Source: a virus. Taken from it: DNA of 57,739 nt. The stretch is taken from the IMG/VR virus record IMGVR_UViG_3300029305_003605; one strand, 5' to 3'. Made by a program: the position numbers and the translations under genes. The first letter of the stretch is position 1, and the number at the start of each line of letters is the position of its first letter. Below are positions 1 through 57,739 of the stretch, one piece after another. Under the pieces are notes generated by a model that was not told the DNA's origin, did not search any database, and saw nothing but the letters and a program-made list of their open reading frames with translations.

Positions 1-127
1 ATATGTAAAAAATAAAGAGTATGTAAAAAATAATAGAAAACGTGTTAATGAGGCAAAATTAAATTGGAAAAAAAGAAATAAAGATAAGGCAAATGCTTAT
101 GTAAAAGTAAATAGAGCAATAGAAAAA
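1..127. repeat. Terminal overlap identical to 57613..57739 (circular contig closure)
   Basis: Bases 1-127 read identically to the last 127 bases of the window. One ORF runs seamlessly across the join. Confidence 0.9.
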
Positions 128-286
128 GGTATTTTAAAAAAACCTATAAAATGTGAATTATGTGGAAAAAAAACAGAATTATATGCACATCATACAGATT
201 ATTCACAACCATTAAAAGTAATATTTTTATGCGACAAATGTCATAAAATAGAACACAAAAAAATAAACGAAAAAATGAGGAAATAA
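2..286 (+). CDS. HNH endonuclease, C-terminal part (continuation of 57422..57739 across the junction)
   Basis: The frame continues from the window end. It contains the HNH/zinc pattern CELCG...YAHHTDYS...LCDKCHKIEH. Stop TAA is at 284-286. Confidence 0.75.
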   Translation, partial: YVKNKEYVKNNRKRVNEAKLNWKKRNKDKANAYVKVNRAIEKGILKKPIKCELCGKKTELYAHHTDYSQPLKVIFLCDKCHKIEHKKINEKMRK

Positions 287-287
287 A

Positions 288-1046
288 ATGGCAAAATATG
301 TAGTTGCTAATATAAAAAAATTGATAAACATTTTTGGCGAAATAAAAACCGAATTGGAGAAAAATCCAGAGAAAACAATAAATTTATCTTGGGAATTTAG
401 TTTTAGACCAAAAACACTTGCTCAATTAGGATTTTTCTTTTCTGGCATAGTTGGAGCAATACAAGTTCATTTTAAAGATATTTACGGAGAAGAATACTCT
501 AAAGAGATTATTAAAGAATTGCTATATGTTGAATGTAGCAGTAAAGAGGAGTTAATATCTCCGAACGGAAAAACGATAACAATTACGAAAAGAATATCAA
601 TGATGAGTGTTGAGGAAATGAGCCAATTTATTGAAAAGGTGCTTATTTTCTGTGAGCAGTACGAGATACCGTTGCAACCAGAATTGAGATTTCTTTGGGT
701 AAATAACTTAAACCCAGAGTATGTTGCAGAAGTGGAAGAAACAAAATTCCGTGAACGAGATGAGAGTTATTTGCGGTATGTTCGCTCTCAACCGTGCATT
801 ATTTGCGGAGCATATCATAGTGAGGCACACCATTTGAAAGACAGAGAGTTGGCAGGATTGGGAGCAAAAACACCAGATTATATGGCAGTGAGTTTGTGTT
901 CGGAATGCCACAGGAATTATTTAGGGAGTGATAGCCACATCACCACAGAGAAGGTGAAACGGCTTGCACCTTTTTTATTCCGCAAACTTTCTACAAAGCA
1001 ATTTTGCAAAATGTGTTATGAAAGGTATTTGAAATGCAAAAGGTAA
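288..1046 (+). CDS. HNH-motif protein (DUF968/Ref-like putative nuclease)
   Basis: 252-aa ORF starting 1 nt after the upstream stop. The C-terminal half has the HNH-like metal-binding pattern CIICGAYHSEAHH ... SLCSECH. Confidence 0.55.
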   Translation: MAKYVVANIKKLINIFGEIKTELEKNPEKTINLSWEFSFRPKTLAQLGFFFSGIVGAIQVHFKDIYGEEYSKEIIKELLYVECSSKEELISPNGKTITITKRISMMSVEEMSQFIEKVLIFCEQYEIPLQPELRFLWVNNLNPEYVAEVEETKFRERDESYLRYVRSQPCIICGAYHSEAHHLKDRELAGLGAKTPDYMAVSLCSECHRNYLGSDSHITTEKVKRLAPFLFRKLSTKQFCKMCYERYLKCKR

Positions 1047-1270
1047 ACATATATTTGAATAAGGATAACGGCAGTAAAAGAAAAGACGCATTTGAATTTG
1101 CGATATATTGTTTGCAGAACAATATAGATATGATGAAGTTATCACAGGCAGAGTTAATGCGATTAAAAGCAGAGTGGAATAAGACGCATTTTAATAAGGC
1201 ACAATGGCGACCTACGGAGCAGGAAATCGCAGAGGCAGAAAAACAGGAGCAACGAAAAAATGATAATTGA
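1034..1270 (+). CDS. hypothetical protein
   Basis: 78-aa ORF overlapping its neighbours in a co-directional operon. No motif recognised. Confidence 0.55.
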   Translation: MQKVNIYLNKDNGSKRKDAFEFAIYCLQNNIDMMKLSQAELMRLKAEWNKTHFNKAQWRPTEQEIAEAEKQEQRKNDN

Positions 1271-1484
1271 GATTGATGAGAAAAAAGTATTTGAACATTG
1301 GACAGAGGCACGCATAGAAGGATATGCAAAAGAAATGGATATGACATATTTAGAGGCAATGTTGTATTTGTTTTTCTTTAATTTTGTTAGCATATCTTCT
1401 GACGATCAGAGAAAAGATTTAGGTAGAGAAATGTACCGTAAATTTGCAAGAGGTACTGCAAAATTTTTGGAAGGAAGGTTCTAA
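1260..1484 (+). CDS. hypothetical protein
   Basis: 74-aa ORF whose ends overlap both neighbours (translational coupling). Confidence 0.55.
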   Translation: MIIEIDEKKVFEHWTEARIEGYAKEMDMTYLEAMLYLFFFNFVSISSDDQRKDLGREMYRKFARGTAKFLEGRF

Positions 1485-1921
1485 TGAATGAAATAGTAAA
1501 AATGTTTGAAAATGCAGGCATTGAGTTGATGAAAAAATACGAGTGCCGATGTGGTACGAGCAGTACAAAACAGACAAAAGAAACCTGTCCGAGTAAAATT
1601 TGCGGTAAGGCAGTTTGCGACCAGATAGAAAACGGGATTTTTTCCCCGATTTTTCCCTCAAAAAATCAGTTAAAGTTATTAGAGTTAATCGCAAAATTAG
1701 ATATAGTGGATTATTTTGGCATTTGTCATAAACCATTAAATATGCCACATTTTTTATTTCAGGCAGTAGGAATAACAGAATTTTCTCACGAGCAACCGCC
1801 ATTATACAATATAGAGGCAAATTGTATTGCAGACGGTATAGCAGGATTGATAAATAGACTTTGGGCAGAATTAACACCAGAAGACAGAAAAGAAATAAAG
1901 AGGATATTAGAAGATGTTTAA
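1484..1921 (+). CDS. hypothetical protein (Cys-rich N-terminus)
   Basis: 145-aa ORF. Its ATG overlaps the upstream TAA, with GGAAGG upstream. Confidence 0.6.
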   Translation: MNEIVKMFENAGIELMKKYECRCGTSSTKQTKETCPSKICGKAVCDQIENGIFSPIFPSKNQLKLLELIAKLDIVDYFGICHKPLNMPHFLFQAVGITEFSHEQPPLYNIEANCIADGIAGLINRLWAELTPEDRKEIKRILEDV

Positions 1922-2318
1922 CACAAACCCAGATTGTGCCAGATTGATTGCAGAAGGCAAGTGCAAAGCGGATTGTTGCGGTATAGTACCGTTTGAGTAC
2001 CATAAGTTTATGCAGATAAAACATTTGGCATACGAAAAAAATTACGAGATAAAGAAGTTCAAAGCAATGGGAGTGCAATTTGTTACTGCGATTGCAGAAG
2101 ACGGTATGTGCGTCTTTTTAGACAGGGAGAAGTACAGTTGCAATATATATCGCTCACCCAGAAAACCAGACATTTGCAAGCAGTTTGGAATGAGCAGGAC
2201 AGAGCCATTATTGGCTTGCAGACATATAAACCCAGATTTTGCGGATAGGATTGACGCAGAGGTAAATAGGGTATTTGATGATGTAAAAAGAAAATATGAG
2301 GAGATAAAGAAAAAATGA
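1914..2318 (+). CDS. YkgJ-type cysteine-cluster (zinc/iron-chelating) protein
   Basis: N-terminal C-x9-C-x3-CC cluster (PDCARLIAEGKCKADCCG) and distal CxxxxxxC...C cysteines, as in the CxxCxxCC/UPF0153 family. Confidence 0.55.
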   Translation: MFNTNPDCARLIAEGKCKADCCGIVPFEYHKFMQIKHLAYEKNYEIKKFKAMGVQFVTAIAEDGMCVFLDREKYSCNIYRSPRKPDICKQFGMSRTEPLLACRHINPDFADRIDAEVNRVFDDVKRKYEEIKKK

Positions 2319-2563
2319 CACAGAAAACACAAAAACAGATACTATATAGACTAAAATTAAAATGCGAAATACAAGGCAAAGAGGTTGAAGAATATTATAG
2401 CACTCAACCGAGTACCAGAAGATCAATAAGAGCATTGATTGCTCAAAAAGAAAACGGTAAATTTAATTGGGGATTGCACAGAAAAGAACTCGTATCAGTT
2501 GAACAGTATGAGGTAATAACAAAGCATTTGAAAACATTATCAATAGATGAATTTAAGGAGTAA
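2315..2563 (+). CDS. hypothetical protein
   Basis: 82-aa ORF with GAGGAG upstream and an ATGA overlap with the upstream gene. Confidence 0.6.
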   Translation: MTQKTQKQILYRLKLKCEIQGKEVEEYYSTQPSTRRSIRALIAQKENGKFNWGLHRKELVSVEQYEVITKHLKTLSIDEFKE

Positions 2564-3002
2564 AAAGATAGCAATGATAACGCAGTATGAATTTAATCAA
2601 TTAGAACGGCAGGGAATATTCTATTTCAAAAAACTTGCAGAAAAATTAGACGATAACGACTATTGGACAATATTGCGAGCATTATGGATAGAAGACGGCA
2701 AATGTGATGATAATTGGGCGGAATTGTTTTTTAATTCCGGTAGAGGTAGGGAACATAAAATAATGAAATCTTCCGACAGGCAGGCACTCAAAAGACTTCC
2801 GAAACAGGTTAAGGTGTACCGAGTGTGTAGGGATAAAGAAGATGAGGAGAAGTGGAATTGGACTACCAGTAGGGAATTTGCAGAGAGATTTAAGAAACTC
2901 GGAGAGGAGTACATCGCAGAAAAGACGATAGATAAGTCGGAGATATTTGCGTATTTCAATAGCAGGAGAGAGTTTGAGGTAATTCTCAAAAAAAATTATT
3001 AA
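2547..3002 (+). CDS. hypothetical protein
   Basis: 151-aa ORF. An alternative ATG at 2574 lies downstream of AAGGAG. No motif recognised. Confidence 0.6.
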   Translation: MNLRSKKIAMITQYEFNQLERQGIFYFKKLAEKLDDNDYWTILRALWIEDGKCDDNWAELFFNSGRGREHKIMKSSDRQALKRLPKQVKVYRVCRDKEDEEKWNWTTSREFAERFKKLGEEYIAEKTIDKSEIFAYFNSRREFEVILKKNY

Positions 3003-3020
3003 GAAATTATAAAAAAACTA

Positions 3021-3049
3021 TTGACAAATTATTTATTTAGGAGCATAAT
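3021..3049 (+). promoter_or_regulatory. Sigma-70/SigA-type early promoter P1 (TTGACA-17-CATAAT)
   Basis: TTGACA at 3021-3026, a 17-bp spacer, CATAAT at 3044-3049, and an upstream A-tract. It is one of three near-identical cassettes (with 44963 and 52673). Confidence 0.7.
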
Positions 3050-3125
3050 TGCAGTATAAAATTTTTGGCTTATCAAAATACATAGTGTAGCACAGTAGTA
3101 AAACAAAAGAAAAGGAGAAAAACTT

Positions 3126-4097
3126 ATGGCACACGGAATTTTAGAACAGGACACAATGTTTTCAGTTAAGGAAAAACCTTGGCACAAACTCGGTACAGTT
3201 GTTGAAACTGCACCTACCGTAAGAGAGGCAATCAAATTGGCAGGATTGGATTGGAAGGTTGAATTAAGACCTTTATGCACAAACGAAAATGAGCCAATCG
3301 CAATCACTTCTCATCAAGCGGTAGTAAAAGAAGGCACTACAAGTGTTTTGGGAGTAGTTGGACAATCTTATCACCCATTACAGAACACAGAGGCATTTGA
3401 GTGGTTCGAGCCATTCTTGGAAAATGATTTGGCAAGTTTGGAAACCGCAGGTAGTTTATTTAATGGTAAAAGAGTTTGGATACTTGCAAAGACACACAAA
3501 GAGGCTGATGTAGTAAATGGAGATACTGTTGAAAGTTACATTTTACTTTCAAACTCACACGATGGGAGCAGTACAGTAAAAGTCGGATTTACACCGATAA
3601 GAGTTGTTTGCAACAATACTTTGAGTTACGCAGAAGGACACAATTTAAGTCAGTTAATTAGAGTGAAACATACATCTTCCGTAGTTGAAAATTTGCAGTT
3701 GGTTAGAAATTTAATGGATACCGTAAATACTCAATTTATTGCAACGGTTGAACAATACAGAGAATTGACACGCAGAGATGTATCCGTAGAGGATTTACGC
3801 AGATATGTAAAACAGGTATTCAGTTCTCAAAAGTTGGAAAACATTATCACCGATTACGAGGCAAGAGAAAAGGCAGAAATAGAGGCAGAACGCAAAAAAT
3901 TGTTAGCCAGAGTTGAGGAAATATTTGAGTTAGAGCCTGCGAGAAAAACTTGGAATATGTACAATGCGGTAAATAGTTATCTTTGCCACGATAGATGTAG
4001 AAACGCAGAATTAAGACAGAATAGTATTTGGTTCGGTGATAGCAAATTGCTTGATAGAAAAGCATTTGAATTAGCCAGAAAAATGTATGCATATTAA
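3126..4097 (+). CDS. DUF932 (phage/plasmid-like TIGR03299) family protein
   Basis: 323 aa with family-typical segments (EKPWHKLG, GLDWKVEL, SNSHDGSSTVKVGFTPIRVVCNNTL). It is the first gene after promoter P1. Confidence 0.65.
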   Translation: MAHGILEQDTMFSVKEKPWHKLGTVVETAPTVREAIKLAGLDWKVELRPLCTNENEPIAITSHQAVVKEGTTSVLGVVGQSYHPLQNTEAFEWFEPFLENDLASLETAGSLFNGKRVWILAKTHKEADVVNGDTVESYILLSNSHDGSSTVKVGFTPIRVVCNNTLSYAEGHNLSQLIRVKHTSSVVENLQLVRNLMDTVNTQFIATVEQYRELTRRDVSVEDLRRYVKQVFSSQKLENIITDYEAREKAEIEAERKKLLARVEEIFELEPARKTWNMYNAVNSYLCHDRCRNAELRQNSIWFGDSKLLDRKAFELARKMYAY

Positions 4098-4103
4098 CTT
4101 ATC

Positions 4104-4149
4104 CCATAAGTTAGGTGAGGGCAGTAATAGTCCTCACCGCTCCTTATGG
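4104..4149 (+). other. Nested stem-loop (possible terminator/processing or binding site)
   Basis: Outer arms CCATAAG/CTTATGG and inner arms GGTGAGG/CCTCACC. There is no T-run after it. Confidence 0.45.
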
Positions 4150-4178
4150 AGAGAAAACAATAGGAGAGATAAAGGAAA

Positions 4179-4496
4179 ATGACAAAAGAGCAAAAGTTAC
4201 CAAGAGTAAAATTTCAATTCCCAGACATTGTTTCAAAGGTGTATTTGAGTAAGGATACCTACATCAATGTTAGTAGTAAAGAGTTTTATAAGTTGAAGAA
4301 TGTTATAAATCTCGTTGATGATGAAGGTAAATGTGAAAAATACAGATTTGTAACATTGGATAGCGAGTGTTTTTTATTAGTACCAGAAAAATGCGTACCG
4401 AGAATTGACGCACCAGAAACAAAAGAGGCAATAAAAAAACTCAACGGAATGATAGTACAAAAACCTACAACAAAAGCAAAGAGGAGTAAGAAATAA
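4179..4496 (+). CDS. hypothetical protein
   Basis: 105-aa ORF with TAGGAGAG upstream. Confidence 0.65.
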   Translation: MTKEQKLPRVKFQFPDIVSKVYLSKDTYINVSSKEFYKLKNVINLVDDEGKCEKYRFVTLDSECFLLVPEKCVPRIDAPETKEAIKKLNGMIVQKPTTKAKRSKK

Positions 4497-4497
4497 G

Positions 4498-4932
4498 ATG
4501 AAAGTAACAATAGGAGCAGTCAGGCACAGAATACCGCACATTATTCACGGAATTAGTGCAAATACAATGTTTTATTTAATTAACTTTGACAAAATGTTTA
4601 AGGATAAGGCATTTGACGATAGTGAGTATTTTGACAATTCAGCAAATATGAGTACACCGTATGATAAAGACGATTTCGGCAGAATTTTGAACGCATATAA
4701 TGTGTTCGGGTGGACTGCAAAGGACATTGAGAGAGCAAAAAAGACGGCAAAGGACTTGAAGGTAGGAAAAAAGATAGAGGCATTTTTAGACGATTTTATG
4801 GTGCTCCGTTCGCTATTTGAAGACGCAGAATACGATGATTTTGACTTGGCATTAGATAATATCAATTATAATGCGGAAAACCAGAAGGATAGCGGTGAGT
4901 TCACCATAGATACAAGCAAATTGGGAATATAA
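4498..4932 (+). CDS. hypothetical protein
   Basis: 144-aa ORF with GAGGAG upstream, starting 1 nt after the upstream stop. Confidence 0.65.
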   Translation: MKVTIGAVRHRIPHIIHGISANTMFYLINFDKMFKDKAFDDSEYFDNSANMSTPYDKDDFGRILNAYNVFGWTAKDIERAKKTAKDLKVGKKIEAFLDDFMVLRSLFEDAEYDDFDLALDNINYNAENQKDSGEFTIDTSKLGI

Positions 4933-4936
4933 GAAA

Positions 4937-5824
4937 ATGGCAGTAGATGAAGTAAAAACAAATACGACAGTTTATGACAAAGACGGCAACGAATATCGTT
5001 ATGTTGAGTATGTGAATGGCAAACATCTGGTAAAAAAAGTTGTTGAAGTTTATACGGATAATTGCATAGATGATGAAGACGCAGATTACCAGACAATGTT
5101 CCCAGAAAAATGCGTAACGGATAATCTGGTAATGCTTGATGTAGTATATACCAGACCGCCTGTGCAGAGTGTAGCAAGCGAAATAGTAAATTTGCAAAGA
5201 CAGAAAAAAGAGTTAGAGGCAGAAATAGCAAATTATAAGGAAACGGTGGATTACTATATCCAGAGAGTTGAACAAATTGCAGAGCAGGATATTGATGAAT
5301 TGCTATATGACAGGTTAAAAGAAGTTAAAAACGCAGAATTATTGGTGAAGGCATTAACAGGCAAATTGCACAAATATCAAGTAACACAATGGAACTCTAT
5401 ACAGGAGTTGGAATACGGCATAGTGGGTGTAAATTTGAAGACAGGAGAAGTAAAACTATTTTACGAAGGGAATGATAGTTATTATTATGTTTCAAGACCT
5501 TTGAACGCACCGCACTATATGGACAGAGAAACGGCAGAACTCCGAGCAATAAATAATGTCAATGGAGAATATTGTCAGGGCAATATGCCGTCAAACTATA
5601 AGGATACAATGGAGTTAAATGCTCTTTTTGACAAACACGGCATACAGAGATCAGAAAAATGGAAAAAACATTTGGCAAAGATTTTTGAAAAAGAGGAGCA
5701 GAACATACAGGGCAGTATTGATAGTGCGTTGGCGGATATAAACAGATGTAATAAACGCATACAGGAGTACGGTGATAAACTTTGCGAAATTAAGCAAAAG
5801 CAACAGGAGCAGGAGCAAGCATAG
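4937..5824 (+). CDS. hypothetical coiled-coil protein
   Basis: 295-aa ORF with long heptad-like E/K/Q-rich stretches. Confidence 0.65.
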   Translation: MAVDEVKTNTTVYDKDGNEYRYVEYVNGKHLVKKVVEVYTDNCIDDEDADYQTMFPEKCVTDNLVMLDVVYTRPPVQSVASEIVNLQRQKKELEAEIANYKETVDYYIQRVEQIAEQDIDELLYDRLKEVKNAELLVKALTGKLHKYQVTQWNSIQELEYGIVGVNLKTGEVKLFYEGNDSYYYVSRPLNAPHYMDRETAELRAINNVNGEYCQGNMPSNYKDTMELNALFDKHGIQRSEKWKKHLAKIFEKEEQNIQGSIDSALADINRCNKRIQEYGDKLCEIKQKQQEQEQA

Positions 5825-6561
5825 TGAAAAGATTTTATTATCAGTTAAAGTGCAAAGAGCAGGATATTGACGGCAGGGTGGCTGATTATTGGTCGCACGC
5901 ATTTTTCAAAGGCATTGTAGAGGCAGAAGATAGTAAGTCAGCCAGAGCATATATAAAATCGCAGATTTTGAATAATGAAATGAGAAAAGACAATAACCTC
6001 TTATTGTCAATAATTGAGATTACAAAGGATACGGAATATTTAGAGGATTTTTTCAAACCCAGAGTATGTGCAGTATGCGGTAGCACTTTTTCAATGGCAA
6101 ACAATGAGTATTATGGACTTTATTGTTGCGAGGCGTGCCACGAGCAAGCAAAGTATGTGCAAAGGAAGGAAGATCAAGCGGTATTTTTTAGTTCTGATTG
6201 GAGTGAGGCATTCCCTGTTATTTACAGAATATATGACAAAAAGAATGATAAAAACTATATCGGGCAGACAATAAGGGCATTTACTTTGCGTTGGTGGGAA
6301 CATTACAAAAATTGGATACAAAGAGTACCGAATACATCAATCACCGATTTTGAATTTACTGTGTTGGAGATTTTACCAAAGACGGTAACAAAAGAGGAGT
6401 TATCACAGAGGGAGCAGTATTACATAGAAAAGTATAATGCACTAACAGAAGGTTATAATAGCAGAAACGAAGTAGCACAAATGATAGGAGAAATGTTAAG
6501 AAATGACGCACAACAAAAAATATTGGACGGAGAAGGTAGAGCAATTACCGCTAATTGTTAA
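5824..6561 (+). CDS. GIY-YIG nuclease with zinc-finger region
   Basis: GTG start overlapping the upstream TAG. Contains CAVCG...CCEACH cysteines, then VIYRIYDKKNDKNYIGQT, RWWEH and EQYYIEKYN..GYN (GIY-YIG motifs). Confidence 0.6.
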   Translation: MKRFYYQLKCKEQDIDGRVADYWSHAFFKGIVEAEDSKSARAYIKSQILNNEMRKDNNLLLSIIEITKDTEYLEDFFKPRVCAVCGSTFSMANNEYYGLYCCEACHEQAKYVQRKEDQAVFFSSDWSEAFPVIYRIYDKKNDKNYIGQTIRAFTLRWWEHYKNWIQRVPNTSITDFEFTVLEILPKTVTKEELSQREQYYIEKYNALTEGYNSRNEVAQMIGEMLRNDAQQKILDGEGRAITANC

Positions 6562-6565
6562 ACTT

Positions 6566-6670
6566 ATGGCAATAACTGCATTATTACCTGTATTGGTAAT
6601 TGCAACAATAGGAATGTTGTATATCAATACAATTCAGCATAACAGATTTGTAAAAAAGAGGCAAAAATAA
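6566..6670 (+). CDS. small membrane peptide (34 aa)
   Basis: Not in the ORF track (under 60 aa). Sequence MAITALLPVLVIATIGMLYI... forms a single hydrophobic helix. The stop overlaps the next ATG (TAATG). Confidence 0.4.
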   Translation: MAITALLPVLVIATIGMLYINTIQHNRFVKKRQK

Positions 6671-6882
6671 TGGGCGATAAATGGGTATTTGAAAATCACG
6701 AAGGCAGGCAGGAATATTACAAAAAGACGGTAATTGATAAAATCAAACAAATTGCGACAGATACATTGAATTTGGTAGATTATAAGACTTATTTCAAAAG
6801 AGATAACAAAAGTATTAAGCAGGAAGGATTTAAAGGTCTTCAACAGATTTTAGATGTAATAAAAGAGGCAGACGGAGAATGA
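6670..6882 (+). CDS. hypothetical protein
   Basis: 70-aa ORF with AGAGG upstream. Confidence 0.6.
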   Translation: MGDKWVFENHEGRQEYYKKTVIDKIKQIATDTLNLVDYKTYFKRDNKSIKQEGFKGLQQILDVIKEADGE

Positions 6883-7043
6883 TATTAAAATGTCCTTATT
6901 GCGAGCAACCGTTACACTATTATACCGAGTATGCAGACGCAGAAGTCAAAGGAAATAAAGTTTACCGATATTTGAAATGTAAAATATGCCAGAATTTATT
7001 TACGGCAATAGGCACAATAACAAATTATTGGGCAAAGAAATAG
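6879..7043 (+). CDS. zinc-ribbon protein (54 aa)
   Basis: Not in the ORF track. ATGA overlap with the upstream gene. Contains CPYC...x26...CKIC, two CxxC pairs. Confidence 0.5.
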   Translation: MILKCPYCEQPLHYYTEYADAEVKGNKVYRYLKCKICQNLFTAIGTITNYWAKK

Positions 7044-7056
7044 GAGAAACGATAAA

Positions 7057-7251
7057 ATGAGTACAAAAAAAGAACGATTAACAAAAGGATATAATTTGCC
7101 AGATATGACATTTTGCACGAATGATAAATGTGATAAAAGAATTTGTAAGAGAAAACTCTCGGAATATGAGCAGAGATTGTTGTTAGAGAATGATGTTGAT
7201 ATGAGTTTTGCATATTTTACACCAGAGGAGTGCGACCAGTATGGAAAATAA
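7057..7251 (+). CDS. hypothetical protein
   Basis: 64-aa ORF with TAGGAGAA upstream. Confidence 0.6.
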   Translation: MSTKKERLTKGYNLPDMTFCTNDKCDKRICKRKLSEYEQRLLLENDVDMSFAYFTPEECDQYGK

Positions 7252-7444
7252 GAACATCAATCACAAACCGCTATGGACATCGGCAGAGTTAGAAATCGTT
7301 TACAAGTGGTACGATAAGAAGACCATAGCAGAGATAAAGGAAATGTTACCAAACAGGACATTGAGTGCGGTAAAAAACCGAATAAAGCAGATAAAGTTCG
7401 GGAAGTACAAAAAAGGCAAAGGATATAGATATAACAACCAATAG
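7241..7444 (+). CDS. SANT/Myb-like DNA-binding protein
   Basis: An internal ATG of the tracked ORF, with GAGGAG upstream. The pattern W-x2-AE-x8-Y...IAEI...RTLSAVKNR is Myb-like. Confidence 0.45.
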   Translation: MENKNINHKPLWTSAELEIVYKWYDKKTIAEIKEMLPNRTLSAVKNRIKQIKFGKYKKGKGYRYNNQ

Positions 7445-7457
7445 GAGAAACAGAAAA

Positions 7458-7790
7458 GTGGCAATATTAGAGATTACAAACGGCTTATCAACAAAAGAAT
7501 TTGAATTATCAATCGCAGAAGACAGAAAAGAATATTATTTGACGGTATGTGCATACGGAGAGTTTTATGATGAAACTTTTGATGATGAAAATGCCGTGCG
7601 AGAATACCTTAAAAACAAATGGAATTTTACAGATGAACAAATACATCAGATATTTGGTTTATCGGTCAAGAATTGCGAGCAAACTGCTCCAGATTACGAA
7701 ATTGATGTAGATGAGTTAATGCACGAGCAACAGGAGAGAGATGCCGAGTATGCAGAGGCATACGCAGAATGGGCGGAGAGTTGCATATAA
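7458..7790 (+). CDS. hypothetical acidic protein
   Basis: 110-aa ORF with a GTG start and TAGGAGAA upstream. Confidence 0.6.
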   Translation: MAILEITNGLSTKEFELSIAEDRKEYYLTVCAYGEFYDETFDDENAVREYLKNKWNFTDEQIHQIFGLSVKNCEQTAPDYEIDVDELMHEQQERDAEYAEAYAEWAESCI

Positions 7791-7803
7791 CTCTGATTTT
7801 ACA

Positions 7804-7831
7804 ACAGTTACGGAAGGGTTAGGAAACCCTT
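7804..7831 (+). repeat. 28-bp conserved motif, copy 1 (ACAGTTACGGAAGGGTTAGGAAACCCTT)
   Basis: Near-identical copies are at 44225..44252 and 49250..49277. Contains the 7-bp hairpin AAGGGTT-AGGA-AACCCTT. Confidence 0.8.
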
Positions 7832-7874
7832 TTGATAGGGTTAGTTACGATACAAAATGGTATAATAAGAAGAT

Positions 7875-8249
7875 ATGGAAAATAAACCGACAAAACAATA
7901 TGCAAGAGCAGTTCACAGGTGGACAAAATCCTCTATTGATTGTTATAACAGAGGGTGCGTATGTGCAGGGTGTGAGTATAAAAAAATACTTTCATCACCG
8001 TGTATGATGAAAACAACCGTATTAGAGTTGGTAAGAATTTTTGGCAAGCCAGAGAAGATAAAAAGAACGGTTGAGGATATAACCAGAAGTCAGATAACAT
8101 ACCTATATATTGACAAAAGATTGCCATTAGCGGATATTTACCGAATATTAAAGGTGGATAAGTATGAGTTTTTAGAATTATTGGAGAAGTTTGAGATACC
8201 AGTAAGGAAAAAACCGAAAAATTGTAATGGGGGAGATGAAATGGGATAA
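7875..8249 (+). CDS. putative DNA-binding regulator (Cys cluster + C-terminal HTH-like region)
   Basis: 124 aa. It is the last gene before the terminator and late promoter. Contains CYNRGCVCAGCEY cysteines. The function is inferred from position only. Confidence 0.35.
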   Translation: MENKPTKQYARAVHRWTKSSIDCYNRGCVCAGCEYKKILSSPCMMKTTVLELVRIFGKPEKIKRTVEDITRSQITYLYIDKRLPLADIYRILKVDKYEFLELLEKFEIPVRKKPKNCNGGDEMG

Positions 8250-8315
8250 ATTGGCGAAATTTAACAAACAGAATGCCACTCCTTTCTTTTCGGAGTTGGT
8301 AAGCCAAAAATCTAT

Positions 8316-8350
8316 AGCAGGAGTAGGATAGTTCTCCTGCTTTTTCTTTT
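8316..8350 (+). terminator. Rho-independent terminator (end of early arm)
   Basis: AGCAGGAG-10 nt-CTCCTGCT followed by TTTTTCTTTTT. Confidence 0.75.
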
Positions 8351-8384
8351 TCTTAATAAATTTGTTAAAAATCTTAAAAAAATA

Positions 8385-8414
8385 TTGCACAATGTCAGTA
8401 TTTTATGGTAGAAT
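8385..8414 (+). promoter_or_regulatory. Promoter of the late/structural operon (TTGCAC-18-TAGAAT)
   Basis: -35 at 8385-8390 and -10 at 8409-8414. An AT-rich AAAAATCTTAAAAAA element lies upstream and is also present at 44284. Confidence 0.55.
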
Positions 8415-8459
8415 AAGGGGGAGAACACATATTATTATTCGCAAGATAGGAGAACGGAA

Positions 8460-9137
8460 ATGGGTAAAGAAAATGAAGGCAATGGCAATATAAAATACGA
8501 CCAGAATAATTACCGTATTCATAGTGCCGAAAACAAACAGTTGATTAAAAAGAGTTTAGAGGATTGCGGAGCAGGCAGAAGTATCCTCATAGACAATGAG
8601 AATGAAATTATCGCAGGGAATGGGGTATATGAGCAGGCAAAAAAACTCGGAATACCTGTAAGAGTTATTGAAACAAAGGGAGATGAGTTAATTGCCGTAA
8701 AACGCACGGACTTAAAAACAGAAGACCAGAAAAGGAAAGTATTAGCGGTAATGGATAATACTACTTCCGATAGTTCAGAATTTGATATTGAAAAATTAGA
8801 AAACGATTTTGGCGGTATTGAATTATTAGATTTTGGTATAGAAGGAATAGGCGATGTAATGGCAGGAGATGATATACCAGAGGCAAGCGGTAGTGATAAT
8901 AAAAAAACATCTTCATCTGGGGGGGCAGATAGCGGTGATTATGGAGATTTGCAGGAGATAGGAGAAGACGCAGACGCAGACGGAGAAATGCAGAGAGTAA
9001 TTATTTGCTATAAGAAGGCAGATAAGCAGAAGTTAGAGCAGATACTCGGTACGGATATTACAAAAATTTTGTATAACATCAATGATTTAATTGACACAGA
9101 CACAGACGCAGGAGAGGAGCAGGGAGAAGATGAGTAA
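8460..9137 (+). CDS. ParB N-terminal-domain (ParB/Srx-fold) protein, paralog 1
   Basis: Contains NYRIHSAENK...CGAGRSILID...IIAGNGVYEQAKKLGIPVRVIE...LIAVKRTDL and has an acidic C-terminus. Confidence 0.6.
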   Translation: MGKENEGNGNIKYDQNNYRIHSAENKQLIKKSLEDCGAGRSILIDNENEIIAGNGVYEQAKKLGIPVRVIETKGDELIAVKRTDLKTEDQKRKVLAVMDNTTSDSSEFDIEKLENDFGGIELLDFGIEGIGDVMAGDDIPEASGSDNKKTSSSGGADSGDYGDLQEIGEDADADGEMQRVIICYKKADKQKLEQILGTDITKILYNINDLIDTDTDAGEEQGEDE

Positions 9138-9750
9138 TAATAACTTGAAATTTGACAAACGGAATTATCGTAAACACAATGAGAAAAACAAAAAACTCAT
9201 CAGAAAATCGCTTGAAGAATGTGGTACAGGTAGAAGTATCATCGTGGATAGCAATGATGAGATTATTGCAGGTAACGGTGTTTACGAGCAAGCAAAAGCG
9301 ATGAATATTCCTGTTAAGGTGGTTGAAACAGACGGCACGGAATTGATAGCGGTAAAACGCACAGACCTTAAAACATCTGATGATAAACGCACAAAATTGG
9401 CAATACTTGATAATAGCACGGCAGATAGTTCAGAAATGGATTACGCATTATTGCAGAAGGATTTTGAACTCGTGGATTTGATGAATATGGGTATTGACGC
9501 AGTTAATTTGAACATTGACGCAAACGCAAGCAATACAGACATATTTGAAAATTTGCCAGATGAGATTGCAGGGGAGAATTTAGAGGCAGATGAGTTAGAG
9601 GAGATAAAGGGAGATGATAGCACGGCTACGGAGAGAGTTGTTATCACTTTCAGACCAGACCAGAAGGCAGATGTTGAGCAGTTGCTCGGTATGCCGATAA
9701 ACAAAATTGTGTATGACGCAAAAGAAATATTTGCGGAAAATGGAATATAA
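9130..9750 (+). CDS. ParB N-terminal-domain protein, paralog 2
   Basis: Start taken at ATG 9130, which overlaps the paralog 1 stop by 8 nt. The first ~100 aa align residue by residue with paralog 1 (NYRKHNEKNK...CGTGRSIIVD...IIAGNGVYEQAKAMNIPVKVVE...LIAVKRTDL). Confidence 0.6.
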   Translation: MSNNNLKFDKRNYRKHNEKNKKLIRKSLEECGTGRSIIVDSNDEIIAGNGVYEQAKAMNIPVKVVETDGTELIAVKRTDLKTSDDKRTKLAILDNSTADSSEMDYALLQKDFELVDLMNMGIDAVNLNIDANASNTDIFENLPDEIAGENLEADELEEIKGDDSTATERVVITFRPDQKADVEQLLGMPINKIVYDAKEIFAENGI

Positions 9751-9765
9751 AAAGGGGAGAACAGA

Positions 9766-11010
9766 ATGGAATATTATGGCAGTCCTCGTTGGACAGGTGA
9801 AATAGCAGATTGCAGTATGCCTATGACAATGGATACATACAGTAATTGTAGTTATAATTGTCAGTATTGCTTTTCGCAATTTCAGAGAGCATTGGGTGGG
9901 TGCAAAGAGAATTATTTGCATAAGAAGGTAAAATGGGTAAACCCAGAGAAAATTAAGCAGATGTTTTTACACCCAGACAGTTCACAATTTGGGGAATACA
10001 TCAAACAAAGGAAGGTAATGCAATGGGGTGGACTTTCGGATCAGTTTGACGAGAATGAGAGAATGTACGGAATTACTCTCGACCTGTTGAAATTCTTCCG
10101 AAAAATTGAGTATCCAATATCTTTCTCAACAAAAAGCACTTGGTGGACAAAAGATGAGAGATACGCAAAGTTATTCAGAAACAATCCGAATTGGAATGTT
10201 AAGGTAAGTATTATTACATTAGAGGAGCATAAAGCCAGAATTATAGAGGCAGGGGTAGATAGTCCGCAGGAGAGATTAGAGGCGATAGAACGCATAGCAA
10301 ATTGGAACGCAGGGGGTGCAACACTCCGTCTGCGACCTTTTGTTATAGGAATTACTACACCGAGTTATCTTGACCTTATCAAAGAGGCACACAAAAGGGG
10401 TGCAACGGCAGTAAGTACAGAGTTTTTCTGCGTGGAGCAGAGAAGTACATTGTTAAAGCAAAAAATGCCGAAATTTAATGCTTTGTGCGGATTTGATTTA
10501 ATGCAATTCTATAAAAAATATTCTCCGCAACAGGGATATTTGAGATTAAACCGCAATGTTAAAAGACCTTTCGTACAGAAGATGAAGACATTGTGTGATG
10601 AGTTGGGTATGAGATTTTATGTATCCGATAGCCACTTCAAAGAGTTGAGTTGCAATGGAAGTTGTTGCGGATTGCCAGAGAATTGGAATTACAGTAGAGG
10701 GCAGTTCACACAGGCATTGTTAATCGCAAAAGAGAAGGGAGTAGTTACCTACCCAGAGATAAAAGAGGATATTGAAAAATTATTCTCTGGATTTGAGTGG
10801 GGAAGTGCAAACGGATTTAATTGCGGAAGTAGTGAGAAAAGAGCAAAATTTAAGGATATGACAATGGCGGATTATATGCACTACCTGTGGAATAACCCAC
10901 AAAATGGGCAAAGTCCGTACAAATTGTTTGAGGGAGTTCTCACACCAGAAGGCAAAGATGAGAACGGAGATATTATTTACGCATATAACGCAGACAGGAG
11001 CATAAAATAG
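9766..11010 (+). CDS. Radical SAM enzyme (SPL/COG1533-like)
   Basis: C28-x3-C32-x2-C35 (YSNCSYNCQYCF) near the N-terminus. 414 aa, with GGGGAGA upstream. Confidence 0.7.
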   Translation: MEYYGSPRWTGEIADCSMPMTMDTYSNCSYNCQYCFSQFQRALGGCKENYLHKKVKWVNPEKIKQMFLHPDSSQFGEYIKQRKVMQWGGLSDQFDENERMYGITLDLLKFFRKIEYPISFSTKSTWWTKDERYAKLFRNNPNWNVKVSIITLEEHKARIIEAGVDSPQERLEAIERIANWNAGGATLRLRPFVIGITTPSYLDLIKEAHKRGATAVSTEFFCVEQRSTLLKQKMPKFNALCGFDLMQFYKKYSPQQGYLRLNRNVKRPFVQKMKTLCDELGMRFYVSDSHFKELSCNGSCCGLPENWNYSRGQFTQALLIAKEKGVVTYPEIKEDIEKLFSGFEWGSANGFNCGSSEKRAKFKDMTMADYMHYLWNNPQNGQSPYKLFEGVLTPEGKDENGDIIYAYNADRSIK

Positions 11011-11011
11011 T

Positions 11012-11932
11012 ATGTCAAATAGAGTTGCTATAATTGAGTGTTTTAATAACTCCCAGAGTGCAAAGAAGGGTAATTCAACTATTGCTCATATCAGAAACAA
11101 TAAGATAATTGCAAAGTATCTGGGGTGCGAATATTTTATCACAGAGGCAGATTTATTTTGTGCGAGTGTAAATACTTGGGATACATTGTTATTCACGAAT
11201 AGTAGTGCGTTTGCAGACCACAAAGACATCAAAAGAATTTTGGAGAATAACAAATCCGCCAGAAAAATATTTATCACAAACGATTATAAAACTAATCCGC
11301 ATTCGGAGTTGGGTAAGTATGAGTATGAAGTTATCGGGAATTTTAGACCAAAGAAGAATAACAAAAGAAAACATTACTTCCTAAACCTTAATGCACTTAT
11401 GGCAAAAACACCGCTCAAACAGACCGAGAAAAAATTTGATTGTGTTTATTGGGGTGCGTGCAGAGAAGACAGGATACCATATTTTCAGAAATACTTGCAG
11501 AAGGGAATATATTTAAGCACTACCCAGAAGGCTCAACCGAATTTTATAAAGGCAGGGTGCACACCGCATTTTATTCCGCCTGTGGATTGGAGCAAAAGCC
11601 TCACAAACTTATTCCGATACAGTTTATACATAGAGGATAATTGGATACATAGCAATTTTCATAACCTCGCAAACAGGTGGTACGAGGCAGGAATTTATAA
11701 TAATGTTACCTTCTTTGACAGAGATTGTTTGAACACGATATACCAATCCGAGATTGCAGATGTGTTTGATGAGTATTACACCGTAGGCACATACAACGAA
11801 TTGCAGACAAAGATTGCAGAGTGCAATAAAGATTGGCAGAAACATTTGGAGATACAGAAGGAATGGCACAAAATTGACCTCATCACCAGAGATAAAGTGT
11901 TGCAGGAAATCAAAAGAATTGTGGAAGGGTAA
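11012..11932 (+). CDS. T4 beta-glucosyltransferase-like (GT-B) putative DNA glycosyltransferase
   Basis: Collinear with T4 Bgt as recalled: VAIIECFNN/IAIINMGNN, DTLLFTNSS/DRLIVVNSS, KIFITND/KIYYLFTD, FDCVYWGACREDR/LDVIYGGSFRSGQR, LYIEDNW..NRWYE/LIIGDKN..LRVWE. Starts 1 nt after the radical SAM stop. Confidence 0.55.
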   Translation: MSNRVAIIECFNNSQSAKKGNSTIAHIRNNKIIAKYLGCEYFITEADLFCASVNTWDTLLFTNSSAFADHKDIKRILENNKSARKIFITNDYKTNPHSELGKYEYEVIGNFRPKKNNKRKHYFLNLNALMAKTPLKQTEKKFDCVYWGACREDRIPYFQKYLQKGIYLSTTQKAQPNFIKAGCTPHFIPPVDWSKSLTNLFRYSLYIEDNWIHSNFHNLANRWYEAGIYNNVTFFDRDCLNTIYQSEIADVFDEYYTVGTYNELQTKIAECNKDWQKHLEIQKEWHKIDLITRDKVLQEIKRIVEG

Positions 11933-11944
11933 GGAATTGACACT

Positions 11945-12367
11945 ATGACAAAGAAGAAAAATCCAAAAGACCTTCAAAAAGTTGGAAGGAAAACAATACT
12001 TGAAACAGACTTGGTGGCTGTCCAAAAATTAGAGAGTGCATTTGCTATTGGTGCAGATGTATCTCTTGCCTGTTCCCACGCAGGAATTAGCAGGCAGACA
12101 TATTACGAATTTATCAAAAATCACCCAGAAATGGCTGACAAATATGCACAAATTCGCAGAAAACCGATTTTGAAGGCATTGAATACGGTAGTGGGAGCAT
12201 TAGACGATCCAAAAATGGCAAAGTGGTATTTAACCAAAAAATTGAGTGAAGAATTTGGATTGAGCATAGACATCGGACAAAAGAAGGAAAAACCGATAAG
12301 TCTATCTGACCTCACAGATGAGCAGGTATTGGAGTTGGCACAACAGGCGGTAAAGGAAGGAATATAG
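11945..12367 (+). CDS. terS: terminase small subunit
   Basis: 140 aa with an HTH-like CSHAGISRQTYYEFIK segment, lying immediately upstream of the large terminase. Confidence 0.55.
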   Translation: MTKKKNPKDLQKVGRKTILETDLVAVQKLESAFAIGADVSLACSHAGISRQTYYEFIKNHPEMADKYAQIRRKPILKALNTVVGALDDPKMAKWYLTKKLSEEFGLSIDIGQKKEKPISLSDLTDEQVLELAQQAVKEGI

Positions 12368-12376
12368 GAGATAGGT

Positions 12377-12574
12377 ATGCCTACATATAATTTACGATGT
12401 ACCGACAGGGAGAAGTGCGGACACAGGTGGCAGGATTTTATGAGTATATCGGAGAAGGAAAACGCAGTATGCCCGAAGTGTGGAGCAAAGGCAGAAACAG
12501 ACTACGGAGCAAAGGCAAGTGGCTCTGTGTTGATAAAGGGAGCAGGATTTTACGCAGAGAAGGTAATTAGGTAA
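12377..12574 (+). CDS. FmdB-type zinc-ribbon protein
   Basis: MPTYNLRC...CGHRW...CPKCG, a CxxC/CxxC zinc-ribbon pattern. Confidence 0.55.
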   Translation: MPTYNLRCTDREKCGHRWQDFMSISEKENAVCPKCGAKAETDYGAKASGSVLIKGAGFYAEKVIR

Positions 12575-12577
12575 GCA

Positions 12578-13978
12578 GTGGCAGGGGAAGATAACACAAA
12601 AGCAGAGTTAAAACGGCAGTTGCTATATGAGGCTCGTAAAGAGGCAATAAAGCGATGTGCAGAAAAGGGAGATATTTTGAATTGGGGTAAGTTTTTATTC
12701 CCAGACAAATTCTCCCTACCATTTTGTGAAGAGTTGCATAACTATATGATAGGCACATTTGAGGACAAACTCACCAGAACTCTTGCACCCAGAGGACACG
12801 CAAAGACCACTATTGAGGGATTTTTGTTGCCGATGTTCTACGGACTTAATCGCCCAGAGATATTTCAACACTTTTTGAATGTGCAGAACACCTCATCAAA
12901 GGCAATCAATTTGAATGTGTCTATGAAAACCGAGTTTGAGTGTAACGAGATGTTGATAGACATTTACGGAGATATGAGGGCATTAGATGAGAAGTGGACA
13001 GAGAAGACATTCGTATTGAAAAATGGGGTAATTTTTTCTTGCGTAGGTGCAGGAGAGAGTTTGAGGGGTATTCAGTACAAGAATAAAAGACCAGATTCTA
13101 TTATTGCAGATGATTTGTATGATGATGAGGATATTAACAACGCACAGAGAGTAGAAAAGAAAAATCGGTGGTTCTGGAGTACCTTATACCCTGCCAGAGC
13201 AAAGAGCAAAAAACACGCAGTACATATACAGGGTACGGCAATTAGTAAAATTGACCTTATGCACACAGGGGAAGGCACAAAGGTATTTAAGATAATTTAC
13301 CCAGACGGCAGAATACTGTGGAAGGAATTGTGGAGCAAAGAGGAGATAGAGCAGGAGAAAATTAACATCGGAAGTATTATCTTCTCCAGAGAGTACCTTA
13401 ACGAAGTGCGTGATGATGAAAGTAGTATTATCAAGGAAAGTTGGATACAGTTCTATAAGCACTCCGAGTTGTTACAGACAGGGGTAAAACTCACACCGAT
13501 TTGTGCATTAGATCCTGCGTGTGGGGAGAAACAGTTAAACGACTTTTCTGGATATTGTATCCTGCATACTGATAAAAACTTCAATGTGTATATTGAGAGA
13601 GTTGCAGAGATGAAGAATAGTTTTAATGCAAATATGAACGCAATAGACAGTTGGAATAGCAGATTTAATCCGAGTGTATTCGCAATAGAGGCAATAGGAG
13701 CATTTAAGCAACTCACACAGGAAGTAAAACGCACGAAAAACATACGACTTAAAGAAGTAACATCGGTAAAGGATAAAATCAGCAGATTAGAGGCACAGTC
13801 ATTCCGATTTGAGAATAGGAAGGTGTTCATAAACTCCGAGATGAGCAAGAAGGAAATGGACAATTTGATTGAACAGTTAATCAATAATTACCCTGTTCAC
13901 GATGATGTCCGAGATAGTGTGGTATTGGCTATGGAGCAGATAGGTAAACCGACAGGAATACGAGTAAGAAGACTATAA
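12578..13978 (+). CDS. terL: terminase large subunit
   Basis: GTG start. Walker A-like APRGHAKTT, Walker B-like SIIADDLYDDE, and a C-terminal nuclease-like region (ALDPACGEK...). 466 aa, upstream of the portal. Confidence 0.8.
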   Translation: MAGEDNTKAELKRQLLYEARKEAIKRCAEKGDILNWGKFLFPDKFSLPFCEELHNYMIGTFEDKLTRTLAPRGHAKTTIEGFLLPMFYGLNRPEIFQHFLNVQNTSSKAINLNVSMKTEFECNEMLIDIYGDMRALDEKWTEKTFVLKNGVIFSCVGAGESLRGIQYKNKRPDSIIADDLYDDEDINNAQRVEKKNRWFWSTLYPARAKSKKHAVHIQGTAISKIDLMHTGEGTKVFKIIYPDGRILWKELWSKEEIEQEKINIGSIIFSREYLNEVRDDESSIIKESWIQFYKHSELLQTGVKLTPICALDPACGEKQLNDFSGYCILHTDKNFNVYIERVAEMKNSFNANMNAIDSWNSRFNPSVFAIEAIGAFKQLTQEVKRTKNIRLKEVTSVKDKISRLEAQSFRFENRKVFINSEMSKKEMDNLIEQLINNYPVHDDVRDSVVLAMEQIGKPTGIRVRRL

Positions 13979-13990
13979 TTTGTTCAGTTA

Positions 13991-13999
13991 TGGTATAAT
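13991..13999 (+). promoter_or_regulatory. Possible extended -10 promoter (TGgTATAAT)
   Basis: TG at 13991-13992 followed by TATAAT at 13994-13999, in the 71-bp gap before the portal gene. Confidence 0.3.
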
Positions 14000-14049
14000 A
14001 AAAAAGAAATGGGGAGCAGGTAGAGTAAACCATAAAGGAAAAAAAGAAA

Positions 14050-15594
14050 ATGGGCAACAAACAAAGCAACAAACTTGAAAAGAAATCATTTATACAAAGA
14101 TTAACAGGACTTTTTGAGAAAAAATCAGCGGATTTGGGGAGTGATTACTCCGATTTAGGAAGTATTGAGAGATTTTATTCAGCATTTGCGTTAGGGTATA
14201 GCAGGGGTATTGGTTGGCTATCAGCATTGGGAGCAATCAATTACTATTGCACTATTGCACCGATTGCGAATGCGGTGGACTTGATTGCAGAAACGGCAAG
14301 CAGAATTTATTTATCCGTGTATGACAAAAAAAATAAAGAGTTCATAAAGGACACGGAGAACACAATCAGCACTCCTTCAAAGGCATTGAAAGTATTACAG
14401 GGGGGAAATTACACCCAGACATACACAGAATTTATGCGTAGTTTGATGAGTTATTTTTTAATCACAGGCAACGCATTTGTTATTGCACAGAGTACCGCAC
14501 CGAATACGGATATTATTGAGTTGATTTGTGCTAAACCGCAGGACTTTGTAATAATGGGAGCAGGCACATCATTGGCAACTACATACAAATGGACAGACGG
14601 CAACAGAATACTCAATTTTAAGTTAAACTTTATGAATTGGAGATACGAGGCAACCGATGAAAAAGGATTTTACTATGAGTTAAAGCATATTAAGTTCTTC
14701 AATCCGAAATTTAATGTTGGCAACCTTTGGGGAATGTCACCATTGACGCAGTTATATCTGGAAATGGAACAGTACATAGAAGGTGCAGTACATAATAAAT
14801 CCTTATTGCAAAATGGACTTAAACCGAGTGGAGTGCTAACTCTTGATGAGGAGATGTCGGACAACGCATACGAGAGAGCAAGAAAAGAGTTTCAGAGTTT
14901 CTATTCGGGAGCAGAAAACGCAGGGAAGGTGTTAATATTTGAGGGTACAAATGCAAAATTTGACAGTTTCGCATTAAGTCCGAGAGATATGGACTATGCA
15001 AATCTGGTTGAGTGGATAGAAGGGGTATTGTACTCCAGATTGAAGATACCAAGACCGTTAGTGTCCGATAAGACTATGACATACAATAATTTATCAGAGG
15101 CATTGAGGCAACTGTACATTTTGGCTATATTCCCTTCTTTTGACCTCGTGTTAGAGGCATTGACACAGTTGATATTCGGCAGATACCAGAAAAAAGACGG
15201 AGATAATTACGAGATATATTATGACACGAAGGATATTGACGCATTTGCGGAAAAACTCGCAGAAACAGATGAGAAGGTAGTGCGTCTGGGCATTTGTACA
15301 TATAATGAGGCTCGTAATAAGTTCAATTTACCAGACCTTAACGAAAATGGGGATATTGTTTTCGCACCGCCTATGCAAATGCCGTTGGGTATAGTTGGGG
15401 TAAACGGTGGTAACAATCCGAAGGCACAGGAAGATGATAACAATACAAATACTCAACCTGCACCGCCACAGAAAACACCAGAGGAGCAGGAGCAGGAAAT
15501 AAAACAATTCCGAGCAACATTGGAGCGACAAAAGATATTCACCGAGCAGGACATACAGAGGGCAGTAGAGAGAATATATGGCAAACAACAATAA
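14050..15594 (+). CDS. portal protein
   Basis: 514 aa, directly after terL and before the head-morphogenesis gene. Called on size and position. Confidence 0.7.
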   Translation: MGNKQSNKLEKKSFIQRLTGLFEKKSADLGSDYSDLGSIERFYSAFALGYSRGIGWLSALGAINYYCTIAPIANAVDLIAETASRIYLSVYDKKNKEFIKDTENTISTPSKALKVLQGGNYTQTYTEFMRSLMSYFLITGNAFVIAQSTAPNTDIIELICAKPQDFVIMGAGTSLATTYKWTDGNRILNFKLNFMNWRYEATDEKGFYYELKHIKFFNPKFNVGNLWGMSPLTQLYLEMEQYIEGAVHNKSLLQNGLKPSGVLTLDEEMSDNAYERARKEFQSFYSGAENAGKVLIFEGTNAKFDSFALSPRDMDYANLVEWIEGVLYSRLKIPRPLVSDKTMTYNNLSEALRQLYILAIFPSFDLVLEALTQLIFGRYQKKDGDNYEIYYDTKDIDAFAEKLAETDEKVVRLGICTYNEARNKFNLPDLNENGDIVFAPPMQMPLGIVGVNGGNNPKAQEDDNNTNTQPAPPQKTPEEQEQEIKQFRATLERQKIFTEQDIQRAVERIYGKQQ

Positions 15595-15898
15595 CAATAA
15601 CAACAACAATATCGTAAATTTTGAGTTCTTCAAAGGGCAAAAAGAGTTAGATAAGGATTATTCAAAATTCGTGGGGAATGCAGAGAGAACATTTAATGCA
15701 AAGACCACTCCCGAAAGTATGATGAAAAGGTTATATTACACTCTCCGCTATCTTGAAGGACATATAAACGGAATGAGTATGTTATTCCTACTCACAGGAC
15801 AGGATATGAGAAGTCAGCAGGAAGGCATAAAATACATAATTGATTGGCTTGAAGGCATTTTGAAGGATTTGAGGTGTTATTACAATGGCAAAAAATAA
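15578..15898 (+). CDS. hypothetical protein
   Basis: 106-aa ORF overlapping both neighbours, with an Asn run at the N-terminus. Confidence 0.55.
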   Translation: MANNNNNNNNNIVNFEFFKGQKELDKDYSKFVGNAERTFNAKTTPESMMKRLYYTLRYLEGHINGMSMLFLLTGQDMRSQQEGIKYIIDWLEGILKDLRCYYNGKK

Positions 15899-16826
15899 GG
15901 GAATAAATAACACACTTTATAAAGCCAGAGAGAAGGCAAAAGAGGAGATTGAGTTAAAGAAGGCATTAGAGGCACTCTTGACGGCAGACCTCATTATGTT
16001 TTATCAGCAGTTGGCAGATGATTTCAGCACGGTGTACTCTGCAACAGGGGAGATACTCAACCTTAATGAGAGTTACATTGACGAGTTGAAGGCATTGTTA
16101 AAGAAAAACTATCGCAGAGTGGGCAATCATTTCGGCAGAAGTACCAGACAGAGCATTGAGGATATTATGGACTTAGATGTCTATGAGATTATCCCAGAAG
16201 TTGCAAAAAGTCTTGACGATAGGATAGGAATGGCATTGGGTGCATTTTTTCTATTGCGTTCAGACGATATTGCACCGAAAATTGCAAACACGGTAAGAGA
16301 TGAGATGATACAGAAGACACAGACGGCAATACTCCAAGTTGTTGAGAAGGCAAAAGAGGCAGGAGTAGCACCTGTGATAAACAACGCAGAAATAGCAGGC
16401 ACGGTAGGGGAGCAGTTGAAGTTATGGGGAGAAAATCACGCACCTACCGTATCTGTTACAGAAGTGCAGGCAGTTGCAGAGGAGAGCAAATATACCGAGC
16501 AGGCAGAGATAATTAAGGACACGGCAGAGAGTGATGATAATGAGTATGACATCACGGAATTGCAAGCAGGAGCAGAAAAGTTGTGGATAACGGCAGAAGA
16601 TGAAAAGGTGAGAGAAAGCCACCAAGCAATAGACGCAACCTTAATCCCTGCGGACAGTTTATTTACTACGGGTGCAGGCAGTTTGATGAGATATTGCGGA
16701 GATATGTCATTGGGTGCTCCTTTGAGCGATGTAATTAACTGCCGATGTGAAACGATATTCAGATATAATGCAGAAGTAACAATGATTATCACTAATCACA
16801 TATTTCGCAGGAAGGGTATTGCATAA
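15885..16826 (+). CDS. head morphogenesis protein (Mu F / SPP1 gp7 family)
   Basis: C-terminal region EDEKVRESHQAIDAT...GDMSLGAP...INCRCE, typical of the Mu F-like domain. Confidence 0.6.
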   Translation: MAKNKGINNTLYKAREKAKEEIELKKALEALLTADLIMFYQQLADDFSTVYSATGEILNLNESYIDELKALLKKNYRRVGNHFGRSTRQSIEDIMDLDVYEIIPEVAKSLDDRIGMALGAFFLLRSDDIAPKIANTVRDEMIQKTQTAILQVVEKAKEAGVAPVINNAEIAGTVGEQLKLWGENHAPTVSVTEVQAVAEESKYTEQAEIIKDTAESDDNEYDITELQAGAEKLWITAEDEKVRESHQAIDATLIPADSLFTTGAGSLMRYCGDMSLGAPLSDVINCRCETIFRYNAEVTMIITNHIFRRKGIA

Positions 16827-16831
16827 GAATT

Positions 16832-17203
16832 ATGACGGAGAAGGCAAATAAACTCATACCGACAGAGGCAGAGGAGCAGAAGGCATTGTGCGAGTGGTTA
16901 CGCAAGCATAATATCCGTCATTTTTCAACATCTATGGGAGTTTGGTTCGGGAAGACAAATTACCGATATATAATGAGCCTCAAAAGTCGTGGATTTGAAG
17001 TAGGTGTACCAGATTTGGTACTCCTTTTTGACAATGGGGTAACGGCATTTATTGAACTCAAAAGAAGGGATAGGAATGCGAGTAAGGTAAGACCGTGCCA
17101 GACAGAGTGGATAGAGTGGTTACAGGCACACGGATACCCTGCCAGAATATGTTACGGAGCGGTTGAGGCGGTACAGTTTGTAAAGGAAATCATAGGGCAG
17201 TGA
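16832..17203 (+). CDS. VRR-NUC domain nuclease
   Basis: EEQKALCEWL...GVPDLVLLF...AFIELKR...VRPCQTEWIEWL matches the VRR-NUC PD-(D/E)xK pattern. Confidence 0.65.
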   Translation: MTEKANKLIPTEAEEQKALCEWLRKHNIRHFSTSMGVWFGKTNYRYIMSLKSRGFEVGVPDLVLLFDNGVTAFIELKRRDRNASKVRPCQTEWIEWLQAHGYPARICYGAVEAVQFVKEIIGQ

Positions 17204-17490
17204 GTTTGGAGCAGATTATGAGAATGGTAAATATTGCAGGCAAGTTGGTGAATGTGGAGCAGGTGAGATATGTAAACCACAGAAAAGACGCAGACACAGG
17301 AAGGGTGTATTGCTTATATGTCTTTGATGAGAAAACCGTGCTACAAGAAGTTTTTGCCGATGTGGAGAAGTTTGAGCAGGCGATGATAAAGTACGGATTT
17401 TTGCCGAAGGAAAATGAGGAAATACATCATTTCAAAAAATTGTGTATAATAGGGGAAGATATAATTAAAAAATTAACAGGCAGGAGATAA
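17200..17490 (+). CDS. hypothetical protein
   Basis: 96-aa ORF with a GTG start overlapping the upstream TGA. An alternative in-frame ATG is at 17218. Confidence 0.5.
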   Translation: MSLEQIMRMVNIAGKLVNVEQVRYVNHRKDADTGRVYCLYVFDEKTVLQEVFADVEKFEQAMIKYGFLPKENEEIHHFKKLCIIGEDIIKKLTGRR

Positions 17491-17496
17491 GGAAAA

Positions 17497-18948
17497 ATGA
17501 ATGTAAAAACAGAAAAAAAATTCTTAAATCCGAAAAAAGACTATTTTTCATTGGATTACAGGGTACACAACATCAATTTTATGAGTGATTTTGACGATGA
17601 TAGTGCAACCAGATTTATTGAGCAGATTCGTGCATACAGTAAAGAGATTGCTAATTACCCAGAGGAATACGACAAAAACACGGATATATACTTATACATC
17701 AACAGTAGAGGTGGGGTAGTAACCTCACTTTTGGCTATGATAGACGCAATGAATTTAGTACCTAACGATTTTGTAACGGTGGGCATTGGTCAATGTGCAA
17801 GTTGCGGAGCGGTATTGCTATCCGCAGGTAAGAAGGGCAAGAGATATATCACAGAAAATGCAAGAGTGTTAATACATCAAGTTTCTGGCGGTGTTTGGGG
17901 TAAAAATTCCGAAATACAGGCAGACGCAAGAGAGATTGAGAGATTAAACAAATTGCTAATTGGTATGCTTGCAAAGAATTGCGGAAAAACTGTTGAGGAG
18001 TTGGAGCAATTAACATTGGGTGGAGATTTAGTGTTAGACGCACAACAGGCAGTAGAGTTCGGAATTGTGGACGCAGTACTCACCAAAGAAGTAATTGACC
18101 GTTTGAATAACGCAGACAATCCAGAGATAGTTGTACCAGAGAGTGAAAATGACGGTGAAGGCACACCAGATAACGCACCTATGGAATACAAAAACGATGA
18201 AAACTACTCAAACTCCTTCTTGAAAATGGAAATTAAGTCCGTTAAAGATGAAGGTGGATTTTTCTATATTAAGGGGTATGCAAGTACACCAGATGTGGAT
18301 AGAGTTGCAGACATTGTTAAGCCAGATTGCCTGTTAAAGTCAGTACAAAGAATGGGTATGCCTGCATTTATACATCAACACGACCTGTCTGGAATACCAA
18401 TGGGAGTATGTGAAAAGGTGTATATGGAAGGCACAAATACCGTAGTTGAGTTAAAAATGCCAAAAGATGATTTGGGTAAGACCGTTAAGAACAGAGTGGA
18501 CATCGGAGCATACAAAGGACTTTCTATCGGATTTGTGGCAAAGGATTATGAGTTCACACCAGAAGGATACAGAGTTATTAACGATTTAGATTGGTACGAA
18601 GTCAGCCTCGTAACCGTACCTGCTAACCCGAATGCAGAGATATTAGAGGTTAAAAACAGACAGAAAACACAAAAAAATAAAACTTGTGATATAATAAACA
18701 ACATAAAGACAATCCGAGATGTAGAAAATCTTTTATGCGAATTAGGAATAAGCAAAAAAGAGGCAGGGTACATTATCAAAGTGGTAAAATCTTCGCAGGG
18801 AGAGCCTGTTACAGAAGATGAGGGAGAGGGAGAGCCAAAACCAGAGCCACAGATAGAGGAAAAACCGCAAGAAGACAATAACACACAGGCAACAGACTTC
18901 TTGGCAGGGGTACTCAATACATTAAAGGAAGTAAACGGCAATAAGTAG
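17497..18948 (+). CDS. Fusion of a ClpP-like (S14) and an HK97-type (S78) prohead protease
   Basis: The N-terminal half has GQCASCGAVLLSAG, VLIHQVSGG and LVLDAQQAVEFGIVDAV (ClpP Ser/His/Asp contexts). The C-terminal half has GYASTPDVDRVADIV, HQHD, GLSIGF, EVSLVTVPANPNA and RDVENLLCELGISKKEA (S78 pattern). Confidence 0.65.
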   Translation: MNVKTEKKFLNPKKDYFSLDYRVHNINFMSDFDDDSATRFIEQIRAYSKEIANYPEEYDKNTDIYLYINSRGGVVTSLLAMIDAMNLVPNDFVTVGIGQCASCGAVLLSAGKKGKRYITENARVLIHQVSGGVWGKNSEIQADAREIERLNKLLIGMLAKNCGKTVEELEQLTLGGDLVLDAQQAVEFGIVDAVLTKEVIDRLNNADNPEIVVPESENDGEGTPDNAPMEYKNDENYSNSFLKMEIKSVKDEGGFFYIKGYASTPDVDRVADIVKPDCLLKSVQRMGMPAFIHQHDLSGIPMGVCEKVYMEGTNTVVELKMPKDDLGKTVKNRVDIGAYKGLSIGFVAKDYEFTPEGYRVINDLDWYEVSLVTVPANPNAEILEVKNRQKTQKNKTCDIINNIKTIRDVENLLCELGISKKEAGYIIKVVKSSQGEPVTEDEGEGEPKPEPQIEEKPQEDNNTQATDFLAGVLNTLKEVNGNK

Positions 18949-18984
18949 AGTAATCGGTAACACAAAGTTATAGGAGAAACGAAA

Positions 18985-20265
18985 ATGACAGGACAAGCAG
19001 TAAACATTGAAGAATTACAAAAGCAAATTAAAGATCAGTTATCTGAAATGCAAAATGTAATGGATGAAAGAGTAAAGGCACTTGAAACAAAAGGTGCTGA
19101 CATTGATGAGTTAAAATCAACTCAAAAATCTATGGCAGAAGATTTAGACAATAAAATTTCTGCATTAGAAAAAGTAACCGCACAAATGTCACAAGCAAAA
19201 GAAGTATCAGCAGAAGATACTGCTTATGTTGAAAACTTCAACAAAGCATTAAGTGCTATGGACAGAAAACTTGGCAGAGCAAAAAGAGAAGTATCTGTAG
19301 AAGATATTAAGGCATACAATAAAAACCTTCACAAATACATCACTCGTGGTGAAAGTGCATTATCTGATGAAGAACGCAAATCAATCAACACTATGAATGA
19401 CACAGAAGGCGGATATTTAGTTGTTCCTCAATTAGATCCTACCATTTTGGCTAAAAAGTTTGACGGCAATGGTCTATTAGAAGTTTGCGGTAAGAAGACT
19501 ACTGCAGGACTTTATGAAGAAATCATTGACTGGGCAGACTATGACGATGCATACTTCAAAAAAGAAATGCCAGAAGACGCAACATTGGCTGACGGTGAAG
19601 ACTTTGCAAAAATTCAATTCTCAAATGATGTTGTAAAATACGGCAAAAAATTCTCTCGTATCGCATTGGAAGACAGTATGGTAAACATTGAGGCAGATGT
19701 AGTTGCTAAAATGAGAGCAGGTATGAACAGAAAATTAGGTGCATTAGTTGTATCTGGACAGGGCGGTGCTCAACCGAGAGGTCTTTTGACTTATCCTGCA
19801 GGCACACAGTTCGGTCAAATCGAACAGGTTACATCTGGTACAGCAGGCACTTTGAAATTTGCTGATGTAATTTCTACATTACCTGCAAAATTAAAAGACG
19901 GATACCACGCAAACGCAAAATTCATTATGCGTAGAGCGTCATTCTTCGGTCTTTTAGCAGAGGCAGATACACAGGGTAAATTACAAATCTCTGATTTTGT
20001 TAATTTATTCTCTGCACAGGGTTTAACTCTTAACATTTTGGGATACCCTGTAAAATTTGATTGCAATATGCCTGCAGTTGCGTCTAACGCACTTGCAGTA
20101 GCATTTGGTGATTTTGATGAGGCATACTTGCTGACTTCAACTCCAACGATTGGAATTGTAAGAAACGAAACTCATCCAGATTATGTTCAACTCTGGTTAA
20201 GAGAAAGACACGATGGTAAAGTTCGTAACTTTGAGGCAGTAAAACTCTTAAAAATCCACTCATAA
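18985..20265 (+). CDS. major capsid protein (HK97 fold) with N-terminal coiled-coil delta region
   Basis: 426 aa with TEGGYLVVPQ, following the protease. It has a strong TAGGAGAA SD. Confidence 0.8.
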   Translation: MTGQAVNIEELQKQIKDQLSEMQNVMDERVKALETKGADIDELKSTQKSMAEDLDNKISALEKVTAQMSQAKEVSAEDTAYVENFNKALSAMDRKLGRAKREVSVEDIKAYNKNLHKYITRGESALSDEERKSINTMNDTEGGYLVVPQLDPTILAKKFDGNGLLEVCGKKTTAGLYEEIIDWADYDDAYFKKEMPEDATLADGEDFAKIQFSNDVVKYGKKFSRIALEDSMVNIEADVVAKMRAGMNRKLGALVVSGQGGAQPRGLLTYPAGTQFGQIEQVTSGTAGTLKFADVISTLPAKLKDGYHANAKFIMRRASFFGLLAEADTQGKLQISDFVNLFSAQGLTLNILGYPVKFDCNMPAVASNALAVAFGDFDEAYLLTSTPTIGIVRNETHPDYVQLWLRERHDGKVRNFEAVKLLKIHS

Positions 20266-20363
20266 GAGTAAAGATATGTCGTAGGGGGAGAGATTTCTCC
20301 CCTTATGGACAAACAGACAAACAAACAGGTAATACACAAAATTAAGTTATAGGAGAAATAAAA

Positions 20364-20732
20364 ATGAGCAAAATTACTGATTTAATTCACAACTCAAAAA
20401 GAGTTCTTGCAGTTGAGCCAGAAACATTGTCAGCAGACGGTGATTTGACAGGTGAAATTATTGATACTCAAGGATTTTACGCAGGTTTAATCGTGCCTTG
20501 CACATCTAAAACTGCAACATTGACAGTAAAATCTTTCAAACAATCTGATAATTCAGATATGTCAAGTCCAGAAGACATTCCTGCGTCTAATAAAGTCGTT
20601 GGTACAGGTGCTATCAACTTTGTTCCTACAAAGAGATATGTTCAAATTGTCTTAACCGCTGAAAAAGACGATGTAGCAGGAGCAACTTGCATATTATTCG
20701 GTGCAGATGTAAACGGCAAAATTAACGAATAA
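20364..20732 (+). CDS. hypothetical head-associated protein (possible decoration protein)
   Basis: 122-aa ORF immediately after the capsid gene, sharing the same 14-nt initiation box. Confidence 0.4.
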   Translation: MSKITDLIHNSKRVLAVEPETLSADGDLTGEIIDTQGFYAGLIVPCTSKTATLTVKSFKQSDNSDMSSPEDIPASNKVVGTGAINFVPTKRYVQIVLTAEKDDVAGATCILFGADVNGKINE

Positions 20733-20747
20733 GATTTGGGGTAAGAG

Positions 20748-20775
20748 AGGCAGGGTAAATACTCTGCCTTTTTTC
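20748..20775 (+). terminator. Rho-independent terminator/attenuator
   Basis: AGGCAG-10 nt-CTGCCT followed by TTTTTT. Confidence 0.55.
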
Positions 20776-20843
20776 CTTATATAAGGGATAAGTTATAAAA
20801 ACAGATGTATTTTATAATAAAAAAGTTATAGGAGAACAGAAAA

Positions 20844-21449
20844 ATGGCTAAACAGTATGTATTCACAAAAGATATTGCAGGCTCAAATAACGGATATGAG
20901 GTAGAAAACTACAATAAAAATCAAGTTATTGAGCAAAAAGACTTGTGTGAGGATTTATTCAATGCTTGGTTAAAAGCAGGAGTAATTAAAGATTTGGAAG
21001 TTGGGGAAGATGTTGAAAACTTTCTCAATGATGAAGACGGTAATGCACCTTTACCAGAAGGCACAGAGATTGTTGATGAAGGTGAGGCAAAAGACGACAC
21101 AGAAGACGCAGGAGCAGGAGAAGGTGAACAGGCAGAAGGAAATACACCCGAAGGTGAAGAAAACTCCGCAGAAGGTCAGCCAGACACCGCAGAATTAACC
21201 GATGAAAAAATCGGGGATTTAGTTTACCAAGCAAAAGAAATTTTGGAAGTGCCAGAAGGTGCAACATTGGCAGATGAAGATATTGCAAAATTAAAAGAGA
21301 TTGGAGTTGAGTTAAAAATTGCAGGTATGCAATCTTCTCAAAAACCGCAAACAATTTTGGATAAAATCAATGCGTACATTGATGAATACGAAAATGTAGG
21401 AGAAGGTGAAGGGGAAGGGGAAGGGGAAGAAGAAATCCCAGAGGCATAG
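20844..21449 (+). CDS. acidic low-complexity protein
   Basis: 201 aa, E/D/G-rich, with a (GE)n tail. Confidence 0.6.
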   Translation: MAKQYVFTKDIAGSNNGYEVENYNKNQVIEQKDLCEDLFNAWLKAGVIKDLEVGEDVENFLNDEDGNAPLPEGTEIVDEGEAKDDTEDAGAGEGEQAEGNTPEGEENSAEGQPDTAELTDEKIGDLVYQAKEILEVPEGATLADEDIAKLKEIGVELKIAGMQSSQKPQTILDKINAYIDEYENVGEGEGEGEGEEEIPEA

Positions 21450-21495
21450 AAAATAGCAAAAAACAAAAACTCTTAATAAAGTTAAATATGATATA

Positions 21496-21532
21496 ATAAG
21501 AGCAGGTAAAAAAAGTTACTTGCTCTTATTTT
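21496..21532 (+). terminator. Rho-independent terminator
   Basis: 14-bp stem ATAAGAGCAGGTAA/TTACTTGCTCTTAT (one G-T pair) followed by a T-run. Confidence 0.7.
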
Positions 21533-21578
21533 ATGTGAGAGGGCAGGCAGACACAAACAGAAATGAGGAAAAACAGAG

Positions 21579-22181
21579 ATGTCATACAATGAAATTGTTT
21601 ATCCGTACATAGAAGGTGAGCCAAAGAATGTCATAATTGATGTTAAGGAGATAAAGGCATTTTTGAAATTACCGTTAGAGCCAGACAAATATTTAGATAT
21701 GGAGTTGATTGATATGTCAGCAACGGCATTAGACTATGCGGAAAAATATTGCAGACAGATATTTGTGGAGAGAGATATTACCACAAATCGTGTCTTCTGG
21801 GGAGAGTTTAGGAATGGGCAGGTGAACACGGCATTTACATTACGCAGAACACCTGTAATGAAGTTAAAGAGCATTAAATACGATGATGATAACGAATTGG
21901 ATACATCATTCTACAAATTAGTCAGAAGGGCAGGAGATTTCGACCAGATTGCACTATTACACACAGAGCAGTTGCCAAAGGTTGAAAATGATTGGTTCCC
22001 GATTGAGATTACATATACGGCAGGGTACGAGAAGTTACCGCCAGATATTAAAAGAGGTATGTTAATGCACATTGCGTCAATGTGGCTCAACAGAGGCGAT
22101 TACGATAACAATAATTTGAAATGTCCACAAATGGCAAAAGACATTTACAAGAAGTACAAAATTATTGAAATAGGGAGTTAG
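21579..22181 (+). CDS. head-tail connector (gp6-like)
   Basis: N-terminal VKEIKAFLKLP...ELIDMSATALDYAEKYCRQ pattern and position after the capsid genes. Confidence 0.55.
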   Translation: MSYNEIVYPYIEGEPKNVIIDVKEIKAFLKLPLEPDKYLDMELIDMSATALDYAEKYCRQIFVERDITTNRVFWGEFRNGQVNTAFTLRRTPVMKLKSIKYDDDNELDTSFYKLVRRAGDFDQIALLHTEQLPKVENDWFPIEITYTAGYEKLPPDIKRGMLMHIASMWLNRGDYDNNNLKCPQMAKDIYKKYKIIEIGS

Positions 22182-22192
22182 AGGAGTAAGAA

Positions 22193-22609
22193 ATGCCGAC
22201 AGGGAGCAGAATACTAAAATCAGCAACGAAAATAGCCATTGGTGATATGGATACAAAGGTAACATTGTACGAACGCAAACAGTCCGCACCATTGAACACG
22301 AAATATCAGTTACATTTGCAGGAGATAGGAAAACCGTGGACAATGTGGGAAGTCAAAGGGAACGGAGTACAGATATTTGACGGTACAAACCTTTTGGGTA
22401 CGGCAACGGATATATTCACGATGTATTATAATGAAAAAGTCGCAAAGAAGACGGATTGTGGTACTCTTTTCATAGAGTATGATAACAGTTTATATAAGTG
22501 TTTGACCGTGAAGACATTGGACAAAAGGTGCAGAGAATTTATGACACTTTATTGTTGCGAACAGGGTAAGACATCGGCAGATAAAAAATCGGGGGTAAAC
22601 ATTTTATAA
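22193..22609 (+). CDS. head closure / head-tail adaptor protein
   Basis: 138 aa, called on position and size in the neck module. Confidence 0.4.
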   Translation: MPTGSRILKSATKIAIGDMDTKVTLYERKQSAPLNTKYQLHLQEIGKPWTMWEVKGNGVQIFDGTNLLGTATDIFTMYYNEKVAKKTDCGTLFIEYDNSLYKCLTVKTLDKRCREFMTLYCCEQGKTSADKKSGVNIL

Positions 22610-22610
22610 T

Positions 22611-23063
22611 ATGGCAGGCGGATACGATCCATTATTAAATTTTCAGAGTTTTGGTGGAAACATAGAGAATATTATGTATTTCAACGAACTTTTAGCAGAG
22701 AAGGCTCAACTCGGTGCGAGGAGAGGTCTTAATGCTTTTTGCAAAATTTTATATCAGGGTACAAAAGACGCAATAAAAAATCCGCCAAAGACTGGGATAA
22801 AATATCCGCAACTCCGAGTACGCAGTTCTGCACCGAATGAATACCCTGCAAACCAGACAGGGAAATTACGCAGAAGTGTGGGATACCAGATTGACGGATA
22901 CACCAGAGCATATTTGGGAGCAACGAAACATTATGCGTATTTTCTGGCATTGGGTACACGGAAAATGAAAAAGAGGGCATTTATAGACCGCCAGATGAAA
23001 GAGAATATTGCCAGAGGTTATGATATAATATCAACAGAGATAAATAAGGCATTGGAGATATAG
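22611..23063 (+). CDS. HK97 gp10-family neck/tail-completion protein
   Basis: TGKLRRSVGY and YAYFLALGTRKMKKRAFI resemble gp10-family motifs. Confidence 0.55.
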   Translation: MAGGYDPLLNFQSFGGNIENIMYFNELLAEKAQLGARRGLNAFCKILYQGTKDAIKNPPKTGIKYPQLRVRSSAPNEYPANQTGKLRRSVGYQIDGYTRAYLGATKHYAYFLALGTRKMKKRAFIDRQMKENIARGYDIISTEINKALEI

Positions 23064-23066
23064 CAA

Positions 23067-24194
23067 GTGAAGTTATCGGATTTAGTAAAACAGGCACAGA
23101 ATAAATTACCGCTATATACCGATTATTTTAGCGATAAGGTGAAGGTAAGCAGTTTGACCGCAGGAAGTGACGGAAAAACTTGCAGATTAGAAACAGAAAA
23201 CGCACATTCCCTCGTGGAAGGTGCGAATTTCACAATACAGGGAGCAAAGGTACTGAATAAAATTGTATCTTTAACACAGTCGCACGGATTGGGAAGACTT
23301 GTAACCGAGTATAATCATCAAGTTACTAAAAATACTCCGCTCCGTAAGGGTGATAGCACACATATCACAATACAGGGAGCAGAACAAGAGGAGTATAACG
23401 GTACATTTTTGATTATGGATATACCGAATTGCAATGTTATTGAGTTTAGCATTGATAAAAATGCACCTGCAGAGGCAACAGGAAGTCCATATATCACAGA
23501 GGATTGTTATGCAAACTTCAACGGCAGACAGACCGTAAAGGAAGTTATTGATGAAAACACGGTAGAATTTGAGTTGGAGAAGGCTACGCAGATTGACGAG
23601 GCGGTGGGAGATATTTACATACGCACAGGGGTAAGAATAAGTGGGGAGTACAGTATTGAACACGCATTAGAGGCATACGAGCAAAATGACACAAATGAGT
23701 TGTGGGGATTTTGCATATTAGACGGTGCAAATGTTAGCAAAAGCAGAGTAAATAAGACAGACGCAATAGCAACGGTGTTAGCAGGAGCAGATGTCAGAGC
23801 AGAGTTAGTACAAGATTTTAATTTTTTCGTCATAATTCCTACTACGAGTGAATATTGTTGGGTTGATTTCGTAGATTTGGCGAATGAGTTAAGAAAACCG
23901 ATTATGAAAACCTTTCACCGAGCAAGATTGGAGAGCGGTGCAACTGATGAGGATTGCCATTTAGCATTTGTTGGAGATCAGCCTGTGGATACTACAACAA
24001 AAGCATTTATGGTATATCAATACAAATTTCAGACTACGATAAATATGCAGAATGAAGACGGAGTTGAGCCAGAATTTTCACCTGCAATTCGCAGTTTGAA
24101 TATGTACCATAAACCGAATTTTGCAAATGGTGAAGATACAGAATATATGCACACAGAGGGTGATATACCAGATGAATATATAACAGTAGAGTAA
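23067..24194 (+). CDS. hypothetical structural protein
   Basis: 375-aa ORF with a GTG start, between the neck and sheath genes. Confidence 0.6.
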   Translation: MKLSDLVKQAQNKLPLYTDYFSDKVKVSSLTAGSDGKTCRLETENAHSLVEGANFTIQGAKVLNKIVSLTQSHGLGRLVTEYNHQVTKNTPLRKGDSTHITIQGAEQEEYNGTFLIMDIPNCNVIEFSIDKNAPAEATGSPYITEDCYANFNGRQTVKEVIDENTVEFELEKATQIDEAVGDIYIRTGVRISGEYSIEHALEAYEQNDTNELWGFCILDGANVSKSRVNKTDAIATVLAGADVRAELVQDFNFFVIIPTTSEYCWVDFVDLANELRKPIMKTFHRARLESGATDEDCHLAFVGDQPVDTTTKAFMVYQYKFQTTINMQNEDGVEPEFSPAIRSLNMYHKPNFANGEDTEYMHTEGDIPDEYITVE

Positions 24195-24224
24195 GACAGG
24201 TACACTAATATAGGAGAAAAAACT

Positions 24225-24416
24225 ATGGCAGACATTAAAAAAATTAAGGTAAACAAACCGTTAAAAACATTTAAGGCAGGACAAGTTATTGAAGTAGATT
24301 TTGACAATTACAAAGACAGAATTTATTGGAAGAGAAGACTTGAAGACGCAAAAATTGACGGATGTTGCGAATTGATTGCAGAAGGCAAAAAAGAAGATAA
24401 AGCCACAAAAAAATAA
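24225..24416 (+). CDS. hypothetical protein
   Basis: 63-aa ORF with TAGGAGAA upstream. Confidence 0.55.
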   Translation: MADIKKIKVNKPLKTFKAGQVIEVDFDNYKDRIYWKRRLEDAKIDGCCELIAEGKKEDKATKK

Positions 24417-24478
24417 AATGTGGTACAATAAAAACAAAGCAGTAGATAATTATTACACAAAGTACAGGAGATAAAAAA

Positions 24479-26032
24479 ATGGGAGAAACTTTACCAAAAT
24501 TAAACTTCAACATACTTCCTGCTGATGTAGAGGTTGGTCTTGCTTCACAAAGAATTTTGTTTATCGGACAAAAGACCGCAGAAGGCACGGCAACCGCAGA
24601 GAAGTTAGTACAGAATATTGCAAACGACAATAGTTGGGATACATTATTCGGTAAAAAGTCAGTTCTGGCAAATATGATACGCAGAGCAAGAAAACTGTGT
24701 ACAGATTGCGGATACCAAGTTGCAATAGACGCAATACCTCTGGAAGATAGCACAGAAGAAACTGCGTCAAAGGCAAGTGCAACAATCACATTTGCAGGCA
24801 CGGCAACAGATACAAGCGATATTTCAATCGTTATTGGTAGTGAATACTATCATAAATACAATATCAGTTGTGCAAAAGACGCAACTGCAAATCAGGTAGC
24901 AACTGCGTTAAAGAATAAGATTGACGCAGATACAAAAGCACCTTTCACGGCAAGTGTGAGCGGTGCAGTTGTAACAATTACCGCAGAAAACACAGGTACA
25001 ATTTACAATAACACGGCAATTTACACAGAGGGTGCATTAGAAGGCATAACAACTACCATAACTGCATTTACAGGCGGTGCGGTAGATTGTGAAGTTGATG
25101 ATGATATTTTGGCACTCATTGAACAGTTAAGATACCAAGCGATTGTATCACCTGTTGAGTACGGTATTCAGTACATTAAAACCGAATTAGACGCAAGATT
25201 TAACACAAATAATAAGGTAATGGACGGAGTATTATTCGTAGATAAGACAGACACATTGGCAAACCACAGAACAGCATTGGCAAGTTTGAACTCCCAGAAT
25301 GTTCATTATCAATGTGATAAACTTGTTTCAGCAGATAATTACAAAGGTTCATCAATACCAGAATTTAGTTACATCAAGGCAACATACAATGCAACAATGA
25401 GAGCATTGAGAGTGTCAGAAGGCTCACAGTTGAGTACAGTTGTTATCGGACAATACCCAGACGATATAATGGGCGGAACACATAACAATTCATTACCATT
25501 CTTCAACTCAAAATGTGCATATTTGAACGCAATTAAACCGCAATATCATTGGAAATCTGATGAAATCAAAGAACTTAATGATAACGGTGGAAGTGTTTGG
25601 AATAACAATGCGAGCGACAACGGAATTGTTATGGGAGAGCAACTCACAACATACAAAACAGATAGTGCAGGTAATGAAGATATTACTTGGAAATATCTTA
25701 ACTACCGTGATACAGAGAGTGCAGTTCGTGAATACCGATTCGTAAACTTCAAGAAGGATTTTGCACAAAGCAGAATGAATGACGATACAGAAAAGGTAGT
25801 CAGAAACGCATTTATCAAGTATTACAGAGCATTATCAAGTGATAATTTCAGACTTTTAAGAAGTGGCAAAGAGGCATTGAATTTCTATAAGGAAAATTTG
25901 AAAATCTCTTTGGACTTCGCAAAAGGACAGGTAACGGTGTACTGTTTAGATCCGATTGTAACACAGTTGAGAGAATGTATTGGATACTTCAAAGTTACAT
26001 TCAGTTTGGAAACAGGCGAGGCAGTAGAGTAG
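24479..26032 (+). CDS. tail sheath protein
   Basis: 517 aa immediately upstream of the tube, chaperone and tape-measure genes. Called from synteny. Confidence 0.65.
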   Translation: MGETLPKLNFNILPADVEVGLASQRILFIGQKTAEGTATAEKLVQNIANDNSWDTLFGKKSVLANMIRRARKLCTDCGYQVAIDAIPLEDSTEETASKASATITFAGTATDTSDISIVIGSEYYHKYNISCAKDATANQVATALKNKIDADTKAPFTASVSGAVVTITAENTGTIYNNTAIYTEGALEGITTTITAFTGGAVDCEVDDDILALIEQLRYQAIVSPVEYGIQYIKTELDARFNTNNKVMDGVLFVDKTDTLANHRTALASLNSQNVHYQCDKLVSADNYKGSSIPEFSYIKATYNATMRALRVSEGSQLSTVVIGQYPDDIMGGTHNNSLPFFNSKCAYLNAIKPQYHWKSDEIKELNDNGGSVWNNNASDNGIVMGEQLTTYKTDSAGNEDITWKYLNYRDTESAVREYRFVNFKKDFAQSRMNDDTEKVVRNAFIKYYRALSSDNFRLLRSGKEALNFYKENLKISLDFAKGQVTVYCLDPIVTQLRECIGYFKVTFSLETGEAVE

Positions 26033-26067
26033 TAGTAGCAGTAACAAAGGCATAGGAGAATAAAAAA

Positions 26068-26454
26068 ATGGGAAATACTAACATTTTATCACAGACCTGT
26101 GTTAAGATAAACAATACATACTTTGACATTACAGAAGGTTCTTTCAAGATTAAGAAGGGATACGGAAGTAAGGAAAGTGTAAAAACTATCGGAGAGGCAG
26201 GCAAAATCGTTCGTAACATCGTTCATAAGACAGAGGACAAAGTTGCGACAGGTAGTTTTAGCATTGTTAATACACAGGAAAACCAAGACAAAATAGACGC
26301 ACTAATGGACAATGATAGTTTGACTATTGAAGGCATTGATGTTAATGGAGCATACACTCCTGTAACAAATGCGTCTATCATCAACGATCCAGAATGGGTT
26401 GGAAGTTCAGACGGTGTTGAAATTCAATTTGAAGGTGATAGCACCGTAGCATAG
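26068..26454 (+). CDS. tail tube protein
   Basis: 128 aa between the sheath and chaperone genes. Confidence 0.55.
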   Translation: MGNTNILSQTCVKINNTYFDITEGSFKIKKGYGSKESVKTIGEAGKIVRNIVHKTEDKVATGSFSIVNTQENQDKIDALMDNDSLTIEGIDVNGAYTPVTNASIINDPEWVGSSDGVEIQFEGDSTVA

Positions 26455-26496
26455 CAATAGCAGAAGATTTCTTCAACTACAAATCAAATCATAGGG

Positions 26497-26538
26497 GGGT
26501 AGAGGCGGATACACAAAAATCAACTTCTACCCTTTTTT
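26497..26538 (+). terminator. Rho-independent terminator/attenuator after tube gene
   Basis: GGGTAGAGG...CTTCTACCC stem followed by TTTTTT. Confidence 0.6.
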
Positions 26539-26586
26539 GAGAAAACACAAACAGAAATACAAAAACAAAAAGAGGAGAACAGAAAA

Positions 26587-27081
26587 ATGAAAAAAACTTT
26601 TAAGCACGATTTATTAGAGGCATTTCAGTACAGTAAGGGCGGTAACTTTTCACAGGCTACCGTCATTGAGGTAACTGCACCTAAAAATCCAGATTTTTAC
26701 GAGGGGTTACAATTCTTGGACAGTTTGTATAACCGTGCAGAATTGAAATCGTTGAAAAGCATTGCAGGCATTGTAAAAGATTTGGAAAAACTGACAGAGG
26801 AGCAGAAGGACAAAGCAAAAGAGCAGGACAATGCACTAACAGAAGATGAACAGGCAATAAACTCATACAATCAGTTACTTTCTGGCTTGGAGCAGGCAGA
26901 AATTAAGCAGTTGAATGTATGTATTGCAGAACTTCTGGCAAAATCAGCCGTGATAAACGGTGAAGATAAGTTTGAGGCGGTAATGTTCAACGAATTGAGC
27001 ATTGAAGACAGAAGACTGTTGATAGGTAAATATTTGCAAAATTTTACCAGTACAGCCCAACGCAACTCCAAAAACGGATAA
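26587..27081 (+). CDS. tail assembly chaperone (short, in-frame product)
   Basis: 164 aa directly upstream of the tape measure. Confidence 0.6.
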   Translation: MKKTFKHDLLEAFQYSKGGNFSQATVIEVTAPKNPDFYEGLQFLDSLYNRAELKSLKSIAGIVKDLEKLTEEQKDKAKEQDNALTEDEQAINSYNQLLSGLEQAEIKQLNVCIAELLAKSAVINGEDKFEAVMFNELSIEDRRLLIGKYLQNFTSTAQRNSKNG

Positions 27082-27284
27082 TTGATTTTGATGTCCGAAA
27101 AGGCGATTGGGAGTACCTCAAACATAAAATTGTGAAATATTACGAGGGAGCAATCAGTTATACAGAGATTGAGAACTCCCTCACGATACCAGAGATATTA
27201 GAACTCAACCGTAGTGCAACCAGAATTGAGGCAGAGAATAAAAAAGCCACAGAAGACGCAATGCGGAGCGGTAAAAGAAGGTAA
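26587..27284 (+). CDS. tail assembly chaperone, -1 frameshift product (26587..27045 joined to 27045..27284)
   Basis: The -1 frame is open from 27030 to TAA 27282-27284 without its own start codon. The slippery heptamer lies inside the overlap. Confidence 0.5.
27039..27045 (+). promoter_or_regulatory. Candidate -1 slippery heptamer A_AAT_TTT
   Basis: Fits X_XXY_YYZ in the zero frame of 26587..27081 and lies within the 52-nt two-frame overlap. Confidence 0.4.
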
Positions 27285-27308
27285 CAGGACAATACAGGAA
27301 TAAACACA

Positions 27309-28925
27309 ATGGCAAATTACAGTATCGCATATTTACTTGAACTTAAAGACAGATTTTCGGCAATAGCCAGAAATATAGCCAGAAATAATGAGGCATTGAA
27401 ACGCACCTTTGACGGATTGGAAAAGTCTGTCAGAGTTGCGAATGTCGGCTTATATAAGGCACAGAAGTCATTAAAACATTTTGGGGAGAGTTGCAATAAT
27501 ATCGGTGGCAAGATAAAGGGTATTGGAAGTAATATGAAGGAAGTATCCGTAGCCGTGGGTGCAATTTTCTGGAAAAGTTTGAAAAGTTGGGAAACACAGG
27601 CAAGTGCGATAGCGACATTGGAGAATAACCTAAAAAGACGGCAGGAAAGTCTGGGGTACACTTCCGAACAGATACAAAAAATGGCAAGCGAAATGCAGGG
27701 TAAGAGCATTTTCGGAGATGAGAGCATAATTCAGAATGTTACAAATCAGTTGCTAACCTTTGATAAGGTCAATGGAGATACCTTCAAGAGAGCAAACCAA
27801 GCCGTGTTAGATATGACTTCAAAACTTTATGGAGTGAATGCAACGGCAGAGCAAATGCGACCTATTGCGTTATCCGTAGGGAAGGCATTACAAAATCCTG
27901 CAGAGGCAATGAACAGTTTAGGAAGGGTGGGTGTTAAATTCACCGAGCAACAGAGAAAAGCCGTGAAACAGTTAGTTGCCACAGGACAGAGTGCAAAGGC
28001 ACAGGAGTTCATATTACGAAGTCTGGAAAAACAATATAATGGAAGTGCAGAGGCACTCGGAAATACGCAACCGTTAAAGCAACTTGCAAACGCATTTGAC
28101 GATATGCTTGAACCTCTCGGACAAATAGTACAGGAATTTTTAATACCACTTGTAAAAGTTGCTACAAGTGCTATTGGAGTATTTAATAACTTCCCGAAAC
28201 CGATTAAGACCACGATTGTAACCATAATGGGATTGATAGCGATTGCAAGTCCTCTCCTTATGGTAATTGGAAGTGTAATACAGGCGGTGGGTACAATAGC
28301 CACAGTAGGAAGTACAGTTCTGGGGGTAATTAGAGGTTGGCAGATTGCAACGAAGGTTATGACGGCAGTACAATGGGCGATGAATGCGTCATTGTATGGC
28401 TGTCCTGTTGTTTGGATAATCGCAGGAATTATTGCAATAATTGCTATAATAGTCCTTTTGGTAAAACATTGGGATAAAGTTGTGGCATATTTGAAGTTTG
28501 TTTGGGATTTTTGGGTAGGAGTATTCAAAAATATCTGGGCATTTATGCAGGAATTTGTCGCAGGAATAGTACAGAAGTTTGCAACGATTTGGGATACCGT
28601 AAAGAGTGTATTTAGTGCGGTAAAAGAGTTTATTAAGCAGAATTTCATAAATATTTTACTCACGGCACTCGGTCCAATAGGACTTATCATACAGGGAATA
28701 ATGAAAGTAAAAGACCTTATAGGACAAATCGGCAATGAGAGTGCAGATATTAAGGTAGAAAAGCAGATAACGGCTCAAGACGCAACCAATAAAAACTCGG
28801 TTGATGTCAATGGTAAGATTGAAGTATCCGCTACAAACGGCAGTAAGGTTAATAAAACATCAAGTAAAACTACAAGTAAGGCAAAAGGTAAAGTCGGATT
28901 TAATCTGGCAAAAGCAGGAGCATAG
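27309..28925 (+). CDS. tape measure protein
   Basis: 538 aa, helical N-terminus and a long central hydrophobic block. Positioned after the chaperone. Confidence 0.75.
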   Translation: MANYSIAYLLELKDRFSAIARNIARNNEALKRTFDGLEKSVRVANVGLYKAQKSLKHFGESCNNIGGKIKGIGSNMKEVSVAVGAIFWKSLKSWETQASAIATLENNLKRRQESLGYTSEQIQKMASEMQGKSIFGDESIIQNVTNQLLTFDKVNGDTFKRANQAVLDMTSKLYGVNATAEQMRPIALSVGKALQNPAEAMNSLGRVGVKFTEQQRKAVKQLVATGQSAKAQEFILRSLEKQYNGSAEALGNTQPLKQLANAFDDMLEPLGQIVQEFLIPLVKVATSAIGVFNNFPKPIKTTIVTIMGLIAIASPLLMVIGSVIQAVGTIATVGSTVLGVIRGWQIATKVMTAVQWAMNASLYGCPVVWIIAGIIAIIAIIVLLVKHWDKVVAYLKFVWDFWVGVFKNIWAFMQEFVAGIVQKFATIWDTVKSVFSAVKEFIKQNFINILLTALGPIGLIIQGIMKVKDLIGQIGNESADIKVEKQITAQDATNKNSVDVNGKIEVSATNGSKVNKTSSKTTSKAKGKVGFNLAKAGA

Positions 28926-28931
28926 AGGCAA

Positions 28932-30146
28932 ATGAGCATATATGAGAGAATACGAAAAGGCAGTTACAGGGGTGCGGAATTTGATATTATCAATGTTGGC
29001 AGAACGAGGGTAAAAAAGAATACCGAACACCAGTACGCAAATAGTGTACGCAGATATATTGAGGAGAGGGGGGTGCAAAATCAAGATTTCACCGTAACAC
29101 TCTCCATATTTGGCAGTAATGAAGATTATTTTGAGAAAAGAGATGCACTCCGTACGGCATTAGAGGCAGAAGGTGAGGGAGTGTTGGTGCTACCGATTGA
29201 GGGAGAGTTCAATGTAAAATGCACGGAATTTTCAGATAGTCAAAACCTTTTAGAAACTTTGGGTAGGTGCGATTTTACCTGCACTTTTAAGGTAGTATCA
29301 GAGAATGAAAAGGCAGGAAATCCTGTCGCAATAAAGAATGGAAAAATCAGCCTCGCAAATAATGTTAAGAGTTTGAGGAGCAGAATTGCGAGTGTGGTTA
29401 ATAATAATGTTGTGATTAGCAATGCGTTGAGTTACAGTAGTTCTCTCACGAAGTACACAGGATTTGCCAGAAGAATGGCAAGTCTTGCGACAGGTGCAAC
29501 GAATGGAGCAGGATTGGGAAGTCTTGTAAGTAATTTTTCAGACGCAATGGCAACATTATTGGGCAACCCTGTATTATTAGGGAGTGCCGTCAATTCTGTT
29601 TTCAATCAATTTGAGGCAGTTTTTGATGTCGCAAATGTTCTGTTCTCCTCATCAGAAACCTTATTTGCGTTCGGGGATACGGATAAAAAATCCGTGTCCT
29701 TGAATACTCCCCAGAAGATAGAAATGGCAAAAAATCAACAGGTGGGTAATGCACAGGTGCAGATGAACGCAGTAGGAATTGCGTCTAACGCATTTGCACA
29801 AATGGAGTTTGAGAATGAGCAGGACTTGCAGGAGAAGGCAGACATCTTGACGGCACAGTTGGATAAAATTGAGCAATCGGACTTTATGAAAAATCCAGAG
29901 ATTGAGGGAGTTGCGGACATTGCATATTACCTTAAAGAGATGAGGAATGACCTCGCAGATGTAATTGCAGAAAAGCAGGCAGATGTGCCAAAAATCACCC
30001 AGATTAGACCTAAAGAGGCAAGTGTAACGATGATTGCATATCGCTTGTACGATAATTTGGATAAAACAGAAGGATTGATAGCATTGAATGACATACTCAA
30101 TCCAAAGAGTATTGAAGGCGATATGAAGGTGTATAGCAATGGCTGA
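28932..30146 (+). CDS. Mu gp43-like DNA circulation/baseplate hub-associated protein
   Basis: N-terminal SYRGAEFDII...GRTRVKKNTEHQY resembles the DNA_circ_N pattern. Confidence 0.6.
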   Translation: MSIYERIRKGSYRGAEFDIINVGRTRVKKNTEHQYANSVRRYIEERGVQNQDFTVTLSIFGSNEDYFEKRDALRTALEAEGEGVLVLPIEGEFNVKCTEFSDSQNLLETLGRCDFTCTFKVVSENEKAGNPVAIKNGKISLANNVKSLRSRIASVVNNNVVISNALSYSSSLTKYTGFARRMASLATGATNGAGLGSLVSNFSDAMATLLGNPVLLGSAVNSVFNQFEAVFDVANVLFSSSETLFAFGDTDKKSVSLNTPQKIEMAKNQQVGNAQVQMNAVGIASNAFAQMEFENEQDLQEKADILTAQLDKIEQSDFMKNPEIEGVADIAYYLKEMRNDLADVIAEKQADVPKITQIRPKEASVTMIAYRLYDNLDKTEGLIALNDILNPKSIEGDMKVYSNG

Positions 30147-31320
30147 TAATGAAGTAGTTATAGAGATAAACGGAAACAATCTCACGGACTTTATAAACGG
30201 CTCTGTGGATATAAAATTTGACCAATTTTGCAATAGTTTTAGTTTTAAGACTACGAAGGATTTAGGCAAAGAGTATAATATCTTCCCAGAAGATGAGTGC
30301 AAAATTCTCATCAATGGGAAGGTAGCATTAACAGGGATAATTGACACGGTTAGTCCAAGTGAAGATCCAAGTGAGAGTACTGTTGATGTTACAGGGAGAG
30401 ATAAGACCAGAGATGTTGTGGATAGCGATTTGCCAGAGGCGATAAATTTGTCTGGCGAATTTACTTTGGAAACGGTGATACAGAAGGTACTCACGGCATT
30501 ACAATTAGACGGAGATATAAAAGTCGTCAATAAGTTGGGAGATGAATTACGCAGTTTTACGCAGGCGGATATAGTATCAGCAGAAGTTGATAAAAATGCG
30601 TTTGACTTCATCAATGAGTATGCTCAAAAGGTATCGGCAATCCTTATCACAGACGCAGAGGGCAATATTGTTATCACCAGAGCAGGAGAGGAGAAATACC
30701 CAGATAAACTCGTAAATATTTTGGGAGAAGGTTCGGAAGATAACAATATAATAACTTCATCGGCAGGGTACGACTATTCAAACAGATATTACAAATATAT
30801 CGTATATTCCCAGAGCAACGCAAATACGAGTACGCAGAATGTGAGTATTAGTAATGTTGCACAAAAGGGGTACGCAATAGATGATGAGATAAGACCGAGC
30901 AGGGTAATGGTGCAGAAGGCAAATAATGCGTGCAGTAGTGAAGTTTGCACAGAGATTGCGACATTAGAGGCAAATATCCGCAGGGCAAACAGTTTGAGAT
31001 ATAGTTGTGATGTTTATGGATACGAAACGAATGACGGCAATTTATGGCAGGTGAACAAACTTATTGAGGTATATGATGAGGATTGCGAAATTGCAAGTGA
31101 ATTGCTGATTAAGGGAGTATCATTTAATCTGGGAGAGGGTGCGGTAACTACATTGGAATTTGCATTAGCAGACGCATACACCTTGCAGGCAAGTCTTGAC
31201 GAAGTGGACGGCAGGACAAATAAAACAAAAACGGCTAAAAAGAAGTCTGGCGGTAGCAAGAAAAAATCGTCAGACAAAACAATGTCAGACGCAGAGATAG
31301 ATAAAATATTAGGATTTTAG
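30139..31320 (+). CDS. Mu gp44 (gpP)/late control D-like baseplate hub protein
   Basis: 393 aa, called from synteny within the Mu-like baseplate block. Confidence 0.5.
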   Translation: MADNEVVIEINGNNLTDFINGSVDIKFDQFCNSFSFKTTKDLGKEYNIFPEDECKILINGKVALTGIIDTVSPSEDPSESTVDVTGRDKTRDVVDSDLPEAINLSGEFTLETVIQKVLTALQLDGDIKVVNKLGDELRSFTQADIVSAEVDKNAFDFINEYAQKVSAILITDAEGNIVITRAGEEKYPDKLVNILGEGSEDNNIITSSAGYDYSNRYYKYIVYSQSNANTSTQNVSISNVAQKGYAIDDEIRPSRVMVQKANNACSSEVCTEIATLEANIRRANSLRYSCDVYGYETNDGNLWQVNKLIEVYDEDCEIASELLIKGVSFNLGEGAVTTLEFALADAYTLQASLDEVDGRTNKTKTAKKKSGGSKKKSSDKTMSDAEIDKILGF

Positions 31321-31335
31321 AGGCAGAAGGACAAA

Positions 31336-31941
31336 ATGGGAACAGAAAACACAGTAAAACTCGCAATAAAAGCAATGGGAATTGAGGACACAACTCCAAC
31401 AGATAACGGAGAGAATAAAAACCCGATTCAACAAATGCAAATACAAACTTATGACGCAGTAAAACAATGCGGAAAACTCGGACATTACGGCTATTATGGT
31501 AATGCTCCGAAAAACTCATTGGTAGTGGTAATACAGGCAAACGGACAGGAAGAATGTTTGTATGGTGCAGAAGACGATGTTAATAACAGACCTCGTGGAC
31601 TAAAAGAGGGGGAAGTTATGGTGTATAACACTCTCACCAAAAATTACATATATCTTGATGAGGAAGGCAATACGAGGGTATATGCTAAAAAGGATATGAA
31701 ATTGAAGGTTGAGGGAGCAGTAAGTATCACGGTAGTTGGAAATGCAGATATTACCTGCCCACAGAGTACATTGAACGGTAATGCCATTGTTAATGGAGAT
31801 ACCACAATGAACGGTAATCTCACGGTAACAGGAAATACCAGAGTAGAAGGCACAATGTCAGCAGGAGTTGTTAAGGCAGATAACGGTGCAACAGGTAGTG
31901 GCGATGTCGTAACCTATGCAGACGGCATTGTAACAGGGTAG
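31336..31941 (+). CDS. baseplate spike/assembly protein V (Mu gp45-like)
   Basis: GEVMVYN...VEGAVSITVVGNADI...GNLTVTGNTRVEG is a beta-helical repeat pattern. Confidence 0.55.
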   Translation: MGTENTVKLAIKAMGIEDTTPTDNGENKNPIQQMQIQTYDAVKQCGKLGHYGYYGNAPKNSLVVVIQANGQEECLYGAEDDVNNRPRGLKEGEVMVYNTLTKNYIYLDEEGNTRVYAKKDMKLKVEGAVSITVVGNADITCPQSTLNGNAIVNGDTTMNGNLTVTGNTRVEGTMSAGVVKADNGATGSGDVVTYADGIVTG

Positions 31942-31978
31942 AGAGCAGAATAACGAGAGGTTATGGTAAAATAAAATT

Positions 31979-32461
31979 ATGGATACTATTTTAACGAATG
32001 ATAAAAACCTATTTACAGATATTGAACTCCTTTATCGTGAGGAGAAGGGATACTACGACCTCGCAATCACAAGTACAGGGGATTTGAAAGCAGATAATTC
32101 CTTTGACACAGGGGTAAATTTGGCATTATTCACAGACGGCAGAGCAGACAAAAGTGAGGTAAGCAACCCAGAAGACCAGAGGGGTACAATCGTAGATATG
32201 TTCACAAACGGATATAGGAACGGCAGTAAACTCTGGTTATTAGAGCAAAGCAGATTAGACGCAGGAGCAGTAAACAGGGCGATTGATTATGCAAAAAATG
32301 CACTCAAATACTTCGTAGATTTGTCATTGGTGCAAAAAATTTCGGTGGACGGCTACCTAACATCAAAGGGAGTAGTCCTCGTAATTGTCGTAAAAGGATT
32401 GAATGGCACTATTGATAAATATAAATACGAAGCGTGGAGTAATAGTATATACAAACAATAA
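31979..32461 (+). CDS. GP46-family baseplate protein (Mu gp46-like)
   Basis: LALFTDGRADK...RG...GSKLWLLEQSRL...AIDYAKNAL matches the GP46 family pattern. Confidence 0.7.
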   Translation: MDTILTNDKNLFTDIELLYREEKGYYDLAITSTGDLKADNSFDTGVNLALFTDGRADKSEVSNPEDQRGTIVDMFTNGYRNGSKLWLLEQSRLDAGAVNRAIDYAKNALKYFVDLSLVQKISVDGYLTSKGVVLVIVVKGLNGTIDKYKYEAWSNSIYKQ

Positions 32462-32479
32462 AGCAGGGAGAACAGGAAA

Positions 32480-33796
32480 ATGGCATTTAATCCACCGAGC
32501 ATAGAAGAAATTATTGACAGGGAGAAAACCTATATTAAGGAAGTTTTGAAAAGTCTTAATCCGACAGATCAAAACGCATTTTTGTATAGTTTGCTTGTGG
32601 CAATGGCAAATTTGAGCAACGATAACAATATGCAGTTAAAGATAGATATTATACCAAACTCATTTGTAACTACTTGTAAGACAGAAGACGCATTGCAACC
32701 ATTTGCGGACATAAAAAGTGTACCAAAAAATTTGGCAACTGTTAGTAGTGGGAAGGCAGTAATTAGCGGTATTGCAGGCACGGTAATACCGATAGGTACA
32801 AACTTTTTGGCAAATGATGTAAAATACAGGCAGACGGCAACAGTAGAAATTGCAGAGCAGAGCATTGGTATTAGCAATATCTCCGCAAATGGCAGAACAG
32901 TAACCGTAACAACGGTGAGTGAACATAATTTTGCGAGCAACATACCAATAACAATTTCGGGGTGCAACACAGAGGCATTTAACGGCACATTTAACACGGT
33001 TACGGTAACAGGATTAACAACATTCACCTACACAATAGAAAACTCCGTCACGGCTACGGAAAGTAGCGGAGATTTAATTGCAAGTGCAACTATTGCAGTA
33101 TTAAATTTAAGAAGTCAGACATACGGACAGATAACAAACTTGAAAAATGGCGATAGTTTGGCTATTGAAGGACAGATTGCAGGGGTGAATAATAACGCAT
33201 ACACAATGTTTAGCGGAATTTCTGGCGGTGCTGATGATGAGGCATTTGAGGAATGGAAAAAGAGAGTTGTGTATAGATTTCAACACCCTATAACCTACTT
33301 CAATGTAGCGAATATAAAGACGGCAGTATTAGCAATTTCGGGGAATACTAGATGTTGGGTGAAGGAATGCACACCGAATGTTGGGCAGGTAACAGTATAT
33401 TTCGTTAGGGATAATGACGCAGATATACTCCCAGACAGTAACGAGATTGCAAAAGCAAAAGAGGCGGTAGAGGCATTACGCACGGTTAAGGATAGCAATT
33501 CAGATGTATTTGTATATGCACCGACATCAAAGGTGGTAAATTTCAACATCAGTAATGTTGTACCAAACACGGCAACAATGAAGACGGCTATTGAGAATAA
33601 TATTAAACAATTCTTTGACGATAATGTTGATTTAGAGGCAACATTAAGTCTGGAGAAAATCAAATCGGCTATACAGAGCAGTTTTGATTTAGAAACAGGC
33701 AAACAGTTGGATACATACACTTTGAATACTCCAAGTGCAGATATTGTTTGCGGTACAGGTGAATTACCTGTTTTGGGTACAATAACCTTTTCGTAG
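32480..33796 (+). CDS. baseplate J-like protein (Mu gp47-like)
   Basis: 438 aa between the gp46-like and gp48-like genes. Confidence 0.6.
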   Translation: MAFNPPSIEEIIDREKTYIKEVLKSLNPTDQNAFLYSLLVAMANLSNDNNMQLKIDIIPNSFVTTCKTEDALQPFADIKSVPKNLATVSSGKAVISGIAGTVIPIGTNFLANDVKYRQTATVEIAEQSIGISNISANGRTVTVTTVSEHNFASNIPITISGCNTEAFNGTFNTVTVTGLTTFTYTIENSVTATESSGDLIASATIAVLNLRSQTYGQITNLKNGDSLAIEGQIAGVNNNAYTMFSGISGGADDEAFEEWKKRVVYRFQHPITYFNVANIKTAVLAISGNTRCWVKECTPNVGQVTVYFVRDNDADILPDSNEIAKAKEAVEALRTVKDSNSDVFVYAPTSKVVNFNISNVVPNTATMKTAIENNIKQFFDDNVDLEATLSLEKIKSAIQSSFDLETGKQLDTYTLNTPSADIVCGTGELPVLGTITFS

Positions 33797-33805
33797 GCAC
33801 AGGGA

Positions 33806-34423
33806 ATGGGGAGAACAAAGCAGATGATAGAAACAGGAAAAATAACATCACAGGCAGATTTGTTGGCAAGATATTTACCAGACGGAAAAGCGTGGAATGC
33901 AAAATTTATTGAAGAAAGTAATTTGCGAAAACTTTTGAAAGGTCTGGGGAAGGAATTTAGCAATATAGAGGAGCAAAATGAGTGGTTGAGGAGAGAGTTA
34001 AACATCTTCACCACTTATGACTTGTTGCCAGAGTGGGAGAAACACTACGGAATACCAGACGATGAGGGAGTATTCACGGTAGAAGGGAAGACCATTGAAG
34101 AACGCAGATTAAACCTGTATATTAAAGAGTTAATGGACGGAGCGGATAAGGCAGAGGATTGGGAGAGAATTGCAAGTCTTTTCGGATTTAAGTGTAAAGT
34201 ATATCCTGCCATTGAGGTTAGCAGATTTCCGCTAACATTCCCGATATTATTCACAGAAAATCCAAGTTATACTATAATCGTAGATTTATATGATGTATTA
34301 CCGCCTGCGGAATTTCCGTTGGTATTCCCTGTATATTTCGGGGAATATACGGCAAGTTTTATTAAGAAGGTATTTAACATCATAAAACCTGCGGATTGTA
34401 CTATAATGTATAATTATCTATAG
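33806..34423 (+). CDS. Mu gp48/DUF2313 (YmfQ-like) tail protein
   Basis: LLARYLPDGKAWNAK...LLPEWEKHYGIP is the family signature. Confidence 0.7.
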   Translation: MGRTKQMIETGKITSQADLLARYLPDGKAWNAKFIEESNLRKLLKGLGKEFSNIEEQNEWLRRELNIFTTYDLLPEWEKHYGIPDDEGVFTVEGKTIEERRLNLYIKELMDGADKAEDWERIASLFGFKCKVYPAIEVSRFPLTFPILFTENPSYTIIVDLYDVLPPAEFPLVFPVYFGEYTASFIKKVFNIIKPADCTIMYNYL

Positions 34424-34466
34424 AACAGAGCGACAGAAAAGGTAAAGGTAAAGGAGAAAATCAAAA

Positions 34467-35936
34467 ATGGACATCGTTTCAAAAAGCACAGGTGATACCC
34501 TTTCGGCTAATGAGTTCAACCAAATTCCTAACGAATTGGAAGGACTTATCGCAAAAGGCGGATTAACACCAGACGACACAGACCTCACCCAAGTAGCAAA
34601 GGCAGTAAGCCAGATTGTTGCAGACGGTGATTTTTACACAACAGGGGGTACGGCAGACGCAATAACACTTTCGGCAGTATCACCGAGAATAGCACCTACC
34701 GTGCTAACAAACGGATTAAAGGCAAGATTTATTAGTGCGTCAGATAACACAGGAGCAGTTACAGTAAATCTTGGGGGATTGGGTGCAAAAACTGTTTACA
34801 AAAGAGGAGCAAACCTCGTAGCAGGAGATATTAAAGCAGGCGGAATATACGAATTAGTGTATATCTCCGCAAATTCAGCATTTGAGATTACACAATTTTT
34901 ACCAGATGTTGAAGAGGCAGATCCAAAAGACTTTCGTGTTAGCCAGAAGGATTTCATACAGGCATACGATAAAGACACTCTTGTTATAAAGGCAAATACC
35001 GTAATCACATTACAGGTAACAGGAGAAGATGAGCCGAGAATTTACAGAGCAAATCAAGATACTACATACGATTTGGCAAGTATTCTTGACACAGGTAGTG
35101 TTGCAGTTGGTACAGATTATTACATCTATCTTGTTGCAGGAAGTGGTAGCACGGTTAATGTTGTTGCCTCAACAAATAGCACATATCCGACAGGATATAC
35201 GGCAAACAATTCTCGTAAAATTGGCGGTTGCCACACATTATGTGTTTCGGTAACATCTGCAAATGCTCCTGCACTTGTAGATACAAACATTTGGAGTACC
35301 CACCCTGCTATTGGATATAACGCAGGAGATATTATTCCGAACTCTGTTTGGTGTTTAACTCACAGACCATTATCAGAGCCGAACGGAATGGTATATATTG
35401 ATAAGATTGATATGTGGGTAGATATTTACCTACAATCTGGTACAAACCTCACGGCAGGTAGTGTTTACGGTGCAACAATGACAAACTCACGCACTCAACA
35501 ACAACATCAATGGGATATGGAATTGCAGAATAAGAAATTGGCAACGGATAATGACTTCACAGTATTTGCAGAAGGAAGTAACCAAAAAACTGCGGTCAAA
35601 GGTTCTGCACAGCCAAACCCATTTAATGCAGGTGGACATTTAGACACGGCAAATAAGAGAATGATTAGTGGATATTTCGTAGAAGAATGTTGCGGACTTA
35701 TTTGGCAATGGCTTGACGAGTGTTCTGCTAATGGTGGCAGTAACTTCTCAACCTATGACGGAGAAGGTACAAGAGGTCAAACATACGGCAGTTCTTATTG
35801 CTTGCTTGCGGGCGGTCCTTGGGATCACTCCTCGTCTTGCGGTTCTCGTTGTCGGACTGGTCATAGTGTTCGCTCGTCTGTGTTTGCGGCTCACGGTGCT
35901 CGTGGGGTGAGCCGACCTAAAATCTTGAATGTGTAG
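34467..35936 (+). CDS. tail fibre / receptor-binding protein, DGR target (C-terminal CLec-like variable domain)
   Basis: 489 aa directly after the baseplate genes. The last ~45 codons contain the VR. The C-terminus is Cys/Gly/Trp-rich (CCGLIWQWLDE...LLAGGPW...). Confidence 0.8.
   Translation: MDIVSKSTGDTLSANEFNQIPNELEGLIAKGGLTPDDTDLTQVAKAVSQIVADGDFYTTGGTADAITLSAVSPRIAPTVLTNGLKARFISASDNTGAVTVNLGGLGAKTVYKRGANLVAGDIKAGGIYELVYISANSAFEITQFLPDVEEADPKDFRVSQKDFIQAYDKDTLVIKANTVITLQVTGEDEPRIYRANQDTTYDLASILDTGSVAVGTDYYIYLVAGSGSTVNVVASTNSTYPTGYTANNSRKIGGCHTLCVSVTSANAPALVDTNIWSTHPAIGYNAGDIIPNSVWCLTHRPLSEPNGMVYIDKIDMWVDIYLQSGTNLTAGSVYGATMTNSRTQQQHQWDMELQNKKLATDNDFTVFAEGSNQKTAVKGSAQPNPFNAGGHLDTANKRMISGYFVEECCGLIWQWLDECSANGGSNFSTYDGEGTRGQTYGSSYCLLAGGPWDHSSSCGSRCRTGHSVRSSVFAAHGARGVSRPKILNV
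35800..35910 (+). repeat. DGR variable repeat (VR)
   Basis: 111 bp aligning without gaps to 36198..36308. It has 92 identities and 19 mismatches, all opposite TR adenines. Confidence 0.9.
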
Positions 35937-36496
35937 TTTTGTAACAATTTCACAAACACAAACACAAAGCAAGATACAAAGAAAAATTAAGTGGTACGCA
36001 AGTGCGAAGGGGGAGCAGTACGGAGCAAGCGAAGACAACGGTGCGGAGTACATCTGCACAAAGGGGCGGAATATCCGTCAATCGCAAATCCTGTGAAGGC
36101 ACACCGTATGCAAACCTTTCGTGATTACCACTTGATAACACCAGACGGCAGAAATGTCGTAGGGGGTTATAGGTTGAAAGTTACAAAGTTCACAGGCACT
36201 TGCTTGCAGGCGGTAATTGGAATAACTCATCGTCTTGCAGTTCTCGTTGTCGGAATGGTAATAATGTTCGCTCGAATGTGAATGCGAATAACGGTGCTCG
36301 TGAGGTGATATGGGGTGCAGTACCCGACTTTTTTCGGCTACTTCAAAAAAACTCAAAGGGAAGTAACTCCATCTGAATTTTCAACCCTGTCTATAATAAC
36401 CATAAAAGGCAAAATACGAAACGGAGTGAGTGTCTTGTTGGTAGGGAGTGTAACAATTCCCGAAGATGAGGCACTCTTGATATATGGAGAAAAGAA
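35937..36496 (+). ncRNA. Putative DGR template RNA region (TR plus GC-rich non-coding flanks/spacer)
   Basis: No credible ORF. Visibly more G+C-rich than the surrounding genome, and it contains the TR. By analogy with the Bordetella phage DGR RNA (upstream sequence-TR-spacer). Confidence 0.4.
36198..36308 (+). repeat. DGR template repeat (TR)
   Basis: Invariant copy. In the VR frame it is rich in AAT/AAC codons (LLAGGNWNNSSSCSSRCRNGNNVRSNVNANNGARE). It contains 26 adenines, 19 of which are substituted in the VR. Confidence 0.9.
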
Positions 36497-37594
36497 TTGG
36501 TAAAAAGACACGGCAACCTGTGGGAGCAGGTTATCAGCAAAGAGAATTTTTTATTAGCATATCAAAAGTCAAAGAAAGGCAAAGGGAATTTTGTAGCGGT
36601 ACAGAGATTTCAACATAATTGGGAAGAGAAGTTAGAGGCGGTAAGGCAACTGTTAATCACAAAGACTTTTCATACTGCACCGTATAATCGGAAGACGGTA
36701 TATGAGCCAAAAGAGAGGATAATATATGTACTCCCATACAAGCCAGACAGAATAGTGCAACACGCATTGATGAATATTTTAACACCGATTTTTGAGAGGT
36801 TATTTATCGCAGACAGTTATGCGTGTATTAAGTACAGAGGGCAACACAAAGGTAGTATGAGATGTATGGAATTTGTGAGAAGGAATAAATACTGTTTGAA
36901 GTGTGATATACGCAAATTTTACCCGAGCATAGACCAGAAGATATTATATGAGATGTTGGAGAGAGTTATTAAGGATAAAGATGTCCTGTGGCTACTCAAA
37001 GACATCGTATTTAGTTTTGAAGGGGGGAAGAATGTACCAATCGGCAATTTGACTTCCCAATGGTTCGGAAATTTTTACCTAACAAAAATGGATAGATTTA
37101 TTAAGCAGGAATTGAGGATAAAGGATTATGTTAGATATTGTGATGATTTTTGTTTATTTGGAAATGATAAAAAATATTTGCGAGAATGCAAAAGAAGAAT
37201 AGAGGAGTTTATCGGCAGAGAGTTGAAGTTGAAGTTTAGCAAAGCAGATGTATTCAACTGTAAGCAGGGAGTGGACTTCTTGGGGTATAGACATTTTGAT
37301 AATTACATACTCCTACGCAAGAGTACGGCAAAGAGAATTATACGCAGAATGGGGAAAGTCCAAAAAGAATTAGAATGTGGTATAATTACAGAAGAACAGT
37401 ACAGGTCAATTATAACATCAACTTATGGTTGGCTCAAACACGCAAATACTCACAATCTTCAAGTAAAATTACAACTCGGCAAACTTTTAGCAGAGATTAA
37501 ACAGAAGATTAGAGAGGAGCGAAAGATCAGAAAAGCAGAAAAAGAAAAACTTAAAAAACTGCAAGCAGAGGAGAAACAGGACAATGGACAATGA
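36497..37594 (+). CDS. DGR reverse transcriptase
   Basis: TTG start 7 nt after GGAG. N-terminal KRHGNLWEQV..., the IGNLTSQWFGNFYL ((I/L)GxxxSQ) motif and the RYCDDF catalytic box. 365 aa. Confidence 0.85.
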   Translation: MVKRHGNLWEQVISKENFLLAYQKSKKGKGNFVAVQRFQHNWEEKLEAVRQLLITKTFHTAPYNRKTVYEPKERIIYVLPYKPDRIVQHALMNILTPIFERLFIADSYACIKYRGQHKGSMRCMEFVRRNKYCLKCDIRKFYPSIDQKILYEMLERVIKDKDVLWLLKDIVFSFEGGKNVPIGNLTSQWFGNFYLTKMDRFIKQELRIKDYVRYCDDFCLFGNDKKYLRECKRRIEEFIGRELKLKFSKADVFNCKQGVDFLGYRHFDNYILLRKSTAKRIIRRMGKVQKELECGIITEEQYRSIITSTYGWLKHANTHNLQVKLQLGKLLAEIKQKIREERKIRKAEKEKLKKLQAEEKQDNGQ

Positions 37595-37892
37595 AATACA
37601 TAGTTTTTCAGATTTTGCCGTAGAGGAGCAAGCATTAGAGGGTGATAAAGTTAAAATTGAGAGCATACTCAACAAAGAGATAATTGTAACACGGTATAAA
37701 ATCCGTGATAGCAAATACTCGGATAACAATAAAATGTGCGTAGCGGTACAGTTCTATGAGCCAGACAATCCAGAGAAAAGAATATTTTTCACAGGAAGTG
37801 GGGTAATACAGGATTTATTAGTAAAGTACAATGACAATTTACCATTTAAGACGGTGATTAAAAAGATTGACAGGTATTTTACTTTTACATAA
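37584..37892 (+). CDS. hypothetical protein overlapping the RT stop (candidate DGR accessory)
   Basis: 102-aa ORF whose ATG lies 11 nt inside the RT 3' end. It does not look like the helical, basic Avd. Confidence 0.55.
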   Translation: MDNEIHSFSDFAVEEQALEGDKVKIESILNKEIIVTRYKIRDSKYSDNNKMCVAVQFYEPDNPEKRIFFTGSGVIQDLLVKYNDNLPFKTVIKKIDRYFTFT

Positions 37893-37943
37893 GAGGTACA
37901 AAAAAGTAATAGTAGCAGTAAAGAAAAAAGGGAGAACAGAAAA

Positions 37944-38240
37944 ATGCGTGGATTTCCGAAATTATTAAACACAAAACAGGATTATTTGAATTGTATTACA
38001 GATTATCCGCAAGAAACAAAAGTACAATTACAGGGGTTATTAGATAACCGCTACAAATGGGAAGACAAAGGGGAGATACAGGCAGGGGATATTCCTGTTG
38101 ATGATGATACCCATAGAATTGTAACCGATGAAGACGGCAAACAATGCCAATTAGAGTTGGTTGAAGATGAGAATGCAAAAATCTTCCGTATCGGATTTAC
38201 AGTTGAAGAAGTTGAAGAACTTATTGCAGGTATAGCATAG
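37944..38240 (+). CDS. hypothetical protein
   Basis: 98-aa ORF with GGGAGAA upstream. Confidence 0.6.
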   Translation: MRGFPKLLNTKQDYLNCITDYPQETKVQLQGLLDNRYKWEDKGEIQAGDIPVDDDTHRIVTDEDGKQCQLELVEDENAKIFRIGFTVEEVEELIAGIA

Positions 38241-38252
38241 GAGATAAAGAAA

Positions 38253-38783
38253 ATGGCAAAGAATACGGTAAAAATTTACTACAACAAAGAGGGTGAATAT
38301 TTGTACTCTGGCAATCAAAAGGAAGGCGATAGAGAGGCAACACAGGCAGAGATTGCATATTGGACTGCTAACGGCAGTACTATTGAGGGTGATAGAGCGA
38401 AAAAGAATGCAGAAAACACACAGGCATACAATAATGCACTCCAATCACCTTTGGTATGCGGTCAATATCTGGTAATCGCAGAGTGGATAAACACCTACAC
38501 AAACACCTACACATACGCAAAAAAATGTACCGATGAAGGAATTGTTCCGACAGCGGACATTGTTGCATTTAACCATTTAGGGAAGTTAGAAACGGTAACA
38601 ATATCATCAATAGAAGACTTTTTACCATTCTATCAAACAGTTGCAGATGAGTGGGCAAGAATTACCGATATTAGAAACAAATATTTGGTACAAATACAGA
38701 ACACAGACGCACCGAAAGATGTTGTAATTTCATACGCAAAAGGTGCAGAAGACGCAGACGCAGACGCAGAGGCAGAAGAATAA
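38253..38783 (+). CDS. hypothetical protein (possible fibre assembly/chaperone)
   Basis: 176-aa ORF with TAGGAGA upstream. The role is guessed from position only. Confidence 0.5.
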   Translation: MAKNTVKIYYNKEGEYLYSGNQKEGDREATQAEIAYWTANGSTIEGDRAKKNAENTQAYNNALQSPLVCGQYLVIAEWINTYTNTYTYAKKCTDEGIVPTADIVAFNHLGKLETVTISSIEDFLPFYQTVADEWARITDIRNKYLVQIQNTDAPKDVVISYAKGAEDADADAEAEE

Positions 38784-38794
38784 TAAGAAAACAG

Positions 38795-39112
38795 GTGCAA
38801 AGAACTATGAGCAGAATATTTTACAAGGGAGATACGGTAAAGAACGCAGTTAAGGTAACATTTGACAATTTTGAGATGTTAGATACCCTTAACATCGGGT
38901 ATGCCATATTTCAAGTAGGATTGGTGCGTAAAACTGTTCAAAGAGAGGATATAACAAATCCGATGTTCTTATCATTCACCAGAGAAGAAACCAAAAAAAT
39001 GGCAAGTGAAACAAAGGGATTTGTTGCCTTTTACAATAATTCCGATGAGAAGTTTACTGCAAAAGGCTCATTCACCCTTAATATGCACAACGAGGTAGTA
39101 AAAGATGAGTAA
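38795..39112 (+). CDS. hypothetical protein
   Basis: GTG start, with an alternative ATG at 38807. 105 aa. Confidence 0.5.
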   Translation: MQRTMSRIFYKGDTVKNAVKVTFDNFEMLDTLNIGYAIFQVGLVRKTVQREDITNPMFLSFTREETKKMASETKGFVAFYNNSDEKFTAKGSFTLNMHNEVVKDE

Positions 39113-39515
39113 TGAGCAGAGAGATGATGTAGAATTTCTTTTACACTTTGAGATACCAGACGATGAGCCTGTTGTTGAAACTACAATGGACATACAAGAG
39201 GCAGAGGAGCAAGTAGTCGCTAATATTTCGTTAGATGTTTCACCTTCAAAGGTTAGTGAGTTAGAAAATGATGTCGGATTTATAACCAGAGAAGACACTA
39301 CCAATACTCGCATATATCCTCTGGGAGAAACTACGGATAGAGATGAAGACGGTAAATATGTCTGGACTATTCAACACAACTTGGGTAAATTCCCGAATAC
39401 ATTTGTGGTGGATAGTGCAGGCAGTAAAGTATTACCAGACTTTGATTATCCAGATGAGAATACGGTGATTATTAAGTCAAATTATTCTTTCACAGGAAAA
39501 GCATACATAAACTAA
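39105..39515 (+). CDS. putative tail fibre-associated protein
   Basis: VSELENDVGFIT motif and a C-terminal beta-rich WTIQHNLGKFP...VVDSAG domain, both common in fibre proteins. Confidence 0.45.
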   Translation: MSNEQRDDVEFLLHFEIPDDEPVVETTMDIQEAEEQVVANISLDVSPSKVSELENDVGFITREDTTNTRIYPLGETTDRDEDGKYVWTIQHNLGKFPNTFVVDSAGSKVLPDFDYPDENTVIIKSNYSFTGKAYIN

Positions 39516-39577
39516 AACCAAACCAAACCAGAAAACAGTATTAGAAGACGATGATTTAAAATAGGAGAAAATTAAAA

Positions 39578-41170
39578 ATGGCAAAACGAATTAGCGATTT
39601 GGATATGAACGACTTGCAAGTCCTCAATGTCCGTTTACAGAATTTGGCAACATCACCTACGGCAAAGATAGGTAAAATTTACTTTAACACGGCAGAAAAC
39701 GCATCCAAAGGATTTTTGAATGACGGCACAGAGGTAAACCTCGGAAACAATTACACATTCAGCACAGGATTAAGTGAGGATGCTGAAACTCACACAGTAA
39801 CTCTTAAAATTGCAAGTGCAAGTCAGTTGGGCGGTGTTATCATCGGCTCAAATATTTCTGTATCTGCAACAGGAGAGATAAGTGTAGCAAATGCAAGTAC
39901 ATCTGGAAAAGGTGTTATTGAAATTGCAACAGACGCAGAAGTGGCAACAGGAACAGATACAAGCAGAGCAGTTACACCGAAACAATTAGCAGGGAAGGTT
40001 AGCAAACTTGCAACTGCTCCAACGGCAGGTACATATACAAAGGTCGTAATCACAGAAGACGGTCTGGTATCTTCTGGGGGTTCTTTGTCAGCAGGAGATA
40101 TTCCGAGTATAACATTGAGCAAGATTAGCGATGTAACTGCAACGGCAACTGAATTAAACATCTTGGACGGAGCAACCGTTACAACGGAAGAATTAAACAT
40201 ATTAGACGGAGTTACAGTATCCGCAAGTGATATAAACTCTGTAACAAGTAAAATTAGTTTATCTGCATTGAGCATTGATAGCGGTTCAGCAAATTATTTA
40301 GCATATGATAGTGCAACAGGAAAATTCTCTGCAAAAGTGGATACTGCACCTGCAAACAATTCAACAAAGTTAATCACATCAGGCGGAGTATATTCTGCAT
40401 TAGCAGATAAGGTTACAAAAAATACCGCAATCTCGGCAGGCACAAAATGCAAAATTACATACGATACAAAAGGATTGGTAACAAACGGAGAAGATTTATC
40501 TGCAAGCGATATACCAGACCTTTCAGCAACATATTTATCTGCAACTTTGAAGGGTGCAAACAACGGTGTTGCAGAATTGGATAGCACAGGTAAAGTACCG
40601 AGTGCTCAATTACCGTCATTTGTAGATGATGTTATTGACGCATACATCGTATCAGGTGCAACGGCATTATCAGCAGGGTGGTTAAGTGCTACAAGCGGTG
40701 GCTCGGCATTAACTCCAGAAACAGGGAAGATATATGTGGTACTTTCTTCTGGCGAATACCTTAATAAAACATATCGTTGGAGCGGTACTACCTATGTTGA
40801 AATCTCTGGAAGTCCTGCACAGGCAAGTGAGAGTGTAGCAGGTATTGCAGAACTCGCAACACAAACAGAAGTAAACACAGGTACAGACGACCAAAGAATT
40901 GTTACACCGAAAAAACTTGCTACTTATGTTAGCGGTATGGCAAAGAAAATTACTGCTACAAACCCTGCATTAACTGCAACAAACGGTATATGCACTTGGA
41001 GCATTACAAACAGTTTAGGCACGGCAGATGTAATCGTACAATTAAGAGAAACATCATCTGGAGAAGTTGTGTACGCAGATTACACATTAACTTCTGGCAC
41101 GGTAACAGTAACAATCAATTCAACATCTAATATTACCGCAGGCACATACACGGCAGTAATCATTGGGTAA
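39578..41170 (+). CDS. tail fibre protein (second fibre)
   Basis: Two copies of the fibre motif G(V/I)xExAT..Ev.tGTD..RaVTPk.LA, and tandem ELNILDG(A/V)TV repeats. Confidence 0.7.
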   Translation: MAKRISDLDMNDLQVLNVRLQNLATSPTAKIGKIYFNTAENASKGFLNDGTEVNLGNNYTFSTGLSEDAETHTVTLKIASASQLGGVIIGSNISVSATGEISVANASTSGKGVIEIATDAEVATGTDTSRAVTPKQLAGKVSKLATAPTAGTYTKVVITEDGLVSSGGSLSAGDIPSITLSKISDVTATATELNILDGATVTTEELNILDGVTVSASDINSVTSKISLSALSIDSGSANYLAYDSATGKFSAKVDTAPANNSTKLITSGGVYSALADKVTKNTAISAGTKCKITYDTKGLVTNGEDLSASDIPDLSATYLSATLKGANNGVAELDSTGKVPSAQLPSFVDDVIDAYIVSGATALSAGWLSATSGGSALTPETGKIYVVLSSGEYLNKTYRWSGTTYVEISGSPAQASESVAGIAELATQTEVNTGTDDQRIVTPKKLATYVSGMAKKITATNPALTATNGICTWSITNSLGTADVIVQLRETSSGEVVYADYTLTSGTVTVTINSTSNITAGTYTAVIIG

Positions 41171-41200
41171 TGAGTAAGTGAGCAAATTAGGTAAAAGAAA

Positions 41201-41734
41201 ATGGGGAAATATCTAAATTTATCAACGGATACCACATTGGGTGGAAATAATCCAAGCGACATAAAAGCACCTTCCCAGAAGGCAATCAAGACTTATATTG
41301 ACAATCAATCTGGGGGTGGTGGAAGTTCTTGGACATATACCTCACATACTTTGATATATAGCGATACAACCTATGGGAATAAAAGCATTGATTTATCAGG
41401 GGTACTGCCAAGTTCGGGCAGTACCTTTGAATTGCTTTTATCGTTATACACGGATACAGGCGATGTGTCAAATGTATTCCCTTTGATGTTCCCTGTAAAT
41501 TTACGGACAATAGATCCGAGTTTGACAGGCAGAACATTTAGCATATATACGAGCAGTGGGAGAACGGTTAAAAAATATCAATATACCGATAATTCGGTAA
41601 ATTATATACAATCTAACGGTGGAATTATACTACCGGTGGAAAGTACAACAATGTACGCAAAAATGGAAGGTACAAATGACCTCAATTTCAAAGAGTTCAA
41701 ATTGTATCTTGACGGATATAAGGTACTATCATAA
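41201..41734 (+). CDS. putative tail fibre/receptor-binding protein (third)
   Basis: N-terminal LSTDTTLGGNNPSDIKAPSQKAIKTYID motif, typical of fibre N-termini. Confidence 0.45.
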   Translation: MGKYLNLSTDTTLGGNNPSDIKAPSQKAIKTYIDNQSGGGGSSWTYTSHTLIYSDTTYGNKSIDLSGVLPSSGSTFELLLSLYTDTGDVSNVFPLMFPVNLRTIDPSLTGRTFSIYTSSGRTVKKYQYTDNSVNYIQSNGGIILPVESTTMYAKMEGTNDLNFKEFKLYLDGYKVLS

Positions 41735-42102
41735 TGCAACGAGCAAAGGGGGTAACAGATATGGCAAGTTGGTGGAGAAACATTGCAACATTTAAGGGCA
41801 AGTTTACAGAGGCATTTACAAAAGACAAAATTGAGGAGTTTGTAGATGAGATTAAAAAACTCATTGAGAAGTATGAGGAGTACAAATCACTATCTGGCAA
41901 AGAGAAGAAACAGAGAGTTGATGAGTTTATTGTAGAATGGCTTATTGAAAATTGGCAGAGCGACAATGATTATGTTCAATGGATAATTGACCGTATTATT
42001 GATTTAGTGCCTGTTTTCACACAGGTAGTGTACAATTTACTGATTACAAAATTTGTGAAGTTGAAAGACCGAGCAAAAACAGAAAAGGCAGAGGATAAGT
42101 AG
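41734..42102 (+). CDS. hypothetical helical protein
   Basis: 122-aa ORF with a TAATG overlap with the upstream gene. Confidence 0.55.
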   Translation: MQRAKGVTDMASWWRNIATFKGKFTEAFTKDKIEEFVDEIKKLIEKYEEYKSLSGKEKKQRVDEFIVEWLIENWQSDNDYVQWIIDRIIDLVPVFTQVVYNLLITKFVKLKDRAKTEKAEDK

Positions 42103-42103
42103 T

Positions 42104-42346
42104 ATGTTCACGCAGATGATAGCAGAGATTGCGAAAGTTTTTTCAGAGTTCTTCTCTTATGAGCAGACCTCTGTTGAACACCAGAGCGAAACACATACCA
42201 TAAAGACGGCAAAAAACACAAAGAAGGCAATAGACTATGCGGAGAAAATAATATTTCTTTGCGATGAGGAGATTAGAAAATACTCCGATGAAAAGACGCA
42301 GAAGAAATACCAGAAACTCCGCAAATGCTTTTTCAAGTATAACTAA
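42104..42346 (+). CDS. hypothetical protein
   Basis: 80-aa ORF starting 1 nt after the upstream stop. Confidence 0.55.
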   Translation: MFTQMIAEIAKVFSEFFSYEQTSVEHQSETHTIKTAKNTKKAIDYAEKIIFLCDEEIRKYSDEKTQKKYQKLRKCFFKYN

Positions 42347-42373
42347 CCATTGGAATATTTTTGAGGAATATTT

Positions 42374-42928
42374 ATGGGCAGATTTTTAACAGGTATGCAG
42401 GAGATACAACAGTACGAACACGATATGTATTTCACAAAGCATAACCAGATATATGAAGATGATAGGGGAGTGTTGCATTACACTCCTCGTTACCTATGCA
42501 CAGACGGATATACAATCCACGATGTTCTTGCTCCGATTGCAGGGGGGAAGTTTGCAGAGGATATTCGGTGCAGTAGTGGGCACGATTTATGGTGTCGATA
42601 CAAACAGGACATACATATATTGATTAGCGAGGCGGAAATGCGTCAAAAAGGCATTTTAATTGAAAAGGTAAAGAATTATCCCAAAGGAATAAAAAAGACG
42701 CTCCTCGTCTGCGAGAACATTCCCAAAATGTACTTAAATATTCAGCCGATAAATTTCTTTGAGTGCAATAGATTATTTAACGAAATGTTAAGAAGTTGCG
42801 AAATCAGCAGTAAATATAAGCAAATAGTTATCGGAGCAGGGGTATATCTTAACATCGGGTGGTGGTTAGGAGATAAATCTCATAACGGAAAATTAACACT
42901 TGACAAAATACATTACGATTTTATATAA
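42374..42928 (+). CDS. hypothetical protein (DUF1353-like?)
   Basis: CTDGYTIHDVLAPI...SSGHDLWCRY resembles the DUF1353 TDG...HD pattern. Confidence 0.4.
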   Translation: MGRFLTGMQEIQQYEHDMYFTKHNQIYEDDRGVLHYTPRYLCTDGYTIHDVLAPIAGGKFAEDIRCSSGHDLWCRYKQDIHILISEAEMRQKGILIEKVKNYPKGIKKTLLVCENIPKMYLNIQPINFFECNRLFNEMLRSCEISSKYKQIVIGAGVYLNIGWWLGDKSHNGKLTLDKIHYDFI

Positions 42929-42945
42929 TCCGAAGTGTCATAAAG

Positions 42946-42967
42946 AAAACTCCGTAAGAGTTTTTTC
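42946..42967 (+). terminator. Rho-independent terminator
   Basis: AAAACTC-CGTAA-GAGTTTT followed by a T-run. Confidence 0.6.
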
Positions 42968-43011
42968 ATCATCAAAACCAAGCAGAAATGCAGAATTAGA
43001 GAGTAAAATCG

Positions 43012-43053
43012 AAGACTTGTGGTAGAGAAAAGAGTACCAGAAGTCTTTTTTTT
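43012..43053 (+). terminator. Second tandem terminator
   Basis: AAGACTTGTGGTA/TACCAGAAGTCTT stem (one mismatch) followed by T8. Confidence 0.6.
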
Positions 43054-43061
43054 GAAAAGTA

Positions 43062-43070
43062 TGTTACAAT
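43062..43070 (+). promoter_or_regulatory. Extended -10 promoter of lysis cassette (TGtTACAAT)
   Basis: TG at 43062-43063 followed by TACAAT at 43065-43070, directly after the two terminators. Confidence 0.4.
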
Positions 43071-43260
43071 GGGGATATACTTTAAGTTGAGCAAATGGGC
43101 AAAGGGGAATACGATAGAATTATGATTGTACCAAAGATTACAACAGTTGCAAGTCCGCAAAACATCACATTCCGCAAATTTGAACATAATGAGGAGTTGT
43201 TCAAAAAGTTACCACCATACAGGACAAAGACGGCAGACAAACCCACAGGAGAAGAACAGA

Positions 43261-43512
43261 ATGGACGCAAACACACTTCAAGCATTCGCACCGTATATTG
43301 TAATAGTTGTGATGTTTTTGGTACAAAATAGGATTTTCGTAACACCAGAGCAATTAGAGAAGAAACATAGAGAGATTTTGGAAGACATAAAAAAGGATTA
43401 TGTTACCAAGACAGAAGTTACTGCACTTAATGATAGTGTAAATGATATTAAGGACAAAACGGATAAAATATACGATATAATCATCACAGAATATGCAACC
43501 AAACACCAGTAA
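43261..43512 (+). CDS. putative holin (single N-terminal TM helix + coiled coil)
   Basis: Internal ATG with AGGAGA 8 nt upstream. The FAPYIVIVVMFLV hydrophobic helix is followed by a charged tail. Lies immediately upstream of the endolysin. Confidence 0.45.
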   Translation: MDANTLQAFAPYIVIVVMFLVQNRIFVTPEQLEKKHREILEDIKKDYVTKTEVTALNDSVNDIKDKTDKIYDIIITEYATKHQ

Positions 43513-43527
43513 GCAGGAGCAGAATAG

Positions 43528-43989
43528 ATGAGCATTTATAAGTGCAAACACTTCAAGATACAGGAATTAGTAAGTCCGCAAGTTTACCAGAGGTATGGAG
43601 AATTTGCGTGGAGATTTTTTTCTAACGACTTGAAAATGGATTTTGACACAATCCGTGAGTATCACGGATATGGAATAACCATAAATGATTGGGTATTTGG
43701 CGGAAAACAATTTACTCAATGCGGATTGAGGAGCAATTTAGATCCATTGGTTAAAAGTAAAACCACATTATATTGTTCAGCACATTGTATGGGGAAGGCG
43801 GTAGATATGCACTCCTCGTACAGTAATTTCAAATTATACACGGATATTGAGGCACTCAAAAAGGCAGGCAAGTTAAGAGCGGTAAACAGAATTGAGAGCA
43901 GGAAAAGTACAAAAGACGGTTGGGTGCATATTGACGAGTTCGGCTCATCAAACGGCAATCCAAACGAATTAGAGGTATTTACAGGGTAG
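43528..43989 (+). CDS. endolysin, peptidase M15 family
   Basis: FKIQELVSP..., SAHCMGKAVDM and GWVHID give the zinc ligand pattern H-x6-D...H of M15 peptidases. Confidence 0.65.
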   Translation: MSIYKCKHFKIQELVSPQVYQRYGEFAWRFFSNDLKMDFDTIREYHGYGITINDWVFGGKQFTQCGLRSNLDPLVKSKTTLYCSAHCMGKAVDMHSSYSNFKLYTDIEALKKAGKLRAVNRIESRKSTKDGWVHIDEFGSSNGNPNELEVFTG

Positions 43990-44067
43990 TAGGCAGGCAT
44001 AGGCAAAACTTCTTTCTTCATAATAATACTCCTTATTAAAACGGACACTATGGACAGACAAAAGAAA

Positions 44068-44110
44068 AGCAGAGAATTGAGTTGAAAAACAAAATTCCCT
44101 GCTTTTTCTT
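44068..44110 (+). terminator. Rho-independent terminator (end of late operon)
   Basis: AGCAGAGAAT...ATTCCCTGCT stem followed by TTTTTCTTT. Confidence 0.65.
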
Positions 44111-44115
44111 TACTG

Positions 44116-44147
44116 TATCACTCAATTGTATCATTCATTGAGTGATA
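44116..44147. repeat. Perfect 11-bp inverted repeat (TATCACTCAAT-N10-ATTGAGTGATA)
   Basis: Read directly from the sequence. Operator- or cruciform-like. Confidence 0.85.
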
Positions 44148-44167
44148 TAGTTAATAATTCTTTATTT

Positions 44168-44221
44168 TTATTCTTATCTTTATTCTTATTCTAATTCTAA
44201 TCCTTATCCATATCCTTATTC
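44168..44221. repeat. Nine in-phase tandem hexamers, consensus TTATYC
   Basis: TTATTC TTATCT TTATTC TTATTC TAATTC TAATCC TTATCC ATATCC TTATTC. Includes TTATCCATA (8/9 match to DnaA box TTATCCACA). Confidence 0.85.
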
Positions 44222-44224
44222 TGA

Positions 44225-44252
44225 ACAGTTGCGTAAGGGTTAGGCAACCCTT
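44225..44252 (+). repeat. 28-bp conserved motif, copy 2 (ACAGTTGCGTAAGGGTTAGGCAACCCTT)
   Basis: Matches 7804..7831 and 49250..49277. Contains the hairpin AAGGGTT-AGGC-AACCCTT. Confidence 0.8.
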
Positions 44253-44355
44253 CCGAAGTGTTCTTTTCTATCGGATTTTGTAAAAAATCTTAAAAAACTT
44301 TTACAAATTATTAAATTTTTGCTAAACTATTTTTGAACAGTTAGAGGGTGCGTTA

Positions 44356-44733
44356 GTGTATGATAAAATTTACAAAGAAATATTCCTAAAAGAGTACATA
44401 AAGCACAAAAGAAAAGTGTTTCAGTATGAGGGAGAGGACAAAAACAGAAGTATTTGGGAGATTTATGTCTTTGAACAAAGATATTTTATTACGGTCTATT
44501 TTGATGATATTGATGATTATTTATCCCCAGAGGAGAAGGCAGAAAATAGGGTAGAGTTTGAGAGAAGGAATGAGGCAGAGTTAGCACACTTCCGAACAGA
44601 TTACGGAGAAGACAGTACGGAGAAAAGAATAATTGCTAACAGGTTATTTTTGGAGTTATTAAGAAGATACGCAAAAGAGGCAGATCAGTTGCAGAATATT
44701 CCGCAGTTATGGTACAATAATACACAACAGTAG
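44356..44733 (+). CDS. hypothetical protein
   Basis: 125-aa ORF with a GTG start 5 nt after GAGGGTG. Confidence 0.5.
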   Translation: MYDKIYKEIFLKEYIKHKRKVFQYEGEDKNRSIWEIYVFEQRYFITVYFDDIDDYLSPEEKAENRVEFERRNEAELAHFRTDYGEDSTEKRIIANRLFLELLRRYAKEADQLQNIPQLWYNNTQQ

Positions 44734-44960
44734 TGGCGAGGCTCTGGAAAAGGCATTTTCTATCCTAAAAGGGCATATATTTGGGGAGTACTACCCAGAT
44801 ATTTAACACTCATTTGTTAAGGCAGAAGGATTGCTATAAAGGGGAGTACCGTTCGGAACTCGTGGGAATGCACCACCTATGACCGCTTGTATATAGTGGT
44901 CGTTTTGCCGTGCGGTTATAAATCTTGTTATAAAAAAATATTAAAAAATTATTAAAAAAC
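44734..44960 (+). ncRNA. Candidate structured non-coding RNA / 3' UTR
   Basis: About 225 nt with no ORF, G+C-richer than the flanks. Several hairpins (GAGTACC-GTTC-GGAACTC, GTGG-N7-CCAC, GACCGC-N9-GTGGTC) and a duplicated GGGGAGTAC. Confidence 0.3.
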
Positions 44961-44962
44961 TA

Positions 44963-44991
44963 TTGACAAATTATTTTTTTAGAGGCATAAT
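44963..44991 (+). promoter_or_regulatory. Early promoter P2 (TTGACA-17-CATAAT)
   Basis: Same cassette as at 3021 and 52673, with upstream A/T tracts. Confidence 0.7.
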
Positions 44992-45048
44992 TGGTTGAAA
45001 TCATTTTTTGATTTTTGGCAAACCAATAGAAAAGATAGGAGCAAACTT

Positions 45049-45228
45049 ATGGAAAAACAAAGAGTACAACTAACACTTGTAAAAACCATTTACACAGAAA
45101 ATGGCAATGAAAAAGAAATTTGGACAACAAAAATGTTTAACGAAAATTACATTGAAAAAATTTGGAATTATGCCAAAAAATATTGGGTAAAAGAGGCAGA
45201 AGAAGTAATTACAGGAGAACAGGCATAA
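45049..45228 (+). CDS. hypothetical protein (first gene after P2)
   Basis: Start moved to ATG 45049, which sits in the conserved AAACTTATGG context after GATAGGAG. The upstream TTG extension is rejected. Confidence 0.6.
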   Translation: MEKQRVQLTLVKTIYTENGNEKEIWTTKMFNENYIEKIWNYAKKYWVKEAEEVITGEQA

Positions 45229-45458
45229 TGGCAAATATGAGTTATTGCAGATTTCACAACACAGTTATTGATTTAGAAGATTGTATCAATACTTTGGAAG
45301 GATATAACGAGGGAGAACTCAAAGACCTTTCAGAAGATGAAAAAAGAGCAATTAACAAATTGCTTGGCAGGCAATTAGAGAGATTAAATGAGGTAAAAGA
45401 CCTTATTGATGAAGATTATGCAGGTGATGTTGATAAATGGTTAGAGGAGCAGGACTAA
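45228..45458 (+). CDS. small acidic protein
   Basis: TAATG-coupled start. MANMSYCRFHNT... 76 aa, strongly acidic C-terminal half. Confidence 0.55.
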   Translation: MANMSYCRFHNTVIDLEDCINTLEGYNEGELKDLSEDEKRAINKLLGRQLERLNEVKDLIDEDYAGDVDKWLEEQD

Positions 45459-45730
45459 TGAGCAGAGTAGGACAATGGCAATACAAAGTACGGAATTTTT
45501 TAGGCAGAATAATTTGGCGGTTGAGTTGGAGAAACCGAAATCGTATTGAAAAGTTTATGAAATGGCTACGAGATAAAGGGCATATCGTATTTGACGGCAT
45601 TACTCCGTGTCTTGTGAGGAGCAGGCACGAATGGAGAGAGATAGATGATGATAGATATTATGATATGATAGATATGGGAGTGGTGAATTTACTCACCAGA
45701 GAAAAATATACCATAACCGAGTACGAGTAA
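45458..45730 (+). CDS. hypothetical protein
   Basis: TAATG-coupled start. 90 aa with a basic N-terminus. Confidence 0.5.
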   Translation: MSRVGQWQYKVRNFLGRIIWRLSWRNRNRIEKFMKWLRDKGHIVFDGITPCLVRSRHEWREIDDDRYYDMIDMGVVNLLTREKYTITEYE

Positions 45731-45751
45731 AAAGGTAGAAGGGGAATAACG

Positions 45752-45946
45752 ATGTTGGCAGAAACCAGAGTATCATTTGCAAGTACAGTTGCTTATGAAT
45801 GTATGAAAAACCCAGAGGCGATGAACAGTTTTATTTGTTCGGTAGCAGAAACCGTTAATATAACAGATTTGCAGTTGATAAATAATATGTTCTATCAGGC
45901 ATTGGCACTCACCCAGAAACAAAAAGAGCAAAATCAGAAAAACTAA
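45752..45946 (+). CDS. hypothetical protein
   Basis: 64-aa ORF with GAAGGGGA upstream. Confidence 0.55.
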   Translation: MLAETRVSFASTVAYECMKNPEAMNSFICSVAETVNITDLQLINNMFYQALALTQKQKEQNQKN

Positions 45947-45957
45947 CGGCAAAGGAA

Positions 45958-46182
45958 ATGATGATGAAAAAACAAAAAGATGATGAAGAAAAAATTACGA
46001 GAACACTCACGGCAGGGGAGATAATTGACGAATTGCGAAAACTTCCCAAACAGGCAGAAGTGAGATTTAGTGATGTTTGCGGAAATCACGAGGCAGAGTT
46101 ATACCAAGTTGCAATAGACGCAAACAAAGGCACAATATTACTTATAGGAGAATATATTTATGACGACAGTAGCGAACGGTAA
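45958..46182 (+). CDS. hypothetical protein
   Basis: 74-aa ORF with AAAGGAA upstream. Confidence 0.55.
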   Translation: MMMKKQKDDEEKITRTLTAGEIIDELRKLPKQAEVRFSDVCGNHEAELYQVAIDANKGTILLIGEYIYDDSSER

Positions 46183-46681
46183 AGACAAAGCATATTGGAG
46201 AGGCGGATACACTTTAGAAGACCTCGTAAAATATTGCGACAATAGTGGATTAAACAGAGAAGACATACAGATAGTATGCGGTGTGTATGACATTGATAAA
46301 AATGGCGATAACAAAGGGTGCAAAATGTGTGCGGTGCAAAATTTCAGACTTTGCATTACAGACGGCTTTTTGGAAATTATGACGAGAAAAGACAGTTATC
46401 AAGACGCAGACGCATATTATAAAACAAAAATTACTTATGAAGATACAGGAAAAATGTTGAAATATACAGGAAGGGGTGCAGACTGTTATTGCACAACACA
46501 ATGGGAATATTTTGATAAAAGTATGTATTTGACACAAATATGTAACCCAGACAAACTTGAACATACAGAATGGTACGATGTTCACGACATTAAAGGGGAT
46601 ATTTTTCATATTACAGTAGGCAACAAAACCTACAAAAATTGCACTTGGGCAAACAACAGAATAGTGAGGGTTACAAAATGA
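46160..46681 (+). CDS. hypothetical Cys-rich protein
   Basis: 173-aa ORF overlapping both neighbours. Confidence 0.55.
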   Translation: MTTVANGKDKAYWRGGYTLEDLVKYCDNSGLNREDIQIVCGVYDIDKNGDNKGCKMCAVQNFRLCITDGFLEIMTRKDSYQDADAYYKTKITYEDTGKMLKYTGRGADCYCTTQWEYFDKSMYLTQICNPDKLEHTEWYDVHDIKGDIFHITVGNKTYKNCTWANNRIVRVTK

Positions 46682-48354
46682 GCAATGCAGAAACAACACA
46701 ATTAGTATTGGAATTAAAAGAGCAGGAGCAGGATTATGAATTTTATCCTACTACAAAGGAAATAATTGCTTGCATACACGAGCATATCAATAGCCATTGG
46801 GAAATTGAACATTATGCTAACAAAGTGCTTGATATAGGGTGTGGCACAGAAAACTTCCGAAAACATATTAAAGAATTACACCACGAAAGAGAATTGTGGA
46901 AGGAAAATGCAAGCAAAAGACCAGACGGCAGTTACGATAACGGAATAAGAAATGCACGAAATTGGTACATTTCAGAATATTTTGTTATGGAAAAATCTAA
47001 AATACTTTTGCAACAATTAGACAAAAAAACAATAGTTCTTGGAACAGATTTTTACGATAACACATTAGTAGATAAAGAAATGGACTTAATTTTCTGCAAT
47101 CCACCGTATTCAGCATACGCAGAATGGACAAAAAGAATAATTGCAGAGAGTAATTGCAAATACATTTATTTAGTTATCCCAGAGCGGTGGAAGGAAGACG
47201 CAGAAATACAAAAAACTATTGAAACTATCGGAGCAGAGGCAACGGCAATAGGTTCATTTGATTTTCTAAATGCAGAGAGATCCGCAAGAGCAAAAGTAGA
47301 TGTTGTTTTCATTGATAAAACAAAAGTACCTACGGATAATGCTTTTGACCGTTGGTTCGATGAAACTTTTAAGATGAGAGATAAGGAAGAAAAATCCGAG
47401 TGGAAAGTAGAAGAGGAGAAGGAAAAAGACATTAAAAACGAATTAGTTGGCGGAAAAAACAAAGGTGAAATGCTGATAAATTTATACGAGGCAGAGCAAA
47501 GAAAACTCTACGAGCATTTTTTAGCGATAAGTGGACTTGATGTTGATATTTTAGAGAGTATCAACATACAGAAATCAGCCGTCAAGAAGGCATTAAAAGA
47601 ACGGATACAGGGATTGAAAACATTATATTGGAAAATAGTTTTTGATGAATTAGATGAGATTACAAGCAGGCTGACATCAAAAACCAGAGAGAAGATGTTT
47701 AACAGGTTCAAAAGTTTGCAAACGGTAGATTTTACGATACAGAATATTTACAGTTTAATAATTTGGGTAATCAAAAACGCAAATAATTATTACAACGACC
47801 AGATGATAGAGTTCTTTAAGACTTTATCTTCACCAGAAAATTGCAGGGCATACAAAAGCAACGACAGAATTGGCACTCGTAATTGGAGATTTGCCGATGA
47901 GAATAGCCATTATACATTGGATTACCGTATTATTTGCGATAATTTAAGTTTTAGCAATTATTACAGTTGGGATAAAGAGATAGACAAATGGAAAGCAATG
48001 CAAACTATTGACGACATTTGCACGATAGCAAATAATTTGAATTTTGAAGTCGGAATTAGAGATGTACCAAAGGATTATGGCAAAAAATATACAATTCTTT
48101 TGAAAAACGGAGAAACTTTTTGCGATTTCAGAATTTATAAAAACGGCAATACACATTTGAAATTCAATAAAGAATTTATGAAGGCATTGAATGTAGAAGT
48201 CAGCAGACTTTTGGGGTGGATAAACAAACCAGAAGATATTGCCAGAGAATTTGATGATGAAATCAAAGAAGGTGCAGAAAAGTATTTTAAGTATAATATG
48301 CAATTTAGTATCACAGGCAATGGCATAAAACTACTCGGTACTACAAAAAGTTAA
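46678..48354 (+). CDS. DNA methyltransferase, NPPY (N6-adenine type) with large C-terminal domain
   Basis: ATGA-coupled start. Motif I VLDIGCGTENF, motif IV DLIFCNPPYS, N-terminal YEFYPTTKEII, and an extra C-terminal region of about 380 aa. Confidence 0.7.
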   Translation: MSNAETTQLVLELKEQEQDYEFYPTTKEIIACIHEHINSHWEIEHYANKVLDIGCGTENFRKHIKELHHERELWKENASKRPDGSYDNGIRNARNWYISEYFVMEKSKILLQQLDKKTIVLGTDFYDNTLVDKEMDLIFCNPPYSAYAEWTKRIIAESNCKYIYLVIPERWKEDAEIQKTIETIGAEATAIGSFDFLNAERSARAKVDVVFIDKTKVPTDNAFDRWFDETFKMRDKEEKSEWKVEEEKEKDIKNELVGGKNKGEMLINLYEAEQRKLYEHFLAISGLDVDILESINIQKSAVKKALKERIQGLKTLYWKIVFDELDEITSRLTSKTREKMFNRFKSLQTVDFTIQNIYSLIIWVIKNANNYYNDQMIEFFKTLSSPENCRAYKSNDRIGTRNWRFADENSHYTLDYRIICDNLSFSNYYSWDKEIDKWKAMQTIDDICTIANNLNFEVGIRDVPKDYGKKYTILLKNGETFCDFRIYKNGNTHLKFNKEFMKALNVEVSRLLGWINKPEDIAREFDDEIKEGAEKYFKYNMQFSITGNGIKLLGTTKS

Positions 48355-48372
48355 TAATTTTTAATAATTTTA

Positions 48373-48401
48373 TTGTAAAATTTTAATATTTTTTGTATAA
48401 T
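48373..48401 (+). promoter_or_regulatory. Promoter (TTGTAA-17-TATAAT)
   Basis: -35 at 48373-48378 and -10 at 48396-48401, in the AT-rich gap after the methyltransferase. Confidence 0.55.
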
Positions 48402-48427
48402 AAAGAACGACAGGAGAACAGAACATT

Positions 48428-48607
48428 ATGGCAAAAATGAAAAACATTACAAAAGATGAGTTATTAAAACTCGCAAAAAGCAACACCATACAGGAAATTG
48501 CTGATATGTTCGGCACTTCCTACACAACAATTTGGAAATACTTGCGAAATGCAGGATATAAAAGAAAAGTTGGCAGACCTCGTTTGTTTAATATAACAGA
48601 CGATTAA
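48428..48607 (+). CDS. small HTH protein (59 aa)
   Basis: Not in the ORF track (under 60 aa). AGGAGA upstream. TIQEIADMFGTSYTTIWKYLRNAG is a helix-turn-helix. Confidence 0.55.
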   Translation: MAKMKNITKDELLKLAKSNTIQEIADMFGTSYTTIWKYLRNAGYKRKVGRPRLFNITDD

Positions 48608-48619
48608 ATCACCAGAGAG

Positions 48620-48640
48620 AAGGGATAATATCCCTTTTTT
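48620..48640 (+). terminator. Rho-independent terminator/attenuator
   Basis: AAGGGA-TAATA-TCCCTT followed by a T-run. Confidence 0.5.
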
Positions 48641-48687
48641 CTGGCAGGGCAAAGGAAACGAAACAAAAGGAAGGTGAAGTAAAGAAG

Positions 48688-48867
48688 ATGATTGAAATTA
48701 CAAGAGCAGAATTAGAGCAAAAGTATTTGAACTCTAATAATGAGGAGTTAGCGAGAGAGTTAAACATCTCCGAGCCTACTTTGTTGAAATTGTTGAGAGC
48801 GAATGATATTTCACTAAAAGGCAAAGGATACGGCAGTAAGGCAAAAGTAAAGGTAACGGTAAAGTAG
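48688..48867 (+). CDS. small HTH protein (59 aa)
   Basis: Not in the ORF track. GGAAGGTGAAG upstream. NEELARELNISEPTLLKLLRAN is a helix-turn-helix. Confidence 0.5.
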   Translation: MIEITRAELEQKYLNSNNEELARELNISEPTLLKLLRANDISLKGKGYGSKAKVKVTVK

Positions 48868-48886
48868 GTAAGCAGAGGGGAAAACA

Positions 48887-49675
48887 ATGGCAAAGAGATT
48901 ACACGACACAGAGATTTGGCATAAAGAGTGGTATTGCAATTTATCCCAGACGCACAAACTGTTAGTGCAGTATTTATTCGATAATTGCGATTGTGCAGGA
49001 GTTTTTGAGGCAAACTACAAAATTATGCAATTTTTGATTGGAGCAGAGATTACAGAAAACGATTTGCTCGCAATTAAGCAGGTGGTAAAACTTGCAAATG
49101 GAAAATTCTTTTTAACGGATTTTATTTCTTTTCAGTATGGAGTAAATTTAGATGAATTAAATCCAAAATTTTCAGTACATAAGGGAGTAATAAAAATTCT
49201 TGAAAAAAATGGCATACTCGGAAAAGACGGTGAGTGCTTGAATTTTGAAACAGTTACGGAAGGGTTAGGTAACGGTTACAATGTAACTGCACAGAATAAA
49301 GATAAGGATAAGGATAAAGATAAGGATAATAATATTACTTCTAATAAAGAAGATGAAAAACCAAAAAAACCGAAAAAAGAAAAACCAGAGGCAGTAACAT
49401 TAGGTGAATTTAATAATGTAATTTTATCCCCAGATGAGATAACAAAGTTGAAGGACTTGTACAAAGAGAAGTTTGAAACGGCTATTGAAATATTAAGCAG
49501 TTATATCGGAAGTAGCGGAAAAAAATACAAATCACATTATGCAGTTCTGGGTAAACATAATTGGGTGTACCAGAAAACTTTTGAGGAAAAGAACGGTGGT
49601 GGTAGAAACGGATATACTACCAAACCGACAGAGGATAAGAGTTCAATTTTGAGAAAAGTTAGTGAGGCATTTTAG
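48887..49675 (+). CDS. replisome organiser / replication initiator (DnaD-like C-terminus)
   Basis: N-terminal HDTEIWHKEWYCNLSQTHKLLVQYLFDNCDCAGVFE pattern, directly upstream of the DnaC-like loader. Contains internal iteron-like repeats. Confidence 0.55.
   Translation: MAKRLHDTEIWHKEWYCNLSQTHKLLVQYLFDNCDCAGVFEANYKIMQFLIGAEITENDLLAIKQVVKLANGKFFLTDFISFQYGVNLDELNPKFSVHKGVIKILEKNGILGKDGECLNFETVTEGLGNGYNVTAQNKDKDKDKDKDNNITSNKEDEKPKKPKKEKPEAVTLGEFNNVILSPDEITKLKDLYKEKFETAIEILSSYIGSSGKKYKSHYAVLGKHNWVYQKTFEEKNGGGRNGYTTKPTEDKSSILRKVSEAF
49250..49277 (+). repeat. 28-bp conserved motif, copy 3 (ACAGTTACGGAAGGGTTAGGTAACGGTT), intragenic
   Basis: 24/28 identical to copy 1. The core hairpin is degenerate here, but it is flanked by the inverted repeat CAGTTAC (49251)...GTAACTG (49283). 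Confidence 0.75.
49301..49330. repeat. Five tandem hexamers GATAAG/GATAAA/GATAAT (complement of TTATCY)
   Basis: GATAAG GATAAG GATAAA GATAAG GATAAT, encoding (DK)n. It is the reverse complement of the hexamer family at 44168..44221. Confidence 0.8.
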
Positions 49676-49677
49676 GA

Positions 49678-50442
49678 ATGGCAAAGACGGCAGAAAAAAA
49701 AGATGATGAAAAAAGAGTTTGTCAGTATTGTGGCAAACCAAAGGAAAAAAAGACCATAGGCACAGGAGAACATACGATAACTTTGTGGGTGGATACTTGC
49801 AGTTGTGTGGCAGATATGGAGCAGGCAGAGGAGCAACGCAAAAAGAATTTGGCAAGATTTAAGGCACTCCGCAGGCAGTATAAACAGGCAGGATTTACCA
49901 GAAGACAATTAGGGCATAGGTTGAGAAACTTGACTTGCGAGCATAAAGAAAAGTTTGTTAGGTGGGTACAAAATTTCAAACCGAGAAAAACAAAAGGTAT
50001 GTTTCTATATGGGGGAGTGGGCAACGGAAAAACAACATCGGGCAGTTGTATAGCAAAAGAATTGGTAAATATGGGATACAAAAATGTTTATTTTTTCACA
50101 ATGGCAGAGTATCTCAATAAAATGCAGGCAACATACAAAGAAGGGAGCAAAATCACATTTGATGATTTAATGCAAAAGTGGTTAGAGGCAGACGCAATAT
50201 TTATTGACGATTTCGGCAGAGAAAAATACTCGGATAAAAGATTGGAAAATGTATTTTTATTCTTTGACGGATTGTATAATAACTGTACGACATTTTTCAT
50301 AATGGCAAACCCAGAGAATGTGTTGAGGGTGAAGGATATACCAGAGTTTGAGGCAATATTTGACAGATTTTCAGAAACATTGGAGAAGGTCGTATTTAAG
50401 GCAGAGAGTATGAGAAAACAAAAAGCAGAGGAGATTGAGTAA
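49678..50442 (+). CDS. DnaC/IstB-like AAA+ helicase loader
   Basis: Walker A GGVGNGKTT and Walker B AIFIDDFGRE. Confidence 0.75.
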   Translation: MAKTAEKKDDEKRVCQYCGKPKEKKTIGTGEHTITLWVDTCSCVADMEQAEEQRKKNLARFKALRRQYKQAGFTRRQLGHRLRNLTCEHKEKFVRWVQNFKPRKTKGMFLYGGVGNGKTTSGSCIAKELVNMGYKNVYFFTMAEYLNKMQATYKEGSKITFDDLMQKWLEADAIFIDDFGREKYSDKRLENVFLFFDGLYNNCTTFFIMANPENVLRVKDIPEFEAIFDRFSETLEKVVFKAESMRKQKAEEIE

Positions 50443-50444
50443 TT

Positions 50445-50837
50445 ATGGTAATGACGAAGGAAATGCAGAAGGCAACAAAATCAGATTTTATGTGCGTATG
50501 TAGTATGTGTTCAAACTATGAAAAATGTTTGGCGAATGACAAAGAGCAGGAGAAGTTCATACAATCTATGTGCTTGGATAGTCAAAGTGCAGGGGTATTC
50601 ACTTGGGTAACGGCAATTTTAATCGGGGTATTTTTAGGTTATGCGTGGTGCTATATGGCAATGAGTGGCAATATAACAGGAAAAGACGCACAAATCAGAC
50701 AATACCAGATAGCATTGGAAGACGCACAGAGCATACGGAAAACAAAAGAATGGCAGGCAATAGACAAATGCAAAGACGGTGATTTTTGGAAGGCAGAATG
50801 TATTGCGTGGGAGTTGAATAATGGCACAGGAAAATAG
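50445..50837 (+). CDS. hypothetical membrane protein
   Basis: 130 aa with one hydrophobic helix, VFTWVTAILIGVFLGYAWCYMAM. Confidence 0.55.
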   Translation: MVMTKEMQKATKSDFMCVCSMCSNYEKCLANDKEQEKFIQSMCLDSQSAGVFTWVTAILIGVFLGYAWCYMAMSGNITGKDAQIRQYQIALEDAQSIRKTKEWQAIDKCKDGDFWKAECIAWELNNGTGK

Positions 50838-51204
50838 AGTACGATTGCAGATGAAAATATTCCCAGATATGCCACCAGAGGATATTACCCAGACGGTAAT
50901 GGCACAGGAACAGGCAAAGCAGTACAATAAATTGAGTGTGTACCAAAAATTCAAAATTGATAATCATTATCAAAAAGCGGTAAATCACAATAAAGACGGC
51001 AGAATGTGTGCAAAGTGTAAATTCTTGGATTACGATCCATATCACCAGAGAAATTACTACAAATGCAAACTTCTGGGTACGAGCAGGGGAGAGGCAACGG
51101 ATATACGACTTTCTTATGTTTGCGACAGATTTGAGATAAACCCAGAGATAGTAAGAGAGGCAGAAGAATACCAGAAAAGAAAACAGGAGAAACAAAGAAA
51201 ATGA
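50821..51204 (+). CDS. hypothetical Cys-containing protein
   Basis: 127-aa ORF overlapping its neighbours. Confidence 0.55.
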   Translation: MAQENRVRLQMKIFPDMPPEDITQTVMAQEQAKQYNKLSVYQKFKIDNHYQKAVNHNKDGRMCAKCKFLDYDPYHQRNYYKCKLLGTSRGEATDIRLSYVCDRFEINPEIVREAEEYQKRKQEKQRK

Positions 51205-51503
51205 AAATAGGATTGGCACAGAGAAAAACATTGAAAAGAGCAATAGACACATACGGCTCTGATATGCAAAGGTTGATTGTGATAGAGGAGTTATCCGAGT
51301 TACAGAAGGCGGTAATCAAACAGATAAGAAAACCTTGTTTGGAGAATGTGAGAAATATCGCAGAAGAAATCGCAGATGTGTATATTATGCTCAAACAGTT
51401 GGAAATAATGTACGGAATAAACCCAGAAATACAAAGAAATATAGACTATAAGGTAAAACGGCTCTCCGAGAGAGTTAAGGAAGAATTAAAAAGCAGAAAA
51501 TAG
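51201..51503 (+). CDS. MazG-like nucleotide pyrophosphohydrolase
   Basis: IEELSELQKAV and AEEIADVYIMLKQL form the EExxE/ExxD-type helical pair typical of small MazG proteins. Confidence 0.5.
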   Translation: MKIGLAQRKTLKRAIDTYGSDMQRLIVIEELSELQKAVIKQIRKPCLENVRNIAEEIADVYIMLKQLEIMYGINPEIQRNIDYKVKRLSERVKEELKSRK

Positions 51504-51528
51504 GCAATAAAGAATAGGAGATGATGAA

Positions 51529-51885
51529 ATGACAAACGCAGATTACGAAGTAACACAGGTAACAAAAAACTTCATTGAGGTTAATTTGTACGGAGAAAAA
51601 ACACACATTGACAAAGGTTATTTGCATTGGGCATTGGGTGAAGTTATTGGGTGGCAACAGGGTAGAACAAATTTTACCGCTCGTCTTATGGCACTAATAG
51701 CAAAGGCAGATAATAATAACCGCAAAAAGATTGCAAAAGGATTTCGTGAGGAAGTTTTTGCATATCTTCTCTGGTATTACAAAGAAGGACTAATCACGGT
51801 GGAAGATAGTGAGAAGTTTATCGGCAAGTTGCGAGAATGGTTAAAAAGCAGTAGTAGTGATGAAAAAACAGGAGAGGAGCAATAA
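51529..51885 (+). CDS. hypothetical protein
   Basis: 118-aa ORF with TAGGAGA upstream. Confidence 0.6.
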   Translation: MTNADYEVTQVTKNFIEVNLYGEKTHIDKGYLHWALGEVIGWQQGRTNFTARLMALIAKADNNNRKKIAKGFREEVFAYLLWYYKEGLITVEDSEKFIGKLREWLKSSSSDEKTGEEQ

Positions 51886-52286
51886 TGTACGGAATAACAC
51901 CAGAGCAGACAAAGAAAATACATACTCTTTTGAGTAAACACGGCATAAAAAAAGAAGTGTACCGAGAATTGTTGGAGAATAAATATGGTGTCGGCAGTTC
52001 ACAACATCTTGATGAGGAGCAGGCAAGCGAGTTAATTCAGTATCTTATCAATATGACAGGAGATACATACGATAAAGACAATAACACGGAATATTACCAG
52101 AAAATGCAAAATGAAAAGAAGGCAGAGGATAGGTATATAGCAAATGTTGAGTATAAAAACAATCTTATAAAAAGCACTATTCACGCATTTGCGGAAACTA
52201 TGACAAAAGAACAGATATTGCAGTTATTTTTATCAGTAACAAGCAATGAGCAAAATAAAGAAATAGTACAAAAAATGATGAACTAA
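51885..52286 (+). CDS. hypothetical protein (Mu gp16/DUF1018-like?)
   Basis: ITPEQTKKIHTLLSKHGI...YGVGSSQHLDEEQASELIQYL resembles DUF1018. Confidence 0.4.
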   Translation: MYGITPEQTKKIHTLLSKHGIKKEVYRELLENKYGVGSSQHLDEEQASELIQYLINMTGDTYDKDNNTEYYQKMQNEKKAEDRYIANVEYKNNLIKSTIHAFAETMTKEQILQLFLSVTSNEQNKEIVQKMMN

Positions 52287-52308
52287 CAACAAAAGAGGAG
52301 ATGAAAAG

Positions 52309-52641
52309 ATGATGAAAAAAGGTTATGAAGACAAACAAACACAGAAGGCAAGATTATTGAAGGTGCTAAAAGAAGGCAAAAAAGTTACACAGATAGATTT
52401 GCCATTGTATTTGGAATTACGGAAAAACCGCACAAATTTGTTTAGCAGGCAACCAAAGTCAGAGTATATTGACGCAATAGCAGAGTTAGGTATTGCGAAT
52501 TTGCCTGCCAGAATATACGGATTGAAGGCAGACGGATACGACATCAAAACAGAAGATGTAAAAATTAAGGGCAGATTTGGCAGTACACATTTTGCCGTGT
52601 ATTCGTTAAATATTGATTTGGATAGATTTGGAGTATGCTAA
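52309..52641 (+). CDS. winged-helix/HTH DNA-binding protein
   Basis: GIANLPARIYGLKADGYDI...HFAVYSL is the pattern of phage HTH_39-like proteins. Confidence 0.5.
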   Translation: MMKKGYEDKQTQKARLLKVLKEGKKVTQIDLPLYLELRKNRTNLFSRQPKSEYIDAIAELGIANLPARIYGLKADGYDIKTEDVKIKGRFGSTHFAVYSLNIDLDRFGVC

Positions 52642-52672
52642 AAAAAATTATTAAAAAAATATAAAAAAACTA

Positions 52673-52701
52673 TTGACTTTTTTTATTTTTAGGAGCATAA
52701 T
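52673..52701 (+). promoter_or_regulatory. Early promoter P3 (TTGACT-17-CATAAT)
   Basis: Same cassette as at 3021 and 44963. Confidence 0.7.
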
Positions 52702-52760
52702 TGACTTATCAAAAAACAGATTTTTGGCAATTTACTACAAGAAAAGAAGGAGAAAAACTT

Positions 52761-52967
52761 ATGGAAAACGAATTTTACGCAGAAGTCAGAAACAGAAACA
52801 AAGCAAAATTTATTGCTATTGCAACAAAAGACATTGAAAAACAACAGGCATTGGAAGGCGGAGTTAATATTCCTGCATTTTTAGAGGCAGAGCAGGCATA
52901 TAACGAATTTGACCGTGCAGGGTGTTTTGATGAATACGGCAGATTGAAACCTATGCCACAGGCATAG
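52761..52967 (+). CDS. hypothetical protein (first gene after P3)
   Basis: Start moved to ATG 52761, which sits in the conserved AAACTTATGG context after AAGGAG. Confidence 0.6.
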   Translation: MENEFYAEVRNRNKAKFIAIATKDIEKQQALEGGVNIPAFLEAEQAYNEFDRAGCFDEYGRLKPMPQA

Positions 52968-53070
52968 TGCGTATGAAAAAGAGAAGTCTTTGGGTGTGTC
53001 CGAAAATGACATACCCAAAGATTACAATTAAAGATGATGAATGACAATTACAAGATAGGAGAACGAAAAA

Positions 53071-53886
53071 ATGACATTTCAAAAAGCAGAGATTACGCAG
53101 GCACTTAAAGACTACGATACAGAAGTAGTTGAAAAATATGCAACATATTGCGTAGGATTATTACTCAAAAAAGACAAAGAGCAGAAAATCGTAAACACTT
53201 GGATACAGAGTTGGAAGGCAGATAAACTCGTGTATCTTTTCAAGCAAGTTGCAAAAGACGGATTATTTATTGACGGTGAGAATATCACTATTGATAACAG
53301 AGGCATTAGTTACAATTATAAGGCATATAAAAATATGCTTTTAATCAAGTATCCAGAGAGCATTATAGACCACCAATTAGTGTATGCAGGAGATGTATTT
53401 CACTTTGCAAAGCAGAGCGGTAAGGTAGTTTATACGCACGAAATTGCAAATCCATTCGACCAGAAGGAAGATGATATTATTGGCGGATATTGTGTTATCA
53501 AAAACCGCAGGGGTGAATTTGTAACGACTATGGGCAAACAGGACATTGAAAAATGTAGAAAAGTTGCAAAAACCGATAAAATTTGGAAGGAATGGTACAA
53601 AGCAATGTGCTTAAAGACGGTTATTAAATCGGCTTGTAGTTTACACTTTCAAGATATTTACCAGAATATTTTGGCAACGGATAATGCAACAGAGAATGAT
53701 ATTGAAAACCCACAGGGCATAAGCATAGAGGATAAAGGTGCTATTGATGAAATCAATGATTTAGCAGTACTTCGCAAGTTTTATAACGATAATAAAGAAA
53801 AATGTGCAAAAGTACCAGACCTTTTGAAGTATATACAGAAAAGACAGGCAGAGTTAAAGAGCAAAAAAGCAGAGGAGAATAAGTAA
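53071..53886 (+). CDS. recT: RecT-family single-strand annealing protein
   Basis: 271 aa with GGYCVIKNRRGE...M...IWKEWYKAMCLKTVIKSACS, paired with the downstream exonuclease. Confidence 0.65.
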   Translation: MTFQKAEITQALKDYDTEVVEKYATYCVGLLLKKDKEQKIVNTWIQSWKADKLVYLFKQVAKDGLFIDGENITIDNRGISYNYKAYKNMLLIKYPESIIDHQLVYAGDVFHFAKQSGKVVYTHEIANPFDQKEDDIIGGYCVIKNRRGEFVTTMGKQDIEKCRKVAKTDKIWKEWYKAMCLKTVIKSACSLHFQDIYQNILATDNATENDIENPQGISIEDKGAIDEINDLAVLRKFYNDNKEKCAKVPDLLKYIQKRQAELKSKKAEENK

Positions 53887-53888
53887 CT

Positions 53889-54701
53889 ATGAGAGAAGAT
53901 ATTAAAATTTACACAACAGATGAAATAGTACAGGGAACTCCCGAATGGTTCGCTATCCGTGATTTGAAATTCACGGCAAGCAAAGCAAGTGAGATAGCCA
54001 CTAACGGCAAAGGTCTTGAAACTTTATGCACAGAGTTATTGGCAGGGCATTACAGTAGTCAGCAATATGATGAGTACACAGGGAAGTATAAAAATCCTGC
54101 TATGCAAAGGGGTAACGATTACGAGGCACAGGCACGAATGGTGTACGAATTTGAAACAGGCAATAGTGTTCGTGAAGTCGGATTTGTTGAAGTAACGAGC
54201 AGAAAATATGTAGGGTGTTCACCAGACGGCTTGGTAACAGAAAACGGCAAAGAAGACATCTTGTTAGAGATTAAAAACCACGATGATAAAGTATTTTTGG
54301 AGTTAATTTTATCGGGGAAGGTAGATCCAAAATATGTAAAACAAATGCAGTATCAAATGTGGGTAACAGGTGCAAGTGCTTGCGATTACTTCGGGTACAA
54401 TCCAAACTTCAAACCGAGTTTTTATATGGAGAGATTTTTCCCAGATGAAGAACTATTTGCAAAATTTGACGCAGGAGTAACGGCAGGAGCGGATATGCTT
54501 GATAATGGGTTACGCATTTTGGGCGGTAAAGGATTAGAGGAGCAGGAGAAGTATATTGAGCCAGAGGCAGAGGCAGAAAATAAATGCCCAGAGATTGAGA
54601 ATATCAAAGAGGCAACAGAGCAATTCTTCAATAATGCGGTAAAGACTACAACCAAAGAAACCGCAACGGCAACGGCAGTAGCAGATGATTTCCCATTTTA
54701 G
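53889..54701 (+). CDS. YqaJ-type (lambda Exo-like) recombination exonuclease
   Basis: QGTPEWFAIRDLKFTASKASEI, SPDG and LEIKN give the PD-(D/E)xK pattern. Confidence 0.7.
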   Translation: MREDIKIYTTDEIVQGTPEWFAIRDLKFTASKASEIATNGKGLETLCTELLAGHYSSQQYDEYTGKYKNPAMQRGNDYEAQARMVYEFETGNSVREVGFVEVTSRKYVGCSPDGLVTENGKEDILLEIKNHDDKVFLELILSGKVDPKYVKQMQYQMWVTGASACDYFGYNPNFKPSFYMERFFPDEELFAKFDAGVTAGADMLDNGLRILGGKGLEEQEKYIEPEAEAENKCPEIENIKEATEQFFNNAVKTTTKETATATAVADDFPF

Positions 54702-54711
54702 AGGATAAGTA

Positions 54712-54855
54712 ATGAAGACAGAAAATGAAATTAAGGAACGATTAGAATGGGCAATAAAGGCACTTGACGATGAGGATAATGCGTCAGAGTTAGACCAGAT
54801 TAAATTATGGCAATGGATAGACGCATTATCTTGGGTAATAGAAGTAAGAAAATAA
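54712..54855 (+). CDS. hypothetical protein (47 aa)
   Basis: Not in the ORF track. GAGGA upstream. It fills an otherwise empty 170-nt gap. Confidence 0.4.
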   Translation: MKTENEIKERLEWAIKALDDEDNASELDQIKLWQWIDALSWVIEVRK

Positions 54856-54885
54856 CGATAAAATGACAAATAGGAGATGATGAAA

Positions 54886-55881
54886 ATGACAGATGAAAAA
54901 ACAAAAGAAACCGAAATCGTAATTACCAATGAAACAAACGCAATAGCGGTCTATAAGGTAAATTATGAAGATGTAAAAAACTATTTAGCAACAGAGTTAA
55001 AGAAGTATGACAATCTTCTCGTAACAGAGGAGTATATGTCAATGGCAAAGAAATCTCGTGCGGAATTAAACGCAATGAAAAAGGATTTGCAGGCACGGTT
55101 GAGTGAGGTAAGAAACGCACAGTTAAAACCGTACAACGATTTGAAGGCAAATTACACAGACGCATTAGAAAAGATGATTGATGAGCATTTAGTTAAGATT
55201 GACAATGCTATCAAAGAGATTGAAAAGAAAAAAGCAGAGCAAAAACAGGCAGAAGTTACGGAGTATTTCAATCAAGTTAAGGCACAGGCAGAGTTAGATA
55301 TTGACATCAGACAGGTATTTAATCCGAAGTGGACAAACCAAACATACAGTATGAATAAGATTAAGGGTGAGATTGACGGATTTTTCAAAAAAATTACTGC
55401 GGATTTAGAAATCATTAGTAGTTTTGATGATGAGTTCGTTATTCCTTTGAAAAATATTTACCTTAAATGCTTTGATATGAGTGCGGTAATGCGTAACAAA
55501 ATGGAATTTGACAGAGAGAAGGCAAAACGCATAGAGGCAGAAAAAGAGGCAGAGAGATTGCGTCAAGAATTAGAGGCGGAAAAAGAAAAACAAAAACAGG
55601 CACAGGTACAGGAAGTTGTACCAGAAGTTTTAGAAATTCCGTCAGACGATGTAGAATGCGATTTAAGAGGGGTTGAAAATATCCCAGAGGAAAATATACC
55701 AGAAGGTACAGAAACTCCGCAAGATATTCCGCCTGCGTTGGCTGATGAAACAAAAAACGAAAACGAAATACCAAAATTAGAGCGAATTGAATTTTGGGTA
55801 GAAGTTACACCAGAGCAAAGACTGTTAATGCGTAATTTTGTGTTAGAAAACCATATCAGATGTGGAAAAATCGTGAGGTAA
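54886..55881 (+). CDS. DUF1351-like coiled-coil protein
   Basis: Start chosen at the third in-frame ATG, 9 nt after AGGAG. The pattern ...YLATELKKYDNLLVTEE...AKKSRAELNAMKK... is as in DUF1351 proteins found beside recT. Confidence 0.5.
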   Translation: MTDEKTKETEIVITNETNAIAVYKVNYEDVKNYLATELKKYDNLLVTEEYMSMAKKSRAELNAMKKDLQARLSEVRNAQLKPYNDLKANYTDALEKMIDEHLVKIDNAIKEIEKKKAEQKQAEVTEYFNQVKAQAELDIDIRQVFNPKWTNQTYSMNKIKGEIDGFFKKITADLEIISSFDDEFVIPLKNIYLKCFDMSAVMRNKMEFDREKAKRIEAEKEAERLRQELEAEKEKQKQAQVQEVVPEVLEIPSDDVECDLRGVENIPEENIPEGTETPQDIPPALADETKNENEIPKLERIEFWVEVTPEQRLLMRNFVLENHIRCGKIVR

Positions 55882-55886
55882 ATGGA

Positions 55887-56402
55887 ATGTCGCACTATAA
55901 AGGGAATACCTATATCTATACTGACGGTGCGTGTCAAGGAAACGGTACAGACCACTCAATAGGTGGTTGGGCATTTGTTTGCGACAGATATGACGATACA
56001 AATGGCGGTTGCAGAAAACAGATAACCAGATACGGTGGAGAGGCAGGAGCAACCAATAACAGTATGGAGTTGAGGGCAGTTTTAGAAGGTTTGATTTTCT
56101 TCTTTACCACAATGGATATTTTTGAGAGGCTCTATATCTATTCCGATAGCAAATATATCGTAAAATGTATGCAGGAAAAATGGTACGCACGGTGGGAACG
56201 GAATGGGTGGAAAAACTCAAAAGGAGAGGCAGTTGCAAACAGGCAATTATGGGAAAAAATATTATGGTATTTAAGAGAAATCGGCATAAATACAGTAGAA
56301 TTTAATTGGATAAAAGGACATAACGGAGATTTATTTAACGAAATGGCAGATAGATTAGCCGTTAAAGGACTTGAAGAAACAAAAGAAAAAACAAAGAGAT
56401 AG
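55887..56402 (+). CDS. rnhA: ribonuclease HI
   Basis: YTDGACQGNG, NNSMELRAVLEGL, IYSDSKYIV and WIKGHNG...NEMADRLA, giving the DEDD residues in their canonical contexts. Confidence 0.85.
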   Translation: MSHYKGNTYIYTDGACQGNGTDHSIGGWAFVCDRYDDTNGGCRKQITRYGGEAGATNNSMELRAVLEGLIFFFTTMDIFERLYIYSDSKYIVKCMQEKWYARWERNGWKNSKGEAVANRQLWEKILWYLREIGINTVEFNWIKGHNGDLFNEMADRLAVKGLEETKEKTKR

Positions 56403-56407
56403 ACATT

Positions 56408-56845
56408 ATGAAATTAGAAAAAAATTATAGCAAAACAAGAATTTACAAAATTTATGTTTCAATGAGAAACAGATGTGAAAGAAAAACAAGCATAAATTAT
56501 GAACGATATGGCGGTAGAGGCATAAAGGTTTGTAAATGGTGGCAAAAATTTGAAAATTTTTATAAATGGGCTATCAAAAACGGATACAATAACGATTTAA
56601 GTCTTGATAGAATAAATAATAATAAAGGTTATACACCTAAAAATTGTAGGTGGGTAGATAGAAAAACACAACAAAGAAATACTCGTGCAAATGTTGTTAT
56701 TGAATTAAACGGGGAAAGACATTGTATTGCAGAATGGGCAGAAATAACAGGAATTAACCATTCTACAATAAGAAGTCGTTATAGTAGAAAATGGAAAGCA
56801 GAAGATATATTAACAAAAAAAAGGAGAAAATTATGTCAAATTTAA
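56408..56845 (+). CDS. HNH/AP2-like DNA-binding endonuclease-family protein
   Basis: RIYKIYVSMRNRC...YERYGGRGIKVCKWW...LSLDRINNNKGYTPKNCRWV is the family pattern. Confidence 0.55.
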   Translation: MKLEKNYSKTRIYKIYVSMRNRCERKTSINYERYGGRGIKVCKWWQKFENFYKWAIKNGYNNDLSLDRINNNKGYTPKNCRWVDRKTQQRNTRANVVIELNGERHCIAEWAEITGINHSTIRSRYSRKWKAEDILTKKRRKLCQI

Positions 56846-57300
56846 ACGTAGTAACACTTGTAGGGAATTGCGGAAACACACCTGAACAAAGAGAATTTGA
56901 AAGCGGTAGTAAAGTTACCAAATTTTGTATTGGAGTTGGCAGGTGGAATAAGAAAACCGAGCAGGAAGTAACTGATTGGGTAGATATTGAAACCTTCAAC
57001 AAAATGGGAGATTATGTTAAAAAGGGTATGAAGGTATGTGTCAATGGAAGTCTGGTAACGAGTGTGTACGAGAAGGAAGACGGTACAAAGGTTAAGAGAG
57101 TGTATGTGTTGGCAAAGACCATTGAACTAATGCAACAGAAAAAAGACGGAGAAACTGCACCTACACCGACTTCTACTCCGACACCAGAGGCAACGGCTAC
57201 GGAAGACTTGGGAAGTAATGCAGATTATCCAGAAGATGAAAATACGGACTTAACCGAAGCAACGATACCAGAGATAGATGATTTTGATATTCCTTTCTAA
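56833..57300 (+). CDS. ssb: single-stranded DNA-binding protein
   Basis: Start at the internal ATG after AAGGAGA. OB-fold N-terminus (NVVTLVGNCGNTPE...) and acidic tip DDFDIPF. Confidence 0.85.
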   Translation: MSNLNVVTLVGNCGNTPEQREFESGSKVTKFCIGVGRWNKKTEQEVTDWVDIETFNKMGDYVKKGMKVCVNGSLVTSVYEKEDGTKVKRVYVLAKTIELMQQKKDGETAPTPTSTPTPEATATEDLGSNADYPEDENTDLTEATIPEIDDFDIPF

Positions 57301-57304
57301 ATTA

Positions 57305-57333
57305 TTGACAAATTATAAATTTTTATTTAAAAT
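57305..57333 (+). promoter_or_regulatory. Promoter-like element (TTGACA-17-TAAAAT)
   Basis: -35 at 57305-57310 and -10 at 57328-57333, directly after the ssb stop. Confidence 0.5.
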
Positions 57334-57364
57334 TTATATGCTACTACTAAAAAGATGTATTTAA

Positions 57365-57405
57365 TACACCCTCTATGATGTAGTAGCCATAGGGGGTGTA
57401 TTTTT
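57365..57405 (+). terminator. Rho-independent terminator / attenuator
   Basis: 13-bp stem TACACCCTCTATG/CATAGGGGGTGTA (one G-T pair), a 10-nt loop, then TTTTT. Confidence 0.7.
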
Positions 57406-57421
57406 ATGAAGGGCTACTACA

Positions 57422-57739
57422 ATGAAAACAAAATTTTGTAAAAATTGCGGAAAAGAAAAATCAATTAAGGAATTTTATCGACATTCAAACACAAAAGACG
57501 GATATTTTAATATATGCAAAGAATGCGTGATAAAAAGAGCAAAAAATTATAGAAAAGAAAATATAGAAAAAGTAAGAGAATACGACAGAAACCGACCAAA
57601 TAAAGAAGAACGATATGTAAAAAATAAAGAGTATGTAAAAAATAATAGAAAACGTGTTAATGAGGCAAAATTAAATTGGAAAAAAAGAAATAAAGATAAG
57701 GCAAATGCTTATGTAAAAGTAAATAGAGCAATAGAAAAA
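57422..57739 (+). CDS. HNH endonuclease, N-terminal part (continues at 2..286)
   Basis: Begins MKTKFCKNCGKEK...ICKEC (zinc finger). The ORF is open to the window end and continues in frame at the window start, for 158 aa in total. Confidence 0.75.
   Translation, partial: MKTKFCKNCGKEKSIKEFYRHSNTKDGYFNICKECVIKRAKNYRKENIEKVREYDRNRPNKEERYVKNKEYVKNNRKRVNEAKLNWKKRNKDKANAYVKVNRAIEK
57613..57739. repeat. Terminal overlap identical to 1..127
   Basis: See the first feature. Confidence 0.9.

Follow-up and report, generated by a model that had tools for sequence, protein, structure and literature searches.

Post-replicative hypermodification of phage DNA is known to start from a hydroxymethyl-pyrimidine, which is supplied either by thymidylate-synthase homologues before replication or by oxygen-dependent dioxygenases after it. 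The window analysed here, a stretch of 57,739 nucleotides of phage DNA, raises the question of whether a radical-SAM enzyme could take the place of both. An earlier note on this DNA had proposed that such an enzyme creates the acceptor group on polymerised DNA and that a T4 beta-glucosyltransferase-like protein encoded beside it glycosylates this group. Both open reading frames are present on the + strand as described, one at 9766..11010 for a spore photoproduct lyase (SPL)-like radical-SAM enzyme of 414 aa (rSAM) and one at 11012..11932 for a T4 Bgt-like GT-B glycosyltransferase of 306 aa (BGTL). The termini of the window overlap by 127 bp and the window is therefore a closed circle of 57,612 bp.

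The pair is preceded on the same strand by ParB1 (8460..9137, 225 aa) and ParB2 (9130..9750, 206 aa from its ATG start, whereas the ORF called mechanically opens at the TTG at 9091) and is followed by the terminase region (11945..13978, + strand), which contains the small subunit TerS (11945..12367) and the large subunit TerL (12578..13978). TerS and TerL follow the island as constant neighbours, in the window phage as well as in nearly all related loci. The TAG stop of rSAM and the ATG of BGTL are separated by a single nucleotide, and the GGAG-type ribosome-binding site of BGTL falls within the 3' end of the rSAM gene. A hairpin resembling a terminator (8319-8344) and, after it, a site resembling a promoter (8386-8414), both on the + strand at 8319..8414 and both consensus matches only, could possibly mark the start of an operon ParB1-ParB2-rSAM-BGTL-TerS-TerL. 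Since promoter and terminator matches across the scan were no more numerous than in shuffled sequence, the tight spacing of the downstream genes is the stronger argument for a single transcription unit. In sister phages with the same backbone, a ParB::DNA-methyltransferase fusion occupies exactly the position of the island, and this position is therefore seen as a slot for DNA modification.

The AlphaFold2 model of BGTL (pLDDT 90.9) adopts a two-domain GT-B fold. Foldseek comparison with the PDB places T4 BGT at ranks 1-4 (E 3e-11 to 7e-9, TM 0.69-0.72), while the next glycosyltransferase follows at E 2e-5, six orders of magnitude behind, and protein and lipid glycosyltransferases are found among the lower-ranked matches (E 1e-5 to 1e-3). 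At the level of predicted structure this is decisive: among solved glycosyltransferases, T4 Bgt is the nearest to BGTL. The blocks of T4 Bgt from which the earlier note had argued for collinearity (MKIAIINMGNN, DRLIVVNSS, KIYYLFTD, LDVIYGGSFRSGQR and LIIGDKN...LRVWE) agree with the T4 record. By BLASTP and hhalign, R151, R154, R222 and E225 of BGTL are in register with R191, R195, R269 and E272 of T4, which bind the UDP phosphates there, and the four BGTL residues are invariant across 40 homologues. D91 of BGTL, which is D or E in 40/40 homologues, is located after the predicted strand E84-89 (strand 4); the general base of T4 BGT, D100, also follows strand 4, making D91 a candidate catalytic residue. 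Homology to T4 Bgt is thus upheld by structure (the top four Foldseek matches) but not by sequence significance. Pairwise BLASTP gave E 0.05 and hhalign a probability of 2%, BGTL has zero matches in Pfam, PHROG and NCBIfam, and tblastn over 50,697 phage records did not recover T4. Attempts to prove the homology from sequence only accordingly failed; they comprised Pfam, PHROG and NCBIfam profiles, phmmer on the PDB, tblastn, and hhalign with the one T4 sequence.

The C28-x3-C32-x2-C35 motif that had been pointed out in 9766..11010 is present, and these cysteines (CX3CX2C) are invariant in 27 homologues. Further conserved cysteines form a second set (C222, C241, C300 and C301), with C296 close by. 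Against the Pfam Radical_SAM model (PF04055) the protein scores 27.5 bits, the cut-off being 29.5. Its top Foldseek matches are all radical-SAM enzymes, and together with the motif this places rSAM in that superfamily, with a partial TIM-barrel core. The best match is spore photoproduct lyase (4rh0, E 5.5e-6, TMt 0.55); the runner-up stands at 1.1e-4, so that SPL leads by about 20-fold, which is a modest margin. The best partial matches in NCBIfam are PA0069 (54 bits, cut-off 360) and Rv2578c (35 bits, cut-off 430), families of the group that had been named COG1533; one source annotates the COG1533-type family as 'DNA repair photolyase'. The NCBIfam SPL model was matched solely in a relative with 49% identity to rSAM (16.5 bits versus a cut-off of 400). 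The assignment of rSAM as SPL/COG1533-like therefore stands in so far as SPL is its nearest solved structure and PA0069 and Rv2578c match in part, but the scores lie below the cut-offs of the family models. We propose that rSAM acts as an oxidising enzyme of the thymine C5-methyl group in DNA.

The earlier note had reported no ThyA-like hydroxymethylase, TET/JBP dioxygenase or C5-MTase in the closed genome. None was detected here by Pfam or phmmer: no Thymidylat_synt, TET_JBP or C5-methyltransferase match was found by Pfam among 84 + strand ORFs of at least 70 aa, two shorter ones and the junction ORF, and no match to the thymidylate-synthase family by phmmer with four seeds in the six-frame translation of the window. 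The closed genome contains no gp42-like or ThyA-like gene, and the one large unannotated early ORF (4937..5824) is devoid of an HxD motif. The Pfam TET_JBP model is reported to fail to catch 5-17% of phage dioxygenases (PMC13229309). The whole-genome search covered the window, and other loci were searched in their flanks; the Pfam screen for 5mYOX covered the window and the BGTL clade II loci, while primase-centred loci were screened for thymidylate-synthase homologues only. No such homologue was found in ~3.5 Mb of flanks of the rSAM gene and of a nearby primase-helicase gene, a sample that includes four prophage-type contigs covered from integrase to terminase. Upstream of BGTL in the clade II loci, no conserved acceptor-making enzyme was seen by Pfam in 53 cluster representatives.

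Because the genome is without an hmC pathway, the acceptor of BGTL is probably not hmC of the T4 type. The T4-like phages Cronobacter S13, LPCS28 and Citrobacter Ci1 have BGTL homologues and had been expected to tie the BGTL family to hmC. In the 180/182 kb of S13 that were searched, there is no gp42-like gene, no T4 Bgt and no rSAM, and the only thymidylate synthase is of the Td type; the link was therefore dropped. In S13, the 244-aa neighbour of BGTL shows a weak resemblance (hhalign probability 36%) to the C-terminal domain of the ParBs that are linked to BGTL, and no weight is placed on it.

The two genes directly upstream of the pair, described earlier as ParB-fold genes, are confirmed as ParB-like by PHROG 620/498 (ParB1 E 1e-16, ParB2 E 1e-15). 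ParB1 begins with a domain of the ParB nucleotide-binding type, which an acidic linker of low complexity joins to a small domain at the C-terminus; no HTH or other DNA-binding family is matched. ParB2 is 48% identical to ParB1. Against the BGTL-linked ParBs of other phages ParB1 is slightly ahead (52.4 versus 47.5 bits), whereas ParB2 leads by far against the ParBs linked to the rSAM family elsewhere (107 versus 72 bits). ParB-like proteins have been experimentally tied to DNA base hypermodification in the case of ParB-dependent thymine dioxygenases (PMC13229309), which backs the connection of ParB with DNA modification that had been suggested for this locus.

The rSAM family is large, with ~2,400 protein clusters, 426 IMG/VR contigs and ~60 species-level genomes, some of them integrated prophages. 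Its context was counted in 104 further loci whose upstream flank exceeds 3 kb. A ParB-like gene lies beside the rSAM family member in 104/104, and 89/104 contain one or more of the following: 5-hmdU DNA kinase, amino-acid:DNA transferase (AADT), TET-associated glycosyltransferase (TAGT) and BGTL. The kinase was identified by a cluster profile against M6 gp54 (E 4e-9), which itself matches Pfam HMUDK, and the AADT by a profile against CBA120 orf248 (E 3e-17), which itself matches Pfam ADDT. TAGT, a second and unrelated family of DNA glycosyltransferases, occurs in 15 of the loci, and there are islands without AADT, namely TAGT-only and GNAT-only ones and the BGTL island of the window. Characterised relatives of the kinase, AADT and TAGT types of enzyme require a 5-hydroxymethyl-pyrimidine in DNA, and the rSAM gene is their constant partner. 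In many loci a phage SAM synthetase heads the island, as expected if SAM is consumed stoichiometrically. The named hosts are all gut or rumen taxa (among them Segatella copri, Prevotella, Selenomonas ruminantium and Clostridia), strict anaerobes for the most part, and in strict anaerobes an O2-dependent dioxygenase could not work.

In contrast to this broad context, the exact rSAM-BGTL pair is limited to one rumen/gut lineage, and each gene mostly occurs without the other. BGTL is missing from 140/141 rSAM loci, the sole exception being the same phage as the window; it adjoins the rSAM family in one of 61 species-level genome loci and in none of 80 IMG/VR loci. Conversely, 43 IMG/VR loci with BGTL homologues of at most 50% identity show the order ParB-BGTL-TerS with no radical-SAM gene, and no radical-SAM, TET/JBP or thymidylate-synthase gene is found in the 10 kb upstream of these homologues. 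BGTL is thus not generally dependent on the rSAM enzyme, and rSAM plus BGTL as a general two-gene system is contradicted by the co-occurrence outside this lineage. By gene clustering, ParB immediately precedes BGTL in 34/46 BGTL loci. In the closest relatives, a further radical-SAM gene of the SPASM type, absent from the window, lies between rSAM and BGTL or directly upstream of BGTL, where it overlaps the start of BGTL; it may be the real partner of BGTL. On the other hand, a relative with a different gene order still has rSAM and BGTL together, at identities of 49% and 59%. As the pair is not general, the acceptor of BGTL could be 5hmU rather than 5hmC, and the coupling of the two enzymes is an inferred one.

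Taken together, it seems quite possible, though short of probable, that 8460..11932 is a ParB-linked island for post-replicative DNA hypermodification in which rSAM replaces an O2-dependent thymine dioxygenase and BGTL glycosylates the product. The SPL-like rSAM, probably aided by its cognate ParB2, would flip out a thymine in double-stranded phage DNA, and its 5'-deoxyadenosyl radical would take a hydrogen from the C5-methyl group. The resulting allylic radical would be oxidised, possibly via a second Fe-S site formed by the conserved C-terminal cysteines, and addition of water would give 5-hydroxymethyluracil without molecular oxygen. BGTL, perhaps with ParB1, would then move a sugar from a nucleotide-sugar onto the hydroxyl of this base, yielding a base-J-like glycosyl-hmU shortly ahead of packaging. 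The folds, the conserved donor-binding and candidate catalytic residues, the layout of the operon, the lack of known acceptor-making genes and the comparative context are what the analysis shows, whereas we infer which substrate and which sugar are used, how the hydroxylation proceeds and what ParB does. The division of labour that the earlier note had suggested, with rSAM making the acceptor and BGTL glycosylating it, gains from the context in 89/104 loci and from the lack of a thymidylate-synthase homologue nearby but suffers from the pair not being general. The further step, that rSAM is the founding member of a family of ParB-assisted radical-SAM enzymes which hydroxylate thymine without oxygen, making 5-hydroxymethyluracil directly on dsDNA in phages of strict anaerobes and here leading to base-J-like glycosyl-hmU, is put forward more tentatively. 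Hydroxylation of a DNA base by a radical-SAM enzyme has, to our knowledge, no precedent. Within DNA hypermodification a single enzyme of this superfamily is known, the glycinyl-thymine isomerase gp53 of Pseudomonas phage M6 (PMC8989533). It belongs to the same broad clade as rSAM and tailors an existing modification instead of creating the acceptor, which counts against a hydroxylase.

The same locus could be read as two independent ParB-linked modules in one hotspot, which we consider unlikely but credible. BGTL with ParB1 would then act on an acceptor independent of rSAM, such as a canonical base, a group on the backbone or at a terminus, or a modification introduced by the host; rSAM with ParB2 would perform a separate modification, and their adjacency would reflect a ParB-TerS insertion hotspot. 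The ~40 diverse ParB-BGTL-TerS loci without a radical-SAM gene, the better match of each ParB paralogue to the ParBs of one enzyme family and the presence of BGTL in S13 without rSAM or gp42 are all in line with this, and the alternative fillers (rSAM island, ParB::MTase fusion) show the position to be a cargo slot. However, BGTL keeps an acidic residue at what is probably the place of the hydroxyl-deprotonating general base of T4, the rSAM family otherwise resides amid hydroxyl-dependent group-transfer enzymes (including TAGT in 15 loci), and the pair has been retained after rearrangement in diverged relatives. Moreover, we know of no glycosyl acceptor on unmodified DNA for the T4 Bgt-type fold, which also speaks against independent modules.

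It is improbable, in our estimate, that rSAM is a tailoring enzyme like M6 gp53, which would rearrange or trim a group already on the thymine C5-methylene or modify a sugar, the hydroxymethyl base being supplied by the host or by an enzyme that escaped recognition. rSAM does share the NCBIfam pattern of gp53 and a remote alignment with it (hhalign E 1e-4, probability 54%), and both co-occur with AADT and 5-hmdU kinase. However, the recurrent genes identified in rSAM islands do not include a PLP decarboxylase, the partner of gp53, and rSAM stays in the TAGT-only, GNAT-only and BGTL islands, where an amino-acid isomerase would have no substrate because AADT is absent. Nor was any other source of a hydroxymethyl base seen in the window or in the integrase-to-terminase stretches of its relatives. 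That neither protein modifies DNA bases, rSAM being an SPL-type repair lyase or a peptide or cofactor maturase and BGTL glycosylating virion proteins or an envelope polymer, appears very improbable. This would suit the 'DNA repair photolyase' annotation and the protein and lipid glycosyltransferases among the structural matches of BGTL (E 1e-5 to 1e-3), but T4 BGT is six orders of magnitude ahead of other glycosyltransferases and repair of UV photoproducts would scarcely be useful in gut and rumen anaerobes. The ParB linkage in 104/104 loci, the strong linkage to DNA-base kinases, transferases and SAM synthetase, and the ParB::DNA-methyltransferase in the same slot of sister phages argue against it as well.

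If thymine oxidation by rSAM is accepted, it would fill a gap: these gut and rumen phages clearly encode the enzymes for the later steps, yet neither known hydroxymethyl route was detected in them, and in strict anaerobes the dioxygenase route should fail. It would represent a new type of reaction for radical-SAM chemistry, extend the ParB-activator principle to a second enzyme superfamily and make the rSAM family the anaerobic counterpart of the JBP/5mYOX dioxygenases. Its product would serve as substrate for varying combinations of kinases, amino-acid transferases and acetyltransferases, and of two glycosyltransferase families that are unrelated to each other. Since members of the family abound in the gut viromes of humans and ruminants, many gut phages may carry modified DNA, which may affect restriction, CRISPR targeting, sequencing and phage engineering. 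Cultivable lysogens exist in Segatella copri HDE04 and Selenomonas ruminantium S137, and the minimal set is small (ParB and rSAM, with or without BGTL).

Each part of the island can be compared with a known system. T4 Bgt (CAZy GT63; PDB 1j39, 1qkj and 1bgt) is the best structural match of BGTL (TM 0.72), and each is phage-encoded beside DNA-handling genes. However, they share only 14-16% identity, BGTL is 45 residues shorter, and it adjoins ParB and terminase genes instead of a dCMP hydroxymethylase. SplB (4rh0) has the CX3CX2C radical-SAM core in common with rSAM and acts on a thymine methyl/methylene radical in double-stranded DNA, as proposed for rSAM, although the two are 17% identical (TM 0.46-0.55) and rSAM is extended at its C-terminus by ~190 residues that include conserved cysteines. 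The context of SplB is repair and that of rSAM is DNA modification; SPL regenerates SAM, whereas phages of the rSAM family often bring a SAM synthetase. M6 gp53 and rSAM have the same NCBIfam pattern (PA0069, Rv2578c, mobile pair B). gp53 is encoded with AADT and 5-hmdU DNA kinase, as is the rSAM family in many loci, and works through a thymine C5-methylene radical in DNA, comparable to the chemistry proposed for rSAM. Their similarity is remote (the hhalign match above; no match by tblastn), and rSAM as an orthologue of gp53 was therefore rejected. M6 also encodes a dUMP hydroxymethylase of the thymidylate-synthase type as well as a PLP decarboxylase, neither of which was found in rSAM islands, and, unlike in the gp53 setting, the rSAM family persists in islands without AADT.

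The base J pathway of kinetoplastids follows the same proposed logic, in which thymine is hydroxylated in DNA by JBP1/2 and 5hmU is then glucosylated by JGT. It is eukaryotic and requires oxygen, and its enzymes are unrelated to rSAM and BGTL (JBP is a 2OG dioxygenase and JGT has a GT-A fold). The rSAM islands differ from 5mYOX clusters by an SPL-like radical-SAM enzyme in a constant position in place of an Fe(II)/2-oxoglutarate dioxygenase, by the frequent addition of SAM synthetase and by their hosts, which are gut and rumen anaerobes. In the clusters of phage 5mYOX clade C1, the ParB-dependent thymine dioxygenases, a stand-alone ParB is located beside the base-oxidising enzyme, as in rSAM islands, and this ParB is built, like those here, from a nucleotide-binding and a C-terminal domain joined by a linker, with no DNA-binding domain (PMC13229309, PNAS 2026). 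Both kinds of cluster lie close to the terminase and share an accessory set of P-loop 5-hmdU kinase, AADT, glutamine amidotransferase, glycosyltransferases and GNAT. 5mYOX acts post-replicatively on polymer DNA, and the same mode of action is proposed for the rSAM islands.

Both reading frames of the earlier note, a spore photoproduct lyase (SPL)-like radical-SAM gene (rSAM, 9766..11010, + strand, 414 aa) and a T4 beta-glucosyltransferase (Bgt)-like transferase gene (BGTL, 11012..11932, + strand, 306 aa), stand as described. The ORF at 9766..11010 is preceded by AAAGGGGAGAACAGA-ATG. A single base separates the TAG stop of rSAM from the start of BGTL, whose ribosome-binding site CAGGAG sits within the 3' end of the rSAM gene. 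The two ParB-like genes placed upstream of the pair, ParB1 (8460..9137, + strand) and ParB2 (9130..9750, + strand), are confirmed by matches to PHROG 620/498 (E about 1e-16) and share 48% identity. The terminase small and large subunits (TerS, TerL) and a portal gene lie 3' of BGTL, and all genes of the window are on the + strand. Bases 1-127 and 57613-57739 are identical, which makes the window a circularly closed assembly of 57,612 bp unit length; the ORF spanning the circular junction encodes a small zinc-finger/HNH-type protein.

By sequence, BGTL has no family match in Pfam, PHROG, NCBIfam or the PDB sequences, and tblastn with BGTL through 50,697 phage records fails to recover T4. Direct comparison with T4 Bgt yields an E value of 0.05 in pairwise BLASTP and a probability of 2% in hhalign against the single T4 sequence. 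Public metagenomes hold 131 BGTL homologues, 40 of which were used to generate an AlphaFold2 model (pLDDT 90.9, pTM 0.88). T4 Bgt occupies the top four positions among the PDB matches of this model (E 3e-11 to 7e-9, TM 0.69-0.72), while the next glycosyltransferase follows at E 2e-5. The proposed likeness to T4 Bgt is therefore borne out by structure and not by sequence. The T4 sequence blocks listed in support of it do occur in the T4 protein, and the weak alignments keep the same register, in which the family-invariant R151/R154 and R222/E225 of BGTL lie opposite R191/R195 and R269/E272 of T4, respectively. Position 91 is Asp or Glu in all 40 sequences and directly follows predicted strand 4, where T4 Bgt carries its general base D100. 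The top structure match together with the conserved residues suggests that BGTL is a T4 Bgt-like nucleotide-sugar transferase. Judged from the model and the alignments, it is a remote relative of T4 Bgt, outside the T4 family by sequence criteria, and is predicted to act as a glycosyltransferase that depends on a nucleotide sugar and has an acidic residue in a position resembling that of the general base in T4.

In the radical-SAM protein, the motif C28-x3-C32-x2-C35 is invariant among homologues. Its match to Pfam Radical_SAM (27.5 bits) is slightly below the 29.5-bit cut-off, and matches to NCBIfam PA0069 and Rv2578c are partial and far under their cut-offs. The best PDB match of its structural model (pLDDT 83) is SPL (4rh0, E 5.5e-6), which leads the other radical-SAM enzymes in the ranking by about 20-fold. 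Cysteines C222, C241, C300 and C301 are kept even in a relative of 49% identity and would fit a candidate second metal site. The family is large and well conserved: it comprises 2,407 clusters at an E value of 1e-3 or better, the best 120 of these 2,407 all being at least 68% identical. It has no member among the 50,697 phage genomes on deposit.

No gene for a hydroxymethylase, a TET/JBP dioxygenase or a C5-cytosine methyltransferase was found in the closed genome, in agreement with the earlier note. Pfam searches covering every + strand ORF of 70 aa or longer (84 in number) and two shorter ones gave no Thymidylat_synt, TET_JBP or C5-methyltransferase match, and phmmer searches of the six-frame translation with T4 gp42, M6 gp58 and E. 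coli ThyA gave no match either. Divergent phage dioxygenases can escape Pfam (PMC13229309). The one large unannotated early ORF at 4937..5824 is coiled-coil-like, and an HxD motif was not found in it. The sole methyltransferase-like gene of the genome (46639..48354, 571 aa) matches DUF4942 (E 2e-17), and its protein shows a weak match to the methyltransferase small domain. The window was searched as a complete genome and the other loci as flanks, about 3.5 Mb in total for thymidylate synthase. No thymidylate-synthase homologue was seen in the flanks of the rSAM loci or in another 80 loci taken around the primase-helicase gene, which sits about 7 kb upstream; in four of the rSAM-bearing contigs the stretch searched runs from integrase and lysogeny switch via replication to the terminase.

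Several other features of the genome came to light. A complete diversity-generating retroelement occupies positions 34467-37594, with a target ORF (34467..35936, + strand) carrying the variable repeat at 35801-35910, a template repeat at 36199-36308 (84% identical) and a reverse-transcriptase ORF (36497..37594, + strand) to which the Pfam RVT_1 match was assigned by position; RVT_1 and the second domain of Mtd are both among the Pfam matches of the structural-region ORFs. A GIY-YIG domain protein (5824-6561) and an HNH endonuclease (56408-56845; PHROG 3377, E 2e-54), located in the early and replication regions, look like products of homing-endonuclease genes. One of the 33 small non-structural ORFs matches a CxxCxxCC zinc/iron-chelating domain (E 9e-8) and one is weakly MazG-like (E 0.009).

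Homologues of BGTL occur in 44 IMG/VR loci. One of these is the same phage, cut off within BGTL (L003), and the remaining 43, at 50% identity or less, all lack the rSAM gene. The gene order conserved among these 43 is ParB (about 180 aa)-BGTL-TerS-TerL, and no TET/JBP or thymidylate-synthase family is present among 53 upstream gene clusters from the BGTL loci. BGTL is likewise absent from all 80 IMG/VR rSAM loci and is found in one of 61 rSAM loci of species-level genomes, which is the same phage binned into a Clostridia MAG. Thus rSAM and BGTL do not form a general pair and travel together within one lineage only. A relative at 71% BGTL identity has the order ParB-ParB-rSAM413-rSAM314-BGTL-TerS, and rumen contigs (BGTL 58-59% and rSAM 49% identity) have the order rSAM312(SPASM)-BGTL-ParB-ParB-rSAM433-TerS. 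With both genes present in these differently ordered relatives, the pair has been kept through rearrangement. The second radical-SAM gene is SPASM-type (312-314 aa, Pfam Radical_SAM and SPASM; L204 5072-6016, L133 9066-10004, L203 5066-6004) and also occurs in L085, L089, L190 and L194; the window is without it. In each of three layouts of these closest relatives it shares 4 to 16 bases with the start of BGTL, and it may be functionally closer to the transferase than rSAM. In another locus it adjoins a TET-associated glycosyltransferase (TAGT) gene, and its product may act as a tailoring enzyme on the sugar or on the base once glycosylated.

The neighbourhood of the rSAM family in other loci is the most telling part of the analysis. 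Neighbour clustering of the 80 IMG/VR rSAM loci yields the usual layout SAM synthetase-ParB-c4-c2-GNAT-rSAM-TerS-TerL-portal, where c4 and c2 are our labels for two neighbour-gene clusters. The c4 profile matches CBA120 orf248 (E 3e-17), which itself matches Pfam ADDT (amino-acid:DNA transferase, 2e-57) and seems to correspond to ViI gp247, a characterised serine:DNA transferase. The c2 profile matches M6 gp54 (4e-9), a characterised 5-hmdU DNA kinase that matches Pfam HMUDK, and a variant kinase of these loci matches Pfam Ploopntkinase3. An alternative neighbour matches Pfam TAGT and the PHROG of the T-even beta-glucosyl-HMC alpha-glucosyltransferase; it is frequently accompanied by a HAD-plus-kinase protein resembling a sugar-activating enzyme (bioRxiv 2023.12.21.572611). 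Among rSAM loci with more than 3 kb upstream, ParB is present in all 104 (59 from IMG/VR and 45 from species-level genomes), and at least one of kinase, amino-acid:DNA transferase (AADT), TAGT and BGTL is present in 89 (48 and 41, respectively); most of the remaining loci carry GNAT alone. A glutamine amidotransferase is present in some islands. The prophage islands of Segatella copri HDE04 (NZ_CP152346.1, about 1.93-1.95 Mb) and Selenomonas ruminantium S137 carry a kinase and neither AADT nor GT, from which a phosphorylated or more extensively derivatised hmU would be predicted. A phage-encoded SAM synthetase with all three S-AdoMet synthetase domains lies directly 5' of ParB in many loci (e.g. 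L139 5968-7005 and L141 6543-7574). The rSAM-locus records come from gut and rumen samples and name Segatella copri (one complete chromosome), Prevotella, Phocaeicola, Selenomonas ruminantium, Clostridia, Oscillospiraceae and Victivallales, among others. These organisms are mostly strict anaerobes, in which an O2-dependent dioxygenase could not work.

Sister phages (L209-L280, e.g. L270 8767-10323) have the same primase-helicase, SAM synthetase, TerS, TerL and portal genes, and a single gene between SAM synthetase and TerS codes for a protein of about 520 aa. This protein starts with the same ParB domain, and its C-terminal part carries the motifs CFAGDS and SCPPYF of an amino-methyltransferase; the best PHROG match of the window ParBs is PHROG 498, 'DNA methyltransferase'. 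Since the fusion occupies the exact position of the rSAM island, the two are alternative fillings of one DNA-modification slot. In T4-like phages, a BGTL homologue (27-28% identity) lies between uvsY and uvsW (L001 5072-6732, Cronobacter phage S13 gp056-gp057; L002, Citrobacter phage Ci1). The adjoining 244-aa ORF weakly resembles BGTL-linked ParBs in their C-terminal domain (hhalign probability 36%). The annotations of S13 include Alc, DenA and DenB-like proteins, its thymidylate synthase is Td-type, and no gp42-like gene was found in it.

The best-supported reading, which we hold tentatively and a little short of even confidence, is that rSAM makes the acceptor on polymer DNA, the transferase decorates it and ParB takes part; thymine is a likelier substrate than cytosine. 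Late in infection, ParB2 and rSAM would work on phage DNA that has been replicated, and a flipped-out thymine would lose a C5-methyl hydrogen to the 5'-deoxyadenosyl radical. The resulting allylic radical would be the one handled by SPL and by the phage M6 enzyme gp53. One-electron oxidation, perhaps via the conserved C-terminal cysteines, and addition of water would then give 5hmU, whose hydroxyl could be glycosylated by BGTL. The association of one radical-SAM enzyme with phosphoryl, glycosyl (two unrelated folds) and acetyl transferases fits a product with a nucleophilic hydroxyl. The SAM synthetase of many islands fits stoichiometric SAM use; the sister phages with the ParB::methyltransferase fusion have it too. 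Against rSAM-linked ParBs from elsewhere ParB2 scores 107 bits and ParB1 72 bits, whereas ParB1 is slightly closer to the BGTL-linked ones (52 versus 47 bits); in this one lineage, such scores would fit ParB2/rSAM and ParB1/BGTL as cognate activator pairs.

Other observations weigh against the acceptor-making role. BGTL clade II and S13 have BGTL without this rSAM and without a recognisable hydroxymethylase, so that the acceptor of BGTL remains putative, and the partner conserved with BGTL may be ParB alone. The literature searched holds no description of a radical-SAM route to hydroxymethyl-pyrimidine in DNA, and we know of no precedent for radical-SAM hydroxylation of a DNA base. M6 gp53 is an SPL-like radical-SAM enzyme that isomerises glycinyl-thymine (PMC8989533), and such a tailoring enzyme weakens the acceptor-maker reading as it reveals that the clade can tailor. 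The interpretation of the earlier note is partly supported: its general idea is the best-supported reading, and its specific pair is a rare combination, one of those within a ParB-linked radical-SAM hypermodification system of anaerobe phages that is much larger and undescribed. The hypermodification reading is open to direct test.

In M6, 5-hmdU comes via a thymidylate-synthase homologue (PMC8989533), and the 5-hmdU DNA kinase and AADT act on 5-hmdU within polymer DNA (Lee et al. 2021, PMC8989533). For phage thymine dioxygenases of the Fe(II)/2OG type, O'Toole et al. 2026 (PMC13229309) showed dependence on a cognate ParB-like activator, which combines a nucleotide-binding with a C-terminal domain and contains no DNA-binding domain. 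The dioxygenases are described as 'consistently linked' with GATases, P-loop kinases and AADTs, and their commonest neighbours are GTs, ParBs and terminases (PMC13229309). The rSAM islands have the same architecture as the dioxygenase clusters, with an SPL-like radical-SAM enzyme in the place of the dioxygenase.

Follow-up and report, generated by a model that had tools for sequence, protein, structure and literature searches.

The stretch of viral DNA analysed here (hereafter the window, IMG/VR record IMGVR_UViG_3300029305_003605) is 57,739 nt long, and its two ends share an overlap of 127 nt. Directly 3' of the genes for baseplate J (32480-33796) and a Mu gp48-like protein (33806-34423) lies a tail-fibre gene, the 3' part of which is repeated downstream, in front of a reverse transcriptase (RT) gene and a small open reading frame named ORF102 here. 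The features of this locus, which together have the layout of a diversity-generating retroelement (DGR), are collected in Table 1.

Table 1. Features of the DGR locus, in window coordinates.
Feature	Coordinates	Strand	Basis or remark
Target gene, 489-aa Mtd-like tail fibre/receptor-binding protein	34467..35936	+	Pfam, PHROG, PDB, Foldseek
Target variable region (VR)	35800..35910	+	Strict limits 35801-35910; encodes residues 445-482
VR 3' junction	35895..35917	+	Candidate IMH / IMH* distinction
Structured non-coding insert, 145 nt	35989..36133	+	Between target stop and TR; cassette membership uncertain
Conserved segment TAGGTTGAAAGTTACAAAGTTCACAGGC	36170..36197	+	Immediately 5' of TR
Template copy (TR)	36198..36308	+	26 adenines, 10 AAY codons in the target's reading frame
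TR-RT spacer, putative non-coding part of the DGR RNA	36309..36496	+	Divergent RT-17-like element at 36383-36493
DGR-type RT, 365 aa, TTG start	36497..37594	+	Brt match, Pfam RVT_1, PHROG 1423, motifs
ORF102, 102 aa, candidate non-Avd accessory	37584..37892	+	Linkage, fusions, predicted fold

The preliminary description of this DNA had reported a 111-bp repeat, its copies 398 bp apart, with 92 identities and 19 mismatches confined to adenines of the downstream copy and with similarity ending abruptly on both sides. A scripted re-alignment at offset 398 returned the same figures to the base over 111 columns: the differences comprise nine A>C, seven A>G and three A>T changes, all 19 at TR adenines, a further seven adenines are unchanged, all C, G and T positions agree, and identity is at background level beyond both ends. 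The first column is a boundary case (35800 G against 36198 A), and the strict repeat of 110 nt holds 18 mismatches. The 3' end of the VR lies 23 nt upstream of the TAG stop codon (35934-35936). When every A of the TR is replaced by N, the pattern occurs twice in the whole window, where no copy is expected, and the element therefore has a single target. By codon count, ten AAY codons together with one AGT and one GAG are mutable and none can become a stop codon, so that the earlier estimate of about 12 diversifiable codons is right for what can mutate but too high for what varies in nature, where ten codons differ while codons 459 and 480, though mutable, always encode Gly. At their 3' ends both copies share the G+C-rich sequence GGTGCTCGTGRGGTGA, after which homology stops (35910/36308); the bases that follow are GCCGACC past the VR and TATGGGG past the TR, and all relatives retain the GC-versus-TA difference directly beyond the junction. 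By analogy with BPP-1, this junction is a candidate for the IMH / IMH* distinction. A hairpin or cruciform just 3' of the VR is required in a subset of DGRs; no conserved inverted repeat of this type was found within ~75 nt of the VR end, the nearest one (35887-35894 / 35907-35914) being made of diversified bases, and two minimal relatives (L033 and L017) likewise have no hairpin downstream of the VR.

The target, previously described as a tail fibre, proved to be a homologue of Mtd over residues 201-482, the variable region included. It matches the Pfam family mtd_2nd (PF21916, E 3e-21) with 76.1 bits, above the gathering score of 24.6, as well as PHROG 11262 'tail protein' (E 4e-46), and its PDB matches are Mtd only, at E 3e-15 with the single sequence and at E 3e-24 with a profile, which places query residues 201-482 on Mtd residues 99-379. 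Five Mtd variants also rank first in Foldseek (E 5e-9), and the sequence homology spans the VR motif GGxW...GSR...GARGV. This homology supports a ligand-binding C-type lectin domain with the VR at its C-terminal end; the fold assignment relies on Mtd sequence homology and not on the AF2 model, because the pLDDT of the latter is ~30 over residues 408-489.

A Shine-Dalgarno sequence, GGAG, lies 8 nt in front of the TTG codon of the RT gene, and the motifs quoted in the preliminary description (KRHGNLWEQV, IGNLTSQ, YCDDF) are all present. Among solved structures, the best relative of the protein is Bordetella phage Brt (8ub7_A, E 2e-54, 188 bits), aligned end to end (residues 1-322), followed by a group II intron RT (1e-19, 74 bits) and a retron-type RT (2e-18), so that Brt is ahead of the group II intron RTs by 35 orders of magnitude in E-value. 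The protein also matches PHROG 1423 (E 1e-113) and Pfam RVT_1 and is 36% identical to the DGR RT of ANMV-1. With Brt as the best solved relative and with the IGNLTSQ and YCDD motifs in place, the earlier assignment to the DGR type is well supported.

Natural variation was followed in independent assemblies of the same phage, which stood in for read pile-ups. The VRs of four genomes (the window, L012, L049 and L050) are all different although their TR is 100% identical; of the 25 adenine positions, 20 are polymorphic in the VR, compared with one of the 85 non-adenine positions (Fisher 2e-16), and this sole non-adenine difference sits in L049. Between the window and L012 there are 14 VR differences, every one at a TR adenine and none at the 85 other positions, while the rest of the gene diverges by 3.2%. 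Adenine-position differences in the VR are thus found between phages that are otherwise 95-97% identical, and the same pattern recurs in two sister phage groups (L017/18/23/24 and L034-38). A protein cluster delimited at >=90% identity contains 13 members, mostly with few substitutions outside the VR, and these carry 13 distinct VR peptides, with 5-9 residues at each of the ten AAY codons and a mean of 1.05 elsewhere. Since all 13 near-identical phages have distinct VRs, diversification is faster than ordinary lineage divergence. The adenine-directed mutagenic retrohoming proposed earlier agrees with this tracking of TR adenines by VR polymorphism across independent assemblies.

Two other accounts of the same repeat pair and RT have to be weighed against these data. 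An ordinary duplication lying beside the RT of another retroelement (a group II intron, a retron or a defence RT) might be suspected from the database matches, the best NCBIfam models being a group II model (TIGR04416, 114.7 bits) and a retron model (St85, 68 bits) and PADLOC returning a generic RT as best match and also RT_UG17. All NCBIfam scores are, however, far below the curated cut-offs (300 for TIGR04416, 235 for St85, and 200 for Drt3a, which scored 54), and group II and retron models come first there because NCBIfam has no DGR-RT model; moreover, Rfam detects no intron or retron RNA in the window, and the probability that all 19 mismatches would land by chance on 26 adenines among 111 positions is 5.6e-16. 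The alignment, the RT scores, Rfam and the chance test together refute the ordinary duplication, to which we give a practically negligible probability. The second account regards the cassette as a fossil whose VR differences were left by earlier activity, with none remaining in this phage. The one non-adenine difference in one relative speaks for it, but RT, TR and ORF102 are intact, the TR has been fully conserved in four genomes with different VRs, and each of the 13 near-identical phages has a VR of its own; a fossil is therefore very unlikely. The comparisons instead point to an element that is, or recently was, active in nature, and for this population we infer activity from the other assemblies of the same phage. 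The refuting tests named in the preliminary description, carried out directly or by proxy, all favoured a DGR. With adenine-only mismatches, a Brt-like RT, an Mtd-like target and natural VR variation, the original identification as a DGR is well founded, and we hold with high confidence that it is a functional DGR in a complete phage genome of ~57.6 kb with Mu-like baseplate genes. Its core is a textbook DGR of a known kind; ORF102 and the structured insert are additions to what had been described.

The non-coding parts of the locus are of unequal conservation. The spacer element contains a GGCAAAA motif and a UGGUAG...CGAA hairpin, and it aligns with Rfam RT-17 (RF03020) over the full length at 17 bits, below the gathering score of 40.4, and with RT-14 at 21.6 bits, while nine related DGR loci have RT-17 above threshold at the same position (41-59 bits). 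Judged by these scores, the window copy is a divergent relative of RT-17 and no member by the Rfam criterion. Like RT-17, it occupies the site from TR to RT start and has the same core motifs, whereas it differs from RT-17 in a longer first loop and in an extended outer stem that resembles RT-14. An alifold prediction from seven relatives gives three helices, with compensatory change in 15 of 28 pairs, so that covariation is seen in the window's own lineage too; one helix pairs the TR 3' flank UGGGGU with ACUCCA. On the other side of the TR, segment 36170-36197, which probably supplies the 5' part of the DGR RNA, is conserved in the window, L012, L014, L033, L040 and partly L017, the rest of the intergenic region being variable. 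No sigma-70-like promoter was seen on the + strand from the target gene to the TR. The structured insert, which has no Rfam match at E<=10, is lineage-specific, being present in L012, L049, L050 and L014 and absent from L017 and L033.

Avd was sought in the window and not found: none of ~45 small ORFs matches PF22296 or NF033474, which the positive control bAvd matches at 7e-36 and 6e-31, respectively, and phmmer with bAvd returned nothing from the six-frame translation. The preliminary description had called the DGR complete, and this holds for TR/VR, RT and target, but not for Avd, nor for ORF102, which begins inside the range 34467-37594 given there, runs beyond it and very probably belongs to the cassette. 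The first 11 nt of ORF102, from its ATG on, overlap the end of the RT gene, stop codon included. Its family comprises at least 1073 clusters of proteins of 91-115 aa with a pI of 7.8 +/- 1.25 (5.4 for the window member; Avd is basic), and ORF102 has no sequence match in Pfam, NCBIfam, PADLOC or the PDB. The gene stands beside a DGR RT in 7 of 10 informative IMG/VR loci and in all six distant members sampled; it is not universal in the clade, since three related DGR loci (L004, L007, L010) are without a detectable homologue. As to position, family members are mostly translationally coupled to the RT; others occupy the avd slot (L011, L068 and L079) or form one protein with the RT. The AF2 model (pLDDT 88) has the order b1-b2-b3-alpha-b4-b5; the top structural matches in BFVD are longer phage RTs, with ssDNA-binding proteins at E ~5e-3, while Foldseek against the PDB gave nothing significant (best E 0.08) and many weak OB-fold matches. 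This strand/helix order, five strands with the helix between strands 3 and 4, is that of an OB fold, and together with these weak matches it makes ORF102 a candidate OB-fold protein.

How far the insert and ORF102 contribute to the element can be judged from their distribution. A functional role of the insert, as a 5' RNA scaffold or as a target-marking DNA structure instead of a passenger, would fit the strong predicted fold of region 35937-36197 (MFE z-score -6.1, with 0 of 200 shuffles as stable), two blocks that are 100% conserved between the window and L014, whose target genes are only 77% identical, compensatory changes in the outer stem, and the occurrence of other hairpins at the same place in L040 and L035. 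It is harder to reconcile with L017 and L033, sister phages whose DGRs look active without the insert and have a gap of 84-85 nt, and with the thin covariation, which amounts to four compensatory pairs because only two independent lineages are available; in addition, the insert begins 78 nt past the VR, much further than the hairpin of BPP-1, which lies ~4 bp downstream of its VR. On balance we regard a DGR function of the insert as doubtful. For ORF102, the question is whether this DGR needs no more than the RT, or the RT and host factors, ORF102 then being a chance neighbour such as a tail-fibre chaperone or structural accessory. Architecture A, which has no accessory gene, makes up 29% of the DGRs of Wu et al. 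(2018, PMC5758913), the three loci without an ORF102 homologue have related RTs, the window protein is not basic, no known nucleic-acid-binding structure matches it significantly, and in L011, L068 and L079 (order VR-ORF102-TR-RT) the gene follows the target directly, the place of a fibre chaperone. Against such a chance association, ORF102 goes with the RT rather than with the target: the adjacent target genes vary (Mtd-like of 489 aa, 601 aa without Pfam match, 439 aa, >964 aa), whereas 39 of 41 species-level genomes, from bacterial and archaeal phyla (Treponema to Methanogenium), keep the gene within 2.5 kb of a DGR-type RT, its start overlaps the RT stop in most cases, and in P0161, P0225, P0232 and P0269 the protein has independently become fused, in frame, to the C-terminal end of a DGR-type RT. 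We consider an RT working without ORF102 a real possibility, if a somewhat improbable one, and lean slightly towards ORF102 as a non-Avd accessory factor of this DGR lineage, on the basis of linkage, gene fusion and predicted fold. The broader proposal, that ORF102 represents an unrecognised widespread accessory class, a small OB-fold-like binder of single-stranded nucleic acids that replaces Avd in a large DGR clade common to bacterial phages and archaeal viruses including ANMV-1, has in our view an even chance of being correct.

In the mechanism that we propose, an RNA containing the TR and the 188-nt spacer, perhaps co-transcribed with the tail operon, would be bound by the RT, and the TR would be copied into cDNA, presumably primed from the spacer, with misincorporation opposite template adenines. 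The cDNA would replace the VR at the 3' end of the Mtd-like gene, the TR remaining unchanged, with the 3' junction acting as IMH. The co-transcription, the priming, the direction of transfer and the role of the junction are proposed here by analogy with Bordetella phage BPP-1, whereas the TR/VR anatomy, the DGR-type RT, the Mtd homology and the diversification at adenines among natural isolates are shown by the data above. The ten AAY codons of the C-terminal ligand-binding domain would thereby be randomised to 15 amino acids each without stops, and the mutable codons 459 and 480 would always be selected back to Gly. ORF102 may act here as Avd does in BPP-1, by binding the RT together with single-stranded RNA or cDNA.

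As a DGR the element is ordinary, yet it is a clean example that brings natural proof of its activity, in which the phage would rewrite ten residues at the receptor-binding tip; the AAY codons by themselves allow ~6e11 different peptides. To our knowledge, the Brt-Avd pair underlies every mechanistic or structural study of DGRs as well as the DGRec engineering tools. Avd is found in 74% of DGRs and is not strictly defining; of the DGRs known, between about a quarter and a third lack it, and how their cDNA is primed and transferred is the wider question. The cassette offers a compact and directly testable alternative, made up of an RT, a partner of 100 aa and a spacer RNA of ~190 nt, and the ORF102 family spans gut spirochaetes to methanogens. 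If ORF102 is indeed an accessory class, it would supply a protein for the Avd-independent retrohoming route that Wu et al. (2018) inferred without assigning one.

Compared with BPP-1 (mtd - avd - TR - brt), the window has the same order of target with VR, TR and RT on one strand; the target is homologous to Mtd and has its VR motif, likewise at the very C-terminal end, and the closest solved relative of the RT is Brt, whose SQ and YxDD motifs it shares. BPP-1 is a podovirus-like Rauchvirus, whereas the phage of the window has Mu-like baseplate genes. The window differs further in its lack of Avd and of a conserved hairpin immediately after the VR, in a non-coding VR-TR stretch with a structured insert, in a TR-RT spacer of 188 nt against 144 nt, and in the beta-rich ORF102 that overlaps the RT stop, the BPP-1 gene at that place, bbp4, being unrelated. 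The number of mutable codons is 12 in both (for Mtd, PMC4372165). With the Avd-less DGRs of architecture A/Lineage 3, the window shares a TR-RT core without avd, for which an Avd-independent mechanism has already been suggested (Wu et al., 2018, PMC5758913); of the four accessory classes distinguished in that study (Avd, HRDC, MSL and CH1, the last of 160-169 aa and pI 4.7), ORF102 fits none by size, charge or fold as described there. The archaeal virus ANMV-1 (KP703175; Paul et al., 2015, PMC4372165) has the same cassette, in which a tail-fibre-like target, TR and RT are followed by an ORF of ~98 aa, although the two targets are without detectable similarity in BLASTP and the host domain differs. 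One ORF of ANMV-1 is called 'Avd' in the figure legend, and the part of the text available gives no sequence evidence for this name (PMC4372165), whereas the ORF of ~98 aa that ends the cassette (AJP62065.1, annotated as 'hypothetical protein') is a homologue of ORF102 (36% identity, E 7e-11).

The variable repeat (VR) at the 3' end of the tail-fibre gene and the template repeat (TR), at an offset of 398 nt, were re-aligned by script, giving 111 columns with 92 identities and 19 mismatches. All 19 mismatches fall at TR adenines, as 9 A>C, 7 A>G and 3 A>T changes; the other seven TR adenines are unaltered in the VR, and positions with C, G or T in the TR are all identical. This agrees in all details checked with the preliminary description, which had reported adenine-confined mismatches in a 111-bp repeat with these same counts, with 23 nt separating the VR from the TAG stop of the target ORF (489 aa). 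Were the 19 mismatches placed at random, all would fall on the 26 adenines among the 111 positions with P = 5.6e-16. Outside both repeat ends VR-TR identity is at once that of the background, and since column 1 is an A/G pair at the boundary, the strict repeat covers 35801-35910. The TR pattern with every A replaced by N matches just two sites in the window, the two copies themselves, so that the element has a single target. In the target frame the TR holds ten AAY codons, one AGT and one GAG, making twelve amino-acid-changing codons, from which no stop codon can be reached. A perfect 8-nt inverted repeat also spans the 3' junction of the VR; half of the bases in its left arm are diversified, so it belongs to this one VR variant and is probably fortuitous.

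Features of the cassette and of the surrounding genome
Feature	Coordinates	Strand	Remarks
Terminal direct repeat	1-127 and 57613-57739		127 nt, exact
Radical-SAM-like protein	9766-11010	+	accessory gene
VRR-NUC nuclease	16832-17203	+	accessory gene, amid head genes
Protease	17497-18948	+	483 aa
Target tail fibre	34467-35936		489 aa
VR	35800-35910		111 columns
Codon 459	35841-35843		TR AGT, Ser
Inverted repeat	35887-35894 / 35907-35914		8 nt
Codon 480	35904-35906		TR GAG, Glu
CA-rich run	35950-35975	+	after target stop; CACAAACACAAACACAAAG
Structured insert	35989-36133	+	145 nt, multi-stem, non-coding
ORF in avd position	35991-36281		96 aa
TR	36198-36308		111 columns
Terminator-like hairpin	36313-36325	+	T-run to 36335; GGGTGCAGTACCC GACTTTTTT
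RT	36497-37594	+	TTG start, GGAG 8 nt upstream
ORF102	37584-37892	+	ATG overlaps RT stop codon by 11 nt
ORF after ORF102	37944-38240	+	98 aa
Stretch missing from L012	38750-41759		~3 kb
Tail-fibre-like protein	39578-41170		530 aa
DUF4942 protein	46639-48354	+	571 aa, accessory gene

The closest solved relative of the reverse transcriptase (RT) is Brt of Bordetella phage BPP-1 (8ub7_A; E 2e-54, residues 1 to 322 aligned), far ahead of the best-scoring RTs of group II intron type (E 1e-19) and retron type (2e-18). The protein carries IGNLTSQ, the hallmark of diversity-generating retroelements (DGRs), where Brt has IGSLTSQ, and a YCDD catalytic box, where Brt has YMDD; its earlier assignment to the DGR-type enzymes is supported. 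DGR RTs have no model of their own in NCBIfam, where the models for group II, retron and Drt enzymes scored far under their cut-offs, and PADLOC reported a generic RT only. Rfam at gathering thresholds found neither an intron RNA nor any other known RNA across the window.

The target matches the Pfam family 'Mtd second domain' (E 3e-21), and the solved structures that it matches are Mtd variants only (E 3e-15 with the single sequence). A profile of 50 sequences aligns residues 201-482 of the target with 99-379 of Mtd (E 3e-24), an alignment that covers the variable C-terminal domain and the GGxW...GSR...GARGV motif. Five Mtd entries also rank first when the AF2 model is searched with Foldseek (E 5e-9). 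The C-terminal 80 residues of that model have a pLDDT of ~30, so that the predicted lectin fold of the VR domain rests on sequence homology. The genes immediately before the target encode baseplate J and a Mu gp48-like protein, the expected place for a tail fibre. Some way downstream, a stretch of ~3 kb is missing from the 95%-identical relative L012 and encodes a tail-fibre-like protein with PHROG matches to collar and fibre, which makes it the phage's second receptor-binding module, one that varies through the swapping of genes and not through the DGR.

Activity in nature was gauged from independent assemblies of the same phage, in place of reads. The window's target is P0391 of a 90%-identity cluster (89 target proteins), and the 13 full-length members read have 13 distinct VR peptides. 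Between five and nine residues occur at each of the ten AAY codon positions, against an average of 1.05 over the other 477 positions. Codons 459 and 480 encode Gly in all 13 variants, which suggests that selection fixes two of the twelve mutable codons; the initial estimate of about 12 diversifiable codons holds for what can change, but only ten vary among these members. The TR is 100% identical in the window and in three genomes of the same species (L012, L049 and L050), and across these four the VR varies at 20 of the 25 adenine positions and at one of the 85 others (Fisher 2e-16). Between the window and L012 alone the VR has 14 differences, all at TR adenines, and the remainder of the gene is 3.2% divergent. 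Two sister groups (L017/L018/L023/L024 and L034-L038) display a like pattern around their own TRs. Such variation among near-identical phages indicates that diversification outpaces the divergence of the phage lineage, and the polymorphism expected at TR-adenine positions is thus seen across assemblies that serve as a proxy for the source reads.

The genome in which the cassette lies encodes a terminase, a portal, a capsid and a Mu-type baseplate, and its two ends are an exact direct repeat. Exact terminal repeats are typical of assembled genomes that are circular or complete; together with near-identical contigs of 57-59 kb in several samples, this overlap suggests a probably complete genome of ~57.6 kb. 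A Clostridia MAG includes a copy with 99% identity, a weak hint of Clostridia as host. Other genes observed include a protein that joins a ClpP-type protease domain (E 6e-43) to a match with the caudovirus prohead protease S78 (E 9e-13), a radical-SAM-like protein just under the Pfam threshold, a VRR-NUC nuclease and a DUF4942 protein.

The preliminary description had called the DGR complete, and TR, VR, RT and target are indeed present, but Avd, the usual accessory protein, is absent by PF22296, NF033474 and phmmer. In BPP-1 avd lies between mtd and the TR, whereas the cassette of the window has no avd and no gene at all from the target stop codon to the TR. The two models recovered bAvd as a positive control (Pfam PF22296, 7e-36; NCBIfam NF033474, 6e-31) and gave zero matches among the ~45 small ORFs of the window, and phmmer with bAvd found none in its six-frame translation. 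The ORF in the avd position was rejected, as it matches no family and resembles translated non-coding sequence. A hairpin adjoining the VR was likewise not found in the cassette. Neither Avd nor a VR-adjacent hairpin is universal among DGRs. DGRs that lack Avd have been described before: 29% were counted as architecture A, and an Avd-independent mechanism has been suggested (Wu et al., 2018; PMC5758913).

The region 35937-36197 folds far more strongly than its shuffles (z = -6.1) because of the structured insert. This element occurs only in the phage species of the window (with L012, L049 and L050) and in L014; L017 and L033, with a gap of 84-85 nt, have none, and L040 and L035 carry different hairpins there. 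Between the window and L014 two blocks are 100% identical and the outer stem covaries, the covariation consisting of four compensatory pairs in two lineages only. No Rfam family matched the insert; an exact 22-mer from it had no match in IMG/VR and just two in JGI metagenomes, both further copies of the same phage; and in the genome collection an 18-mer scan had eight matches, about the chance expectation, one of which (L029) is this phage again, in a Clostridia MAG bin. Scanning for sigma-70 promoters revealed none on the + strand upstream of the TR. The CA-rich run, which differs by a 12-nt insertion in L012, is a case of microsatellite-like length variation.

The 188-nt spacer between TR and RT gave full-length, weak Rfam matches to RT-14, RT-17 and RT-3 (17-22 bits, below threshold), and RT-17 (RF03020) exceeds its gathering threshold in nine related DGR loci at exactly the same position. 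The window and RT-17 have GGCAAAA and a UGGUAG...CGAA hairpin in common as core features. When seven relatives from the window's own lineage were folded with RNAalifold, three helices resulted, with compensatory change in 15 of 28 pairs, and in one helix UGGGGU just 3' of the TR pairs with ACUCCA in the spacer. This fold and these motifs are as expected for the spacer portion of a DGR RNA, from which, by analogy with BPP-1, cDNA would be primed. The terminator-like hairpin directly 3' of the TR is deleted in L014 and hence not conserved.

We consider it somewhat probable that ORF102, the 102-aa ORF that follows the RT, serves this DGR lineage as an accessory factor, one that probably binds both the RT and RNA or cDNA in single-stranded form; the main rival, a hitch-hiking phage gene, is possible though doubtful. 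For the family, a profile search found 512 clusters at 90% identity and at least 1073 representatives at 50% identity, nearly all of 91-115 aa, devoid of a Pfam domain and named 'hypothetical'. Homologues adjoin the RT in six related loci (L001, L002, L003, L006, L008 and L009) and lie between VR and TR in L011, and all six distant members sampled are directly 3' of an RVT_1 gene. In a one-genome-per-species collection, 39 of the 41 homologue-encoding loci have a DGR-type RT within 2.5 kb, the homologue standing after it on the same strand in 33 and before it in four, among them L068 and L079 (Methanogenium cariaci), where the order VR - ORF - TR - RT places it in the avd slot. An adenine-specific TR/VR pair was found within the short fetched stretch at 24 or more of the 41 loci. 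Among the best 150 representatives, four are in-frame C-terminal fusions of the domain to a DGR-type RT (IGNY[LIT]SQ). The homologue is absent from three related DGR loci, which counts against a strict requirement. Two further candidates were dismissed: a fused ORF102 domain in the long RT of L010 (hhalign probability 0.3%) and, as a homologue, BPP-1 bbp4, a small gene that overlaps brt at the latter's 3' end.

The AF2 model of ORF102 (pLDDT 88) has the order strand-strand-strand-helix-strand-strand of an OB fold. In a viral structure library it matches longer phage RTs best (E 4e-6, TM 0.67), followed by phage ssDNA-binding proteins; against the PDB there were many weak OB-fold matches only and nothing significant, so that the OB fold is a tentative assignment. 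Searches of Pfam (all 65 alignment members), NCBIfam, PADLOC and PDB sequences returned nothing meaningful. The family is beta-rich, in contrast to the four-helix bundle of Avd, and it misfits the HRDC, MSL and CH1 accessory classes by size and charge; a limited literature search found no non-Avd accessory, OB-fold or other, downstream of DGR RTs. Other small ORFs were observed nearby. The 98-aa ORF after ORF102 matches no family, is likewise kept downstream of the cassette in relatives, down to 30-35% identity (L043, L003), and may belong to the phage tail module or to the DGR. L001 (5237-5641) and L055 (1777-2166) have an ORF of ~130 aa between VR and TR, without a family match, besides an ORF102 homologue after the RT.

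The DGR reading of the preliminary description is correct in its core. The cassette shows what defines the family, namely TR/VR mismatches specific to adenine, a DGR-type RT, a C-terminal VR in an Mtd-like domain and natural diversification, and it works like the BPP-1 DGR. In our judgement, its Avd-less layout together with a conserved, unannotated candidate partner of the RT is worth following up. The DNA of the cassette matched none of 50,697 phage records, and at the protein level GenBank phage records with an ORF102 homologue are those of the archaeal virus ANMV-1 and a Methanosarcinales virus only, in both of which the homologue is the 'hypothetical protein' that stands directly after the DGR RT. 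ANMV-1 (PMC4372165) is also the closest published relative in cassette layout.
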